Assembly (NCBI GenBank): GCA_963769935.1
Contig: CAVYNY010000013.1
Location: forward strand, 192,001 to 256,000
Length of the DNA stretch: 64,000 bases
Direction: 5' to 3'
Source: an uncultured delta proteobacterium
GTDB lineage: Bacteria; Desulfobacterota; Desulfobacteria; Desulfobacterales; JAFDCJ01
Position numbers and translations under genes: made by a program
Shown: one piece after another, positions 1 through 64,000 of the stretch
Layout: every line of letters starts with the position of its first letter
How positions within the stretch are numbered: the first letter of the stretch is position 1
Notes under the pieces: model-generated
Seen by the model: only the letters and a program-made list of their open reading frames with translations
The model's database searches: none
Told to the model about the DNA's origin: nothing

Positions 1-28
1 TTGCTTCGGATAATGATAAAATATCCAT
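1..28 (-). CDS. N-terminus of a probable Phd/YefM-family antitoxin (runs off window start)
   Basis: Minus strand reads GGAGG-N6-ATG, then MDILSLSEA, resembling the Phd/YefM N-terminus. TTGACA lies upstream at 91-96 (minus). Only 9 codons are visible. Confidence 0.4.
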
Positions 29-140
29 AAAGAGACCTCCATTATAGTCGACCAGAATTATGACCATAAATTAACCGATTTATCTTCCAGTGTCAACAAA
101 ATAAGAAAGCCCCGGCAAAATCTCACCAGGACTTTTTCTA

Positions 141-231
141 TGGTGCCGAGGGACAGAATTTTAGTCGCCTCCGGCGATCGAATGCGCCATAGGCGCACAA
201 GCTGCCGACACGTGAATTGTCATTCCCCTGT
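141..231 (-). repeat. Degenerate 3' remnant of tRNA-Phe (att-like copy 1), interrupted by two 19-nt hairpin insertions
   Basis: TGGTGCCGAGGGACAGAAT...CTGCCGACACG matches the copies at 30242 and 39604. The anticodon arm is decayed and the tRNA 5' end is absent. Confidence 0.8.
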
Positions 232-319
232 CCCCTTGCACCTAACTCCTTATACCTTTTAATGCAATCCCCATTACGCTCTGCTCTATGCGCTAGGCCC
301 ATCCCCCGCAACACGAGAC

Positions 320-470
320 GGAAAGAAGAGCAGAAGATAAGAAGATGAGAAGCCGGGAAGTTGAGAGGCTAAAGGCCGGAACCTCCTAAATTCCCCTGCG
401 CCGTAAGCCGTGTGCCGTCCGCCGTGAGCCTTGCGGCGTAAGCCGTGTGCCGTGGCCCCGCAACGCGCAC
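320..470. repeat. Degenerate short tandem repeats (8-mer AGAAGATA/GGAAGTTG-like, then 7-mer GCCGTAA/GCCGTGT-like)
   Basis: Directly visible periodic sequence downstream of thyA. The 8-mer tract resembles the reverse complement of 44740-44870. Confidence 0.65.
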
Positions 471-1265
471 TTAAACCGCCACCGGCGCCCGAATGCCGGG
501 ATACGGATCGTAGCCGACTACCTCGAAATCCTCGTATTTGAAATCAAAGAGCGAGGACACGTCGGGATTGATTTTCATCTGCGGCAGCGCCCGCGGCTCA
601 CGCGTGAGCTGAAGCTCCGCCTGCTCCCGGTGATTGAGATAAAGGTGCGCATCGCCAAGCGTATGCACGAAATCACCCGGCTCAAGTCCCACGATTTGCG
701 CAACCATCAGGGTCAGCAAAGAATAGGAGGCGATGTTAAAGGGAACGCCGAGGAAAATATCTGCGCTGCGCTGATACAGCTGGCAGGACAGTCGGCCGTC
801 GGCCACATAAAATTGAAACAGGGTATGACAAGGCGGCAGCGCCATTTTTTTAATTTCACCCACATTCCAGGCCGATACGATATGACGCCGGGAACTGGGA
901 TTCGATTTGATCTGCTCTACCACCTGGGTGATCTGATCAACGTGCCTTCCATCAGCCGTTGGCCAGGAGCGCCACTGATAGCCGTAAATGGGACCCAGGT
1001 TGCCGTCCTTGTCGGCCCATTCGTCCCAGATCGACACACCATTTTTGTGAAGCGAACGGATGTTCGTGTCCCCACTTAAAAACCAGAGCAGCTCGCCGAT
1101 AATTGATCGAAAGTGCAGCTTCTTGGTCGTGATCGCCGGAAATCCCTGGGACAGATCAAAGCGCATCTGGTAGCCGAAAACACTGATGGTTCCCGTGCCC
1201 GTGCGATCGTCCTTGGGTACACCGTTTGTGCTGACATGACGTAGTAATTCCAGGTATTGTTTCAT
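471..1265 (-). CDS. thyA: Thymidylate synthase ThyA (264 aa; start at MKQYLELL)
   Basis: [44 protein letters not shown] and HLYLNH motifs; GGAG upstream of ATG 1265. Confidence 0.98.
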
Positions 1266-1651
1266 AGTGTTTAGACTCCAGGAGGCTATAATTAATGGAT
1301 TGATCGTCTCGTGCCCACCCACGGATTCGCGGTTGTGCGAAGATACCGCGTAGGATGATGCACCTGCCCGTCTGCGCAACAGTTGAGAATACCGTGTCAA
1401 CACGCAAAATCAGGATTGGCCGCGCCATGCGAACGACTTGCGATGAATAGATATAACTCGAATTATATCATAAACTTGGGATTATATTCGTGTTTTTCCA
1501 ATCAGCACAAGCGGCGGCAAGTATTAAAAACGTATACCAGAAATCTTGTATGTCAATCCCCCTCCAAATACATGATGTTGTGGTTTTGCGGGGCAGCCCT
1601 GGGAACTAAGCGGTGCCATTGGATCACCATGCGATTGATAAATTGAAAAAA

Positions 1652-1697
1652 TATCCATATATAGTGGTTGATTTTTTTCAAACGCTATATATAGTAT
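1652..1697. promoter_or_regulatory. Tandem NrdR boxes overlapping the probable nrdA promoter
   Basis: TATCCATATATAGTGG (1652-1667) and ACGCTATATATAGTAT (1682-1697) fit acaCwAtATaTwGtg and lie 30 bp apart. A possible third box, ATACATGATGTTGTGG, is at 1568-1583. Confidence 0.75.
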
Positions 1698-1975
1698 ATA
1701 TGCGAGTTTTAATCTGGTACGTTGTGAAAAATCAATCGGTATTAAAGTGGATTGACGACCGGCTCAGCGGGCGACGGTTCTATTAGCCCACGTATTGTGA
1801 ATTAGCACAGTGAATCGAGTTGGTTTCAAAACCCCATATAGTCCGCCTCAGACAGATTACGAATTTCTTCGAACAGAATCCCTTTGACCTGAGTTGAACG
1901 GGGATTTTTCAGCCCGGTCCGCTTGGGGCGGAACCCTGTATCGCTCAACCTATGTCTTTATAAAGGATTTTAGCT

Positions 1976-4792
1976 ATGGCGCATAACTATGTTACCAAAA
2001 GAAACGGTGAAAAAGTGTTATTTGATTCCGAGCGAATCAAAAGGGCTGTCGAAAAGGCCTGGCAAGCAGCTGATTATCCGGTCGAATCAGACCAGTTTGA
2101 GCGGGTTAATGCAGATATAATTACCGAAGTCCACGCTATTCTCACGGATTCATCCATCGGTGTCGAGGACATCCAGGATGTCGTGGAGAAAAATTTGGTT
2201 AATCATGGATTGTATGAAATATCGAAAAGATACATTCTCTACCGGGAGAATCGAGCCAAGATACGTCACGCAAAGAAAAAGACGGTTGTCGAGCAAGCTG
2301 AACAGGGCCGCTTAAAGGTTCGGAAAAAAAGCGGCGCTTTGGTGTCGTTTGATAAAAATAAAGTGATGAACACGTTGGCCCGGGCAGGGGCAGATAACGA
2401 CGTCAGTATCGATATCCATTTGATCTATCAGGAATTTCTAAAAAATATTTATAATGAAATAACGACTACGGAATTAGAAAAGCTGCTGCTGCTTTCCACC
2501 GTTGCATTTATTGAAAGAGATCCCCAACTGAGTTTTGTTGCGGCCGGATTGCTGCTCCAAAGAATATATAAAGACGTCATCGTAAAGTCGGTGCAGCGCG
2601 AAACTTTCGAATTAGAGGCCGGGAAAGCCTTTGTTCGCGGCATTCAGCGCGGCGTGGCAAACAAAATATATGATGAGCGCCTATTATCGTTTGATCTTGA
2701 ATTTCTCGCCTCGCAACTGGATTTCAGCAGGGACGCGATCCTTAAATATATCGGCCTGCAAACGCTTTATGAACGCTATCTGGTCAATTGCCGGCAGCAG
2801 CTCATCGAAACCCCGCAAGCCTTTTGGATGCGGGTTGCCATGGGATTGGCCATTCTGGAAAAGGATCGGGAGGAAAAGTCGCTGGAGTTTTATAAGCTGA
2901 TGTCATCGCTCTCATTTGTCCCTTCCACGCCGACCCTTTTTCATGCCGGCTTGTCCCACCCACAGCTGTCTTCCTGCTACTTGAGCATCGTCAATGATGA
3001 TCTATATCATATTTTCAAAGTCATCGGGGATAATGCGCAATTATCTAAATGGTCCGGCGGCATCGGCAACGATTGGACGCGCGTGCGCGCCACCAATGCC
3101 CACATAGCAAGTACCAACGTGCAGAGCCAGGGGGTCGTTCCCTTCTTAAAGATCGCCAACGATACCACCGTTGCGATTAACCGCAGCGGTAAACGCAGGG
3201 GGGCAACCTGTGCGTACCTTGAGACGTGGCATCTTGATATTGAGGATTTTCTCGATTTGCGCAAGAACACCGGTGACGACCGTCGCCGAACCCACGACAT
3301 GAATACAGCCAACTGGATCCCGGATCTATTTATGCAGCGGGTTAAAGCCGGCGGGCATTGGACGTTGTTCTCACCTGATGAGGTGCCGGATTTACACGAT
3401 TTGTATGGCAAAAAATTCAATGCCCGCTATGAAGAATATGAGCGTAAAGCTGACGCCGGCCGAATAAAGCTTTTTAAAAAGGTTGATGCGGTAACACTTT
3501 GGCGAAAAATGCTGACGCGGTTGTTCGAAACCGGGCATCCCTGGATTACCTTTAAAGATCCCTGCAATATTCGCTCGCCCCAGAAACATGTGGGAGTGAT
3601 TCATAATTCTAATCTGTGTACCGAGATTACGCTGAATAACTCAACGGATGAAACCGCCGTCTGCAACCTGGGCTCCTTAAACCTTTTGAACCATATTGAA
3701 AACAACGCCATCGATCAGCAGCGCTTGGCGGCTACCGTCAAGACGGCTGTCAGAATGCTGGACAATACGATTGATCTGAATTTTTATCCGACACCCGAGG
3801 CTGAAAACGCCAATTTAAAGCATCGTCCCATCGCGCTGGGTTTAATGGGGCTGCAGGATGTGCTGTTCAAGCTGCGGCTGCCGTTTGAAGATGAAAATAC
3901 CCTTGAATTTGTCGATGCAACCATGGAGTTCATTGCTTATCATGCCATTGCATCTTCCTGCGGTCTGGCCAAAGAGCGCGGCGCCTACCAAAGCTTTAAA
4001 GGCTCGTTGTGGGATCAGGGCATCTTTCCACTGGATACCCTGGATGAGCTTGAAAAAGAAAGGGGCGCTGCCGTAGCTGTCAATCGGAAAAAACGGATGG
4101 ACTGGAGTGCGCTTAAAGAATCCGTTGCCGCCTGGGGCATGAGAAACTCCAATGTGATGGCCATTGCGCCAACGGCAACCATTTCCAACATCGCCGGCTG
4201 CTTTCCGAGCATCGAACCCATCTATAAAAACATTTATGTCAAGTCAAACATGAGTGGAGAATTTACCGTGGTGAATGACTACCTGGTAAATGATTTAAAA
4301 CGGCTGGGCTTGTGGACTGAGGAGATGCTGGAACAATTAAAATATTATGACGGCAACATCGGTAAAATCCAGTCGATTCCCGTAGAATTGAAAACACTCT
4401 ATAAAGAGGTCTTTGAAATCGATCCGGTTTTGCTGATAAAAATGACCGCGCTAAGATCGAAATGGATCGACCAGAGTCAGTCGCATAATGTTTTCATGGA
4501 GGGCACCAGCGGAAAAAAGATGGACGAAATCTACACCGCTGCCTGGGAAATGGGATTGAAAACTACTTACTACCTGAGAACCATGGCGGTCAGCCAGATC
4601 GAAAAATCGACGCTTGACGCCGTGAAATACTACTTTACCCAGAAAAGAACCTACCTGAATGAACCGATTCCAGCAGCCCAAGCGGCGCTGGGAGTAGGCA
4701 CCAAAAATTTCAGCCTGGGGGATCAAACGCCCGCACGACACATAGCCAGTTATAAGGACATTTTGGATTCCGACTGCGAAGCGTGCTCATGA
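1976..4792 (+). CDS. nrdA: Ribonucleoside-diphosphate reductase alpha subunit, class I, with two N-terminal ATP-cones
   Basis: VTKRNG and VRKKSG ATP-cone starts, PSTPTLFHAG, QLSSC, SNLCTEI, IAPTATIS, TTYYLR, C-terminal CEACS. Confidence 0.97.
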   Translation: MAHNYVTKRNGEKVLFDSERIKRAVEKAWQAADYPVESDQFERVNADIITEVHAILTDSSIGVEDIQDVVEKNLVNHGLYEISKRYILYRENRAKIRHAKKKTVVEQAEQGRLKVRKKSGALVSFDKNKVMNTLARAGADNDVSIDIHLIYQEFLKNIYNEITTTELEKLLLLSTVAFIERDPQLSFVAAGLLLQRIYKDVIVKSVQRETFELEAGKAFVRGIQRGVANKIYDERLLSFDLEFLASQLDFSRDAILKYIGLQTLYERYLVNCRQQLIETPQAFWMRVAMGLAILEKDREEKSLEFYKLMSSLSFVPSTPTLFHAGLSHPQLSSCYLSIVNDDLYHIFKVIGDNAQLSKWSGGIGNDWTRVRATNAHIASTNVQSQGVVPFLKIANDTTVAINRSGKRRGATCAYLETWHLDIEDFLDLRKNTGDDRRRTHDMNTANWIPDLFMQRVKAGGHWTLFSPDEVPDLHDLYGKKFNARYEEYERKADAGRIKLFKKVDAVTLWRKMLTRLFETGHPWITFKDPCNIRSPQKHVGVIHNSNLCTEITLNNSTDETAVCNLGSLNLLNHIENNAIDQQRLAATVKTAVRMLDNTIDLNFYPTPEAENANLKHRPIALGLMGLQDVLFKLRLPFEDENTLEFVDATMEFIAYHAIASSCGLAKERGAYQSFKGSLWDQGIFPLDTLDELEKERGAAVAVNRKKRMDWSALKESVAAWGMRNSNVMAIAPTATISNIAGCFPSIEPIYKNIYVKSNMSGEFTVVNDYLVNDLKRLGLWTEEMLEQLKYYDGNIGKIQSIPVELKTLYKEVFEIDPVLLIKMTALRSKWIDQSQSHNVFMEGTSGKKMDEIYTAAWEMGLKTTYYLRTMAVSQIEKSTLDAVKYYFTQKRTYLNEPIPAAQAALGVGTKNFSLGDQTPARHIASYKDILDSDCEACS

Positions 4793-4873
4793 TTACAGCA
4801 GCTGACAAGGCTTTCCAAATTAAGAAAGGAAGTCATAAAATCCCGGCAGTCGAATTCTATCCGTCAACTCTTG

Positions 4874-4914
4874 AATGCCTAAAATGAGCTAAAATGCCTA
4901 AAGTGCCTAAAATT
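4874..4914. repeat. Short degenerate tandem repeat (TGCCTAAAA/TGAGCTAAAA); inverted copy at 32024-32048
   Basis: AAAATGAGCTAAAATGCCTAAA here matches the reverse complement of TTTAGGCATTTTAGCTCATTTT at ~32027. Confidence 0.6.
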
Positions 4915-5041
4915 AAGAGATGAAATTCGTCTCTAAAGTTGCCTTATCATAACGCCATTAAATAAGGCCGACGGCCAGTTCTACCAACGATATACAAATT
5001 ACAAATAACGCCTAGTCTTGGTTTAAGAGGAGGAGAGACAC

Positions 5042-6037
5042 ATGCCGATTATCAATAGTTCTAAAACGGATCCGAATAAAATACTTCCCATGACCTGCAC
5101 CTGGGCCAGAGAATACTATAAGAACGGAATTGCCAATACCTGGACGCCCGAGGAAATCCCCATGCAGGATGATATTGAGCAATGGAAGTCGTCATCCTTT
5201 TTGAATCCGAAGGAGAGGCGGCTCATTTTATGGAATCTCGGTTTCTTCTCAACGGCGGAGTCGCTTACGGCCAACAATATCGTCCTGGCCGTGTATCACC
5301 ATGTCACGAACCCGGAATGCCGCCAGTATCTGCTGAGACAGGCCTTTGAGGAAGCCGTCCATACCGATACTTTCATTTATTGCTGTGACTCTTTAGGGCT
5401 GGATCCGGAGGAGATTTACACCATGTATGCAACGATTCCTTCGATCAAAGATAAGGATCAATTTGTCGTTGACCTTACCCAAAGTGTCGACAATCCGAAT
5501 TTTACAACCGTGGGTGAAAAGAATATTCAAAAATTCCTGCACGATTTAATCGGTTTTTACGTCATCATGGAGGGTATCTTTTTTTACGCCGGCTTTGCCA
5601 TGATGCTCGCGCTCAAGCGGCAGAATAAAATGGTCGGAATTGGTCAACAGTTTGAATATATTATGCGTGACGAGAGTCTTCACCTGGCCTTCGGCTGCGA
5701 TTTGATCAACACCATTGTCGATGAGAATCCGTCGGTATGGTCATTGGATTTTCAAACCGAGATTACCGATCTTATAGTTCAATCGGTTAGACTGGAAAAA
5801 ATATATGCTCAGGATGCCTGCCCGGAGGATACCTTGGGAATCAATTCGAGCTTATTCGGTGGCTATGTGGAATATGTTGCCGACCGAAGGCTTGAGCGCA
5901 TACGGCTTAAAAAAGTTTTTGGGACGAATAATCCTTTTCCCTGGATGAGTCAGTCGACTGATTTAAACAAGGAAAAAAACTTTTTTGAAACCCGCGTCAC
6001 CGAGTATCAGAATGCCGGTGCCTTGGTTTGGAACTAG
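5042..6037 (+). CDS. nrdB: Ribonucleotide reductase beta subunit, class Ic (R2c, Mn/Fe) type
   Basis: FFSTAESL (Glu ligand), EEAVHTDTF (Phe at the radical-Tyr position), MEGIFFY, RDESLH, KEKNFFETRVTEY. Confidence 0.95.
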   Translation: MPIINSSKTDPNKILPMTCTWAREYYKNGIANTWTPEEIPMQDDIEQWKSSSFLNPKERRLILWNLGFFSTAESLTANNIVLAVYHHVTNPECRQYLLRQAFEEAVHTDTFIYCCDSLGLDPEEIYTMYATIPSIKDKDQFVVDLTQSVDNPNFTTVGEKNIQKFLHDLIGFYVIMEGIFFYAGFAMMLALKRQNKMVGIGQQFEYIMRDESLHLAFGCDLINTIVDENPSVWSLDFQTEITDLIVQSVRLEKIYAQDACPEDTLGINSSLFGGYVEYVADRRLERIRLKKVFGTNNPFPWMSQSTDLNKEKNFFETRVTEYQNAGALVWN

Positions 6038-6192
6038 GATTTTTGATCAATAAGCCGCATTTTGAGAAGAATCGGTTGAGGTTCCGCCGCCGGCCGGCCG
6101 GAACAAAGAATCTTGGTCCAAAGAACCGGGCTTTCAATAATAGAATAATACTGGACAACCCCTATCAAGCAAAAGGATGAGGAGTAAACGAT

Positions 6193-6726
6193 ATGTTAAA
6201 ATCATTAATTGTCGCGATGGCATCCAACAGCGTTATCGGCCACAACGGTGGAATCCCCTGGAGGATTCCGGGGGAACAGAAAATGTTTAAAGAGATTACC
6301 ATGGGGCATTCATTGATTATGGGCCGGAAGACATACGAAACCATCGGCCGGGCGCTCCCCGGCAGGACCAACATCGTCATTTCCCGCCAAACCGACTATG
6401 AGGCCCCGGACTGCATCGTTGTGAATGACTTAAATAGTGCTCTGCAAGCCTGCGATCCCGATGAAAGCGAGGCTTTTATCATTGGCGGGGGGCAGATTTT
6501 TCGGGACACTATTTCTTCGGCCGATAGAATTTACCTGTCCGTGCTGCCAAGGGAGGTGCACGGTGACACCTATTTTCCCGCGTTTTCCGAGTCGGACTTC
6601 GAGATCATAAAGTCCGGCTTCATCGACGCGGTCGTGCCATACTACTTCTACATATATGAGCGGATAAATGGCAGTAAACGCGAGTCTGTTTCGCTTTCCC
6701 TGTCCGAAGCATCGAATTTTTTATGA
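6193..6726 (+). CDS. folA: Dihydrofolate reductase
   Basis: IVAMASNSVIG..GGIPW, IMGRKTYETIGRALPGRTNIVIS, IIGGGQIF, GDTYFP; GAGGAG RBS. Confidence 0.96.
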   Translation: MLKSLIVAMASNSVIGHNGGIPWRIPGEQKMFKEITMGHSLIMGRKTYETIGRALPGRTNIVISRQTDYEAPDCIVVNDLNSALQACDPDESEAFIIGGGQIFRDTISSADRIYLSVLPREVHGDTYFPAFSESDFEIIKSGFIDAVVPYYFYIYERINGSKRESVSLSLSEASNFL

Positions 6727-6790
6727 GGGGCAGAGCGATGCCTTAGAATTGGAAGAATAAGAGAGACGGGTACTTTACCCCAACGTTGCA

Positions 6791-6887
6791 AAAGCCGGAG
6801 GGCTTCAGAGTCAAGGCGTCTGAGGGTGAAGTCGTAGTTCTTTACTTCGAACCCTCAGCAACGCAGAATCTGAAGTCCTCGGGCTTT
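6791..6887. mobile_element. MITE-like imperfect palindrome (~97 bp)
   Basis: AAAGCCGGAGGGCTTCAGA pairs with TCTGAAGTCCTCGGGCTTT, with an inner TGAGGGT/ACCCTCA stem. The core CAAGGCG...GCAACGCAG is shared (inverted) with 17087-17242. Confidence 0.65.
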
Positions 6888-6897
6888 CCCCGGATGC

Positions 6898-7108
6898 TCA
6901 ATCTTTGAAGAAGCCGCTGATTTCAACTGCAATTCCGGAGCGAGTCTTTCCGGCGGCTTCGCCGGTAGCCATGATTATCTCTTTCGAGGCCGGGAAGGTG
7001 AAAGTCATCGCAACTGCCTGTCCGACCGTCATACCGTATCGATCGTCTTGCATTCAGCGATGATCGGAGGATCGCCTTTAAAGAGCTTTCTTGAGTCTCT
7101 TCTGACAT
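6898..7108 (-). pseudogene. Probable internally deleted PilZ-domain gene remnant
   Basis: MSEETQ...NARRSIR (RxxxR) joined out of frame to VGQAVAMTFTFPASKEIIMATGE...SGIAVEI, which resembles the PilZ C-terminal half. Confidence 0.4.
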
Positions 7109-7748
7109 TGGTGTTTTTGCCCTGTTTGTTTTCGGAAGGCTCAATAAACACTTTCTCTGTGCACCAAGGTGTAGACAAGAATTGAATTTGGACTCATAAG
7201 TTATTTTTTAACATGATATCATAAGGTTAAATTGAAACCCGATTGCTGGACATCTAAATTCTGGAAATCACACCTCCGAGAAATTAATCCGAATAAATAG
7301 AAAGATGGAACGGACGACTCCGTTACCCAAACAGTGCAATTCTGGCAATCGCTGTGCTTTGACATAAATTGTGGCTGCGGTGCCTGTGTTCCCACATTGG
7401 TTTCTTATCTCCAACTTAGAAATAAAAAAAGCTTATTGCCCATATCTTGCCAGTATATGCAAATTGGCCTGAGTACATATACGTTTCGTAAATATCACGT
7501 GAATCAAAGCTATCAAATTCTGGGATAGCAGCAATCTGCATTTCTATGATTTATAATTTTTGCCACCGACAGGGGGATTTATCCCCCTGTACCCCCTGAT
7601 TTCTTTTTCCCCGATAGGTATGCTATCTGATATTCAACAGCCCTACGCTACGTTCAGTCCGCTCATACGCTGCCGGCTATCGCTTCGGCAGCTACTCGCT
7701 CCCCTCACTGCGCTTCGGGCCTAAAGGCAGTGCCAAGGGTACAAGGGA

Positions 7749-9152
7749 TCAAGGGCCAAGGGCAACGGACCTGGAGAGGCGAAAGCCGAAATCGCTTAGG
7801 CGGCGGCCGAGCCAGTCGGAGTCGCGGCTCGCCGACCGGCAGAGGGGAGCATCGCAGCCCCAGCAGCCGCCGCGCATCACGCGGACAGCGCCTCTGGGTT
7901 TATCGATCCAGGCACTTCCGTCATCAGGTGCACCGTTGTAGTCCTTATGCCAGTCATCTTCTACCCATTCCCAGACGTTGCCGTGCATATCGTAAAGACC
8001 CCAGCGATTAGGCTTTTTAGTTCCAACCCGATGTGTTTTGGAATCAGAATTTGAACTAAACAATGCGTATTCTGTCAACTTATCCGCGTCGTCTCCAAAG
8101 GAGAACGAAGTCGTTGTTCCCGCGCGCGCTGCATACTCCCACTCAGCCTCGGTCGGCAATCGGTAGGCTTCGCCTCCCTCCATCTCGTTAAGCATATTTA
8201 TGAATTTGTGTGCATCCTCCCAGGAAACCTGTTCAACCGGACAGTCATCTCCGCATTTTTTAAAATTTGAAGGATTATCGAAATCCACCATTACCTTTTT
8301 CCACTGGCCCTGGGTGACTTCAGTCTTTTGCAAATAAAAGGGGCGTGATATTTTTACGGTATGAGAGGGATGCTCACTGGCTTCATCCATCCCAGAACTG
8401 CTGCCCATTGTGAAACTTCCCGCAGATATGAGAACAAACTCCATTCCAATACTGTTTTTGAAAGTTTTTGCGTATTTAGGTTGCAAAAGCGACCAACCTA
8501 TAACGCTGAGTATTGCGATCACCGCTATAGCGACAATTCCAAGGGTTAACCTTTTTTGACGCCGTGATTTTGGGCTGGGAATGGACGGTCGTTCATCAAC
8601 GATTTTGCCTTTAGTTTCTTTGTTCGTACGCTGAACCACAGCATTGCGCTTTAGGTCTTCTTTGTGCTTTCCTTCGACCTCCGCATCTTTCCGCTTCAGT
8701 TCCTTTTCTGCTTTAAGTTTTGCCGCTTCCTTCCGCTCTCGTTCCTCTAACTCAACTGGTGGTTTACCGAGGATACTTACGATGTCAGTGACTAATTTCT
8801 GATACCCAGGGAAACTATCCGAGCCATCCCAATCAAATAGCTGCCCAGCATGAATGCCTTCAAACCGGAATGGAAGATCAACTTCCTCAATTGCAATTGG
8901 CACCAGTTTATTGCGATTCAGAGCAAAGGTGGCCTCATCTTTAACATATCGCGAATTGACTGAAAGTTTCGACCACATAACGATAATGCACTTGGCATCA
9001 TTTAACGCTCTCTCAATGGAATCATCAAAGTGTTCCCCTGCACGAAGTTTGGGGTCCCACCAGACTGACCAACCCGACTTTTGAAGCGCATCCGCCAGCT
9101 TTCTTGCCAGTGGCTGTTCTTCGCGCTTATAACTGATGAATATGTCGCTCAT
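7749..9152 (-). CDS. TIR domain - charged linker - transmembrane helix - FGE-sulfatase (C-type lectin fold) protein
   Basis: N-terminal DIFISY...WWD...WSKLSVNSRYVKDEA (TIR_2); hydrophobic LTLGIVAIAVIAILSVIGWSLL; FxMGS, TEVTQGQW, RLPTEAEWEYAARAG, GLYDMHGNVWEW, RGGxW, GFRL. Confidence 0.93.
   Translation of the reverse strand: MSDIFISYKREEQPLARKLADALQKSGWSVWWDPKLRAGEHFDDSIERALNDAKCIIVMWSKLSVNSRYVKDEATFALNRNKLVPIAIEEVDLPFRFEGIHAGQLFDWDGSDSFPGYQKLVTDIVSILGKPPVELEERERKEAAKLKAEKELKRKDAEVEGKHKEDLKRNAVVQRTNKETKGKIVDERPSIPSPKSRRQKRLTLGIVAIAVIAILSVIGWSLLQPKYAKTFKNSIGMEFVLISAGSFTMGSSSGMDEASEHPSHTVKISRPFYLQKTEVTQGQWKKVMVDFDNPSNFKKCGDDCPVEQVSWEDAHKFINMLNEMEGGEAYRLPTEAEWEYAARAGTTTSFSFGDDADKLTEYALFSSNSDSKTHRVGTKKPNRWGLYDMHGNVWEWVEDDWHKDYNGAPDDGSAWIDKPRGAVRVMRGGCWGCDAPLCRSASRDSDWLGRRLSDFGFRLSRSVALGP
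7752..7892 (-). other. Putative DGR variable region at the 3' end of the TIR-FGE gene
   Basis: Only 9 A in 141 coding-strand nt, with an abrupt GC rise. NNC codons occupy most positions that are AAC/AGC in typical FGE-type template repeats. Confidence 0.7.
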
Positions 9153-9447
9153 ATCTCAACACTGGTCCGTCGGCTATTATTATGCATCTCGTTTTTAACT
9201 GTTTTTCACATAGCTTGCCAGAAGTCCAACTATCAATTTTTATACGATTAATGCAGATAGATTCCGTATGTCAGCACCCTATTTGTGTGAGAATCTGGTG
9301 TAAAATGGAAATGGCTGAATATGAGTGTTATCAGATTAAAAAGTATGAACCAGACCGCCGGCCGTACCGCAATGCTTTTTTGCCAAATTTGAATTTATCG
9401 CATATATCGGAAAGCTAATTACTCAGATACCTATCAATCGTCATAGA

Positions 9448-9684
9448 TCAATGAATGAAATTTTTAGGTGTGGGGTATCCTATAATGCCTCTCAGTTTCC
9501 TGTACGGTAATCGATTTAATCTAAATGTTATTTTCTTGAAGATAGAAAATGATGTGCTGCCGCATAGATCGCATAAGTAGCGTCTCGATCCGGGGATAAT
9601 ACGCATCCAGAATTTGCGCGCAATACGAAACCGAAAAGATCGCAAGCAGGCGGGACATTGGTTTCCAATGGCAAGTCTCTTCAT
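9448..9684 (-). CDS. Small basic protein with CxxC...CxxC (possible Zn ribbon)
   Basis: GGAGG RBS 6 nt before ATG; CPAC and CDLC motifs. Confidence 0.55.
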   Translation of the reverse strand: MKRLAIGNQCPACLRSFRFRIARKFWMRIIPGSRRYLCDLCGSTSFSIFKKITFRLNRLPYRKLRGIIGYPTPKNFIH

Positions 9685-10721
9685 ATCGATCCTCCATCAT
9701 CTGAAATCCTCAGAATTTAAAGAATCTAATTAGCCTTATAACATAATGACAATATTGGTAAAGCGAGCATTTATTTCTGAAGAGATAATAATCAAAATCT
9801 AATGGGTCAGTGCCCTGAGAGCGATAAGGCAGCTGATTAAAGCAATCCGGATGGAATTTCGGCGATGATTTTGAACTCGCTTTAAAAAAATGAAGTGCCT
9901 CAACCAATATTTCAGACACATTGAATTGTTAAGAAAAACTTATTTGATGTGCTCTGAGTTTAGCTTGATTGCAGATAGCTTTTGCCAATAGTTTTAATTC
10001 GACGGTTATTGAAATCTGTAAAGATATAATTCGAATACCAAAACAATTTGGTACTGTCAAATAATGAATAATATTCAGACCAATCTATAATAATCCTATT
10101 CGCAATGACATCTCTATTTGAGTGATAATTGGATTTCCAGCGTCATTAACCCGCTATTGTGCCCTTTTCCTTAATATGGACAATCAAACAGGATTTTAAT
10201 CCATTTTTGGTCCTTTCAGACTCTTTTGACAGGCCGATCGAAAATTAGCCAGTGCAACAGCATGATTTTTGCATAATTGCCCTATTTTGGCCCTTTGGTG
10301 GATAATCAGCCAAGAAAGATAATGGAAAGCTTGAGGGGGGACTTCAAAAAATGAAAAAAAATGTCACAGTCGAAAACCCTGAGACATTTCGTATTTATCT
10401 GGATTATTTGATAATATTTAATTTCGTAAATTCTCTATTTTGTCTATTAATTCCAACGCTCCTTGAAGCATTGGGGCACCTCCTATAGCTATAATTTCCT
10501 AATCAAGCTTGCAAATATATAAAGAAGAGAACTCGCCTCGTTTCTCGCTGTGCCCTGCATCATGTTATTGTTAGCGGTATCGAGCGTCATCGCTGGGGAT
10601 AGATTCGAATCAGGCCTGCCGGTCCGGCAAATTTCCGCCAACGGGTAAAGCCCGCGGGTTATTGAGTTATTGCGCAGTTAAAAACCTGGGTTTCAGTGAT
10701 AGCGAATTATCAAGAAAGCTG

Positions 10722-10892
10722 GGACACAGATCTTCACAGATTTTCACAGATAAATTATTTAAGGTCCGCCTGGCGGCGGGAAGGTGCAGTGCCGCACCGT
10801 CTGCCGGAAGAAATTAGCCTGTTTTTTCCTCGCCGAAGGCGATGGGCTTTATTGGTTCTTGAATCTGTGTGCATCTGTGAAAATCTGTGTCC
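10722..10892. repeat. Element bounded by inverted ~10-mer tandem repeats (CACAGATTTT / ATCTGTG)
   Basis: GGACACAGATCTTCACAGATTTTCACAGAT versus ATCTGTGTGCATCTGTGAAAATCTGTGTCC, just downstream of the ABC operon. Confidence 0.7.
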
Positions 10893-10897
10893 AAAAA

Positions 10898-11728
10898 TTA
10901 CTTTATGCCTGCATACATGAACGACTGGACGAACTGGCGCTGGAAAAGAAGAAAGGCCACAAGAAGCGGCGCCACTGATAACAAAGTGGCCGCGGAAATG
11001 ATGGACCAGTTTACTCCGGATTCCGGGGCCCCAAATATTCCCAGCCCGACAGTCAAGGGCCTTGTCTCCACCGAATTGGTTACGATGAGGGGCCAGAGAA
11101 AATTGTTCCAATGATGGCTGATGGACACTAAACCGTAAGCCAGGTAAGTGGGGCGCGCCAGAGGTACATATACTCGCCATAAAACACCCAGCGTACCGCA
11201 TCCTTCCAGGCGAGCGGCTTCTTCCAGTTCTTTGGGTGTCGATTTGAAGGCCTGCCTCAGAAGAAAGATTCCGAAAGCACTGGCCATGTATGGCAACCCG
11301 ATCCCGAGAATTGTGTCCACCAGACCCAATCGGGCCAGGGTAACGTAGTTTTCTACGATCAGAATTTCCGGTGTGATCATTAACTGGACCAGCACCAGCG
11401 CAAAGGCAATTTTGGCGCCGCGGAACTGATAGCGCGCGAAGGCATAGGCTGCCAGGGTGCACAGAACAAGCTGGGCAGCCAAAATTGTACTGACCAGGAT
11501 GAATGTATTCAACGCATAGCGTGGAAAAGGTGCCTGGGAAAGTGCTTCCCGAAAATTGCTCAGTGTCAACGGAGCCAGAAGCTTGAAATTGACGGCATAT
11601 TCGCCGGGGTGAAAGGCGGCCCAGAAAGCATATGCCAGGGGAGAAATCCAAAGCAAAGCCAGCAGCCAGGCCGCGCCCGTTTCCAACGATGTATGAAACG
11701 CCTGAGAAAAGGACCGTAAATCTTTCAT
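10898..11728 (-). CDS. Carbohydrate ABC transporter permease (UgpE-like)
   Basis: Multiple TM helices, EEAARLEG (EAA motif), HHWNNFLWPLIV. Confidence 0.92.
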   Translation of the reverse strand: MKDLRSFSQAFHTSLETGAAWLLALLWISPLAYAFWAAFHPGEYAVNFKLLAPLTLSNFREALSQAPFPRYALNTFILVSTILAAQLVLCTLAAYAFARYQFRGAKIAFALVLVQLMITPEILIVENYVTLARLGLVDTILGIGLPYMASAFGIFLLRQAFKSTPKELEEAARLEGCGTLGVLWRVYVPLARPTYLAYGLVSISHHWNNFLWPLIVTNSVETRPLTVGLGIFGAPESGVNWSIISAATLLSVAPLLVAFLLFQRQFVQSFMYAGIK

Positions 11729-12603
11729 CGGTAGTGTACCCGCTTGTCCAGAACGAAAAACTGCAGCAGGGCCATAATCGCCAGCAAAATTAGCAAAACG
11801 ACGGTGAGCGCAGCAGCAAAATGTGTTTCGAAGTAAGAAAAGGCGGTTTCGAAAATATAGTAAAGCAAGAGATTGCTGGCGTTGTCAGGACCACCTTTGG
11901 TCAGCACAAATAGATGATCTACCAACTTGAAGGAGTTCAGAACCGCATTGATCAGTACGAACAAGGTGGTCGGCATGAGCAACGGAAACATCACACGACG
12001 GAAGTAATACCAGCGGGTGGCCCCTTCCAGCTGCGAAGCCTCTTTAAGCTCAGGCGGGATGTTTTGCATGGCCGCCAGATAAAAAATCATGAAGAAACCG
12101 GCCTCTTTCCATATTGTCATAACCATGATGGCAGGAAGCACCGTAGCTGGGTCCCCCAGCCAATTGTGACCGGAAAAGCCAAACCATGAAGCAATCTGAT
12201 CGATCAGGCCGATGTCAGGCGTGTAAAAGAACAGCCAGATATTGGCCACGGCGATCATGGGCAGAATCGTCGGCGTAAAATAGGCCATACGTACAAGCGA
12301 TCGTCCCGGAAGGGAACGATTCACAAACAACGCCATTATAATGGCCAAAGCGATGGATGTAGGAATGGTGCCCAAGGCGAACCAGGCATTGTTGGCCAGG
12401 ACCTTCCAGAAAATAGGGTCGGCCAACATGCGCTCATAGTTGGCGGCTCCCACGAAACGAGATGGGCGGATGGCCGTTGCCTTGGAAAACATGCTGTCGA
12501 TCACATTCGCCACTGTTGGATAGTGGGTGAAAGTGATCAGCAAAATCGCAGCGGGCATTAGCAGCAACCAGCCCTGGACATGTCTCGAAGCTCGGGTTCG
12601 CAT
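11725..12603 (-). CDS. Carbohydrate ABC transporter permease (UgpA-like)
   Basis: FVGAANY, EASQLEGA, VLTKGGPDNAS motifs. Confidence 0.92.
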   Translation of the reverse strand: MRTRASRHVQGWLLLMPAAILLITFTHYPTVANVIDSMFSKATAIRPSRFVGAANYERMLADPIFWKVLANNAWFALGTIPTSIALAIIMALFVNRSLPGRSLVRMAYFTPTILPMIAVANIWLFFYTPDIGLIDQIASWFGFSGHNWLGDPATVLPAIMVMTIWKEAGFFMIFYLAAMQNIPPELKEASQLEGATRWYYFRRVMFPLLMPTTLFVLINAVLNSFKLVDHLFVLTKGGPDNASNLLLYYIFETAFSYFETHFAAALTVVLLILLAIMALLQFFVLDKRVHYR

Positions 12604-12682
12604 ATGCTTTCCGGATCGTAAGGAACAATAACGAGCAGCGACCCCAATATCGGTCGTCTGCTCGTATCTTGCTCACGGAGAA

Positions 12683-13960
12683 TTAACGGTATTGCTTCAA
12701 CAAAAGATCAGCCTGTTTCTGGGCTTCCTTCAGGGCTGCTTCGGGCGTCTTTGAACCGGTCAGCGCTGCCTGGATGGCATCATCCAGTAATTTGCGCACC
12801 CGGCCGGTCTGATAAGTGGAAAGCTCGGCGGTCGCATATTTAAGCTGGTCACGTGCGACAGCCGCATACGGAAAGTCCTTGACATAGTCTTTAAGCTGCT
12901 GCGTTTCATACGCTGCCGGGCTTACCCCCATGTAGCCGGTCTTAATGGACCACTCCGCGGAACTTTGTGGACTGGTCATGAATTTGATCAGGCGCATCGC
13001 CGCCTTGCGTTCTTCCGGTGTGGTCTTCTTAAAAATATAGAAATTGCCGCCACCGGTTGGTGTCCCCCGGCGCTTGCTGGCAGGCAGCATCGCCACACCA
13101 AAGTCAAATTTGGCATTGTCTTTCACCGCCGTCAGGTTACCGGTGGAGTGCCACATGATCGCGGTTTTGCCTTCGAGGAAATTCTGCCTCAGGGTCCCCC
13201 ACTCAATGGTCCCTTTGGGCATGATCCGGTACTCCTCTCCGAGGCTTTTCCAGAATTGCAGCGCTCCGATCACGGCCGGATTATCGAAATAGGTGGTATT
13301 GCCATCCCCATTCATCAACACCTGGCCGTTTTGCATGGCCAGTGCACCAAACATCCAGTAAGGATATCCGGTGGAAGGAATCATGACCCCCCACTGGGAA
13401 CCGTCGGGCTTGGTCAGCTTTTTACCCGCAGCCACCATTTCGTCCCAGGTTGCCGGCGGTTTTTCAGGATCCAGGCCGGCCGCACGAAAAGCATCCTTGT
13501 TGTAGTACATGACGATAGTGGAGCGCTGGAAGGGAATACCCCAGGTCTTGCCCGCGGTGCGGCCGTTTTCCATCAGGGCGGGATAGAACGAATTCAGCCA
13601 GGCTTTCTCTTCAGCTGTATTCACCACATCATCAAAGGCAACTATGGCATCCTGCTCGATCAGTTCGTAGATGTCGATAGAGAACATCACCGACAACTGC
13701 GCCGGCTGCCCGCTTTTCAGGGCGGTCAGCGCCTTTATGCGGGCATCATTGTAGTTGCCGGCATAGATGGCTTTGACGGTGATATCCGGGTTCTCTTTCA
13801 TAAAATCGTCAACGATACCGTCGACGATCTTCGTCAACGGTCCACCAACGGCCACCGGATAGTACATGGTCAGTTCCGTGGCTGAAACAGCCGTGACGGC
13901 GGATACTAAAAAAACCGTCGCCATGATCCCAATGCCGATCAATTTTAATCTTTTTAACAT
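12683..13960 (-). CDS. ABC substrate-binding protein (UgpB-like, family 1); start at MLKRLK
   Basis: Signal peptide, YYNKDAFRAAGLDPEKPPATWDE, GGGNFYIF; AGGAGG RBS. Confidence 0.92.
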   Translation of the reverse strand: MLKRLKLIGIGIMATVFLVSAVTAVSATELTMYYPVAVGGPLTKIVDGIVDDFMKENPDITVKAIYAGNYNDARIKALTALKSGQPAQLSVMFSIDIYELIEQDAIVAFDDVVNTAEEKAWLNSFYPALMENGRTAGKTWGIPFQRSTIVMYYNKDAFRAAGLDPEKPPATWDEMVAAGKKLTKPDGSQWGVMIPSTGYPYWMFGALAMQNGQVLMNGDGNTTYFDNPAVIGALQFWKSLGEEYRIMPKGTIEWGTLRQNFLEGKTAIMWHSTGNLTAVKDNAKFDFGVAMLPASKRRGTPTGGGNFYIFKKTTPEERKAAMRLIKFMTSPQSSAEWSIKTGYMGVSPAAYETQQLKDYVKDFPYAAVARDQLKYATAELSTYQTGRVRKLLDDAIQAALTGSKTPEAALKEAQKQADLLLKQYR

Positions 13961-14052
13961 GGTCTTCCTCCTTTTTTGGGGTTGGGTGCTCTGGCCGTAC
14001 GCCTGAGGCACGGTCTGGAATTGCACATCATCGGAAAATGAATTCAATCCGT

Positions 14053-15114
14053 TCAGGCTGACACCTTCAACGGGTCGTCGATACAAATCCCGTCGGAGCC
14101 AAAACGGTGAACTGCCTTTTCGGGCCAGCTGATATGAATCTGTTCACCGGGCTCATAGCCCTGGCGGCCATCAATCTTGGCAAACAGTGTCTGGCCGCCA
14201 TGGATCATGCGCACCACCGTTTCGGCCCCTAAATAGTCGACGGCAGAAATACGCACCGGCAAGCCGTTGGGTCCCACACGCACATCTTCGGGACGCACTC
14301 CGATAAACCCGTCTGACAGGCAATCTGCTGTTAGGGCACCGCCACAGGCCGTGGCCAATGCAGAACGTTCTTCGATTAAATCGATGTTTAACAGGTTCAT
14401 GGGTGGTGAACCCAAAAACTGGGCAGCGAAGGTCGTCCGGGGGCGTTCATAAAGTTCATGGGGCCGCCCTGTCTGCTCGACACGACCTTGCTTCAGCAGC
14501 ACGACCTGGTCCGCCATGGTCATGGCCTCCACCTGATCGTGAGTGACGTATACCATGGTTAGCCCCAGCTTCTGTTGAAGGGTGCGAATCTCGTCGCGCA
14601 TTTCCGCTCTGAGCTTGGCGTCCAGGTTGGATAGTGGTTCATCCATGAGACAAACCCGCCGCCGCGACACAATGGAGCGTGCCAGCGCTACCCGCTGCCG
14701 TTGTCCGCCGGAAAGCTGAGACGGTTTGCGATTTAACAGATCATTCAAGCCCACCATGCCTACGGCTTCTTTGAGTCGGGAGCGTTGATCATCAGATGAA
14801 ATTCTCCGAACCTTTAATCCAAATAAAATATTTTCGCGCACATTGAGATGGGGAAACAAGGCGTATGACTGAAATACCATTGAAACACCGCGCTTTGACG
14901 GGTCCATGTGGGTCATTTCTTTTCCGCCAATGAAAATGGTTCCGGATGTATGCTTTTCCAAACCGGCGATAAGACGCAAGATAGTGGACTTGCCACAACC
15001 GGAGGGGCCCAGCAATACTGTCAGGCTTCCTTCAGGGACCGTAAAAGAAACGTTGTCAACAGCAACGACGGCATCCCATTGTTTGACCAGTTTATGAATA
15101 TCGATACTGCTCAT
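14053..15114 (-). CDS. ABC transporter ATP-binding subunit (UgpC/MalK-like)
   Basis: GPSGCGKST, LSGGQRQR, MDEPLSNLDAKLR, YVTHDQ, C-terminal TOBE-like region. Confidence 0.95.
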   Translation of the reverse strand: MSSIDIHKLVKQWDAVVAVDNVSFTVPEGSLTVLLGPSGCGKSTILRLIAGLEKHTSGTIFIGGKEMTHMDPSKRGVSMVFQSYALFPHLNVRENILFGLKVRRISSDDQRSRLKEAVGMVGLNDLLNRKPSQLSGGQRQRVALARSIVSRRRVCLMDEPLSNLDAKLRAEMRDEIRTLQQKLGLTMVYVTHDQVEAMTMADQVVLLKQGRVEQTGRPHELYERPRTTFAAQFLGSPPMNLLNIDLIEERSALATACGGALTADCLSDGFIGVRPEDVRVGPNGLPVRISAVDYLGAETVVRMIHGGQTLFAKIDGRQGYEPGEQIHISWPEKAVHRFGSDGICIDDPLKVSA

Positions 15115-15119
15115 GGAGA

Positions 15120-15361
15120 TTAATCTCCGCTACCCATGACATCCCGGTTTTCGTTGCACAGACAACCGCCGGCCGCGGTTACCTCGAAAGTGGGGTTGGT
15201 GCAGGCCGGTAGGGCGATGTTGAGATTGTTTGTAAAAACCCTTAAATGTTGATGCTCTAATAACGCTTTGGAAACAATTTTCGGGATAGATCTTCCACAC
15301 GGCTGAAATCCGCTTGACGGACCATCTCGGCAATGTGCGCCGGGCGCTCGGAAAGAAGCAT
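15120..15361 (-). pseudogene. Internally deleted DeoR/GlpR-family regulator
   Basis: MLLSERPAHIAEMVRQADFSRVEDLS (start of a DeoR HTH) joined out of frame to SKALLEHQHLRVFTNNLNIA...FEVTAAGG (DeoR sensor domain), then a stop. Confidence 0.7.
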
Positions 15362-15519
15362 CGATTGAAATGGTTTCGATTTAATATAGGTCGGTTTTCA
15401 TCTGAGCATTTGCTGCAATGTATGCTATTAAAACAGTAAAAATCAAACTAATTTTTGTCTGTTTGGTTTTCATTAGATTGTCATTAGCGTTCAATTAACA
15501 TGCAAATGAAAAAATTTAG

Positions 15520-15763
15520 GCGACGTTACAACCGACGGGGCTATTGCTGGGGGGGGCGCTGGGGAGACCGGTTCAAAAGCGTCATCGTAGAAAACCGCAC
15601 GCGCTATTTTACGGATTCGGGCATCAGCGGGTCAAAGGAGTTTGTGTCGACAAATTACCAGCGGTTTAGGAATCTGTTCTATTCAAAATACGAAAAGAAG
15701 CCAAAACCGATCTAGGGTCCGGATGGGATGTATTCATTAAAGCGACTGTCGGAGGTAATATGA
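15520..15763 (+). pseudogene. Internally deleted Y1/REP-associated tyrosine transposase remnant
   Basis: RYNRRGY..WGDRFKSVIVE fused to RTRYFTDSGISGSKEFV...GMYSLKRLSEVI. The 3' ~140 bp are nearly identical to 22872-23012. Confidence 0.7.
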
Positions 15764-15838
15764 AAACCCGATCTAATTTTATCGTTTCAGTATTTCCCGC
15801 CACTGTAGTTACCCGGTTATCGATTTATGACTTTAACT

Positions 15839-16183
15839 CTATAGAAATTCAATATGATTGATCATGTCTTCTGAACGGAGAACAATCGCCAATGTTTTTA
15901 AATTTCGGATACAATCCCCAATCCTATACGCGGTTTGATGACATTAAATCACCCCGCAGTGTGTCCTACCCTCATCAACCCATTGGGCGGCAATTCGCAG
16001 AAAATCGGTATCATGGGTAAAGATGGTGGCTTTCTCCTCCATGGCAAAAATTAATTGCTCCTCATCAGTCAAACCAAGTTTATCACTATCTCTCGCGGAA
16101 AAAGCGTCAACGCCTCTCCGTTGAAGTCCTTGGGCGATGGCGACATCCACGCTTTCATCGGTGTAGATTCTGATTTCACCCAT
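15839..16183 (-). pseudogene. DUF5615-family PIN-like toxin with one in-frame stop
   Basis: IYTDESV...GLTDEEQL...TIFTHDTDF. After TAA at 15944-15946 the frame continues CHQTAYRIGDCIRNLK...HIEFL to TAG at 15839. Confidence 0.8.
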
Positions 16184-16187
16184 AGAC

Positions 16188-16499
16188 TCAAACCATTTTC
16201 GAGGGAAATTTGCTCTTTAACCGCGTAATGAACTCTGGATCCTGCTTAATGCTTTGATCCAGTTCATCTCTGTGTTCATAATAAAAGGAGAGCGCGTCAT
16301 GGATCTGATAGAGATTCATGTGGGGATGGGATCTGATAATTTCATCCGGAGAACGACCCAATACTTCATATTCAGCGGCAATATCGATTACGCGAGTTCG
16401 GGTTCCTTCAATAATCGGGCTTCCGTTACACACATCCTTATTTTTTATAATATAAGGATGGCTTGTCCTTTCTTCTTTTTTCAAAGCTTGTTCGGACAT
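16188..16499 (-). CDS. DUF433-family antitoxin
   Basis: HPYI...VCNGSPIIEGTRTRV...QIHDALSFYY; lies directly upstream of the DUF5615 gene. Confidence 0.88.
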   Translation of the reverse strand: MSEQALKKEERTSHPYIIKNKDVCNGSPIIEGTRTRVIDIAAEYEVLGRSPDEIIRSHPHMNLYQIHDALSFYYEHRDELDQSIKQDPEFITRLKSKFPSKMV

Positions 16500-16589
16500 G
16501 GACTTTTCCTTTTAATAACTAATTAAAATCATTTGTCTTTGTATTTATCACATTCAAAAAAAGAATGCAAATTCAAATAAAAAAGGAAA

Positions 16590-17330
16590 CAGAGAGAACA
16601 ACCTTGCTGCCCTTGATCAGCTGATCAATGAAATTACTGTCGATGCATACGGCGATGACGAGGAGCTCTGGGCATTTCGGCAGGATTTCGAGGACGAGGT
16701 TATCCTGCCGTAACCCCAAAGCATGCACGCCGCAAGCGTCAACACAAGGTCACAGATGACGACCTCAACCTGAGTAAGCCAGTCGAACTCGTCGTCGTTT
16801 CGGTCAAAGAGCGCTCTGCGCGCTGCCGTCTACTGGGGAGCGAGCGAGTCATCACCCTTCGGGCAGGCGGACTCTGGGATGTGGTGCCCGGGGAAATCGT
16901 CACGATCAAGCCCCGCAGGCAGTGGCGCTATGCCGGCCACCCGTACCGCTCCGGAGAGTTTGAATCCACGAGGCTCGATGTGCCCGCACTGGGCCTTGTG
17001 CCGTTACGACTCGAAGAAATTGGGATGTGGGACCCCAAAGAGCACTATTGGGGCGAAGAGGATGAGCCGATGGACAAATGGGCTAAGGGCTCACTCAAAA
17101 ATAACTTCACATTTTATACGCCGATGCATCTCTTACGGCTGCGTTGCGAAAGCTCGGAATATCCAGATATTCCTGCGTTTTCGCGCCTTGCCGGAAGAGC
17201 GCCTCAACACCTAAAACTGTGAATTAATTTTTTCGTGAACCCTAAGCCGATTATCGCCCGTGGTCCGCGTCCGGAATTTAAGATGGAGCAGGTGTTGCCA
17301 GAAGCCGACCCCACAGACCCGTTCTCTTTA
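16590..17330 (+). pseudogene. Fragmented conserved hypothetical gene (CcbP-like N-terminus), deleted and interrupted by a MITE
   Basis: LDQLINEITVDAYGDDEELWAFRQ*, then PVELVVVSVKERSARCRLL...WDPKEHYWGEEDEPMDKWAK / PIIARGPRPEFKMEQVLP, rejoined in frame across the MITE. Confidence 0.6.
17087..17242. mobile_element. 156-bp MITE with ~30-bp imperfect terminal inverted repeats and TAA (or CTAAG) target duplication
   Basis: GGGCTCACTCAAAAATAACTTCACATTTTA versus the reverse complement of the right end, GGGTTCACGAAAAAATTAATTCACAGTTTTA. Removal restores TGG GCT AAG CCG ATT. Confidence 0.85.
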
Positions 17331-17553
17331 CTCAGATCATGCCGCTTGGTGCAAAGCCCTGCATTAACTGAATCAAAATTCCTACGCGGCTTTACTTTCG
17401 CGGTGGCGCAAAATACATAACCGCCGCCGAAACCTGTGGCGAGATGTGAGAGCAATCGGTTTATCGGTGTGAGCTGCCATCAATCGATTTTCTTGAAGCT
17501 GAAATGTTTCGACGCTCAATCCAGTGGCACCTCGGTCACCGCTTTTGATCAAT

Positions 17554-17640
17554 TCACTGAAAATTTCCCGGAAAAGCAGCTTCGATTATGTCAAGCTTGG
17601 TCAGAAATATGATGGGGGAGCTGTTGAAAACGACTTTCAT
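17554..17640 (-). pseudogene. Truncated DUF3368-type PIN toxin (28 aa)
   Basis: MKVVFNSSPIIFLTKLDII is a typical PIN N-terminus; ATGA overlap with the upstream UPF0175 gene. Confidence 0.7.
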
Positions 17641-17876
17641 CGCCACTTCACTTCCGTTTCGACATCGCTTCCCTCAAGATAGGAAAATTCCACCCTCATG
17701 GCATCCAGTAATTCAAGAAAGGCTTCCTTTCCCATTCCCATGATTTCGGCGGCTTTCCTGAGACTTACCTGCCGTAGCACCAGAGCACCCGCTACGCCCG
17801 GCAGTTTCTCCAGTTCATCTACCGTCTTGAAAAACGGTAGCTCGCTCGCTATTTCCTTCAACGGGGATGATTCCAT
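17637..17876 (-). CDS. UPF0175-family putative antitoxin (HTH)
   Basis: VSLRKAAEIMGMGKEAFLELL; coupled to the PIN fragment. Confidence 0.8.
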   Translation of the reverse strand: MESSPLKEIASELPFFKTVDELEKLPGVAGALVLRQVSLRKAAEIMGMGKEAFLELLDAMRVEFSYLEGSDVETEVKWR

Positions 17877-18296
17877 TTCTTTTCTTTTCCTTTTGTTTTC
17901 TTAACCCACATTTAACCTTGAGAAATATTCAATATATGGATTTTCCTCCCCGCATGAGATATCAATTTTAGTATGGAGTCCCCAGACTATCTGTGATAGT
18001 TTTCCAAAAACCAATTTTTTTACAGGGCCTACCCTGGGCATGGCCCAGGGGTGGAGCAACACGACATCATCAAGGCCGATGCTGGGCACAAAACCTCTTG
18101 CGGTGATGGAAGAGAAGGTCTTGAAATTGATTTGATAGTTGAATTAAGCGCGACCGGTTATCACAAGGGATGCATGAGACTAAATCCCGTCCCCCTCCCT
18201 TTGCAAAAGGGGCATTGAAATGAGTTTCAGTCTCAGACAGGTGCCCACTGTTTCATGTCGCCGCCACATGGATTACGAAATTTATAGGACTGACCT

Positions 18297-18995
18297 ATGC
18301 TGGGAACCTTCGTCAATACGCTTGCCATCGTCGTGGGGAGTCTCATCGGCCTTTCAGCCAGCCGGTTCATCCCCACGAAAATCACGAATACCCTGATCCA
18401 TGGCGCAGCCTTGGCCGTCATGCTGATTGGCCTCAAAATGGCCTGGAAGGATAATAATTTCATTATTCTCCTTTGCAGTCTGGTCTTCGGAGGTGTCATA
18501 GGAGAACTCATCAGAATCGAGAATCGCATCAACGGTTTAGGCAAATGGCTGGAAGAGAGGTTTTCAAGGTCCGGGGGGAGCATATCGAAGGGTTTTGTTA
18601 CCACCACCCTGCTTTACTGTGTGGGCTCCATGGCCGTCGTGGGCTCATTGGAAAGCGGTCTGACCGGAAACCATGATACCCTGTTCGCCAAGTCAGTGTT
18701 GGATGGGCTGGGATCCATCATCTTTTCGGCATCGCTGGGCATCGGGGTCCTCTTTTCCGCAGCGTCGGTGTTTCTCTACCAGGGATGCATCACCATAGGT
18801 GCGTCTTTCTTGAAGCAGTTCCTGACCGATCCGGTAATATCCCAGATGTCTGCTGTTGGCGGCTTGCTCCTCGTGGCAATGGCTTTCAATATGCTTGGCA
18901 TAGTTAAAATAAAGGTGGCCAATCTGCTTCCCGCCATATTTCTTCCGCTGATCTATTTTATGATAGTACACCTGTTCCGATGGGTGGCCACGTAG
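18297..18995 (+). CDS. DUF554 (YdfK/YqgA) family membrane protein
   Basis: MLGTFVNTLAIVVGSLIG, GFVTTTLLYCVGSM, KSVLDG, KVANLLPA. Confidence 0.9.
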   Translation: MLGTFVNTLAIVVGSLIGLSASRFIPTKITNTLIHGAALAVMLIGLKMAWKDNNFIILLCSLVFGGVIGELIRIENRINGLGKWLEERFSRSGGSISKGFVTTTLLYCVGSMAVVGSLESGLTGNHDTLFAKSVLDGLGSIIFSASLGIGVLFSAASVFLYQGCITIGASFLKQFLTDPVISQMSAVGGLLLVAMAFNMLGIVKIKVANLLPAIFLPLIYFMIVHLFRWVAT

Positions 18996-19074
18996 GGGAC
19001 TAAGGGGACTTTATGCACAAACCGGTAACAAGAATTGCATCTGTTTCCCTTAATTGGCGCGAACCCAAAACAAA

Positions 19075-19282
19075 GATAATTTTCTTTCAACCGATTTCGG
19101 ATTAAAAGAATTTAATGTCAAAAGCAAAAAGGAGCGGGTAAGACGTTATCGCCGGTATGTGTATGAAGCAGGCGTGCTAAACCAACCCGAGAAAGGCAGT
19201 GTCAAAGTCATCGAGGATAAGGCTCTTGAAAAAGAGCGCAGCAGAGAGTTTGAACTCAGCAAAACGGATCGCTTCAGATATC
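19075..19282 (+). pseudogene. Middle fragment of a Y1/RAYT-like transposase
   Basis: LSTDFGLKEF...RRYRRYVYEAG...KTDRFRY, which continues naturally into YRTRYFT at 22868. Confidence 0.65.
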
Positions 19283-19672
19283 CACTTAAGTTATTGAAAT
19301 AATTTATGATGAGTTCTCATCGCCCGGCGTGGATGATTATATCATCGAAGCCAATTATCCGATGGAAATCTACATTTAAAAAATCCACCTCCGGATAAAG
19401 CGGTAAATTATACTTGATTGGGCCAAAAATTTCGACCCCTACTCTAAAACTCTGCATTGACAACAAAGCTCGCTTCCGTTATTAGCTCGGGTATTGATTC
19501 CGATTAATAGACGCCTCAATATGTTGCACTGCAGCTGATGCCGGGACACAATTCACATTTTCCGATTCTTCCACTTCGGGAAAGCAACTTCTTATCTTCC
19601 CACATAGAAAGGTTGCACGAGTTTCTTCATGGCGAAGCGGAATCGATCATTGACAGAGGAGCGTAGACCTTT

Positions 19673-21517
19673 GTGAACGTTCAACTGGATGATTTTGCAC
19701 CGTTCGTGTCTTGGCTCCGGCGTTACCGTTGGGATTACTTTCGGGCCGACCTGAACGCCGGACTAACAGTGGCGGTGGTGGCCGTGCCGCAATCCATGGC
19801 TTATGCACTCATCGCCGGCCTTCCGGTTCAGTACGGCCTTTACGCAGCTATCGTCCCCACAATCGTCGGTTGCCTCTGGGGGAGTTCCGCGCAGCTGATC
19901 ACCGCCCCAACCACGGCCGGCTCTCTGGTGGTGTTCAGCTCGTTGATAGATTTCTTTCAGCCGGGCAGTCCCCAGTTCATTCAACATGCATTTTTCCTGT
20001 CCCTGATGGTGGGCGCGATTCAAATCATAATGGGAATCGCACGGCTGGGCAGGTTGTTGGACTTTGTCTCCCATGCGGTTCTGTTGGGCTTTACTGCCGG
20101 CGCGGCTGTTCTGATTGCCTTTAATCAGCTTCCCAACCTGCTTGGATTGAAGGTTGCGAAAAGCGGTGTGTTTCTGGACACGCTGATTCAGACCGCCGTG
20201 CATCTGCACGAGACGCACCTGGTGACCTTGCTGCTGGGCCTGTTGACTGCGGCGATCATCCTGGCGATCAAGAAAGTCCGGCCGGCATGGCCCGGAACGC
20301 TGATGGCCATGGTGTTGGTGGGGCTTGTGGTGGGCATATTTGATTTGGCTGACCGCGGCGTCAGCGTGGTGGGAGCAATACCCCGCAGTCTGCCGCCTTT
20401 CAGCTTTCCGGATGTCTCCGTAGGTAATGAAGCTGGTCTGCTTGCCCAGGATGCACTGGCGATCGCAATATTGGGGCTGGTTGAGTCCGTTTCGATTGCC
20501 AAAGCCATTGCCGGCCAGACCCATCAGCGCCTGAACATCAATCGGGAATTCATCGGCCGGGGGCTGGCCAACCTGGCCGGCGGGATTTTCAGCGGCTATC
20601 CTGCCGGCGGATCCTTTATCCGGTCGGCCGTGAATTTTCGCTCGGGCGGGAAAACGCCCATGAGTGGCGTGATCTCGGGCGTGGCGGTGGCCTTGACCGT
20701 CATTGCGGCGGCACCTTTGGCCGGCCATCTGCCGCGGTCAGCTCTGGCCGGCGTCCTGCTGGTGATCGCTTACGAAATGATCCGCAAAGATGACATCAAG
20801 CGCACCATTCGGGCGACCCGCAGTGATGGAATGGTGCTGATCGTTACTTTTTTGTCCGCTCTGCTGTTGAGCATCGAGTTTTCGGTCTATGTCGGCGTCC
20901 TGCTGTCCATTGGGTTGCATCTGGCCAAAACCTCTCATCCCAGAATCTACTCCACCGTACCGGATTTAAGCACCGGTAAAATGGAGGGATCGGTCTACGG
21001 AGAAATTTGCTGCCAGATGGATATCGTTTGCATCGAAGGGTCCATTTTCTTCGGTTCGGCAGCTTACGTTCTGGAGGATCTCCAGCGACGGTTGCGCAAC
21101 CATCCCGATATGGCCAATCTGCTGCTGCGTATGCGCCAGGTCAACACTATGGATGCCAGCGGGGTGCACGCCTTGGAGATCCTGCTCGAGGAGGTGCGGG
21201 AACGGGGCGGCAGCCTGTTTTTTTCGGCTTTGAATCCGCGCGTGTTCGACGTGCTCAAGAACTCCGGCTTCCTGAAAGAAGTGGGGGAACCTCATGTGCG
21301 GACGTCGACCCGGGGGGCCATCCGTCAAGCCATGCGGGAGAATTTCTGCCCCGTCATCTGCGCCGCCTGTGAGTTTGTGGTTTTTACGGAATGCCTCGAG
21401 CTCAAGCAGGGGAACTGGGGAATTTTCGGGAAGGATGTTCAACCCAGATTGTGCGTCTTGCCCAATGTGGAAAAAGAAGCAAGGCCCGGCCGGCGAACTC
21501 TTGAGCCTCGACCCTGA
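19673..21517 (+). CDS. SulP/SLC26 family anion transporter with STAS domain and Cys-rich tail
   Basis: DLNAGLTVAVVAVPQSMAYALIAGLP, GSFIRSAVN, GSIFFGSA, VNTMDASG, CPVICAACEFVVFTEC. Confidence 0.95.
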   Translation: MNVQLDDFAPFVSWLRRYRWDYFRADLNAGLTVAVVAVPQSMAYALIAGLPVQYGLYAAIVPTIVGCLWGSSAQLITAPTTAGSLVVFSSLIDFFQPGSPQFIQHAFFLSLMVGAIQIIMGIARLGRLLDFVSHAVLLGFTAGAAVLIAFNQLPNLLGLKVAKSGVFLDTLIQTAVHLHETHLVTLLLGLLTAAIILAIKKVRPAWPGTLMAMVLVGLVVGIFDLADRGVSVVGAIPRSLPPFSFPDVSVGNEAGLLAQDALAIAILGLVESVSIAKAIAGQTHQRLNINREFIGRGLANLAGGIFSGYPAGGSFIRSAVNFRSGGKTPMSGVISGVAVALTVIAAAPLAGHLPRSALAGVLLVIAYEMIRKDDIKRTIRATRSDGMVLIVTFLSALLLSIEFSVYVGVLLSIGLHLAKTSHPRIYSTVPDLSTGKMEGSVYGEICCQMDIVCIEGSIFFGSAAYVLEDLQRRLRNHPDMANLLLRMRQVNTMDASGVHALEILLEEVRERGGSLFFSALNPRVFDVLKNSGFLKEVGEPHVRTSTRGAIRQAMRENFCPVICAACEFVVFTECLELKQGNWGIFGKDVQPRLCVLPNVEKEARPGRRTLEPRP

Positions 21518-21739
21518 ACAGCGAGTATTGTCCTTGGTCCGTTGGTATTGAGTTTGACAGCATGTGCGAACTTGAGGATACGGTCGGCCCAATCGATATG
21601 GATCATTTGATTTCGGCCAACTCATAAGCAACTTTCACGGACGGCTGACATAGTCGAACGCCGCAAGTCAACGCTAAAATCAATACTGCGGAAGTACGTA
21701 GATATTTGAAAATCCCATCAATCAATCGGCTGTTGGCGG

Positions 21740-22720
21740 ATGGGGATCTGTGAATTTCTTGAGAGGACCCTGCGCGTGTTGAAGATCATGGTATATACCG
21801 ACGGCAAGCCGGTCGCTGCGTCGGCGCTGCGCTTTTCCGCCGGCTTGGCAGCGCGTCTGTCGGCTGAGATGGCGGTAGGCACGGTTCGCCCGGGCACCTA
21901 TGCCGCGGAAGAGCCGCCTCCCCTGGGGGTCGAATTCCCTTTCAGCAGGCAGCAAGACCTGCCGGTTGGCATCCAGATTCTGGTTCAGGCGGCGGAGTTG
22001 CTCACGGAAGAAGGCTTTCTCAGGCCCCAGGCAAACCTGACCATCCGCGATGTCCCCAATGGACACATTTTCGTCGGCACCACGCTTTCCGGCCAGCGGG
22101 TGCCATTCTATGAGCTTTTCGGCCCTTTTATCGACGTGTTGAACCACGAAGTGGCCGAGCGCCATTACAATCTGCTGGTCATTGCTGCACCCCGGCGCAG
22201 TACTTTTGATCGTTTTGCGATGGGGAATCCAACTCGAAAACTGGCGCTGGATCTGCACAGTTCCATGCTGGTAGTGCGCGGCGGGCGACTCGACGGCCGC
22301 TTGCTGGTCTGCACCGACGGTTCGCCCTCGGCACGACGCCAGTTTCCCATGTTGCGAGACCTGCTGCCGGCTTTGACGCAACCGGTCGAGTTGGTGTGCG
22401 TGCAAAAATCCTCGGCTCCCGAAGACGAGGTTCGCCAGGCCGACGAGTGCCTGCAACATGCGCAATCCTGGTTGGCGAACTGCGGCAAAAACGCCGTCGT
22501 GCACAAATTGAAGGGCGATCGGCCTCTGGAGCTGATTTTGGAATCTGCCGGCAATGATTCCGTGATCATGATGGGCGCAAGTCTGCGCCACGACCTGTAT
22601 CGTCACACCCGGGGCAGTCTTTGCATGCAGGTGCTGGCACAAACGGAATCCAGCGTGTTGCTGGTCAATCTTCCGCCGGAGGCTGATACGGACTACTTTA
22701 AAGATCCGTTTACCTGCTGA
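21740..22720 (+). CDS. Tandem universal stress protein (true start may be ~21777)
   Basis: KIMVYTDG and RLLVCTDGS repeats, MGNPTRKLA...SMLVVR, GSLCMQVL...SVLLV. Confidence 0.85.
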   Translation: MGICEFLERTLRVLKIMVYTDGKPVAASALRFSAGLAARLSAEMAVGTVRPGTYAAEEPPPLGVEFPFSRQQDLPVGIQILVQAAELLTEEGFLRPQANLTIRDVPNGHIFVGTTLSGQRVPFYELFGPFIDVLNHEVAERHYNLLVIAAPRRSTFDRFAMGNPTRKLALDLHSSMLVVRGGRLDGRLLVCTDGSPSARRQFPMLRDLLPALTQPVELVCVQKSSAPEDEVRQADECLQHAQSWLANCGKNAVVHKLKGDRPLELILESAGNDSVIMMGASLRHDLYRHTRGSLCMQVLAQTESSVLLVNLPPEADTDYFKDPFTC

Positions 22721-22740
22721 CTCTCAGTGGGGTTTCAGAT

Positions 22741-22850
22741 TTAGATTCCTCGGAGCATCACCAGGGCCAATGAGACCAGCGCCGGAATCAGAGCAGTGAT
22801 CTCGTGAAAGCCAACCGACTCGTTAAGTATCCGGCTGCTGCTCGGCACCC
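22741..22850 (-). pseudogene. C-terminal fragment of a membrane protein (EamA/DMT-like)
   Basis: SSSRILNESVGFHEITALIPALVSLALVMLRGI* resembles the last EamA helix. Confidence 0.3.
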
Positions 22851-22867
22851 CAATCAACGGAATCGAG

Positions 22868-23012
22868 TATCGTACGCGCTATTTTACGGTTTCGGGCATT
22901 ATCGGTTCAAAGGAGTTTGTTTCGGCAAATTACCAGCGGTTTAGGAATCTGTTCTATTCAAAACACGAAAAGAAGCCAAAACCGATCAGGGGATTGGATG
23001 GGATGTATTCAT
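22868..23012 (+). pseudogene. C-terminal fragment of a Y1/RAYT-like transposase
   Basis: YRTRYFTVSGIIGSKEFVSANYQRFRNLFYSKHEKKPKPIRGLDGMYS; near-identical to ~15596-15737. Confidence 0.7.
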
Positions 23013-23735
23013 CATAATATGCAGGTTCCAATCGTTGAGCGAAAATATCTCTTTGCAAATTGCCCTCGCCATTATTTTAATTGATTACCGATTTGCGATC
23101 TTTGGTTGAAGAGCTGTTTTCCTGTCCGGCAGCACCAGTTTTGTTAGCAGCGGGAAGCTCTGAGTTACTCAAAAATTATCTTAAAATCGACGTCTTTCAT
23201 TCGATAATGCCGGCACACTCTTATTTTCAGCCAAATCGATGGAATCATTTAGTGTCAAAATTTGATTACGGCCGGATATCTGGAACTATGCCCGGTTATC
23301 TTGAATTTGCCAAATGATGGTTTAAGAAAAAATGAGACACCTTCTGTATTTCAAGATCTGCTGCATTCAGGCTTATTCTTTTATTTCCGAGTGTCTCAGG
23401 TTCGGACAAGGTCCGATAATTATTTTTTATGTTAACTTTTGCGTGATTTTTACCACCCGCTTGCAGGCGATGAGCGGCAATGGTGGGCGTTTTTTACGGC
23501 ACGCTTCAAGATTAAACACATTCCCTTTCCGTAGTATTCCTGATACTATTCTCATAGGTTTGGACAAACCTGTGATCCAAAATAAATATCACAAAAGGAA
23601 GAACGACTGGAATCAGAGTGCGCGGTCAGATCTGTCACACTATTACTATTAGATTGGTCCAAACTGACACAGGGGCTTTGGATGTCATAGCGCCGGTTTC
23701 AAGTATGTCCTCAAGCCGCACTAATAAGATGTTGA

Positions 23736-26510
23736 TTATTCAAATTTTATTCGATCAGATAATCCCAAATCATCGAGAATCTGCCTGAGTTCAGTCTCAA
23801 AACTCTTGGCAATACCGGTTTCCATGCTCACAGAAAAATCAATCCCGATTTTAAGATCGGTTCCGCTGCGTAATTTTGGCAACACCTTCGTACCGAACCG
23901 ATTCCACACCTCGGGCGGCACATTGCCGATAATCCGGAATGTTTTTAGGCTGGGACCAGCTCCAGGCTCCGTTTCTGGTTCCGGGCCTAAAGGCTGTTCC
24001 GGTTCAGGTTCGGGTTCTGGAATAGGTTCAGGACCACCGCCAGGAATGGGTTCGGTTTCTATCTTTAAGGACTTTGCTTTTGACTTTAAGAGCAAGAAAA
24101 CACCGGATTCGAAGCTGATCTCATCGGAAGCCAAGGGTTCATTAAACCAGATCCGCTCATATCCACCGTCAGGTTTCTTCCCCGATGCCAGGCCGAAATC
24201 TCTCTTTAAAACAAACTCGACGATCTTGGACCCGAAGAACCGCGTCAGGGTCAACGAGGCGCGTGAGCGACCCATTGAGGAAGCTCTGCCGCAGGCTCGC
24301 CAGCGGCCAGGCCCCAGACTCTTTCAACGCAGGTGGCCAGTTACGCTCAATGTAGCCGGCACCGACGGACTCGTTGAACAGCGCCTCTGACTTCAGCGCT
24401 GCGAGAACGCGTCCACAAAGGGTCTCCCGCCACTGGAATGCCCGGCGCCGAGGTCAATGACCTTGAGGCCATCGGGCTCCTGGCCGTCAGCGACGACCGC
24501 AAAGCGGAAGCCTCCCCACACTTCGTCCTTCGCGGCCCCCTCTTCGGCGTCCTGGTCACTTTGGCCTGCAGGTCCGCGCGGTCGGCAGGTCGAAATCTCC
24601 GCCGAGGGTGCCGTCAGTAACCTCACTTGTGCCACGCGCTTCCACGCGAGCCACACTCGACTTTTTCGCGGAGATCCCGTCCGGGCTTCTTCAAGCACCA
24701 GACCAGCGCTCCCGGATAGAGTCTGCGGCGATTTTCCCCGCTGTTCTTCGTCCAATCGGCAATCTGTTCCCGCAGGGCTCCGCCCGCCGTCCATTCCAGA
24801 ATCCGGGTCGAATACGACCAGTGTCAATCTCGGCGTGTCCTGCATCGGCAGCCCCGTCTGCCGGGAAACGGGGCCACTGGGAATGGTCGCGCCGCTTACG
24901 GAACTCGTCCTCGACGATGCCTGCGATCGCCGGCTTGATCTCGGTCTCGTCGTCGAGCGACGCCCGGCGATCGCTGACCACCTTCTTCATTGTCGGTTGG
25001 TAGCCGATGCGGAAGCCGTCGGTGCCGGCCTGCTGATGAAATAGGACTTATCCTCGAGCGCATACGCGGCGTTATCGATCGAGGTCGTGTCCAGCTCCGG
25101 CTCTCCCAGCGCGAACCGCAGCTCGGGCAGGTGCGCGACCTTGTCCGTCTGCCCGCCGGAGGATTCGAACAGGATCGTGGTGCCGACGCGCCGATGGATG
25201 TCCTCGCAGCGGCCCCTGGGTGTCGGCGTCGAGCGCCCGTGCGTGCGCCTGCTCGCCCGAAATATCCGTATCAATGGCCGCGACGAGGCGCGATTCACCG
25301 AGCTGGCCGAGCACGACGCTTCGGAAATCCGGGCTCGTCGAGCGGGGCCGATCCCAGCGTGATCAATGGCTCGCGTACGCGCCTCGCGTAAACCCTCCTG
25401 CGTACGGCCAGCGAGACCCACTGCGCGAGCATCGCCAGCGTGCCGCGCGTCTGCTGGTACTGCTGCAGGGCCTGCCATTTCCGTTGGAACACCGAGAGCG
25501 TCGCCGGATGAAAGGGGTAGCAGGCCTCGAAGCGGCGCTGGAGAAATTCGCGCGCCTTGGCCTCCGTGCCGCCGAGTCCACCGCCGTCCATTCCGGCGGG
25601 AGCTGCGCGCGCCGCTCGAAGCACCAGTCGCCGAATGCCTTGGCGACGTTCCGTCGAATCTGCTCGCTCCCGAGGTCCTGGAATAGGCGCCGCCGGACGA
25701 CCTCGCTGATCTCGGTCTCGTCGTTGGCGATAAGGTCTTTCGCGACGCGTCGCACGACCTTGGCGATCCTGTCCTGCCACTCCTGGTCCCACTCGGTCAT
25801 CTCGACCTGGCTGCGCGGCAGGCTGATCACGCACGCGCCATGGGTGGTGCCGGTCGTCGCGACGGTCAGGTTCTGGATAAAGGCGTGAAACGAGTCTGCG
25901 CTGCCCGGTGCCGATTGAGGTAGTTCAGCACCTCGTCGAAGAGCAGCAGCACCGGCCCGCCAGCGGCCTGGAACACGCGAGCGATCGATTCGGTGCCTGG
26001 CGGCGTCGTCTTGCCGCGGACCGAGCGCCTCGACACCCTTGTCGCCCGCGAGCTGTCGCGCAACATCGATCCACGGCGTCTCGCGCCCCGCCTGCGGGTC
26101 CCACGCATTGCCCACGAACACGGCCACCTTGGCCTCGGGCACGGACGGGATCCCGGCCTCCCGCACCAGGTCCGCCACCCCGGTGTACCCGGCCGCCGAT
26201 TCGCCGTTCTTAGCCAGGTGGTAGAGCGTAGTCAGCGTGTGCGTCTTGCCGCCGCCGAACTGGGTGATGAGAGTCAGCACCGGCGCCGTATTATCGGTCT
26301 CGCCGGCGAGTCGCCGAAGCACCATGCCCGCATGCTCGCTCAGCGCCCGGGTGAAACAGGTGCGCGCGAAGAACTCCCGGGCTCGCGATAGTCCTCGGGC
26401 GCCGTGCCGGCCACGACCTGCTCCAGCGCGATGGCGAACTCGTCGGGGTTGAAGGAGCGCCCTTCGCGGACCTCCTTCCGCGGCGTGGCAACCTTGTACC
26501 AGGGTTCCAT
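23736..26510 (-). pseudogene. DUF499 AAA+ ATPase, many frameshifts (true decay or sequencing indels)
   Basis: MEPWYKVATPRKEVREGRSFNPDEFAI, Walker A TQFGGGKTHTL, LLLFDEVLNY, CYPFHP, YQQTRGTL spread across frames. Confidence 0.85.
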
Positions 26511-26521
26511 TCGGTGATCTC

Positions 26522-27488
26522 CTAAGGTCTCTGCATGCGGGCGAACAGCGTCCGCCGCCGGCTCCTTCAGCCGCGCGAGGTTGGCATACGCCAGCGGCGC
26601 GAATCCGCGGTCGCCGTCGTAGAGCCGGTAGCGAATGCCGTCGGTGACGATGACATCGCAGGCTACGCCGAGCGCCTTCACGTAGCCCTGTGCCTGCTCC
26701 AGGGCACCTTCGACCCCGGCTCCCAGGCGCTTCGCCTCGATCACGAAGCGGCAATCTCCGGGGTGCGCGGCAGCGAGCCAAACACCGACACGTCGATGTA
26801 CCGCCACTTTACCGCGAGACGCTCGGGTGGCCAGCCGAGCGCGCGCAGGAACGGCACCACGAAGTGGACGATCAGCTCGTCCTCGGTCGGCAGCTCGCCG
26901 AAACTCTGGCTGTTCCTGATATCAGCGGGACCAGATCGGCCGCCTGCGCCACGAGTCCTGCGAGGCACGCTGGCAACTCTTCGAGCACCGGCTCTTCCGG
27001 CCGGCAACTCCGGCAGCGGGGGCGGCCTGCCAGTGGGTCGGCGGCGAGTTCAGAAAGCGCTCTGCGAAATCTACCACCTCTTCGTTCCATACCCGCGAGC
27101 ATCGCGGTAGGGTTGGCTCCGAAGACGGCGCTACCGAAGTCATATTCCCGCCGGCAATTTCCCCCACCTGACACGTCGGGCATGCTGCAGGTCCCAGCCG
27201 TTCACATCGTCGAACGCGTTTAAATACAGATAGTCACCTGCGACGATACCAACGGCCGATATGCTGGCTATTCCGGTACGAAGAAGAAGCGCGTCCCCGG
27301 CTTGCATCTCGCTCGCAAAGCGCCGGACAAAGCTGCCCTCGAATTCATCGTCGGATCGTTCCGCTTTCCACGGTCCTGCGTCTCCCGGGCCGATCAGCGC
27401 GACACCGTGCTTCAAAAACACATCAGCGTAGGACCGTGAAGCCGGGCACCCGCGAGAGCTGCCAGATAGAGCGGTTGGGCATAGCCAT
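26522..27488 (-). pseudogene. Two-domain protein with C-terminal PD-(D/E)xK (HsdR-N-like) nuclease, frameshifted
   Basis: VVPFLRALGW...YIDVSVF...FVIEAKRLG...ALEQAQGY...IVTDGIRYRLY. N-terminus FASEMQAGDALLLR...AVGIVAGDY...RRVRW. Confidence 0.7.
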
Positions 27489-27504
27489 TGAATTTGCCTT
27501 GTTT

Positions 27505-29265
27505 TCACCTCGGCACCGCTAGCAGCATCGCGTCGAGCAGGCGCTTCTCCTCGCTGCCCTTCGGGTAGAGCGCCGACGAGCGCATTGGCCAGGCGCAGGA
27601 AGTCCGGACCGCGGTCCTGCTCGGCCTTGATGAGCGCACGCAGCGCATTCGGTTCGGCCGCCGGCCTGGAGCAGCATGGCCGCGTGAACGCGGTCAAGCG
27701 TTGTCGCCTCCCGGGCGCGCGGTCAGGCTATCTATGGCAGAAGGCATCAATGCGCGAGTCTTGCCGCGGCCGCGACCGCGGACCTTAGGCGGCCTTGCTT
27801 TTTCAAGCTCGGGGAACAGCGTCCCTTGCAGCGGTCGTTTTGCAGCGCCGTCGTTTGTTCGAGTCCGATCGGCAGCGGCTTTCGCGCCCTCTTCACCGAA
27901 GAGTTGCTTCGCGCGCTCGGCGACCGGCAATAGACGCACGACACCCTTTTTCGGTTTCGATCACGCGGCTTTCCCATTTGGGCAGCTCAATCCCGAGCGG
28001 CTGGGCAAAGCGGCGAGCGACATCGAAGACAAGGCGTGAAGCCCTTGGCCTTGCCCCTTGGAGCGTCTCCTCCTCGTCTTCGTCGATCCCTTCTATCTCC
28101 CCATTCTCCTCTGCTGCACTTTTACCTTTTGCCTTTTTACTCTTGCCTTCGCCATTCCCGTCGGTGCTCTGGAGTGTCCAGAGAAAGAGAGCAGTGAGCC
28201 GCGCATCCTCTTCCACGGCGCCAGCCGCCCCGTTGCGTGCCTGGGCCTCGGCGGTACCGAGCACTTGCTCAAGCGCCATGCGACCGACAACCTCCCAGAC
28301 TTTGGCCAGATACTCGTCGAGCTTGACCTCGCGCCCCTCGGCGGTCTCGACCTTGTCGGTAGCGGCTGAAAATCTCGAGCGCCGGGCCGATGCAGGCAAA
28401 GACAAGGTCTGCGCCACGAACGCCCTCTCCCTGAAGCCGCTCCATCCAGTCGCCGACACGCTTCGGGCAGCTCGCGCAGCACATCGGCCCAGTCGCCGAC
28501 GGGGGCGCATCGTCAGGGCGTGGGCGGCAGATAAGGTGGACGCTGGTGGCGAGGGACGCCGATTCTCGCGCGCACGAACGCGCGTAGCCTAATTCTGTCG
28601 GCGATAGGCCAAGAGCCGGTAATGGTCCAGCCACCACGGATCATACCGGTCAACGAAGCGCTTCCCAGCCCTCGGTGGTCTTGTGAGCGAAGACGACGGA
28701 GCCTACACCATCATTCTTGAATACGCGACGACCTTCGGATACCTCTGCCATACCACTTTCAAAGTAAGAACGCGTATATTGGTATTGAGTCTGGGGCATT
28801 TTTTGTTGTTACGGTTAGTTCGTGAGTTTTAGGGCAAAGGCCTAACTTTTTGTCAAATTCCGGAAATCGCAATAATGGATATAGGAAATCGTACGCTTAA
28901 GCCATATATAGAAGAAATCTGAGAGATCTGCATACGCTACAGCGTCATAATACGGAGGATCTGTGAACCATACGCTTGCACAGTCACTTATGTAAGGAGC
29001 AATGCCGGGCATTCTCTCGGTTAACCTGACCTGGTAAATTTAGATTTTCTGGAGTCTCTCTGCAACCCTGGATCATCGTATTCAGGGTGGTTGAACAAAG
29101 TCGCCAGCCTGTTCCGCTAACAAGCTGGGCTCTGCAAAGTCCCACATGACAGGAAGATCGTGACGGGTGAATAAGTTTCGGACCTGCGTTTCTGGTGCTC
29201 TCCCACCTACAGCATGCATTACATATGTCCGTGAACCGGCTTAGGGCGAGGCCAGCAAATTCCCT
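27505..29265 (-). pseudogene. DUF1156-type adenine DNA methyltransferase, 5'-truncated and frameshifted
   Basis: [57 protein letters not shown], ending LLDAMLLAVPR*. Confidence 0.85.
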
Positions 29266-30022
29266 ACCCACACTGCGATCGATCTTGCCCGAGAAGAATT
29301 CTACTGCCTGGTCGATGACTTCGAGCAATCTTCCCATCATAAGGTTGCTGGGATGCGATGGGCTTACGTTTTTCCGTTCCATGGAAATGGAAGCAATGGA
29401 CTTGGGCGTTGTTGAAGAACCGGCGAGGATTCTTGCCGAAGAGAAGCATGGCTGCGTTGGTGGGTTGACCATCTCTCAATAGATCGAAGTTTTGCAGAAC
29501 AGCCTTCGGTGCGCGAGATCCTTTTGAGCTTCAGTCTTCCAGCAGCTTCGGCCATTTCAATAAAGGCTGAAACTTGAGAATTGTCGATATCGCGGAACGA
29601 TGCGCCGTCACACACGCTGTCATCAAACGGCATGGACCTGGAGCGCTCTATGATTCTCCAAGCACTCGACAAGACTGGCATAGACCTCGCGGATCAGACC
29701 GGGAATGTCAGAAAAACGGCGTCGGGTGACCTGTTGGCCTGCTCTGCTTACCAGTTTAGCCATATCAGATTCGCGCACTTTGTCGTCATTGCCTTTCACA
29801 AAGATCAGTCGTTCGCGATGGTTCTTTGGTAGCGTGTTCAAACTCCAATTCAGTCGGCGACTTGCCGTCCTCGCTCTTCCGTCCGTATTCGTTACCAAGA
29901 ATGGCCAAATAGATGTCACACTGTTGGACTTCGCTCAGATAGATAGCCAACCAGAAGGTGCAAGTATCATCCGTCTCAAAAACCTGTGATAAGTCTGACA
30001 TAACAAATTCTCCACAGGGCAT
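29265..30022 (-). pseudogene. DUF4062-domain / RecG-C-terminal-like ATP-binding protein fragment, frameshifted and truncated
   Basis: YLSEVQQCDIYLAILGNEYG...SPTELEF, PFDDSVC, PTNAAMLLFGKNPRRFF. Confidence 0.7.
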
Positions 30023-30201
30023 TCCTTTGATAGGAGAGTGGGGGCGGAAAGGGGATAGATTCCCCCCTTACCTATTATCCTATATCTTGCTGTTCAAATT
30101 CTCAAAATATGCGTCGAAAGGATTTCCTTTGCCTGCCAAAAATGTCCCCTCTTATCCCAGATTGGACTTTTTCGTGTGCACACTATATGCACCCCACAAA
30201 T

Positions 30202-30233
30202 AAAAAAGGATTTAGCATTCTTGCTAAATCCTT
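30202..30233 (-). terminator. Intrinsic terminator hairpin just 3' of the tRNA-Phe remnant
   Basis: AAGGATTTAGCA-TTCT-TGCTAAATCCTT, followed by a T-run on the minus strand. Confidence 0.75.
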
Positions 30234-30241
30234 GATTTTAT

Positions 30242-30294
30242 TGGTGCCGAGGGACAGAATCGAACTGCCGACACGGGGATTTTCAGTCCCCTGC
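30242..30294 (-). repeat. 3' 53 nt of tRNA-Phe(GAA), att-like copy 2
   Basis: Minus strand GCAGGGGACTGAAAATCCCCGTGTCGGCAGTTCGATTCTGTCCCTCGGCACCA: anticodon arm, T-arm and CCA intact; 5' acceptor strand and D-arm missing. Confidence 0.92.
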
Positions 30295-30308
30295 CCCCGC
30301 GTCTAATT

Positions 30309-30637
30309 CCTTATACCTTAAACCTAATCTGCATTACGCTCTGCTCTATGCCCGTCGTCTGTGCCGCGCAACTCGTACCCCGCTACCCGCACCCCGTATC
30401 CGAAAAAAATGACGATTGAATATTGACTAATTATGGAAGTCGCACCCGCAGCGCAGGCGCTTGCGCCGCCTGTTGCTCAGTCTTTTGATCATTTTTTAAA
30501 CAGATAGAATTCCTCCATTCGACATTCGTCATTCGACATTCGTCAATCCGTTCGTTCCCGCAAACCCGCCCTACTCTTCTTTCACCACTGTCTGCAGCTT
30601 CAAGCCGTATTTTTCGATTTTGGAATGCAAGGTGGGC
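30309..30637 (+). repeat. 329-bp direct repeat, copy A (includes an orphan 3' end of the NtrC-family gene)
   Basis: Identical by eye to 39678-40006 except for 3 substitutions. The minus strand encodes PTLHSKIEKYGLKLQTVVKEE*. Confidence 0.95.
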
Positions 30638-30821
30638 TTTGAGGAGGTGTGCAGCGAGCTATGGCCTTTTTTGATTGTGGATGAGCCTCCGGTGCGAATG
30701 CCTGATGTCTCAGCGATAAGTGATCCGGCCGATTCTCAATTTGACGTCCGAATTCAACTGGATTAGTTGGGTGGAATTTAATTTGTGCCATTCACAGACC
30801 GGTTCCATCCAGAATCCAAAA

Positions 30822-32000
30822 TCACGACGCTTCCAGAAACCGTCTCAACCGCTCCATGGCCGGTTCGAGGATGGACATGTCGGCGGCGTAGCAGAGCCGC
30901 AGGGATCCTTCGCCGCCGTTTCCGAAGGCCACACCGGGTGCCAGCGAGACCTTGGTCTCTTTGAGCAGGGATACCGCAAAAGAGAAGGAGTCTTGCAGAC
31001 CGTCGATTCTTGGAAACAAGTAAAATGCTCCTTCCGGCCGGGCAACCGATACCCCCTTGATGGTGCTCAAAGCCTGAAAGCAAAACTCGGCCCTCTCTCT
31101 CAAAGAGGCCACCATGGACTGCACGAAGGATTCACCCTGTCTCAGGGCAGCCTCGCCCGCGCGCTGGATCATGGAGGAGGCATGGGAGACAATGAACTCG
31201 TTGAGCTGAGTGGCCTTTTTGACCAAATCCGGCCGGGACACCACCCAGCCCAGCCTCCAGCCGGTCATGCAGTAACTCTTCGAAAATGATTGCACCACGA
31301 TGACGGCATCGTCCCGGGTGCACAGCCGCAGGATGGAAGGCGCCACCGGTCCGGCATAGTAGGTCCGTTCATAGACTTCGTCGGCCAGCAGCCACAATCG
31401 GTGACGACGGCAGAATTCCAACAGCGTTTGCTGATCCGACGGCCGGGCCACCCACCCGAGCGGATTGGAGGGTGAGGCATAGACCAGCAGCCTGGTTTTC
31501 GGAGTAACGGCCGCCTCCAGCGCGCGCATGTCAATGTCGTATCGATTAATGCTCCAGGTATAGGGAATTTCTCGCGGCGTTCCGTTGCAGAGTCCGACGA
31601 TGGCCGAACCGTTAGGCCAGTTGGGCGTGAGCACGATGGCTTCATCGCCCGGGTCCATCACGCATCGAGTAGCCACATTGAGTGCCTGGACTCCGGAGGC
31701 CGTGACCACGATTTCACGGCGGGGATCCAGTCGGACTTGATGAAGCTCGTCATATTTCTCGGCAATGGCTTGCCGCAGGCCGGGAAGCCCGGCATTTTCG
31801 GTGTAAAACGTGTATCCGTCCTTCATGGCCTGCATGGCCGCTTCCTTGATGAAATCGGGGGTGGGCAGGTTGGACTCACCGAAATGCAGACGCAGCACGC
31901 CCTCCATGCCGAAGGCCACATCCGCCAGTTCCCGAATGCGCGAAGGCATCACCCGGGACAAGCTGGATGCGAGTGGGATTGAACTCGTTGAATCCTTCAT
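30822..32000 (-). CDS. PLP-dependent aminotransferase class I/II (aspartate aminotransferase-like)
   Basis: YTENAGLPGLR, SPSNPLG, ADEVY, SFSKSYCMTGWRLG, PEGAFYLF. Confidence 0.95.
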   Translation of the reverse strand: MKDSTSSIPLASSLSRVMPSRIRELADVAFGMEGVLRLHFGESNLPTPDFIKEAAMQAMKDGYTFYTENAGLPGLRQAIAEKYDELHQVRLDPRREIVVTASGVQALNVATRCVMDPGDEAIVLTPNWPNGSAIVGLCNGTPREIPYTWSINRYDIDMRALEAAVTPKTRLLVYASPSNPLGWVARPSDQQTLLEFCRRHRLWLLADEVYERTYYAGPVAPSILRLCTRDDAVIVVQSFSKSYCMTGWRLGWVVSRPDLVKKATQLNEFIVSHASSMIQRAGEAALRQGESFVQSMVASLRERAEFCFQALSTIKGVSVARPEGAFYLFPRIDGLQDSFSFAVSLLKETKVSLAPGVAFGNGGEGSLRLCYAADMSILEPAMERLRRFLEAS

Positions 32001-32383
32001 GTCTTGGTTTCCTTACCATTTCAAATTTTAGGCATTTTAGCTCATTTTCTTCAGCCACATGCCTCGGCATTTCCGGAAGAACTACCAGTTCACTTCTCGC
32101 TGCTCGAATATGCCCTGCGAGCTCTATCCACTCCCGTTCCAGTCAGTCCGGATCATACAACGTTAATCCATCGGAAACCTGCTTTTAAAAAATCCGGCTC
32201 CGGGCAAACCCGTGAACTATACCTGAATTTACGTAAGTTGTGAATTATACGTCAAAAAATCAATGTTGAAAATAATGCCAGCTTTCATTATCCGGATCGT
32301 GATTTGTTCCGATCTTTTTTGTATAATTTTCCATCCAGGTCCCCACTGTCGTCGGGGGGGGAGGCTTGCTTCATTTTTGATGG

Positions 32384-33880
32384 TCAGTGCACAGCAGCAT
32401 ACATGATTTCTTCTTCGGTCGTTTCAGCCGGTGAAAGCTCTTCGACAATCCGGCCTTGCCGGCAGACGAGTATCCGGTCAGAGAGGCTCATGATTTCCGG
32501 CAGATGGGAAGAAATAACTACCACCGCAATCCCCTTATCGGCAAGTTTATGGATCAGCTGGTGTATCTCTCCAATAGTCCCGACATCGACACCATGGGTG
32601 GGCTCGTCAAAGATGATGATGCGCGGCCCCTGTGCCAGTCCTTTTGCGATCACCGTCTTTTGCTGATTGCCGCCGGACAGTTCGACAACGTTTGCATTGT
32701 TATCAATAGTCTTGATGTTCAACTCCTTGATCCATTGTCCCGCAAGCTTTTGGATGTCCTTTACCCGGATGATCCGGCCATTTTCACGTCCGGAAGCCAG
32801 GAGTCCCGCAAAAATGTTTTCACCAATTGTCATTGTCTCGAAAATCCCTTCGGTCTTGCGGTTTTCTGTGACATACACAATGCCGTCGCGAATCGCCTCA
32901 TGCGGGGTGTAGTACCGCACAGGCTTGTCATTAAGTTCGATTACCCCGCCCCGCAGGAAGTCGCGCTTATTGATGCCGGAGATAACCTTGAATGTCTCAG
33001 TCCGACCAGACCCGACCAGCCCGAATACACCTGTGATCTGGCCCTCGAAGACGGAAAACGAATTGTTGCGTACCATATTGCCCATCGAGATATCCCGGAC
33101 CGAAAGAACTTTTTTGCCAGGGTTCCGTGTTTCGGCTTTACTGCGATGCCGGTAAAGTTCTTCGGACAATGTGCGTCCGACCATGGCCGAGATGATTTTC
33201 TCGCGATTAAACTGCGTGGTATCGTCTGTGGCCACCAATTCGCCGTCTCGCAAAATAGTGATCCGGTCTGAATTCTCCAACGCCTCCTCCAGCGCATGCG
33301 AGATGAAGATGATTGAAACGCCGTTCCCCTTCAACCGACGCAGCAACGCAAAGAAATGGCGTTTTTCTTCGGGCGTTAGGCTTGACGTCGGCTCGTCAAA
33401 GATTATGACTTCGGCGTTGTGCTGCACAGCGCGGGCGACCTCCACCATCTGCTGTTTGGCAGCACCAAGTGTTGCTACCATTGCAGTGGGGTCGACTGAA
33501 AAATCCAGGGATTGCAAAAACTGTTGCGCTGAAATGTGAATTCCGCGCAGTCGGTTCAGAAAATTTTCGGAGCCAAGATAAAGATTTTGGGCAACTGTCA
33601 TGGACGGTACCAGGCTGGTTTCCTGAAACACCATTGCAATACCTGCATTCAAGGCTTCGTACGGCGAGGTGAAACTAACCTTGCGGCCATGAAAGATCAT
33701 CTTGCCTGCATTTGCTTGGACCACCCCGGCCATAATTTTGGTCAGGGTAGACTTACCTGATCCGTTTTCGCCGAGCAGGGCATGGATCTCCCCCTTGCGC
33801 AAGTCAAAATCAATATCCTTGATAGCTATAACACCTTGATAGGACTTGGTTACGCCCTCCATCCTGATGATAGAGTTCAT
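32384..33880 (-). CDS. Sugar ABC transporter ATP-binding protein (RbsA-type, tandem NBD)
   Basis: GENGSGKSTL, FDEPTSSL, LSGGNQQK, DEPTHGVDVG. Confidence 0.95.
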   Translation of the reverse strand: MNSIIRMEGVTKSYQGVIAIKDIDFDLRKGEIHALLGENGSGKSTLTKIMAGVVQANAGKMIFHGRKVSFTSPYEALNAGIAMVFQETSLVPSMTVAQNLYLGSENFLNRLRGIHISAQQFLQSLDFSVDPTAMVATLGAAKQQMVEVARAVQHNAEVIIFDEPTSSLTPEEKRHFFALLRRLKGNGVSIIFISHALEEALENSDRITILRDGELVATDDTTQFNREKIISAMVGRTLSEELYRHRSKAETRNPGKKVLSVRDISMGNMVRNNSFSVFEGQITGVFGLVGSGRTETFKVISGINKRDFLRGGVIELNDKPVRYYTPHEAIRDGIVYVTENRKTEGIFETMTIGENIFAGLLASGRENGRIIRVKDIQKLAGQWIKELNIKTIDNNANVVELSGGNQQKTVIAKGLAQGPRIIIFDEPTHGVDVGTIGEIHQLIHKLADKGIAVVVISSHLPEIMSLSDRILVCRQGRIVEELSPAETTEEEIMYAAVH

Positions 33881-34938
33881 TGGCTTCCTCCTGCATCGAT
33901 GACACTTATGGAAAGAATGCAGTTATCACCCCTGGCCGCAACGAAAAGCCGATTATCTTTCTCAATAACACTGCATGTGCCGTGGCGTGTTCCGCTCGCA
34001 CGGCTGTGAAAACTACCTGTAGGTACCATCGAGGCATCCAGGCGAACCACCATGCCATAGGATCTGCCAGGTGCCCAGGGCTTGTGGATACCCATCGCCT
34101 TAATGCTGCCGAATTGCAACGGTTCAAGAAAGCTGTGACCGGAGGATAACGCGGGCGCAGTCCAAAAATCACGTGGCACACTAGCCATCATGTCAAAGCG
34201 GTAATGCGTTTCTTGCAGCACAAACTCCACCAACCGGTTGCGCGGTGCGAACACTGCCAGCCAAGCACCACCATCCGGCGCAGGAGATAATCGGGAAGGA
34301 TACCCTGGAATATGATTGAGCACCATCTTGGGAACTCCGGTTTTGCGGTCAATTCTAACAAGCCTGTGGCGCCAGCTTTCGCTTACAACAACGCCATTAT
34401 TGTCGGCAAGCAATCCGTATGGAAACGCCAATTTATCCGCAATAAGGCGGAAACTTTGCGCCCCTGGGTCACACTTCCAGACTGAGCCTGCTACGTTTTT
34501 CTCCATTAAATCAGCAACCCATGCCGACGGTGAGTGATGGGTGGAGCCATTGGCCATCCACAGGCTGCCATCCGGCGCAAAACTCAACGCGGTAATGCAT
34601 TTCACGGAAGGTGGAAGTGCTGCTTGCTGGCCGGCAATCAGTAAATCGCCACTTTCAAGGCCAATTGCCAATTCATTTTTAGCAGAAACCGCAATGGCGG
34701 TGATTTCAGCAGGATAGCTTTGTAACTCTGTCGCGTGTCCGCCCTCATCAAGGGCATAAAGAATTTTACCACTGCTGGCGATTACTCGATGGTCTAAAAC
34801 TGCAAGATTGTCAGCACTAGACAATTTTGCAAATAACGCCGCCTCCTCAAGTGTGTTGTCGGCACGAAACGCGCCGTCCAATGGTGGAATCGTTATGGCT
34901 TTACCACGGAAAAAGTCGAGTATAGGTTCAAATATCAT
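33877..34938 (-). CDS. Strictosidine-synthase/SMP-30-like beta-propeller protein
   Basis: LAFPYGL, VVSESWRHRL, IPGYPSRL; paralogous in style to the C-terminal domain of the adjacent fusion protein. Confidence 0.75.
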   Translation of the reverse strand: MIFEPILDFFRGKAITIPPLDGAFRADNTLEEAALFAKLSSADNLAVLDHRVIASSGKILYALDEGGHATELQSYPAEITAIAVSAKNELAIGLESGDLLIAGQQAALPPSVKCITALSFAPDGSLWMANGSTHHSPSAWVADLMEKNVAGSVWKCDPGAQSFRLIADKLAFPYGLLADNNGVVVSESWRHRLVRIDRKTGVPKMVLNHIPGYPSRLSPAPDGGAWLAVFAPRNRLVEFVLQETHYRFDMMASVPRDFWTAPALSSGHSFLEPLQFGSIKAMGIHKPWAPGRSYGMVVRLDASMVPTGSFHSRASGTRHGTCSVIEKDNRLFVAARGDNCILSISVIDAGGSQ

Positions 34939-37058
34939 GACTTTGGCCCCCAGTATGCATCCATTGCGGTCCAGTTCTCATCGGCACCGTCGAGCTTGAA
35001 ACGTCCAATACGGTTGTTGAAAATACCACCGATGAAGAGATATCCTTTGTGTTCGCGCATGGAGGTAACCGACGGATGAGCACCGCCCGTAAGATCGCCC
35101 ATGGTCCTGACAATGTTGAAATTTTCATCAAATTGAACAACGCCGCCGGTGTTGACGTTTGGGAATAACCACTCGTCTCGCGGCAAACGACGTGTCATGC
35201 GTTTACGCATCGCCGGATGTTGCAAGGAAAGATCGAAACTTGGAGTGCGCATTCCCAGCCAAGCCACCCAATAGGTGCCGCCGGACCCACGGTTGATGTT
35301 GTCGGGGTAGCCCGGCATAGCGTGAATAACACACTCTGCGGTTCCGGCTTTGGGGCCTTCCAGCCAATACCGATGGATGCTGCAAGCCCAAGTTTCGTTG
35401 AAAAACAGCGACTTATTATCGTGTGCCATGCAAACGCCATTGGTATAACGATAACCGTCCAGCAAAGTTTTTGTTGATCCGTCTTTTGGATCATAGACAA
35501 GCAGTCGCCCGGTACCACGGTTCTCAATCGAATCAATCATCCAATCAAAGGCATTATAGCGTTTTGTGGAGTCGGTGAAATAGATACGACCATCCGGTGC
35601 AATATCCAGATCGTTGGGGTCGCGCAATATTGCGTCGTCGATGACAGAGGTCAGTGATCTTCTGGTTTCTGCTGTCAGTTTCGTCACCACCCGATCTGGA
35701 GATATTAAATAGAGGCCCATGGCACCGACACAAGTCACAAGGTTTCCCGTGCGGTCAAATGCCAGACCGAGCGGGAACCCTCCGACGTGGACGAAAACCT
35801 CTGACTTGGCATAGTCGGGTGCGAAGAAACGGACGATTTCACCGTGCCGTGTACCGCAATAAAGGTTGTCACCACGGTCAAGGATGACGTCCTCGGGGCC
35901 TTCTATTTCCTTTAATCCGATACTTTCAGCTCCCGACAGATCATTGTTCAGCTCGAACGGTGTGCCCGAGCCGGGCGCCGCAGACCTGGCCGCTTCCATT
36001 TTCAAATAGACCGGCACGACATACGTCTCTTCAAGAACTTTATGTCGGTTCTTAAGCCAGCGAATATCGATGGTGACGGCTACAGCAAGCAGGATACCAA
36101 TCACCATCTGATTGGTGCCGGTGCCAAAGCCCAACTGGATCAGACCGTTTGCCATCACAAGAACAATGATGGCCCCCATCAGTCCTTTGACGACAGAACC
36201 CCGCCCACCGCCCAGACTGACGCCGCCAACCACCGCGGCGGCCAGCGCAAGAATTTCGAGACCGTGACCAGTACCTATTCCAGCAGCGCCCAGGCGCGTA
36301 GCAAAAAGAAAGCCCGCAATGCTCGCAGTCAGGCCGGAGAAGACATAGGTCAGGAAGACTACCCGCCGCACCTGAATACCTGCGTTGTAAGCCGAGCGAC
36401 GCGAGCCGCCAACGGCCAGCACATGCCAGCCCGGTCGCGACCGGGTGAGTGCGATGTGCGTAATTACTGCCACTACAATTGCGGTCAGAGCCGGAATAGA
36501 AATACCTAAAACCGTTCCATCTCCGATAAAATCCCAGATGCCGGATGATACCTGGGACATTTGAACTCGCGAGGCATACTTCACGATCAGAATTTCAAAA
36601 AGTGCGCGTCCGATTATGAGAGTCACCAGCGTTGTCAGAAAGGCGCGCAGACGCACGTAGCCGATGAGATAGCCGTTCACAGAACCAAAGATCAGGCCCG
36701 TGGCGGCTGCCACCATAAGGGCCACCCAGACAGGCATACCGAAAATAAAAAAAGTCGAGAGTGCAAAGAAAGCAGAAAGCGCAAAGATTGCGCCGACCGC
36801 AAGGTCGATGCCGCCGCCGAGCATCACCACCGTCACGCCGATCACAACCAAGCTGAACTCACCAAGTTCGCGCGTGGATTCTTGAAGTGAATAGAGGCTG
36901 AAAAAACCCGGTATTGCAGTGCCGAAAGCTGCCACCGTAACGATCAGGGTTGCGAATGGGATTGCATTGTCAGTCCAGCGTTTCGTCAGAACCTCGCCGA
37001 TGATGTGATAGGGCACAAGGTTATAGCGCCAGACCTTAAGTCGCTCGTGAAAATTCAT
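34935..37058 (-). CDS. RbsC-type ABC permease fused to an SMP-30/gluconolactonase/strictosidine-synthase domain (start MNFHERL)
   Basis: GGIDLAVG, AVVGGVSLGGGRGS, then GPEDVILD, PNDLDIAPDGRIYFTDS, NGVCM, PGYPDNI. Confidence 0.92.
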   Translation of the reverse strand: MNFHERLKVWRYNLVPYHIIGEVLTKRWTDNAIPFATLIVTVAAFGTAIPGFFSLYSLQESTRELGEFSLVVIGVTVVMLGGGIDLAVGAIFALSAFFALSTFFIFGMPVWVALMVAAATGLIFGSVNGYLIGYVRLRAFLTTLVTLIIGRALFEILIVKYASRVQMSQVSSGIWDFIGDGTVLGISIPALTAIVVAVITHIALTRSRPGWHVLAVGGSRRSAYNAGIQVRRVVFLTYVFSGLTASIAGFLFATRLGAAGIGTGHGLEILALAAAVVGGVSLGGGRGSVVKGLMGAIIVLVMANGLIQLGFGTGTNQMVIGILLAVAVTIDIRWLKNRHKVLEETYVVPVYLKMEAARSAAPGSGTPFELNNDLSGAESIGLKEIEGPEDVILDRGDNLYCGTRHGEIVRFFAPDYAKSEVFVHVGGFPLGLAFDRTGNLVTCVGAMGLYLISPDRVVTKLTAETRRSLTSVIDDAILRDPNDLDIAPDGRIYFTDSTKRYNAFDWMIDSIENRGTGRLLVYDPKDGSTKTLLDGYRYTNGVCMAHDNKSLFFNETWACSIHRYWLEGPKAGTAECVIHAMPGYPDNINRGSGGTYWVAWLGMRTPSFDLSLQHPAMRKRMTRRLPRDEWLFPNVNTGGVVQFDENFNIVRTMGDLTGGAHPSVTSMREHKGYLFIGGIFNNRIGRFKLDGADENWTAMDAYWGPKS

Positions 37059-37141
37059 TTTGTGGTGTCCTGATCCGGATATATTAAGCAAAAGGGAGGC
37101 CGGAATTTACCGCCTCCCATTATAAAGCACACAATCGTCGC

Positions 37142-38158
37142 TTATTTGACAGATGCCTTCTCGGCCTCTAGATCCCAGCAAGTGCCGGACCCCAAGTTTT
37201 CTTTGGTCACTGTCTGCAACACCGTGTAGATATAGGGATGCGCTGTTCCCGGAGGTTGGCTGCTTTGCAGCAAATATTTGATCATCGCCAGCACGATCTT
37301 AGCCTCGTCCAAGCAATTTTCCATCACGACTGCATGGAAGTCGCCGCTCTTGATCTTATCGCAAGCGGCTTTCTGTTCACCGCCACTATTGGCGATCAGG
37401 GCAACCTTGTCCGTCTTCCCGGCGTCGCGGATTGCAGCGGCGGCCCCGGTTGCATCACCGTCCCAAAAGTCAATGATTGCGCAAATGTTGGGGTGTTGCT
37501 GCAGCATTGTTGCGGTGACATTGCGCGAAGTGGTCGCATCCCAGTTTGAATCCGGCTTGGCGACAACTTTGTACTCCGGATGTTTATTCAGAACTTCCAT
37601 GATACCGTCATACTGGTAAAGGCTGGTCGCGTTCGTTTGATCGCCCTGTACCAGACCGATCTCTTTCGACGAATTTTCGCCGCACATCCTCATTGCTTCC
37701 AGAGCTTCATACCGGCCCGCTTCGGCCCAATCCTCACCCACATAAACGTCAGCCTTGAAATTAGCAGGGTTGTCGATGAGGATAACGTAGATTCCGGCTT
37801 TCTGGGCCTTCTCCATAAGCTTGGAGTAAGAGTTCAAGTCCGGCGGCATGACGATCAGTACAGCAGGTTTAGGCTGTGATGCGATGGCTTGGCTAATGGC
37901 CTGCGCCCCGGCTGCGACATCCCAGTTTGGGTCCCGGGTCTCAAATACGGCACCGACTTTGCCGAGCTCACGCTTGAGGTATGTGGCCCAGCCTTGTGCC
38001 AAATCGAAGCCCATGGCCAAGGGCACCATCACTACGCGCTTGCCGTTAAGCGCCTTTTGATAGGCGATTGAACCGGGATCTGCTGCCGTTGCCCCAAGAG
38101 CCGTCGATGCGACGGTTACAAACACTGCTACAGCCAAGAACGCCTTCAGAGATTTCAT
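37142..38158 (-). CDS. Sugar ABC transporter periplasmic binding protein (RbsB/LacI fold; start MKSLKAF)
   Basis: Signal peptide, AGIYVILID, NWDATTS, MLQQHPNI; AGGAGG RBS. Confidence 0.9.
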   Translation of the reverse strand: MKSLKAFLAVAVFVTVASTALGATAADPGSIAYQKALNGKRVVMVPLAMGFDLAQGWATYLKRELGKVGAVFETRDPNWDVAAGAQAISQAIASQPKPAVLIVMPPDLNSYSKLMEKAQKAGIYVILIDNPANFKADVYVGEDWAEAGRYEALEAMRMCGENSSKEIGLVQGDQTNATSLYQYDGIMEVLNKHPEYKVVAKPDSNWDATTSRNVTATMLQQHPNICAIIDFWDGDATGAAAAIRDAGKTDKVALIANSGGEQKAACDKIKSGDFHAVVMENCLDEAKIVLAMIKYLLQSSQPPGTAHPYIYTVLQTVTKENLGSGTCWDLEAEKASVK

Positions 38159-38216
38159 AGTGTTATCCTCCTTTAGTGTTAGTTGAAATCCTTCTTTTAC
38201 GTCGTGGAATTGTTGT

Positions 38217-39194
38217 TTATAAATCTCCCTGTTGTGTCGTTTGCTCGTCACGGGGGTTCAACACCCCATCGAAAATAATTGCGACCAGTAATATGATTGC
38301 TTTGATGAGATTCTGAAAAAGTAATGAGATGCCTGCAATGGTCATGACGTTAAGCAAGATGCCAATCATGACTGCGCCGACAAGAACGTTGCGAACGCCG
38401 CCTTTGCCTCCGGACAGACCAATACCACCGATTACCGCCACGAGTACAATGTCATAAAGAAGGTTGGAATTTACCACCCTGGTGTTGATCGATTGTAAGC
38501 TCGCGGCAGTTAACAACCCGGCGATGAAAGAAACTAAGGCTGACAGCACATATTGCAGGACCACCATTGGGCGCACCGGAATGCCGGCGATTCGGGCCGC
38601 AACCGGGTTTTCTCCGATGAAATAAACATAACGTCCCCATTTGGTAAATCGCAAAAAGAGAAAGCAAACGAAACACAGAGCGGCAAAGATAAAAATGTCC
38701 GCTGGAATAGTGGCGGCGCGAAATTGTCCCAGCAACTCAAGCCAGTGGCCGGACGGCACTGGCACCGCATCCATCGAGATGAGATGCGAGCGTGCGTATC
38801 CAAACACGAAAAGGCCGCTGGCAAGCGTTACAAAGATCGCCGGTACATCTGCGTAGGCCGCCAGAAATCCATTCAGCACTCCGACGGCAAGGACACCAAG
38901 AATAACCAGCGTAAACGCCATCTGATTACTATGGCCCAGGCCAAGCAGCTGAAGATACCAGGCGGTGGACATGACCATAATAGCAACCATCGACAGATCG
39001 ATCCCCCTGCCGATAATAACGATTCCCATACCTAACGCGAGAATTCCGAGAACTGAAACGGACCGGACAATCAAAATAAGGTTGGCGGAACGCAAAAAAC
39101 CCGGCAGACCAACCGAAGCCGCGATAAAGATCAGTGCCGCAATAACAAAAACAATTCGTTCCTGATTCAAATTTTTCAAGCCCACCTTGCTCAC
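38217..39194 (-). CDS. Sugar ABC transporter permease (RbsC-type)
   Basis: GRGIDLS, IGENPVAARIAGI, VIGGIGLSGGKG. Confidence 0.93.
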   Translation of the reverse strand: MSKVGLKNLNQERIVFVIAALIFIAASVGLPGFLRSANLILIVRSVSVLGILALGMGIVIIGRGIDLSMVAIMVMSTAWYLQLLGLGHSNQMAFTLVILGVLAVGVLNGFLAAYADVPAIFVTLASGLFVFGYARSHLISMDAVPVPSGHWLELLGQFRAATIPADIFIFAALCFVCFLFLRFTKWGRYVYFIGENPVAARIAGIPVRPMVVLQYVLSALVSFIAGLLTAASLQSINTRVVNSNLLYDIVLVAVIGGIGLSGGKGGVRNVLVGAVMIGILLNVMTIAGISLLFQNLIKAIILLVAIIFDGVLNPRDEQTTQQGDL

Positions 39195-39603
39195 ATGCTC
39201 TCCCTCTTTTCATCCCTTAAAATCGGTAGGGCGTTTGCCCTATTTCCCGCACCTTTGTACCGCTTTGCTGCACATTACACACAGACCGTTAAAATCAGTC
39301 TACCTTTTCATATATGCACCAGTGGTTCCGGCTTGGTATTTTGCGAGATTGAGGAGCTATAGGAGAATTTACTTCGCAGGTCAATAAAAAATCACACTCA
39401 TGATTATTCACTCGGTTTCAATCAATAGACAGGTTCAACGTTGCCGACTACACGGGAAGGGGGGAGTTAAAATCCTCGGGCCTCAAACAAATTTTAAAAT
39501 GATATCATTAGGTTAATTTGGCACCCCAAACGAATTGTGCCCGTAATCGTGAGCTCTAAAACAAAAAAAGCACCTCCGAAATATTCGTAAGTGCCTGAAA
39601 TGA

Positions 39604-39656
39604 TGGTGCCGAGGGACAGTATCGAACTGCCGACACGGAGATTTTCAGTCCCCGGC
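39604..39656 (-). repeat. 3' remnant of tRNA-Phe, att-like copy 3
   Basis: Matches 30242-30294 with 3 substitutions; 5' part of the tRNA missing. Confidence 0.9.
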
Positions 39657-39677
39657 CCCTGCGCCAAACTCCTTACA

Positions 39678-40006
39678 CCTTATACCTTAAACCTAATCTG
39701 CATTACGCTCTGCTCTATGCCCGTCGTCTGTGCCGCGCAACTCGTACCCCGCTACCCGCACCCCGTATCCGAAAAAAATGACGATTGAATATTGACTAAT
39801 TATGGAAGTCGCACCCGCAGCGCAGGCGCTTGCGCCGCCTGTTGCTCAGTCTTTTGATCATTTTTTAAACAGATAGAATTCCTCCATTCGACATTCGTCA
39901 TTCGACATTCGTCAATCCGTTCGTTCCCGCAAACCCGCCCTACTCTTCTTTCACCACTGTCTGCAGCTTCAAGCCGTATTTTTCAATTTTGGAGTGCAGG
40001 GTGGGC
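39678..40006 (+). repeat. 329-bp direct repeat, copy B
   Basis: Offset 9369 bp from copy A; overlaps the 3' end of the intact NtrC-family gene. Confidence 0.95.
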
Positions 40007-41370
40007 CGTGAAAGACCGAGCAGCTTGGCTGCACGGGAGCGGTTGCCGTCGGTCAGGTTCAAGGCCTCACTGATCAGGATACTGGCGCATCGATCCAGCA
40101 TAGCTTCAAAGGTGCCGTTTGCTCCGCCTGCAGCCATGGCACTGCGCATCCAGTGCCGAATGACTTCTTCGGGGGTTTCGGCCTCGGATTTAGTGTTCGT
40201 CCGGGCGCCGCTGATAGCCTGGTTGATGTCATCGGGCTGGATCGGCGTCCCGCGGCTGAAAATGAGCGCCTTTTGAATGGTGTTGGCCAGCTCGCGCACA
40301 TTTCCCGGCCAGGGATTGTCTTCCAGGGCGGCCAGGGCCTGGGAGGTGATTCCGGGATTGTTCATTTCCATATCTTGCGAAAACCGGCGCAGAAAATAAT
40401 CCGTCAACAGGCAGATATCTTCCCGGCGGTCGCGCAGGGACGGCAGTGAGATGGTTACAACCTTGAGTCGATAGTAAAGATCCTCCCGGAAGCGTCCCTG
40501 CGCCAGGGCGACTTCCAGGTCGCGGTTGGTCGCGGCAATAATTCGCACATCAACGGGTATGGTAGCGCGCCCCCCGAGGCGCTCAATACTTTTTTCCTGC
40601 AGCAGGCGCAGTATCTTGGCCTGAATGCTGAACGGCATATCTCCGATTTCATCGAGAAACACGGTGCCGCCGTTGGCCTGTTCGATTTTACCGACCCGGC
40701 GATGGCTGGCTCCGGTGAAGGACCCTTTTTCATAGCCAAACAGTTCACTTTCGAGCAGATTTTCAGGAATGGCGACACAATTTATGATCAGAAATGGTTT
40801 GTCGGCGCGCAGACTGTACTGATAGATGGCCCGGGCCACCAGCTCCTTGCCGGTACCCGACTCTCCCCGGATCAGGACCGTTGCATCAGCGGTTGAAACC
40901 CGGCCGATGGCCTTGTACACATCCTGCATGAGTTTGCTGCGGCCGATGATGGCCTCCCGGGGCGCCTGATCCGGCTTTACATCCAATTCCACCGTAGAGC
41001 GCATGAACCGGCCGGCTTCCAGGGCCTGCTTAATCACCGCCAGCAGGGCGGGAATTTCAAAAGGCTTTAAGATATAGTCAAAGGCGCCCATCTTGGTGGC
41101 CTCAATGGCGGTTTCGGTGGTCCCGAAAGCGGTCATGATAATCACCGGCAGCTTGGGCTCCAGGACGTGGATGGCCTCAAAGGTTTTAAGTCCGTTCATA
41201 CCCGGCAGGCGCACATCAACGATAACCAGATCCGGCGACTGTTTTTTAACCAGCTCAAGACCGGCCTCGCCCGAGGCCGCACTCTGGGCCCGGTAACCCT
41301 CTTCCGCCAGGAGTTTGTGAAAACTTTTGCGCAGCTGGTCGTCATCGTCAATAATCAGTATCGTGCTCAT
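39940..41370 (-). CDS. Sigma54-dependent response regulator (NtrC family; start MSTILIIDDD)
   Basis: REC domain, GESGTGKE, GSFTGA, FLDEIGD, WPGNVRE, Fis-type HTH. Confidence 0.96.
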   Translation of the reverse strand: MSTILIIDDDDQLRKSFHKLLAEEGYRAQSAASGEAGLELVKKQSPDLVIVDVRLPGMNGLKTFEAIHVLEPKLPVIIMTAFGTTETAIEATKMGAFDYILKPFEIPALLAVIKQALEAGRFMRSTVELDVKPDQAPREAIIGRSKLMQDVYKAIGRVSTADATVLIRGESGTGKELVARAIYQYSLRADKPFLIINCVAIPENLLESELFGYEKGSFTGASHRRVGKIEQANGGTVFLDEIGDMPFSIQAKILRLLQEKSIERLGGRATIPVDVRIIAATNRDLEVALAQGRFREDLYYRLKVVTISLPSLRDRREDICLLTDYFLRRFSQDMEMNNPGITSQALAALEDNPWPGNVRELANTIQKALIFSRGTPIQPDDINQAISGARTNTKSEAETPEEVIRHWMRSAMAAGGANGTFEAMLDRCASILISEALNLTDGNRSRAAKLLGLSRPTLHSKIEKYGLKLQTVVKEE

Positions 41371-42838
41371 TGTTTGCTTCCTTGATGGGCAGAGAAATGA
41401 TGAATGTGGCCCCTTCATCGGGATTGGTTTCGATATTGATCAGGCCGCCATGCTCTTCCACGATCCGGACGGCAATGCTCAATCCCAAACCGGTTCCCTC
41501 CTCCTTGGTGGTGAAAAAAGGCTGCAAGACCTTATCACGAATTGAATCGGCAATTCCCGGCCCGTTGTCGCTCACCCGGATGACGGCCATCCGGCCGCCG
41601 GCAGGGTTCAGCACTTCTTTTTCCTGAATGACAATGGCACCGCCTCTTTCCATGGCTTCGCAGGCATTGACCACCAGATTGACCAGCACTTCTTTCAATT
41701 GTTCCGGGTCGGCATCGATTTCCGGCAGCGGCTGCGTGCGTTCGATCCTGACATCTACATCATAGGATTTCAGGCGGTGTTCCAGCAGTTGAATGGTCTG
41801 TTCAACAACCACGGAAGGACTGATGGACTGCATAATGAGCTTGGGGGGCCGTGAAAATTCGAGAAAGTTTTGTACGATGGTGTCGATACGCCGGATTTCT
41901 TCGGCGATCACGTCAAAATCTTCTTTCTGGGTATCCGTAAATTCCAGCGAGCGGCTCAGACTGAACAGACGCATCTTCACCGAAGTAAACGGGTTGCGGA
42001 TGCTGTGGGCCATTCCGGCGGCAAGTTTTCCCACCAGCGCCATTTTTTCGATCTGCAAAAGTGATTCGCGGCTTTTTTGCAGCTCGGACTGGGTCCGGTC
42101 GACATTCTGGAGCAACCCCCGCACGCTGCGGCTGAGGGCTGTAACTTCATCTTCGTCTTTCACGGGGCTCAGGGTTTTGTCCGCTTCGGCTGCCAGCCGG
42201 CGAACCGGACTTAAAATCTGATGCCCCAGAACAAATGCCAGCAGTGCGACCAGCAGCACGCCGATCATTACGGCTGCTACGGCAATGACCCTGAGTTTGG
42301 AGGCTTCGTCCTGGCTGTCCGATTTAACCTGCTTGATTTTATGCTCATGGATCTCCTTATACTGCTCACAGAGTTCAAGCACTGAAAAGAAGATATCGCG
42401 CACCTGGCGATGCAGTCGAATGCCTTCTTCACGGTTGCCCATCTGATAGAGTCCGATGACACGGTCCTTGATTTCAATGTAGCGCGCATATTCGGTTTTT
42501 ATCCGTCGCAGGACTTTTTCTTCCTCTTTGCTGCCGGCTAATGAGAGGGCATTTTTTAAGCTCTCTTTGAAGATCTGGCGATATTCGCCCAACTGCCGCA
42601 GCCATTCGGGATTGCCTTCGATAAAATAGTAGGAAAGAAATCCTTTCTGGTTGGCCAAGGCCATTTCAAGGGCCTCGGCTGTTTGAAAGGCCACCAGCTC
42701 TTTTTCGGTCACGGTGGTCAACAGGCGCTCCATTCGCAACGAATACCAGACGGTAACAAAACCGCCGGCCAGTGTAATAAACACCAGAGCTGCCAAGATT
42801 ATGTAAATACGTGCCCGCAGGTTGATTTTATGCCACAT
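41348..42838 (-). CDS. Membrane sensor histidine kinase (periplasmic four-helix sensor)
   Basis: Two TM helices, AHSIRNP, NLVVNA, DNGPG, GTGLGL. Confidence 0.95.
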   Translation of the reverse strand: MWHKINLRARIYIILAALVFITLAGGFVTVWYSLRMERLLTTVTEKELVAFQTAEALEMALANQKGFLSYYFIEGNPEWLRQLGEYRQIFKESLKNALSLAGSKEEEKVLRRIKTEYARYIEIKDRVIGLYQMGNREEGIRLHRQVRDIFFSVLELCEQYKEIHEHKIKQVKSDSQDEASKLRVIAVAAVMIGVLLVALLAFVLGHQILSPVRRLAAEADKTLSPVKDEDEVTALSRSVRGLLQNVDRTQSELQKSRESLLQIEKMALVGKLAAGMAHSIRNPFTSVKMRLFSLSRSLEFTDTQKEDFDVIAEEIRRIDTIVQNFLEFSRPPKLIMQSISPSVVVEQTIQLLEHRLKSYDVDVRIERTQPLPEIDADPEQLKEVLVNLVVNACEAMERGGAIVIQEKEVLNPAGGRMAVIRVSDNGPGIADSIRDKVLQPFFTTKEEGTGLGLSIAVRIVEEHGGLINIETNPDEGATFIISLPIKEANNEHDTDY

Positions 42839-42930
42839 TTTCAGTTAGTACGATCCATAACGATTTTTCGCAATGCCGTAGCCTTTCTCTTTTAGTGCAA
42901 GACTCAGATCTTTTGCAACCAATTTCAGGA

Positions 42931-43371
42931 TCAAAGATCGCCGCTGCGGCGCAAAAGCAATTTGGCTTCCGCTTTCCGGATGCGTTCCTCCTGTTCATCT
43001 TTTCTTTTGCGGGCAGATTCAAGTTTCATGGTTAATTCCTCGAAGCGGGCCGGTTTTAAAAGATAATCAAAGGCCCCCAGTTTCATACCATCTACGGCAC
43101 TTTCAGTGGTGCCGTGACCCGTCAGCATGATGACTTCCACCAGGGGAAATCGTTTTTTTATCTCCTTGAGGGTCGCAATGCCATCCATCCCCGGCATAAG
43201 GATATCCAGTATGACCACGTCAATCTCTTTTTTTTCCAGGATCTGGAGGCATTCCCGCCCGCTGTAGGCCGATGTGACCCGCTCGCCGATCTCCTCCAGG
43301 CGGAGACTGAGCATTTCGACAAAATCTTTTTCATCATCAACTATCATTACTCTGGTCGGTATTTTAATCAT
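42931..43371 (-). CDS. Single-domain response regulator
   Basis: IVDDE, LDILMPGMDG, LTGHG, KP. Confidence 0.95.
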   Translation of the reverse strand: MIKIPTRVMIVDDEKDFVEMLSLRLEEIGERVTSAYSGRECLQILEKKEIDVVILDILMPGMDGIATLKEIKKRFPLVEVIMLTGHGTTESAVDGMKLGAFDYLLKPARFEELTMKLESARKRKDEQEERIRKAEAKLLLRRSGDL

Positions 43372-44591
43372 AGCGATCTTTTCTCCTTATCATCTGAAGC
43401 TTTCAAATGGGATGAGATCTTGTCGATCCAGTCCTCAACAGGGCTGCCGATCAATCCGTCGATTTTTTTTTGGCCTTTCGGCAGCCGGATACTAAAACTG
43501 GCACCTTGGCCGATCTCGCTGTCGACCGTGACCGTGCCGCCCAGCTTGTCGATAATTCCGCGGGTGACAAAAAGCCCCAGGCCGGTCCCTTCCCCGGGGG
43601 GTTTGGTGCTGAAAAACGGCTCGAATATTCTGGCCAGGTTCTCCCGCGGAATGCCCGGTCCGTTGTCGCTGACCGTAATGGCCGCATGGTCGACCGAGTC
43701 TTCCAGCGCCAGGGTGATCACCCCTTCCGTGCCGACGGCATGGACCGCATTGGTCAGCAGATTAATCAAAGCCTGCCGTATCCCGTAAGGGTCGCTCCAG
43801 ACAGGGGCCGAAGCGGAGGCAAATTTACGAATGATCTTAATATTTCTTTTTTTGGTTTCATGTTCAAGAAATTGAAGGGTTTCATCGATTAACCCCGGCA
43901 AATCAACCTGCGATAATGACGAATCGGATTTTCTGACAAAGCTTAATAGCTGGTGGGTAATCCGTTTGGCTCTATCGACGCTTTTTTCCACCTTGCTCAG
44001 GGCCTTTTCGAAATCCTCCCGGCGGTGCATGCCTTTTAGCTCTTCTCGGGCGAGCAGTTGCTGCATCCAGCCCGTCGACTCGCTGATGATGGCCAACGGA
44101 TTGTTTATTTCGTGAGCCACACCGGCCGCCAGGGTCCCCAAAGAAGCCAGCCGTTCGGTGGCGACCATCTGCTGTTCAATCTTTTTGCGGTATTCGGCTT
44201 CTTTGTGCTCTGCCGCCAGCCGGAGAATCTTCTCGCGTGCCTGAGTTATTTTATTTACCAGTTGATCCAGCTCGATCGGTTTGGTCAGGTAGTCAAAGGC
44301 GCCGGATTTAATGCCTTCAACACCGCTGGCAGTCGTGGCGTGTCCGGTCAGCAGGATGACCTCGATGCCCGGAAATTTGCTTTTAATATTTTGCAGGACG
44401 TCGATCCCGCTCATACCCGGCATTTTGACGTCCAGCACAACGACATCGATTCTCTTTTCTCCAAGCAAAGCCAGACATTGATTGCCGTCGGCCGCCTGTT
44501 CGACGACAAATCCTCTTTTTGTCAGCCGTTTGGAGAGGGGTTGACGAAAGGAGTCTTCATCGTCGACCAGCAGCAGGTGTGTAAGTTCCAT
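43368..44591 (-). CDS. Hybrid REC-histidine kinase
   Basis: N-terminal REC domain, AHEINNP, NLLTNA, GTGLGL. Confidence 0.95.
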   Translation of the reverse strand: MELTHLLLVDDEDSFRQPLSKRLTKRGFVVEQAADGNQCLALLGEKRIDVVVLDVKMPGMSGIDVLQNIKSKFPGIEVILLTGHATTASGVEGIKSGAFDYLTKPIELDQLVNKITQAREKILRLAAEHKEAEYRKKIEQQMVATERLASLGTLAAGVAHEINNPLAIISESTGWMQQLLAREELKGMHRREDFEKALSKVEKSVDRAKRITHQLLSFVRKSDSSLSQVDLPGLIDETLQFLEHETKKRNIKIIRKFASASAPVWSDPYGIRQALINLLTNAVHAVGTEGVITLALEDSVDHAAITVSDNGPGIPRENLARIFEPFFSTKPPGEGTGLGLFVTRGIIDKLGGTVTVDSEIGQGASFSIRLPKGQKKIDGLIGSPVEDWIDKISSHLKASDDKEKRSL

Positions 44592-44624
44592 AGTTCCTCT
44601 AAAAGGGTTTCAGGTTTTGTCAGG

Positions 44625-44907
44625 TTGGTGGTTCAGGGTTCAAGGTCAAGGTAAAGGTTAAAGGTTAAGGGTAAAGGATAAAGGCAGAAGGCGCAGGGCA
44701 CAAGGGACTCAATGTATTAGCTTGGGATTCAGAGCTTCTAAGTTTCTCCATCTTCTCGTCTTCCCAGCCTCCCACCTTCTTACCTTCTCACCATCTTATC
44801 TTCTATCCTTCTTATCTTCTTACTCTCTCACCTTCCCCACTTCTCAACTTCCCAGTCTCCCCGCATCCCAGCTTCCGTCCTCTGTCCTCTGCCTTCTGGC
44901 CTCTGTC
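44625..44907. repeat. Degenerate 6-8-mer tandem repeat tracts (AAGGTT/AAAGGT, CTTCTCA/CTTCCCA, CCTCTGT)
   Basis: Strongly strand-biased periodic intergenic sequence. Confidence 0.75.
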
Positions 44908-46488
44908 TTAAATGAGTCCCAATATTTTCCACCAGACCGTTGCCACCAGAATCAGCAGGCCCACTAAAATCGGCGTGGCAACCGCGCCGACCTTGGTCAA
45001 ATCCGATGACTTGAAATACCGGTAACTATAAGCAATGGCATTCGGGGGACAGCCGATGACGAGCAGCATTGCAAAGGATGTCGCCATGCCCAGGCACAGG
45101 GCCAGCACGGTGGGATTTACTCCCTCCAGCTGGGCCATGGGAATGACGATCGGCAATATCAGGGCCGCCGCCGCCACATTGGCCATGGCATTGGTGACCA
45201 GGGCTCCGAATACGGCCACGCCCGCAAACAGCAGCAGCCAGCCGCCGCCCTGGACCAGCGGGAAGAAAAGGTGTGCAAAATAGTCGGCGGCGCCCGAATA
45301 CCCCATCGCCAGGCCCAGTGAGATGCCGCCCCCAAAGATAAACAGGGCCGTTCCCCACTCCAGATTGCTGTTGATATCTTCCCATTTCAGCACACTGAAG
45401 AGGATCAAGCCGGCCACTCCCAGCATGCCGGTAACCGAATAATCTATACCATGAATGCCTTTGGTTAGCCACAAAATGAATGTCAGCCCGATAATAATCA
45501 GCGTTCGCTTTTCCATCGAGCTCCAGGGTCCGATGGCCTCATCGAATTTCGGCAATTTATATTTCGGGTTCGGCCGGAAAATCAGATAGACAACCCCGAC
45601 CGCTGCCGGCACGGTAATCAGAGCCCCCGGCAAAGCATATTTGATCCAGTCAAAAAATGTAATTTCAAGCCCGGTAAATTCTTTCAGAAAAGCCGCCGCC
45701 ACCATGCAGCGCCCGCCGCCCACCAGCGTGCCCATACCCCCGGCCGAGCAGGCGAACGGCAGCGATATCATCATAAATTTAGCCGTATTGGAATTGGGTT
45801 CGATTCCCGCGGCCCTCATCAGCGGCAGCATGGTCACAATGCCGACGGCGCAGGCGGCGGCATCGTGCATGAAACAAGACGCATACCCCAGGCTGATGGT
45901 GATGATAAAGGTGAATTTGGTAATGCTGTTGCCGGCGCGGCGGACAATAAAATATCCCATCCGTTTGGTGATACCCACCTTGTCCAGCGAAATGGCAAAA
46001 ATCAGGCAGCACATGATAAATACAACCACCGGATGCATGTAAGGCGCCCAGGCCTCTTTAACGTCTCCGACGCCCATGACGACGATGAAGACCCCGATGC
46101 AGATAGCGGTGATTTCCAGCGGAATGGGTTCGGCGATGAAAAGAAAGACCAGCACGACAAGTATCGCCAGAAACCGCTTGGCTTTGGGCGACAGCCCGTC
46201 GACGTAGTCGATTTGAACCTTTTTTAAGTTTAGCTTACCGGCCAGATCTTGCAGGTATAAACCGGGAGTTGCAACGGAGGCCGACGGCCTGAGGGCTACG
46301 GTGTACGGCCCCGCCGCATTTTTCGGATTTTCGACAAGTTCAAAGTCATCTCCGATCTGCTGCAGTAAAATACGATCGGCATCGCCGCTTATTTTAAAGC
46401 GGGTACCTTCGGGCCGGGGAAGAAGCATAACGATAATCCCAAAAATAACCGCCAATCCGAGCAAAAACCATTTGGATTTGAACCACAT
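44908..46488 (-). CDS. DASS/SLC13 family Na+-coupled anion symporter
   Basis: EPIPLEIT, GGMGTLVGG, WGTALFIFGGGISLG, GCPPNAIAY; many TM segments. Confidence 0.9.
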   Translation of the reverse strand: MWFKSKWFLLGLAVIFGIIVMLLPRPEGTRFKISGDADRILLQQIGDDFELVENPKNAAGPYTVALRPSASVATPGLYLQDLAGKLNLKKVQIDYVDGLSPKAKRFLAILVVLVFLFIAEPIPLEITAICIGVFIVVMGVGDVKEAWAPYMHPVVVFIMCCLIFAISLDKVGITKRMGYFIVRRAGNSITKFTFIITISLGYASCFMHDAAACAVGIVTMLPLMRAAGIEPNSNTAKFMMISLPFACSAGGMGTLVGGGRCMVAAAFLKEFTGLEITFFDWIKYALPGALITVPAAVGVVYLIFRPNPKYKLPKFDEAIGPWSSMEKRTLIIIGLTFILWLTKGIHGIDYSVTGMLGVAGLILFSVLKWEDINSNLEWGTALFIFGGGISLGLAMGYSGAADYFAHLFFPLVQGGGWLLLFAGVAVFGALVTNAMANVAAAALILPIVIPMAQLEGVNPTVLALCLGMATSFAMLLVIGCPPNAIAYSYRYFKSSDLTKVGAVATPILVGLLILVATVWWKILGLI

Positions 46489-46510
46489 AATTTTCCCTTT
46501 CCTTTTTCAT

Positions 46511-46984
46511 TCACCTGTCGGTGGGTCGATTCAGAGCCGCTTGCGATTGCTGGTAGGCTTGCAGGATTTTCGGCAGCAACTCCTCAAGCTCACAGGGCTT
46601 GGTGAGGTAGTCATAGGCCCCGAGTGCGATGCCTTTTTTGGCTGCTTCGGCGGAGCCATGCCCGGTGAGCATGATCACTGCGAGTTTGGGGTCCATGATC
46701 CTTAAAATTTTAAGTACCTCAAGTCCGTTCATGTCTTCCATTTTCAGATCCAGGACGGCCACATCGAACTCCCGGCTGCGCAGCGTCTGGATGGCTTCGG
46801 AGCCGCTGTAAGCAGTTGTAACTTCAATATTGCGGCGGCTGATTCTCTTGGAGAGAATGTTCACAAAGCCCTCCTCATCGTCTACCAGCAGCAGACGAAT
46901 GCGCTCGGGGGAGACTTTTTGATCGGAAGTTGTCATATGCTGCAAAGCCGTAAATATTGGTTTGACGGCAATTTCATGCTTCAC
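46511..46984 (-). CDS. Single-domain response regulator
   Basis: LVDDE, LDLKMEDMNG, LTGHG, TKPC. Confidence 0.93.
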   Translation of the reverse strand: MKHEIAVKPIFTALQHMTTSDQKVSPERIRLLLVDDEEGFVNILSKRISRRNIEVTTAYSGSEAIQTLRSREFDVAVLDLKMEDMNGLEVLKILRIMDPKLAVIMLTGHGSAEAAKKGIALGAYDYLTKPCELEELLPKILQAYQQSQAALNRPTDR

Positions 46985-48698
46985 CCGTTTGTAAATCCGG
47001 GGCTGCCGGCAATGGAATGGATACGTAAAAAGTGGTGCCGACGTCCTCCGTACTTTTGCACTCCAGCTTGCCGTTCAGTTTATCGATGATCCCGTAGCAG
47101 ATCGACAGCCCCAGGCCGGTTCCCTTACCCACCGGTTTGGTGGTGAAAAAGGGATCGAATATGCGGTTGAGATCGGCGGCCGGGATCCCCTTGCCGGTAT
47201 CGGAAACTTCAACGACGATGTAATTGTTTTTTTGCCGCGAGGAGAGCTTTAAAACTCCGCCGATATTCTCCATTGCATCCAGGCCGTTGTTGATCAGGTT
47301 GAAAAAGACCTGCTGCATCTCGGAAGGTGAAATTTTCAGCGGCGGAAGATCTTCCTGAAGATCGATTTGGATTTCCACCTTACTGTATTTTGCTCTCTGG
47401 GCGGCGAGGGCCACCACATCCTCCAGCAACTCGTTCAGCACCACGTCGGAAACCGTGGCATCGGTCTTCCTGGCGAAACTAAGCAGTTTGTGAGTAATCT
47501 CCTTACAGCGTTTGCCCTGGGTTTGAATCTGGCGGATGGCTCTTTGGAGCTCCGGCAGATTTTGGCTCGACTGAAATTCTTCATCTTCCAGCAAATCTCC
47601 CATCCAGCCGGCTTCTTCCACCATGATGGCAACCGGGTTGTTGATTTCATGGGCCACGCCGGCCGCCAATTCACCGACGGAGGCCAGCTTGCCGGCCTCG
47701 ACGACTTTTTCGTTCATCATCAGTTTCTCTTCATCGGCTTTGGCAATTCGACTGACGATCACCCTGGAAAGCATAAACGCCATAAGGGTGATTGCCAGGG
47801 GGCCGAGCACCATCATGACGGTGGTTATGGTAAAGGTCTTGTTCAAATCGGCAAATGCTTCTTTTGCCCGCTGTTGATAAACCAGCAGCCATTCGCCGTT
47901 CTTCAAAAAACTGGCCACATAAATATTTTGATGGCTGGAACTGTCCGACTTGAGGACGGTGCGGATATCGTCCGGCGATACACCTGTTTCATCCATAAAT
48001 TCCGTGTAAATGGTTTGGCTGGGCAGGATCTTTAGCGACGGTTTTGTGATGGGAGTGGTCTGCAGCTCCCCCTGCCGGTTTAAAATAAATGCAAAGCCGG
48101 TCTGACCGACATGAATGCCTTCAACCATGGTATTGAAGGCCACAAAGTCGATGGTGGCCCTCAGGATCCAGGCGTTGTCCTGATAACTGTTGCGCACGGC
48201 GACGATAAAGTGCGGCAAGCCGCGCAGGCCCAAAAAGACATCACTGATAAAGTACTTGCGCTGCATGGCCTGGCGGAACCACTCGGCATCTGCATAATTG
48301 GCCTGTGCCAATTTAAACGGTCCGGCATAGGCGATCTGTTCGCCCCCGGCATTGATCACCCCCAGGTCCACGAAAACCGGGCCGTAGTCCTTTTGCATGG
48401 CCTCCAGTTTTTCCCTCAAAAACGACTCGCGGGCCAGCTGTTCAAAACCGAAGCTGCCGGCCACAAACTTTATCTCAGCCAGTTTTTCAATCAGAAAGCT
48501 GTCGATATTCTGGGTATGTTTATGCACCAGTTCCTGAAGATGGGCATAAACTTTCTCATGATATGAAGACCGGTACTGCAGGTAGATGGTGCTGCTGACC
48601 AGGACCAGCGGAATGATGGATACACTGACGATGGTCAGGATAATGTTCCGGTTGAGGGAACGGTAATATGGATTCGTCAAGCGCCTGTTTTTAGTCAT
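46974..48698 (-). CDS. Membrane sensor histidine kinase with Cache-like periplasmic domain
   Basis: Two TM helices, YFISDVFLG, AHEINNP, GTGLGL. Confidence 0.95.
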   Translation of the reverse strand: MTKNRRLTNPYYRSLNRNIILTIVSVSIIPLVLVSSTIYLQYRSSYHEKVYAHLQELVHKHTQNIDSFLIEKLAEIKFVAGSFGFEQLARESFLREKLEAMQKDYGPVFVDLGVINAGGEQIAYAGPFKLAQANYADAEWFRQAMQRKYFISDVFLGLRGLPHFIVAVRNSYQDNAWILRATIDFVAFNTMVEGIHVGQTGFAFILNRQGELQTTPITKPSLKILPSQTIYTEFMDETGVSPDDIRTVLKSDSSSHQNIYVASFLKNGEWLLVYQQRAKEAFADLNKTFTITTVMMVLGPLAITLMAFMLSRVIVSRIAKADEEKLMMNEKVVEAGKLASVGELAAGVAHEINNPVAIMVEEAGWMGDLLEDEEFQSSQNLPELQRAIRQIQTQGKRCKEITHKLLSFARKTDATVSDVVLNELLEDVVALAAQRAKYSKVEIQIDLQEDLPPLKISPSEMQQVFFNLINNGLDAMENIGGVLKLSSRQKNNYIVVEVSDTGKGIPAADLNRIFDPFFTTKPVGKGTGLGLSICYGIIDKLNGKLECKSTEDVGTTFYVSIPLPAAPDLQTGEA

Positions 48699-48742
48699 AT
48701 CTGCTTTGCCTCTTTTCGATGTCGCCGCCCGGATTTGGCTGA

Positions 48743-49177
48743 CTAGAAACCGCGCTTGGAAAGCACTTCTTTCACCCTGGCTTCCCTGATCTTTTCTTCG
48801 TGACTGCGTTTTTTTTGCGTGGCCTCTTTGACGATGTCCATCAACCGATCCATGTTACAGGGTTTCATCAGATAATCAAAAGCGCCGAGCTTCATTCCCT
48901 CAATCGCCGATTCTACGGTGGCATGAGCGGTCAGCATGATCACTTCGGCCAAAGGATAGCCGGCCTTGATTTTTTGAAGGGTTTCAAGTCCGTCCATTCC
49001 CGGCATCTTTACATCCAGGATGACGACATCGATATTGGGCTTTTGATTTAAAGTATCCAGAGCGGCCTGGCCGCTGAGTGCGGTTTTAACATCCAGATTT
49101 CTTTTTGCCAGACGCTTTGCCATGGTTTCGACAAAAGGGGCTTCATCGTCGACTAGCATTACCTGCGGGGTAATCAT
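48743..49177 (-). CDS. Single-domain response regulator (start MITPQVM)
   Basis: LVDDE, LDVKMPGMDG, MKPC; AGGAG RBS. Confidence 0.93.
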   Translation of the reverse strand: MITPQVMLVDDEAPFVETMAKRLAKRNLDVKTALSGQAALDTLNQKPNIDVVILDVKMPGMDGLETLQKIKAGYPLAEVIMLTAHATVESAIEGMKLGAFDYLMKPCNMDRLMDIVKEATQKKRSHEEKIREARVKEVLSKRGF

Positions 49178-49244
49178 TGGCCTTCTCCTTCTTTCCGGTA
49201 ATTGAAAATTTGATGCTAAATCCAGCCGGATCAGAATGCTCTTG

Positions 49245-49260
49245 AGCAAACGTTGTGCCA
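49245..49260 (-). promoter_or_regulatory. Sigma54 -24/-12 promoter for the kinase/regulator/DASS operon
   Basis: Minus strand TGGCACAACGTTTGCT, a canonical TGGCAC-N5-TTGC. TGT-N11-ACA at 49357-49373 is a possible activator site. Confidence 0.85.
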
Positions 49261-49522
49261 GAATCGATGCCACCAGGTATGTATGCTATTTTACTGAACA
49301 ATTGGTATTCAAAGGGATCGGCGGGCTAAAAAGTTGATCGGCTGCGGGATCTAAGGTGTCAGTTTTTTTTACAGTTTGTTAAATAAAAAAGGGGGGCGGG
49401 GTCTTAGCAGACGGATCGGATCATGAGGTAGAGTTGGAAAATTTCCTGCTCAAATTAATATGATGCCGCACATCTGTCACCAGGGTTTGGAACATTGCAT
49501 ATTGGAGTTTGGGATTTATGTG

Positions 49523-49619
49523 CCCTGTTAAATCGGGTTGAAAGGAATTGCGAAGTAAATGGACACCGTAATCTTCCTTCCGAAGACGGTTGCGTCATTT
49601 AGCAAATTATTTAACAGGG
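49523..49619. mobile_element. Small MITE-like element with 11-bp terminal inverted repeats
   Basis: CCCTGTTAAAT ... ATTTAACAGGG. Confidence 0.55.
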
Positions 49620-50092
49620 TATATAATCGGGTGCTTGAAATTCGGGATTTTATTGTTTTGCACCCCCCCTGATGCAACTGCATTAGAATTTTATCTGAGT
49701 TATCTCAGGGAGTGGATGCGCCGTTCTGGTATGGACATTGCAATTAACAAAGACGCGGCGGATCGATAAGCAGGGTCAATCGGGTTAAGCCTTTCAATCC
49801 CTGGCCCGGATGGGCTTGAACCGTGAACCCTGCCTGTGGGGCCGACTTGTCCCGTCGCAACTCGACCTGTTGGGTCGTAGCTGAAAGCAAAGTCCAAAGG
49901 GGGAAGTCGGAAGCCCGGCGGGCGAAGCCCCAAACCTTGACCCGGTAAGATTCGATTAAATATTTGATAAGTTGCCGGGGTAATGGTATGAAGGGTGGTG
50001 AAATTCCATTTTGGCCGGACATCCTGATCTCATCCGATCCTCTCTATTCAATGCAGCGGCCCGCCGGTTCCAACCATCGGGGATGCCGATTG

Positions 50093-51784
50093 ATGCTTAA
50101 ACAAAAAGAAGAGAAATTACAGCGCCAGACCCTGCTCCTGAGCGTAGTTTGCAGTGTCAACCAGCTGCTCATCCGCGAAAAGGACTCCGACCGGCTGCTC
50201 CAAGGCATCTGCAACCAATTGGTTCGAAACCGGGGATACCACAATGCCTGGATCATCCTGCTGGATGAATCCGGCAAACCGGTTGTTCGGGCGGAAGCCG
50301 GCCTGGGCCGGGCCCTGATGCCGCTGCAGGAGCTGCTGCTCCACGGCGAGTTGCCGGGTTGCGTGCGCCAGGCGCTGCGCCAGCCCGGCACGGCAGTGAT
50401 CCGGTCCCCCTTATCCGACTGTAAAGACTGCCCGCTGAATCGCGAACATCCTGACAGAAATGGGATGACGGTCAGACTGGGGCACGCTGCCAGGCAATTC
50501 GGCACCCTGACGGTGTCGATTCCCCAAAAGCTGATCGAAGACGAACAGGAGCACTGCCTGCTGGAAGAGATGGCGGAAGATATCGGCTTTGCGTTGAACA
50601 GCATCGCTCTTGAAAAGGAAAAGAAAAAGACCGAGAGTGATCTGCAAACGACCGTCGAAAAACTTATCGAGCGGACCAAAGAGTTGAAGGAAAGCGAGAA
50701 GCGCTTTCGCGACCTGGTGGAAAATTCCCTCACGGGAATATCGATCATACAGGACAACCGCGTCATTTATCAAAACCAGGAGCAGGAAAGGCTCCTGGGC
50801 CCTTTACCCCGCACCAGCATTCTGGGTGATTTTGCGAATATCCATCCCGAGGATGGGCCAAAGGTAAAAAAGTTGATTCATAACATCAGCTGCGGCAAAA
50901 TTCGCAAACTGGACCTGGATTTCCGTCTTTTCCCGGTGGGCAAAGGGGGCCGCAAAGGGGCCATGAAGTGGGTCTACTGCCGCGCCGTGCGGATCGATTA
51001 CCGGGGCCGGGAATCCATCCTGGCGAACATGATCGAGATAACGAAGACCAAGGAGCTCGAACAGCTGTTGATCACCCAGGACAAGATGGCGTCTCTGGGG
51101 CGGGTGGCGGCAGGGATTGCCCACGAGATCAGAAATCCGCTCTCGGGCATCAATATTTATTTGAACACCCTGGGAAAAATCTACCGTAGGGAAGAGAATC
51201 GGGACAAGGTCGAACTCATCCTTGACCATCTGAAATCGGCTTCCGGCAAAATTGAATCCGTCATCCGGCGCGTCATGGATTTCTCCAAACCGGGCGAGCC
51301 GAAATTTTCTCTGATCGACATCAACCATCCCGTAACGGAAGCCGTCAAATTAACCGCGGTTACCCTGCGCAAAAGCGGCATTAAAATGGAAACCAATCTG
51401 GCCGCCGACCTGCCTGGCTGCCGGGCGGACCGGAATTTACTTGAAGAGATGGTGTTAAACCTGATCACCAATGCCGCCGAAGCCATGAAAACGGTCCGAT
51501 CGGAAAAGAAAATTGCGATAACCACCACCGCCGGGGATGGCAGTATTGTGCTGCAGGTTGACGATTCCGGCCCGGGGGTGCGGGAAGATATCAGGGATAA
51601 AATTTTTGACCCGTTTTTTACGACCAAAAATGACAGCACGGGCATCGGTTTGAGTCTCTGCCACCGGATTGTCAGCGATCATGGAGGGGTATTGACGGTT
51701 TCTGAAAGTGAGTTGGGCGGCGCTTCGTTTAGAATCGAGATCCCGGTGGAACATAGTAATAAAATCGTAGTCAAACAGACATAA
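50093..51784 (+). CDS. Cytoplasmic GAF-PAS histidine kinase (start probably MLKQKEE)
   Basis: GAF with CKDCPL, SEKRFRDLVENS PAS, AHEIRNP, DDSGPG, GIGLSL. Confidence 0.93.
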   Translation: MLKQKEEKLQRQTLLLSVVCSVNQLLIREKDSDRLLQGICNQLVRNRGYHNAWIILLDESGKPVVRAEAGLGRALMPLQELLLHGELPGCVRQALRQPGTAVIRSPLSDCKDCPLNREHPDRNGMTVRLGHAARQFGTLTVSIPQKLIEDEQEHCLLEEMAEDIGFALNSIALEKEKKKTESDLQTTVEKLIERTKELKESEKRFRDLVENSLTGISIIQDNRVIYQNQEQERLLGPLPRTSILGDFANIHPEDGPKVKKLIHNISCGKIRKLDLDFRLFPVGKGGRKGAMKWVYCRAVRIDYRGRESILANMIEITKTKELEQLLITQDKMASLGRVAAGIAHEIRNPLSGINIYLNTLGKIYRREENRDKVELILDHLKSASGKIESVIRRVMDFSKPGEPKFSLIDINHPVTEAVKLTAVTLRKSGIKMETNLAADLPGCRADRNLLEEMVLNLITNAAEAMKTVRSEKKIAITTTAGDGSIVLQVDDSGPGVREDIRDKIFDPFFTTKNDSTGIGLSLCHRIVSDHGGVLTVSESELGGASFRIEIPVEHSNKIVVKQT

Positions 51785-51927
51785 AAATAGTTCTTTCCAA
51801 CCCCCAAACTTTTACCAGTTTTAAAGTGGCATTGGGCGCAGGGCTCACGGCGCAGGGAAAAAGGATATCTTCAAAAATAAGCGACGATAGTGGTCAAAGT
51901 AAATGCCGGGCAGGTCCGGGACCGAGA

Positions 51928-53316
51928 ATGAACAAATTTTCAATCTACATCGTGGATGACGAACAAACTATTCGGGAAGGAATCGGCATGGCCATCGAGG
52001 ACAATTACCTGTCCATGTCCTTTTCCACCGCCGAAGCCGCTTTAATAGCCCTGGCTGAAAATCCTCCCGACCTGATTTTGCTGGATATCGGCTTGCCCGG
52101 AATGAGCGGCATCGAAGCCCTGCAAAAGATCAAAGCCCTGTATCCGGAGATACCGGTGGTGATGATCACAGCCTACGAGGACATCGCTACGGTCATCAGC
52201 GCCATGAAGTCCGGCGCCTATGACTATGTACTCAAGCCGCTTCACATGGATGCCCTGGCGATCGCTATCAGCAATGCGCTTGACACCGTCCGCTTGCGCA
52301 AAGAAGTACAAATGCTGCAGGAAAAGCAGCTGCTGGAGCACATTCCCTGCTTTATCGCCGCCAGCCATGCCATTCAAGACGTGATGGAATTTATAAAAAC
52401 AGTGGCTCAAAGCCCCGACACGCCGGTCCTCATCATGGGTGAAACCGGAACGGGCAAGGAGTTGCTGGCGGCGGCGATTCACTACTACAGTCCGAATTTC
52501 AAGGCGCCGCTGGCCACCGTCAACTGCGCCGCCATCCCCCGGGACCTGATCGAAAGTGAGCTTTTCGGCTACGAAAAGGGGGCTTTCAGCGGGGCCGATG
52601 CGGCCGGCAAAAAAGGTCTCATCGAGGAGGCGGCCGACGGAACCCTGTTTTTGGATGAAATCGGCGATCTGAGCTTTGAAGCTCAGGCCAAACTATTGCG
52701 GTTCCTCGAAAAGGGTGAATTTTACAGGGTCGGGGGGACTCGCAAAATTCACATTAAAACCCGCGTGGTTTCCGCCACCAATAAAAATATCGACCGGTTG
52801 ATTGATCTGGGGCAGTTTAGAAAGGACCTGTATTTCAGGCTGGGGGTTATTAGGGTTCAGGTTCCCTCCTTAAACGAACGTCCGGACGACATTTTGCCGC
52901 TGGCCAAGTATTTCCTGCAGGAATTCAGCAAAAAATTCAACAAAAAATTCAACCGTATTTCGACCGAGGCCCGGAATGCGTTGCTGGCCCACGACTGGAC
53001 CGGCAATGTGCGGGAGTTAAAAAATCTGATCGAAGCTGCCGTCCTAGTCGCCAAGGGTCCCGAACTGACGGCCAAGAGTTTGGGGTTGGCAGCCCAAACT
53101 CCGAGTATTAAATCGGCATCGGCCCAAGACGGGATGGCGCTGCCGCCGTTGCAACCGCAGGGAATCGATCTGACTGCAAAGCTGCGATCGATTGAAAAAT
53201 ACTATATGGAAGAAGCCCTCACAATTGCGGAAGGCAATGAAAGCAAAGCCGCTCTGCTGCTGAGTCTGAACCATCACACCTTCCGTTACCGCCGGAAAAA
53301 ATTATTCGACGAGTAA
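51928..53316 (+). CDS. Sigma54-dependent response regulator (start MNKFSIY)
   Basis: REC domain, GETGTGKE, GAFSGA, FLDEIGD, WTGNVRE, HTH. Confidence 0.95.
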   Translation: MNKFSIYIVDDEQTIREGIGMAIEDNYLSMSFSTAEAALIALAENPPDLILLDIGLPGMSGIEALQKIKALYPEIPVVMITAYEDIATVISAMKSGAYDYVLKPLHMDALAIAISNALDTVRLRKEVQMLQEKQLLEHIPCFIAASHAIQDVMEFIKTVAQSPDTPVLIMGETGTGKELLAAAIHYYSPNFKAPLATVNCAAIPRDLIESELFGYEKGAFSGADAAGKKGLIEEAADGTLFLDEIGDLSFEAQAKLLRFLEKGEFYRVGGTRKIHIKTRVVSATNKNIDRLIDLGQFRKDLYFRLGVIRVQVPSLNERPDDILPLAKYFLQEFSKKFNKKFNRISTEARNALLAHDWTGNVRELKNLIEAAVLVAKGPELTAKSLGLAAQTPSIKSASAQDGMALPPLQPQGIDLTAKLRSIEKYYMEEALTIAEGNESKAALLLSLNHHTFRYRRKKLFDE

Positions 53317-53592
53317 AGAATCCCGGTCCAGAAGGACAGGCATTGACTTCACCTGAGAGAGGTGGTCATTGCCGTCACATAACCCATGGTATTCACTTAC
53401 GGCAAAGCCTATTATCTGGGAACTGTCCCAGAGGACCCGGCTTTAGATGATGGGATAACAAGTTTAATTCGAAAATTTGCGAACACGGATTCGAAATTTT
53501 ACTAATTTTAAAAACCGCTTCCAAACGCCTGGCAAACCGCAATTAATTCTAATGGATTGAATTAATGAATTTTATTTGTGGGGACGTTCACC

Positions 53593-53608
53593 TGGCATAT
53601 AATATGCT
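53593..53608 (+). promoter_or_regulatory. Probable sigma54 promoter upstream of the Usp gene
   Basis: TGGCATATAATATGCT (GG-N10-GC) preceded by an AT-rich tract. Confidence 0.6.
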
Positions 53609-53863
53609 CTACTACCGGATGATCCGGCGTCGAATGGCACAAACCGGGGCACTAAATAGCCGATAGCTGCTTAAAATGTTGGGTTGATTTCAGGCGGTTG
53701 TGATGAAAACCATGGCAATATTGCTCGATCCTGGATACTGGCTTCCAGTCTTCGCTCTTTCAGAGCTTCGATCCGGCAAGCTGGATGCCGGATGTTCTTA
53801 AATCACACTCTCGATGCATTCCTGAATATCCAGCATCAAGTAGCCAGCATCCGGCATGGTCCC

Positions 53864-53910
53864 AGTAAAAGCGGCTGTCTATCTGTCCTAGTAAAAGCGG
53901 CTGTCTATCT
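53864..53910 (+). repeat. 21-bp tandem duplication (26-bp period)
   Basis: AGTAAAAGCGGCTGTCTATCT at 53864 and 53890. Confidence 0.85.
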
Positions 53911-53976
53911 TCTACTCCGGTTGAGGAGTTAAACTGAGTTTTGCAACGATAAAGATGACCCAAAAGGAGCCTCGCC

Positions 53977-54495
53977 ATGATACCGAAAATTAATAAAATT
54001 CTTTATGCAACCGATCTTTCTCCCAATTCATCCTTTGTTTTCCGTTATGCCATCAACTCAGCCATCAAACATGATGCGCGCATCGTAATTCTGCATGTTT
54101 TTGAACTATTCTCGACTGCGGCCCGCTCCCAGATCGAACTATATATTGATGAGGAGGTCAGAAGAAGAATTTTTCATGAAAGAGTAGGAGAGACGAAAGA
54201 TCGTATAAAAAAGCGCTTAGATGTATTTTGTGAAAAAGAACTGCAGGCGTATCCGGGATCGGCGGAGCGGGTAGTCGCCATTGAAGTGAGTGAAGGTTTT
54301 CCGGCGGAAAAAATTCTAACCAAGGCCGAAGAACATGCCTGCGATGTCATCATCATGGGAACCCACAGCAAGGGCATAATTGCCAACACCTTTTTAGGCA
54401 GCACGGCCAAAAGAGTTCTTCGCCGCACCCGAATACCTGTTTTCATTATCCCGCTGCCCAAGGGGGAGATTGATATTACCGTCCAGGATTTTTAG
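53977..54495 (+). CDS. Universal stress protein (UspA family)
   Basis: KILYATDLS, DVIIMGTHSKG, FLGSTAKRVLRRTRIPVFIIP. Confidence 0.95.
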   Translation: MIPKINKILYATDLSPNSSFVFRYAINSAIKHDARIVILHVFELFSTAARSQIELYIDEEVRRRIFHERVGETKDRIKKRLDVFCEKELQAYPGSAERVVAIEVSEGFPAEKILTKAEEHACDVIIMGTHSKGIIANTFLGSTAKRVLRRTRIPVFIIPLPKGEIDITVQDF

Positions 54496-54992
54496 ACCAA
54501 TTTGAGCCGGAATTGCAAGTTCACAATTTAGCCTTTTTACAGTCTTCTCAGTTCTTGTTTTCAGGATGCCGTGGCATCCTCACGGCGCCATATCACAAAA
54601 AAGCGACTGAACATTCCAAACGCCTCAGCCAGCGGGGATATACTTTAAAAAAACCACCGGGCTCGCTGTTCGACCTGTAATCCTTTAACCATCTATTAGT
54701 ACATATTTCCCATGCGGTTCGAAACTCATCCGACAAAACGTAAAGGTTTCAATCCATAGACCTATCCAACGCAGAAAAACAAATTTTGAAAAAGTTGGCA
54801 GGTGAATTGCAGATTATACATGACGACATAGATTATTGTGCATACATACACAGCATTCTTTCTATTTGGCCCGGTACGATAGGTTATAAACCAACTACAA
54901 AAAAGGCGGATACTGCATTAATTATGACGCTGGGTATAATTCGGGAACTACCCGAAGCAAAAAGGTCGAGGCATCTGTAAAAGGGGGAAATC

Positions 54993-56429
54993 ATGCGAAA
55001 CAGTTACAAAAAACCAATGCACCCATTTTTTATGCGGGCAGTTGTCACATTCCTGATTATCGGATGGGTGTTGGGGTGCCAACACACACCCGCCCTGGCA
55101 AAGGACAGCGGGCAAAAATTCCCAAGATCTTTCGCGGAGTTGGTCAAAAAGTCCAGCCCCTCGGTAGTCAATATCATTGCGCTTAAGATCATCCGCTCAC
55201 CCGGTCAAGGCGCCGCACCTTTGGGACCGGAAGATCCCATGCGGGATTTTTTTGAGCGGTTCTTCGGCCGGCAGCTGCCCCAGGAATATCGTCAGAATGA
55301 ACTTGGTACCGGTTTTGTCATCGATCGGGAGGGCTTTATTCTGACCAACAACCACGTGGTCGAACAAACCGAAGAACTGAAGGTGCGCTTCAGCGATGAA
55401 AAGCAATACAACGCGAAAATCATCGGCCGGGATCCCAAAACCGATTTGGCCCTTATCAAAATCGATGCGCAGGAGCCGCTCACTCCGTTGAGGCTGGGTG
55501 ACTCCGATAGCCTGCAAGTGGGGGACTGGGTGGTTGCCATCGGAAATCCATTCGGTCTGGGAAACACGGTAACGGCCGGCATCGTCAGTGCCAAGTATCG
55601 CCAGATCGGAGGCGGGCCCTATGATAATTTTATCCAGACCGATGCCCCCATCAATCCCGGCAACAGCGGTGGTCCCCTGCTGGACCTGGACGGCAAAGTG
55701 GTCGGTGTCAATTCGGCGATTTTCTCCCAAGACGGCGGCAATATCGGAATCGGATTTGCTATCCCGATCAACATGGCCAAGCAGCTGCTGCCCCAGCTCA
55801 GGGAAGGCAGGGTGCGGCGCTCCTGGCTGGGCGTCATGGTTCAGAACATAACACCGGAATTAAAGTCGAAACTCGGCCTGGGCACCGATCAAGGTGCACT
55901 CGTCTCGGATGTCTCAGCCGGCGGCCCGGCCGAAAAAGCCGGCATCAAAAGGGGCGATGTGATTCTAAAATTTGACGGCAAAGCTATCCGAAGTTCCCGT
56001 GACCTACCCTTTGTGGTGGCATCGACTCCCATCGGCAAGAAGGTTGCAGTGGAAGTCATGCGGGAAGGCCAACGAATGAATTTGCAGGTTACAACTGAAG
56101 AGCTTCAAGAAGAGACCGAAGAGGAACCAGCCGGCAAAACCTCTAGCCGCCTTGGCATAGAGGTGCAGGACATAACCCCCGAAATGGCCCAGAATTATGG
56201 TCTGTCCCAAACTTCCGGCGTCATTGTCGTTCGGGTTGAAGACGGCTCTCCGGCAGAAGAGGCTGGTCTGTTTGCCGGTGACATTATCGTCGAGCTCGAT
56301 AAAAAACCGGTCAAAGATATCGAGACCCTGGAAAATTTGCTGTCTGGAATAAATGAGGGACAAACCATTCTCTTCCTGATCGATCGCGGCGGTACGACGA
56401 TTTTTGTGACGCTTAACGTAGAAAAATAA
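54993..56429 (+). CDS. degP: Periplasmic serine protease DegP/DegQ (HtrA) with two PDZ domains
   Basis: TNNHVV, DLALIK, QTDAPINPGNSGGPL, two PDZ-like repeats. Confidence 0.95.
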   Translation: MRNSYKKPMHPFFMRAVVTFLIIGWVLGCQHTPALAKDSGQKFPRSFAELVKKSSPSVVNIIALKIIRSPGQGAAPLGPEDPMRDFFERFFGRQLPQEYRQNELGTGFVIDREGFILTNNHVVEQTEELKVRFSDEKQYNAKIIGRDPKTDLALIKIDAQEPLTPLRLGDSDSLQVGDWVVAIGNPFGLGNTVTAGIVSAKYRQIGGGPYDNFIQTDAPINPGNSGGPLLDLDGKVVGVNSAIFSQDGGNIGIGFAIPINMAKQLLPQLREGRVRRSWLGVMVQNITPELKSKLGLGTDQGALVSDVSAGGPAEKAGIKRGDVILKFDGKAIRSSRDLPFVVASTPIGKKVAVEVMREGQRMNLQVTTEELQEETEEEPAGKTSSRLGIEVQDITPEMAQNYGLSQTSGVIVVRVEDGSPAEEAGLFAGDIIVELDKKPVKDIETLENLLSGINEGQTILFLIDRGGTTIFVTLNVEK

Positions 56430-56568
56430 CAGATCTCTGCAGAGGGTTGCCAGCCGCACAATTCAGATTGCATGCCTGCGGCCGGGAATACAAAATATAA
56501 ACGACCAGCCGCAGGAATATGCGTAAAACCGGACATAAGTCGGAAAATATTTGTCTGAGCATTCAAGT

Positions 56569-58152
56569 ATGCCAAGCTACAGTACCCGTGACGGACACCG
56601 TCAGGCTTTAATTTTACTGTGTATTTTTCTATGCGGCTGTACGGTAGGACCGGATTTTGTGCACCCTAAGGCGCAGGTATCTCCAGAGTGGCTGGAAACA
56701 GGAGATAAACGGGTGATTACCGAGCCCGCCGCGTATCGCGATTGGTGGCGCGCATTTGACGATCCGCTCCTCGACCGGATCATCGCGCAGGCCTACCGGG
56801 AGAACCTGTCTCTCAGGATCGCCGGCCTACGGGTCCTGCAGGCCCGGGCGCTGCTCGGCATTGCGGCGGGTGAATTCTACCCTCAGGTCCAACAGGGTTT
56901 CGGTTCGCTTCAATACAACCGACCCAGTAAACGCTCGGCCGCCTCTACCGCCGGCATCACTCCGGGGTTCTGGCTATCGGAGATCGGTTTTTCGGCCAGC
57001 TGGGAGCTTGATTTCTGGGGGAAATTCAGGCGTACCATCGAGTCGGCCAATGCCGGATGGCTGGCCACGCTTGCCGACTATGACACCGTTCTGGTGAGTC
57101 TTACCGCCGATGTTGCCGATTCCTACGTCTTGATCAGGACCCTGGAAAAGCGGATCGAGATTGCCCGCCGCAACGTGGAGACTCAAACGGAGAGCCTTCA
57201 GATTGCCGAGGCCCGGTTTCAGTACGGTACGGTCTCGCAGCTGGATGTGGCCCAGGCCGAATCAGTGCTCAACAACACCCTGGCGTCTGTTCCGGTCCTG
57301 GAAGCCCAACTGCGACAGACTCAGAATGCCCTTTGCGTGCTGCTGGGTCTTGCGCCGAGTGATTTGGTGGAAGTCTTGAAAGCTCCTTCCAAAATACCGG
57401 TCTCCCCGCCCCAGGTTGTCGTGGGCATTCCGGCCGATCTGTTGCGCCGCAGACCGGATGTCCGGAGTGCCGAATACCGGGCGGCTGCCCAGTGCGCTTT
57501 GATAGGGGCCGCCAAGGCGGATCTCTATCCCGCTTTTTCCCTGACCGGGACTTTCGGATTTCTCTCCACGGATTTAGGAAAAAATAAGCTCAGCGACATG
57601 TTTCAGTGGCAAAGCCGTACGCTTCAAGGAGGACCTTCCCTGACATGGGACCTATTCAATTATGGCCGGATCACCAATAACGTTCGCGTCCAGGATGCCT
57701 TGTACCAGGAATTGATCATCACCTATCAGAATACCGTCCTAGCCGCCCAGCAGGAAGTGGAAGACAACCTGGCAGCGTTTCTAAAGGCCCAGGACCAGGC
57801 CGGGTTTTTGGCCAAAGCGGTCACGGCGGCCCAAAAATCCCTTGACCTGGCGGTCCTCCAGTATCAGGAAGGCGTCATTGATTTTACCACGGTCCTGGCT
57901 GCACAGCAGGCCCTTATAAATGAACAGGACAGCCTGGCAACGACTTTGGGCAACATCTCCAGCAGCCTGGTGGGAATCTACCGGGCGCTGGGCGGAGGCT
58001 GGGAGATCCGAGAAGGGAAAGCGCTGGTGCCCCCCGAGATCACGGAGGAGATGGCAAAACGGACCGACTGGGGAAGATTGCTGGCGCCGGCGTCCTATCA
58101 TCCGACAACTGCCGAAGAACCCCAATCAACCATCCGGCTTCCCGACTGGTAA
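56569..58152 (+). CDS. RND efflux outer-membrane lipoprotein (NodT/OprM family)
   Basis: Lipobox LCGC-TVGPDF, SWELDFWG, LLRRRPDV, YRALGGGW. Confidence 0.94.
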   Translation: MPSYSTRDGHRQALILLCIFLCGCTVGPDFVHPKAQVSPEWLETGDKRVITEPAAYRDWWRAFDDPLLDRIIAQAYRENLSLRIAGLRVLQARALLGIAAGEFYPQVQQGFGSLQYNRPSKRSAASTAGITPGFWLSEIGFSASWELDFWGKFRRTIESANAGWLATLADYDTVLVSLTADVADSYVLIRTLEKRIEIARRNVETQTESLQIAEARFQYGTVSQLDVAQAESVLNNTLASVPVLEAQLRQTQNALCVLLGLAPSDLVEVLKAPSKIPVSPPQVVVGIPADLLRRRPDVRSAEYRAAAQCALIGAAKADLYPAFSLTGTFGFLSTDLGKNKLSDMFQWQSRTLQGGPSLTWDLFNYGRITNNVRVQDALYQELIITYQNTVLAAQQEVEDNLAAFLKAQDQAGFLAKAVTAAQKSLDLAVLQYQEGVIDFTTVLAAQQALINEQDSLATTLGNISSSLVGIYRALGGGWEIREGKALVPPEITEEMAKRTDWGRLLAPASYHPTTAEEPQSTIRLPDW

Positions 58153-58205
58153 GTAAATACGGAACTATGATCAATACAAAGACAATTCGGCATAGAGATT
58201 GAGTC

Positions 58206-59408
58206 ATGACGGTTAATAAAAAATATTCCATTCCTGGAATTCAGGTCTTCTGGACAGGGTTCATCTGTTCGATCCTTCTTATTCTGGCGACGGGATGCAA
58301 AGAGAAGCCGCCGCCGCCACCGCCGCCGCCCAAAGTGACGGTTGCTCAGCCGGTGCAGCAGATGGCGACCGACTACCTGGAGTTGACCGGCAATACCGAC
58401 GCCATCTACACGGTCGAGCTGGTTGCCCGGGTTGCCGGATACCTGGAAAAGGTTTTCTTCCAGGACGGGCAAATTGTCAAAAAAGGACAGCTGCTCTTTC
58501 GCATCCAGCAGGACACCTACCAGGACCTGCTGCGACAGGCTGAGGGGCAAATTTCGCTGCAGAAAGCCCAGTTGGAGTATGCCCGGAAAGAACTGGTCCG
58601 GTACACCAATCTATTGCAGCAGAAGGGCGCTTCCCAGGAGATCGTGGACAACTGGCAATACCAGAGAGACTCGGCCCTGGCCAATTTGAAGGTGGCCGAG
58701 GCCGCGCGGAACCTGGCGCGGCTCAATCTGGCTTACACCGAGGTCAGCGCCCCTTTCGACGGCCGGATCGATCGAAGGCTGGTCGATCCGGGCAATCTGG
58801 TTGGGTCGACCGGAAATACCGTGCTGGCCCGGATGAACCAGATCGATCCCATCTACGTCTATTTCAACATCAGCGACGCGGACCTGGCGCGGCTGATGGG
58901 AGAAGCCCGCTGGATACCGGGGCAGGCGCCGGCCGAAATATGGCCCATGTATGTGGGCCTGCCGAATGAAAAAGAGTATCCCCATGAGGGCCGCCTGGAC
59001 TTTGCCTCCATCAGCCTGGCTCCCACCACCGGTACCTTGCTGCTGCGGGGAATCTTGCCGAACCCGGACGGCAGGATCTTGCCGGGGCTCTACGCCCGTG
59101 TGCATGTACGTGTCAAGGAAGGACCCGCGCTGCTCGTTTCTCCGGAGGCGATCGGATACGACCAGCGGGGGGCTTACGTGTTGGCCGTCAAGGAAGACAA
59201 TGTGGTCCAGCGGGTTAGCATTAGAACCGGCACTCTGGTCAACGACCTGCGGGTTGTTGAAGAAGGTCTGACGGCAAGGGATTGGATCGTTATCAAGGGC
59301 GTTCAAAAGGCCACCCCGGGAAGGCGGGTAACGCCGGAGAAGGCTGATTTACGGACATCACCCGCAGTCCCTGCTCACCCCCCTAGACCGGGGAAGGGAG
59401 GTCCATAA
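58206..59408 (+). CDS. RND efflux periplasmic adaptor (AcrA/MFP)
   Basis: ARVAGYL...GQIVKKGQLLF, TEVSAPFDGRI, PNPDGRILPG. Confidence 0.95.
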   Translation: MTVNKKYSIPGIQVFWTGFICSILLILATGCKEKPPPPPPPPKVTVAQPVQQMATDYLELTGNTDAIYTVELVARVAGYLEKVFFQDGQIVKKGQLLFRIQQDTYQDLLRQAEGQISLQKAQLEYARKELVRYTNLLQQKGASQEIVDNWQYQRDSALANLKVAEAARNLARLNLAYTEVSAPFDGRIDRRLVDPGNLVGSTGNTVLARMNQIDPIYVYFNISDADLARLMGEARWIPGQAPAEIWPMYVGLPNEKEYPHEGRLDFASISLAPTTGTLLLRGILPNPDGRILPGLYARVHVRVKEGPALLVSPEAIGYDQRGAYVLAVKEDNVVQRVSIRTGTLVNDLRVVEEGLTARDWIVIKGVQKATPGRRVTPEKADLRTSPAVPAHPPRPGKGGP

Positions 59409-62400
59409 TGTCGCGTTTCTTCATTGAGAGGCCGATTCTCGCCAATGTCCTCGCCGTTATCACCCTGATTATCGGCTTCATCAGTTACTACCGGCTTCCC
59501 GTCGAGCAGTATCCGCCGATCACGCCGCCCACCATTCAGGTGAGCGCCAGATATCCGGGGGCCAGTGCAGCTGTCGTTGCTGAGACGATGGGCGTGCCCA
59601 TCGAGCAGGCGGTCAACGGCGTGGAGCATTCCATCTACATGTCTTCCACCAGCAGCAACGACGGATCTTATACCCTCACGATCACCTTTGATGTCGGCAC
59701 CGATCTGGACAAATCGCTTATTCTCGTCCAAAACCAGGTCAACAGCGCGCTTTCCCAGCTCCCCGGCGGCGTCCAGGTCCAGGGAGTCAACGTGCGGAAA
59801 GTCTCCACCAACATCCTGGTTGTTGTCAGCCTGTACTCTCAAGACGACCGTTTCGATGAGGCCTTTCTCTCCAATTACGGGATTATCAACATGCAGAACC
59901 CCCTCGCCCGGCTGCCGGGTATCGGCCAGGTGAGAGTCTTTGGTGCAGGTCAATACAGCATGCGCGTTTGGCTGGACCCCAATCGGCTCAGACAGTTCGC
60001 ACTCACCACCGCGGATGTGCTGAATGCCATCGGGGATCAGAACGTCCAGGTGGTGGCCGGACAGCTGGGGGCCCCTCCTGTTTCCAGCAGTCAGGCCGTT
60101 CAATTTTCCATCAACAGCCTGGGCCGGCTTTCCGAAGCTGCTCAATTCGAGAACATCATTGTGAAAAGTGCCGCCGGGCCGGGCGCTCAGATTGTCCGTT
60201 TGCGAGACATCGCCAAGGTGGATCTCGGCCAGCAGTCGTACTCGAACTATGCCAATACGGGCGGACGCCGATCGGCCCAGGTCATTGTGTTCGCGCTTCC
60301 GGATGCCAACGCCATCGCCGTGGCCAATCATGTTTACCAGGCCGTAAAGGCGATGAGCAAGGATTTCCCCGCCGGCCTTAAGTATGCAATCCACTTCGAT
60401 ACGACGCGGTTCGTCCGTGAGGCCGTATCCAAGGTTTATGAAACGCTTTTTGAAGCCGCTATTCTCGTCCTTGTCGTCATCATGATATTTCTGCAAAGTT
60501 TCCGGGCCATGCTCGTTCCGGCGACTACCGTCCCCGTGACCATCATAGGGGCGTTCGCAGCAATGATCGCTCTCGGTTTCACCATCAACATCATGACCTT
60601 ATTCGCCCTGGTTCTGGCCATCGGCATCGTCGTCGACGACGCCATCGTCATTGTGGAAAACACCGCCTACTATATCGAGAGGGGTTTATCCCCCAAGGAA
60701 GCAGCTATCAAGGCGATGAGTGAGCTGACCGGCCCGATCATGGGAATTACGGTGGCGCTGGTGTCCGTCTTTCTGCCGGCGGCCTTCCTGCCGGGCATTA
60801 CCGGACAGATTTTCCGGCAATTTGCGCTGGTCATTGCCGCTATTGCCGTCATCAGTGCCATCAATGCCATGACCTTGAAACCGGCCCAGTGTGCACTATG
60901 GCTTCGGCCAAGGCCGAATAAGCGGCCCAATTGGTTTTACCGCGGCTTCAACAGGGCCTATGAGGCCACGAAGGACGCTTACATCGGGCTGGTCCGCCGC
61001 ATGGTAAACCACCCGGGGCTCATGCTGGCGGTTTTTCTGGCTTTTATCGCCGTTGCCGGCTGGCAGTTCGCGCAGCGGCCTACGGGCTTCCTCCCAAGCG
61101 AAGACCAGGGATATGCCATCCTGTTTACGCGTCTGCCCGACGGCGCAGCGCAGCCCCGGGCTCGGGAGGTATCACAGGCGATTGACCGCATTCTGAGCAA
61201 AACACCCGGCATCGCCAGCTGGGTGACCATCGGGGGGTTCTCGATCCTCGACGCAGCAAATGTTCCCAATATCAACACCACGTTTATCGTCTACGAGGAC
61301 TGGAGTAAACGCGGCGCCGCCCTGAACCAGAGCCAGATCGTTTCCGGCCTGAACCGCGATCTTTCCGCCATTCAGGAGGCCATTGCGTTTGTCGTCATCC
61401 CCCCGCCTATCAGAGGCTTGGGCCAGGCCGGCGGTTTTCAGATGATGGTGGAGGATCGCAAGGGCAACGACCTTGAAGCGCTTCAGAATCTGGCGAATCA
61501 ACTCATCGATGCCGGCAACTCACAGCCCAACCTTGCCGGCCTGGCCACTACTTTCGACGCCCGCAGCCCGCAACTCTTTCTGGACATCGACCGGACCAAG
61601 GCCCAGTCCTTTCAAGTTCCGCTCACCAGTGTGTTTGGGACGCTCCGGGACTACCTCGGGTCCTCCTTCGTCAACCTGTTCAACAAGTTCAACCAGATAT
61701 ATCAGGTCTACATCCAGGCGGACGCCCAATACCGTGTGCGGCTGCAAGACATCAAGAGTCTCTATACCAGAAATACCCAGGGGGAAATGGTCCCCCTCGG
61801 CAGTCTGCTTGAAGTCAAGCATTCACAGGGACCGGAGCTGATCACCCGCTATAACCTTTACCCGGCCGCCGCTATCTTTGGCTCTGCCGCCCCGGGATTC
61901 AGCTCGGGTCAGGCACTGACGGAGATGGAGCAGCTGGCGGCCCGCGTGTTGCCCCGGGGGGCGGGTTACGATTGGACGGCCACCAGTTATCAGGAGAAGC
62001 AGGTCGGCTATGAGGCCTACTTCATCTATGCCCTGTCCATTACCCTGGTGTTTATGGTATTGGCCGCGCTTTTCGAGAGCTGGGCATCGCCCGCGGCGGT
62101 CATTTTAGCCGTTCCCATGGCGCTGGTCGGGGTTCTCGCCGCCCTTTTGATTAGAAGCTATGATAACAACCTCTATACGCAGATTGGACTGGTGCTCATG
62201 ATTGCATTGGCCAGCAAAAACGCGATTCTCATCGTCGAGTTCGCGCGCGATTTGCGGCGGGAAGGTATGTCCGTCACAGAAGCGGCCGTTGAAGCGACGA
62301 GCCGGCGTTTTCGGCCGATTCTGATGACCTCCTTCGCCTTCATTTCAGGCGTGACCCCGCTTCTCTTTGCCGTGGGAGCCGGCGCCGCCGGCCAGCGGGC

Positions 62401-62578
62401 CATCGGCACGGTCGTGTTCGGCGGCATGCTGGCCTCAACGCTCCTGGCCATTCCCTTTGTGCCCGTGCTTTACGTAATTACGCAGCGGCTGAGCGAACGT
62501 CTTCGTAAAGATAAATTTGCCTCCAAGTCCGGTGCGGAGATGTCGACTTTGGAGAATAACCAGGTACCTTTTGAATAA
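59408..62578 (+). CDS. RND efflux permease (AcrB/HAE1 family)
   Basis: FFIERPI, IGIVVDDAIVIVEN, KNAILIVEF, RFRPILMTS. Confidence 0.97.
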   Translation: MSRFFIERPILANVLAVITLIIGFISYYRLPVEQYPPITPPTIQVSARYPGASAAVVAETMGVPIEQAVNGVEHSIYMSSTSSNDGSYTLTITFDVGTDLDKSLILVQNQVNSALSQLPGGVQVQGVNVRKVSTNILVVVSLYSQDDRFDEAFLSNYGIINMQNPLARLPGIGQVRVFGAGQYSMRVWLDPNRLRQFALTTADVLNAIGDQNVQVVAGQLGAPPVSSSQAVQFSINSLGRLSEAAQFENIIVKSAAGPGAQIVRLRDIAKVDLGQQSYSNYANTGGRRSAQVIVFALPDANAIAVANHVYQAVKAMSKDFPAGLKYAIHFDTTRFVREAVSKVYETLFEAAILVLVVIMIFLQSFRAMLVPATTVPVTIIGAFAAMIALGFTINIMTLFALVLAIGIVVDDAIVIVENTAYYIERGLSPKEAAIKAMSELTGPIMGITVALVSVFLPAAFLPGITGQIFRQFALVIAAIAVISAINAMTLKPAQCALWLRPRPNKRPNWFYRGFNRAYEATKDAYIGLVRRMVNHPGLMLAVFLAFIAVAGWQFAQRPTGFLPSEDQGYAILFTRLPDGAAQPRAREVSQAIDRILSKTPGIASWVTIGGFSILDAANVPNINTTFIVYEDWSKRGAALNQSQIVSGLNRDLSAIQEAIAFVVIPPPIRGLGQAGGFQMMVEDRKGNDLEALQNLANQLIDAGNSQPNLAGLATTFDARSPQLFLDIDRTKAQSFQVPLTSVFGTLRDYLGSSFVNLFNKFNQIYQVYIQADAQYRVRLQDIKSLYTRNTQGEMVPLGSLLEVKHSQGPELITRYNLYPAAAIFGSAAPGFSSGQALTEMEQLAARVLPRGAGYDWTATSYQEKQVGYEAYFIYALSITLVFMVLAALFESWASPAAVILAVPMALVGVLAALLIRSYDNNLYTQIGLVLMIALASKNAILIVEFARDLRREGMSVTEAAVEATSRRFRPILMTSFAFISGVTPLLFAVGAGAAGQRAIGTVVFGGMLASTLLAIPFVPVLYVITQRLSERLRKDKFASKSGAEMSTLENNQVPFE

Positions 62579-62656
62579 AGGAGAAGTCGAAAATGAAAAA
62601 ATGATTGAACCAAAACCTGTCCACCGCCGATGTTGGGTTTCGCCCAAGGAGGTATT

Positions 62657-64000
62657 ATGCTATACGAAAGAGAGGCTCTGCGTTATCATAAAGAACCGCG
62701 GCCCGGCAAGATCGAGGTTGTTCCCAGCAAGCCCTGCCTGTCCCAATCCGACTTAAGCCTGGCCTATACCCCCGGGGTTGCCGTCCCCTGCCTGAAAATC
62801 AGGCAAAACCCGGAGCTGGCATACGATTATACCATCAAGGGCAACCTGGTTGCGGTCATCACCAATGGAACGGCGGTTTTGGGGCTCGGCAACATCGGGC
62901 CTCTGGCCGGTAAACCGGTGATGGAAGGCAAGGCAGTTCTTTTTAAACGCTTTGCCGACCTGGATGTCTTTGATATCGAAATCGATACTCATGATCCGGA
63001 TGTATTTATCAGGACCGTCAAAGTGCTGGAGCCGACTTTCGGCGGTATCAACCTTGAGGACATTAAAGCACCGGACTGTTTCTACATCGAAGAACAGCTC
63101 ACCAAGCTGATGTCCATTCCGGTTTTCCATGACGACCAGCACGGTACCGCCATTATTTCCGGCGCCGCCATGCTAAACAGCTGCGAACTGACCGGCCGCA
63201 AATTGGAAGACCTGCGGGTGGTAATCCTCGGTGCCGGCGCGGCTGGTATTGCCTCTGCAAAAATGTACGTTCACTTGGGGGTGAAAAAAGAAAATATCAT
63301 TCTGGTTGACTCCAAAGGCGTTATCTTCAAAGGGCGCACCGCTGGGATGAACCCCTACAAAGAGGCGTTCGCCGCGGATACCGCCATGCGCACCCTGGCC
63401 GATGCGGTCAAAGGTGCCGACATGCTGGTGGGCCTGTCGGTGGCGGGTGCTTTTAGCCCGGAGCTGATCAAACAGATGAGCGATCGGCCGATAATCTTCG
63501 CCCTGGCCAATCCGGAACCCGAAATCGGCTATGACGAGGCCAAAGCCGCCCGGCCGGATGCCATCGTCGCCACCGGCCGCACCGATTATCCCAACCAGGT
63601 CAATAACGTTCTCGGGTTTCCCTTTATCTTCCGCGGGGCGCTGGATGTTCGCGCCCGGGCCATCAACGAACACATGAAAGTTGCGGCGGTCCGGGCACTG
63701 GCCGCTTTGGCCCGGGAGGATGTGCCCGATTCGGTGACCCGCGCTTATGGAGGCCGTCCCATATTTTTTGGACCCGAGTATATCATCCCCAAACCACTGG
63801 ACTCCCGGGTGTTGCTGACGGTCGCCCCGGCAGTTGCAAATGCCGCTGTTGAAAGCGGCGTTGCCGGAATCCGGCTGCCCGGGAAAAAGGGATATATCCA
63901 GGCGTTGGAGACTCGGCTGGGCCCCGAACGGGAGATCATGCGCAAGATCTTTACCCGTGCGCAACAAAATCCGAAGCGGATCGTATTGCCCGAAGGAAAC
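62657..64000 (+). CDS. maeB: NADP-dependent malic enzyme fused to a phosphotransacetylase-like domain (runs off window end; absent from the ORF track)
   Basis: AAGGAGG RBS, then [59 protein letters not shown], ending [10 protein letters not shown]. Confidence 0.95.

Follow-up and report, generated by a model that had tools for sequence, protein, structure and literature searches.

The gene at 9152..7749 on the minus strand of the window, by which we mean the whole 64,000-nucleotide stretch analysed here, is best read as an intact but orphaned DGR target whose last 40 codons show a pattern of adenine-wise rewriting. We give this reading a probability of roughly 0.6. The protein is likely a single-pass receptor, in which binding of a ligand by the lectin tip would cluster TIR domains that would cleave NAD+.

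Domain layout and predicted topology

The gene is a solitary ORF of 467 aa that comprises a TIR_2 domain, a helical spacer, a transmembrane (TM) helix and an FGE-type C-type-lectin-fold (CLec) domain; all features below lie on the minus strand unless stated. The TIR_2 domain (residues 4-120, 8793..9143; Pfam E 1e-23) is predicted to be cytoplasmic and contains Glu73 (8934..8936), the predicted catalytic glutamate, within YVKDE, and this residue is invariant in 62/62 aligned proteins. A long charged helix follows (residues 132-180, 8613..8759), serving as a spacer whose length and composition differ between relatives, and then the predicted single TM helix (residues 202-220, 8493..8549). The remainder is the CLec domain (residues 229-467, 7752..8468), predicted to be periplasmic and similar to TvpA (2Y3C), with an FGE-sulfatase Pfam match at residues 238-459 (E 3e-50). 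The initial annotation, which had read a TIR domain with its Glu, a TM helix and a C-terminal FGE-sulfatase domain from the letters, is upheld here.

The structure model built from the 62 aligned proteins (mean pLDDT 87.5) shows a long helix at residues 132-180, a disordered stretch at 181-206 and a helix at 205-222. Residues 202-220 are also the best hydrophobic window (Kyte-Doolittle mean 2.56), with KSRRQKR just before. Positively charged residues flag the cytoplasmic side of a membrane helix (positive-inside rule), and five Lys/Arg stand directly ahead of residues 202-220 versus two within the 15 residues after them. Since the positive residues are mostly on the TIR side, the TIR domain is predicted to lie inside and the CLec domain outside the inner membrane. 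With the TIR domain first in the chain, hydropathy thus suggests an N-in/C-out protein with a cytoplasmic TIR and a periplasmic CLec. The Toll-like topology that had been proposed for this gene therefore stands for the predicted outer domain, helix and inner TIR, but not for the domain order, which is reversed. A TM helix is present in only 36/69 relatives with TIR and CLec domains, which therefore occur in soluble as well as in membrane form.

The best solved relatives of the TIR domain are AbTir, the BtTir-type TIR 7uxr and RUN1, and the best ones are bacterial TIR NADases. Glu73 aligns with the Glu of the RUN1 WCLDE motif, which we take to be the catalytic residue. Judged by these alignments, the TIR of the window gene likely cleaves NAD+. 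The search for structural relatives also gave weak enterotoxin matches, which at E above 0.2 we regard as chance.

The gene stands between folA (6193-6726) and a sugar-type ABC permease gene (10898-11728), and the gaps on its two sides, of about 1.0 and 1.6 kb, contain no long ORFs. No partner effector or defence gene adjoins it, the protein has no STAND NTPase domain, and no MoxR/vWA or NTPase gene was found nearby. This housekeeping neighbourhood would suit a DGR-derived binder with no part in defence, that is, a membrane-anchored periplasmic sensor or adhesin in which the TIR is a signalling or scaffold module and which is one of several TIR-TM-ectodomain proteins. The genome has 24 TIR_2 matches, 8 of which are followed by a TM-like helix with different, unrelated C-terminal parts; moreover, cyanobacterial targets have been interpreted as proteins of signal transduction (PMC7517822), and the majority of cellular targets as binders attached to the membrane (PMC8144416). 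However, Glu73, the predicted catalytic residue, never varies among the aligned proteins, repeats of this family are also found at the tips of NACHT/STAND and metallophosphoesterase-NACHT proteins, and the TIR matches defence-system TIR models, all below any cut-off (searches of curated anti-phage systems in PADLOC and NCBIfam returned only partial TIR matches of this kind). We regard a role outside defence as unlikely, but as one that deserves to be kept in view.

Some further features of the locus and genome may be noted here. One genomic TIR is fused to an acyl-carrier-like domain (C39:23108-23590). A non-coding element of ~100 bp upstream of the gene (9210-9312) has five genomic copies (three on contig C34, the others on C9 and C38) and also occurs in the congener G018. 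On C34, truncated tyrosine-integrase fragments are found close to the copies, one of which stands ahead of a further TIR ORF; the element is possibly an insertion-site or island-end sequence gathering such genes. Non-coding sequences at 10007-10467 and 6774-6890 have copies elsewhere in the genome as well (75% to C9; 97% to C33 and C31). Promoter and terminator scans stayed at chance level.

Signature of the variable repeat

The last 141 nt of the gene (7752-7892) contain 9 A, whereas the rest of the gene is 30.4% A (binomial p 2e-12). This count had already been given in the initial annotation, and it turns out to be unique, the window gene being the only one of 3146 genome ORFs of >=300 aa with <=9 A in the last 141 nt. 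Codons ending in C account for 28/42 in the tip versus 21% upstream. The variable codons quoted earlier are all present, but the statement that every variable codon is N-N-C does not extend to Leu452 and Asp454.

The variable repeat proper (7771..7892) is homologous to DGR template repeats, from which it differs in an adenine-centred way. Relative to the two nearest templates, which are non-cognate, the tip is changed at 20/28 and 20/27 A, and at 13/85 and 14/86 other sites. Non-A mismatches to template amount to 16/92 for the window gene versus 39/92 for the control, the genome's own FGE paralogue on C39. Across 16 family repeats, the templates have A at 30/45 variable columns and at 1/77 fixed columns. 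The window tip departs from the fixed family scaffold at 3/77 sites, the same number as a cis target. In addition, codons for identical residues keep the same synonymous codon in 130/156 cases in the tip and 447/987 upstream, over 11 relatives that are not independent and with the search-pattern tail left out.

A constant 3′ tail (7731..7770) lies at the target/template divergence point and may be IMH-like, and its short CCCTTG repeats continue beyond the stop codon. A 7-bp GC-rich hairpin with a 10-nt loop (7669..7692), 56 nt behind the stop, is a candidate cis-acting homing hairpin; 13/23 family flanks have it in perfect form, two of its pairs show compensatory changes, and it is missing in 4/23, one of which is an incomplete flank. 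Homing of BPP-1 requires a hairpin behind the repeat (PMC3240598). The scaffold, the 3′ tail and the covarying hairpin are common to the window tip and 16 other repeats. A second perfect inverted repeat with 10-bp arms (7569..7590, strand unassigned) closes the shared 3′ flank, and folding of the whole flank was not significant (z -1.7). The distal part of the flank was also seen in genome G009 (L021 1465-1618), behind a TIR protein without a CLec domain.

A metagenome scan by the constant 3′ tail yielded 12 loci, which combine varied N-termini (NACHT, STAND, metallophosphoesterase, TIR) with one tip scaffold and vary at codon positions 1 and 2. When GTDB genomes were searched for sequence resembling templates, 47 loci with 45 A-rich matches emerged, and many of these matches adjoin DGR-type RT and Avd genes. 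On these sequence comparisons, the window tip is a DGR-type variable repeat, and templates of its family stand in complete DGRs of other genomes. The CLec fold, the adenine-centred template differences and the 3′ tail with its hairpin (tail and hairpin judged from sequence and covariation) are among the traits by which a DGR target is recognized, and all of them are present; in the genome, neither a cognate template nor a DGR RT or Avd was found.

The CLec domain is closest to PvdO, the top match by sequence and fold, and to the DGR target TvpA of Treponema (2Y3C; E 2e-31 by sequence, rmsd 2.5 Å by fold), whose aligned C-terminal stretch covers the window tip. The PvdO match could be taken to mean that an FGE/PvdO-like periplasmic enzyme was fused to a TIR and ends in an A-poor stretch by chance, with no DGR link, and Cys433-x4-Cys438 of the window allele indeed lines up with the FGE cysteine pair. 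However, Cys433 is at a variable site, on a template-A codon, and occurs in 2/62 relatives, and the pair was rejected as an FGE active site because it is not a family trait. Moreover, the three-residue insertion that follows the pair in FGE is missing, and the PvdO model scores 141 bits against a cut-off of 500. An enzyme of this kind would also leave unexplained the conservation of scaffold, tail and hairpin at the nucleotide level, and the template match in the relative G411 (below). The enzyme explanation is largely refuted by the G411 target, the codon choice and the family columns, and we consider it highly improbable. The window allele has three cysteines in this part of the tip, Cys430, Cys433 and Cys438 (7791-7867, codons 430-438), and Cys433 and Cys438 might bind metal or form a disulfide.

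Cassettes in relatives and the state of the tip

The relative G411, a deltaproteobacterial MAG (CAVOPT010000007.1), has a complete HRDC-Avd-RT-template cassette, whose cis target is a NACHT-like CLec protein with an end like that of the window gene. On the same contig, 459 kb from the cassette, lies the solitary TIR-TM-CLec gene P0031. Its tip is changed relative to the G411 template at 19/30 A and 5/94 non-A positions (19 and 3 for the cis target), and among 43 templates it fits that of its own genome best, with 5 non-A mismatches and 12 for the next. In this one genome, sequence matching points to the TIR-TM-CLec architecture as a template-matched remote target. No second template was found among 60 relatives of G411. 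A cassette almost like that of G411, with a template 89% alike, is present in G412 (L064), a genome titled Bacteroidales, through either horizontal transfer or mis-binning.

The genome of the window gene presents a different picture. The initial annotation had reported no template repeat, RT or Avd in the window, and none was found in the whole assembly either. The template repeat that was to be sought by blastn against the full genome did not appear, as a permissive blastn and a scan with A as wildcard found only the window gene itself. Searches for the DGR RT and Avd families were empty; the 7 translated ones among 10 RT matches in the genome all look like the group II intron type. With the G411 RT as query, matches reach no more than 24-29%, with the G411 Avd there are none, and a cassette-type HRDC gene was not found in the genome. 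For an assembly of 41 contigs and 96.7% completeness, absence of the machinery is likely, not certain. The best template for the window allele leaves 13 non-A mismatches, whereas 21/39 same-locus template/target pairs have none.

Relatives were searched in the same manner. No template of the window's family was found in 23 genomes of the genus, and the only DGR-type RT among them belongs to a complete DGR of G018 with another template family; this DGR (L033, G018:C1192) consists of a CLec target, Avd, RT and template, followed by a metallophosphoesterase gene. A strict template pattern had no match in 401 genomes of the order or in viral contigs, and a looser one matched 2 viral contigs, both target-like. 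In a phylum sample (16/401 genomes matching), the closest template among the 14/19 loci compared had 27 non-A mismatches. Of the earlier proposal that the gene is a remote DGR target, the variable repeat and the existence of a matched remote target in G411 are retained, but not the template, RT and Avd in its own genome; a template of the family is present in G411, where it matches P0031, and none was found in the own genome or the 23 congeners.

Contigs from four runs of one study differ from the window tip by 0, 0, 1 and 2 changes, identity being counted only where the tip is covered; contigs drop rare variants, and the window itself may stem from one of these runs. Nothing but fragments and a mixture of relatives came from runs X5-X8, and they were left out. 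Tip changes are no richer than changes in the rest of the gene. One falls on the first base of codon 444, which is A in 43/43 templates, and the other run-contig change is not on a template-A position; P0122 has a single change at codon 442, a template-A codon. Single tip changes on template-A positions thus number 2/3, too few for a test. Tip alleles differ by single bases and not by homing-like blocks, and in four other clusters of near-identical relatives the tip is fixed or nearly so. With 0-2 tip changes per run, the contigs do not bear out current hypermutability of the tip, as proposed in the initial annotation. The missing template, RT and Avd, together with a nearly unchanged tip in the contigs of four runs, indicate a target that is orphaned and looks frozen.

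A target that is still active would require a cognate cassette that is unassembled, mis-binned or present in part of the population. The incomplete assembly in 41 contigs leaves room for this, trans targeting is seen in G411 and has been reported for Thiohalocapsa (PMC10907252), and two of the three single tip changes are on template-A positions. But neither template, RT, Avd nor cassette-type HRDC gene was found in the genome, the window's template occurs in 0/23 congeners, and the alleles lack the many simultaneous differences of homing. We consider an active target rather improbable.

In accordance with an orphaned state, one could also suppose a decaying relic, on which selection ceased once the link to its DGR was lost. 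Deleted copies exist: the G018 copy (L016 1485-2147) has lost most of the TIR and spacer in one deletion and the CLec core in another, the latter apparently at short microhomology, with the tip and 3′ flank intact, and the P0036 lineage is without a TIR. Presence is patchy, with any match to the tip in 3/22 congeners; the named close relatives of the gene are Desulfobacterales, to which the host probably belongs too. Moreover, near-identical copies differ mostly by residue-changing substitutions, as 5/6 placed changed codons outside the tip alter the residue (effects read by hand), a weak hint at relaxed selection. Nevertheless, the frame, Glu73, the TM helix, the scaffold and the hairpin of the window gene are all intact, its structure model is confident, and the gene recurs in the four runs. 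A relic is, in our judgement, very unlikely.

The near-identical sister proteins P0036 and P0129 of the window gene, in which most of the TIR is missing, differ at 2/231 residues upstream and at 15/48 in the tip, where a canonical scaffold has taken the place of a decayed one in the 3′ part. In these protein sequences the difference looks like a rewriting event, a chimera being the alternative.

Proposed mechanism and known systems

According to our preferred reading of an intact but orphaned target, the latest rewriting of the tip would have taken place in an ancestor, or through a transient DGR cassette, with fixation afterwards. It may nonetheless stay rewritable, since it departs from the fixed scaffold at no more sites than a cis target does. 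Self-association is what activates TIR enzymes. A ligand bound in the periplasm would bring copies of the protein together, and the clustered cytoplasmic TIR domains may then cleave NAD+, leading to NAD+ depletion and cell death, or to a signal of ADPR type. The role could be defence against phage or other invaders. As a tentative generalization, which we think might well prove wrong, Desulfobacterota may carry solitary membrane-spanning TIR receptors with their own homing signals and a rewritable periplasmic tip, frozen in the absence of a retroelement and re-diversified in trans by an entering cassette. Such a gene would be a one-gene analogue of a Toll-like receptor, with intermittent adaptive specificity and a path from outside recognition to inside NAD+ cleavage.

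If this is true, a signal would pass through the inner membrane and reach a TIR enzyme, and DGR surveys that require a neighbouring RT (PMC8144416) would miss a reservoir of orphan targets. According to PMC10907252, cellular DGR targets outside pathogens have neither a known ligand nor a known output. Whether a DGR-diversified CLec acts as an antigen receptor becomes directly testable with a sensor that consists of one gene and has an output open to assay (TIR, Glu73), together with the cognate cassette of the relative G411.

TIR-CLec DGR targets and the idea of adaptive sensors have already been published (PMC8195603, PMC10907252, PMC7517822). Among the closest parallels are cellular DGR targets of clade 5 in multicellular bacteria, for example those of DGRs 1-9 in Thiohalocapsa PB-PSB1 (Dore et al. 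2024, PMC10907252). These targets share with the window gene an FGE-type CLec tip and the use of TIR among effectors (the DGR 2 target is CHAT-TIR-CLec); they also include remote and trans targets and a non-diversified remote target (DGR 1), and they are proposed to be antigen sensors. Some have a TM helix and a periplasmic CLec as well. However, in that account the TIR target is predicted to be cytoplasmic and lies inside a DGR locus, and the TM-bearing targets are NACHT or MoxR-linked. In the window gene, a single helix is predicted to separate TIR from CLec, there is no NTPase, MoxR or vWA neighbour, and no DGR was found in the genome. According to the supplement of the same study, RT, FGE and TIR genes occur together in a Desulfobacterales bin.

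The TIR-CLec protein AUT00751.1 of Nostoc sp. CENA543 is likewise a DGR target with a TIR and a C-terminal CLec; it is one of the cyanobacterial DGR variable proteins, among which remote targets are dispersed (Vallota-Eastman et al. 2020, PMC7517822), and the idea that the machinery is dropped once a variant has been selected was put forward in that work. Its row lists TIR and CLec and mentions no TM; its DGR is in the same genome, and it belongs to another phylum. STAND-CLec and MoxR-vWA conflict systems (2020, PMC7159879; 2021, PMC8195603) also have a C-terminal FGS/CLec behind effectors such as TIR, with a DGR nearby or elsewhere, and have been proposed as analogues of adaptive receptors. 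Those accounts place them inside the cell, as sensors whose central part is a STAND NTPase or vWA/MoxR; the window gene has none of these. The closest solved DGR target, Treponema denticola TvpA (PDB 2Y3C), has the same FGE-type CLec fold and a C-terminal variable stretch; unlike the window protein, it is a lipoprotein without a cytoplasmic effector domain and is encoded with its own DGR (PMC10907252).

A solitary single-pass TIR-TM-CLec DGR target was not found in the literature searched, though figures and supplement tables may show one. Animal Toll-like receptors have an N-terminal leucine-rich-repeat ectodomain and a C-terminal TIR. They share with the window protein the predicted layout of an outer binding domain, one helix and an inner TIR, whereas the window protein has the reverse chain order, no leucine-rich repeats and an enzyme-type TIR with Glu. 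The likeness to Toll-like receptors is therefore one of analogy, and not of homology of the receptor.
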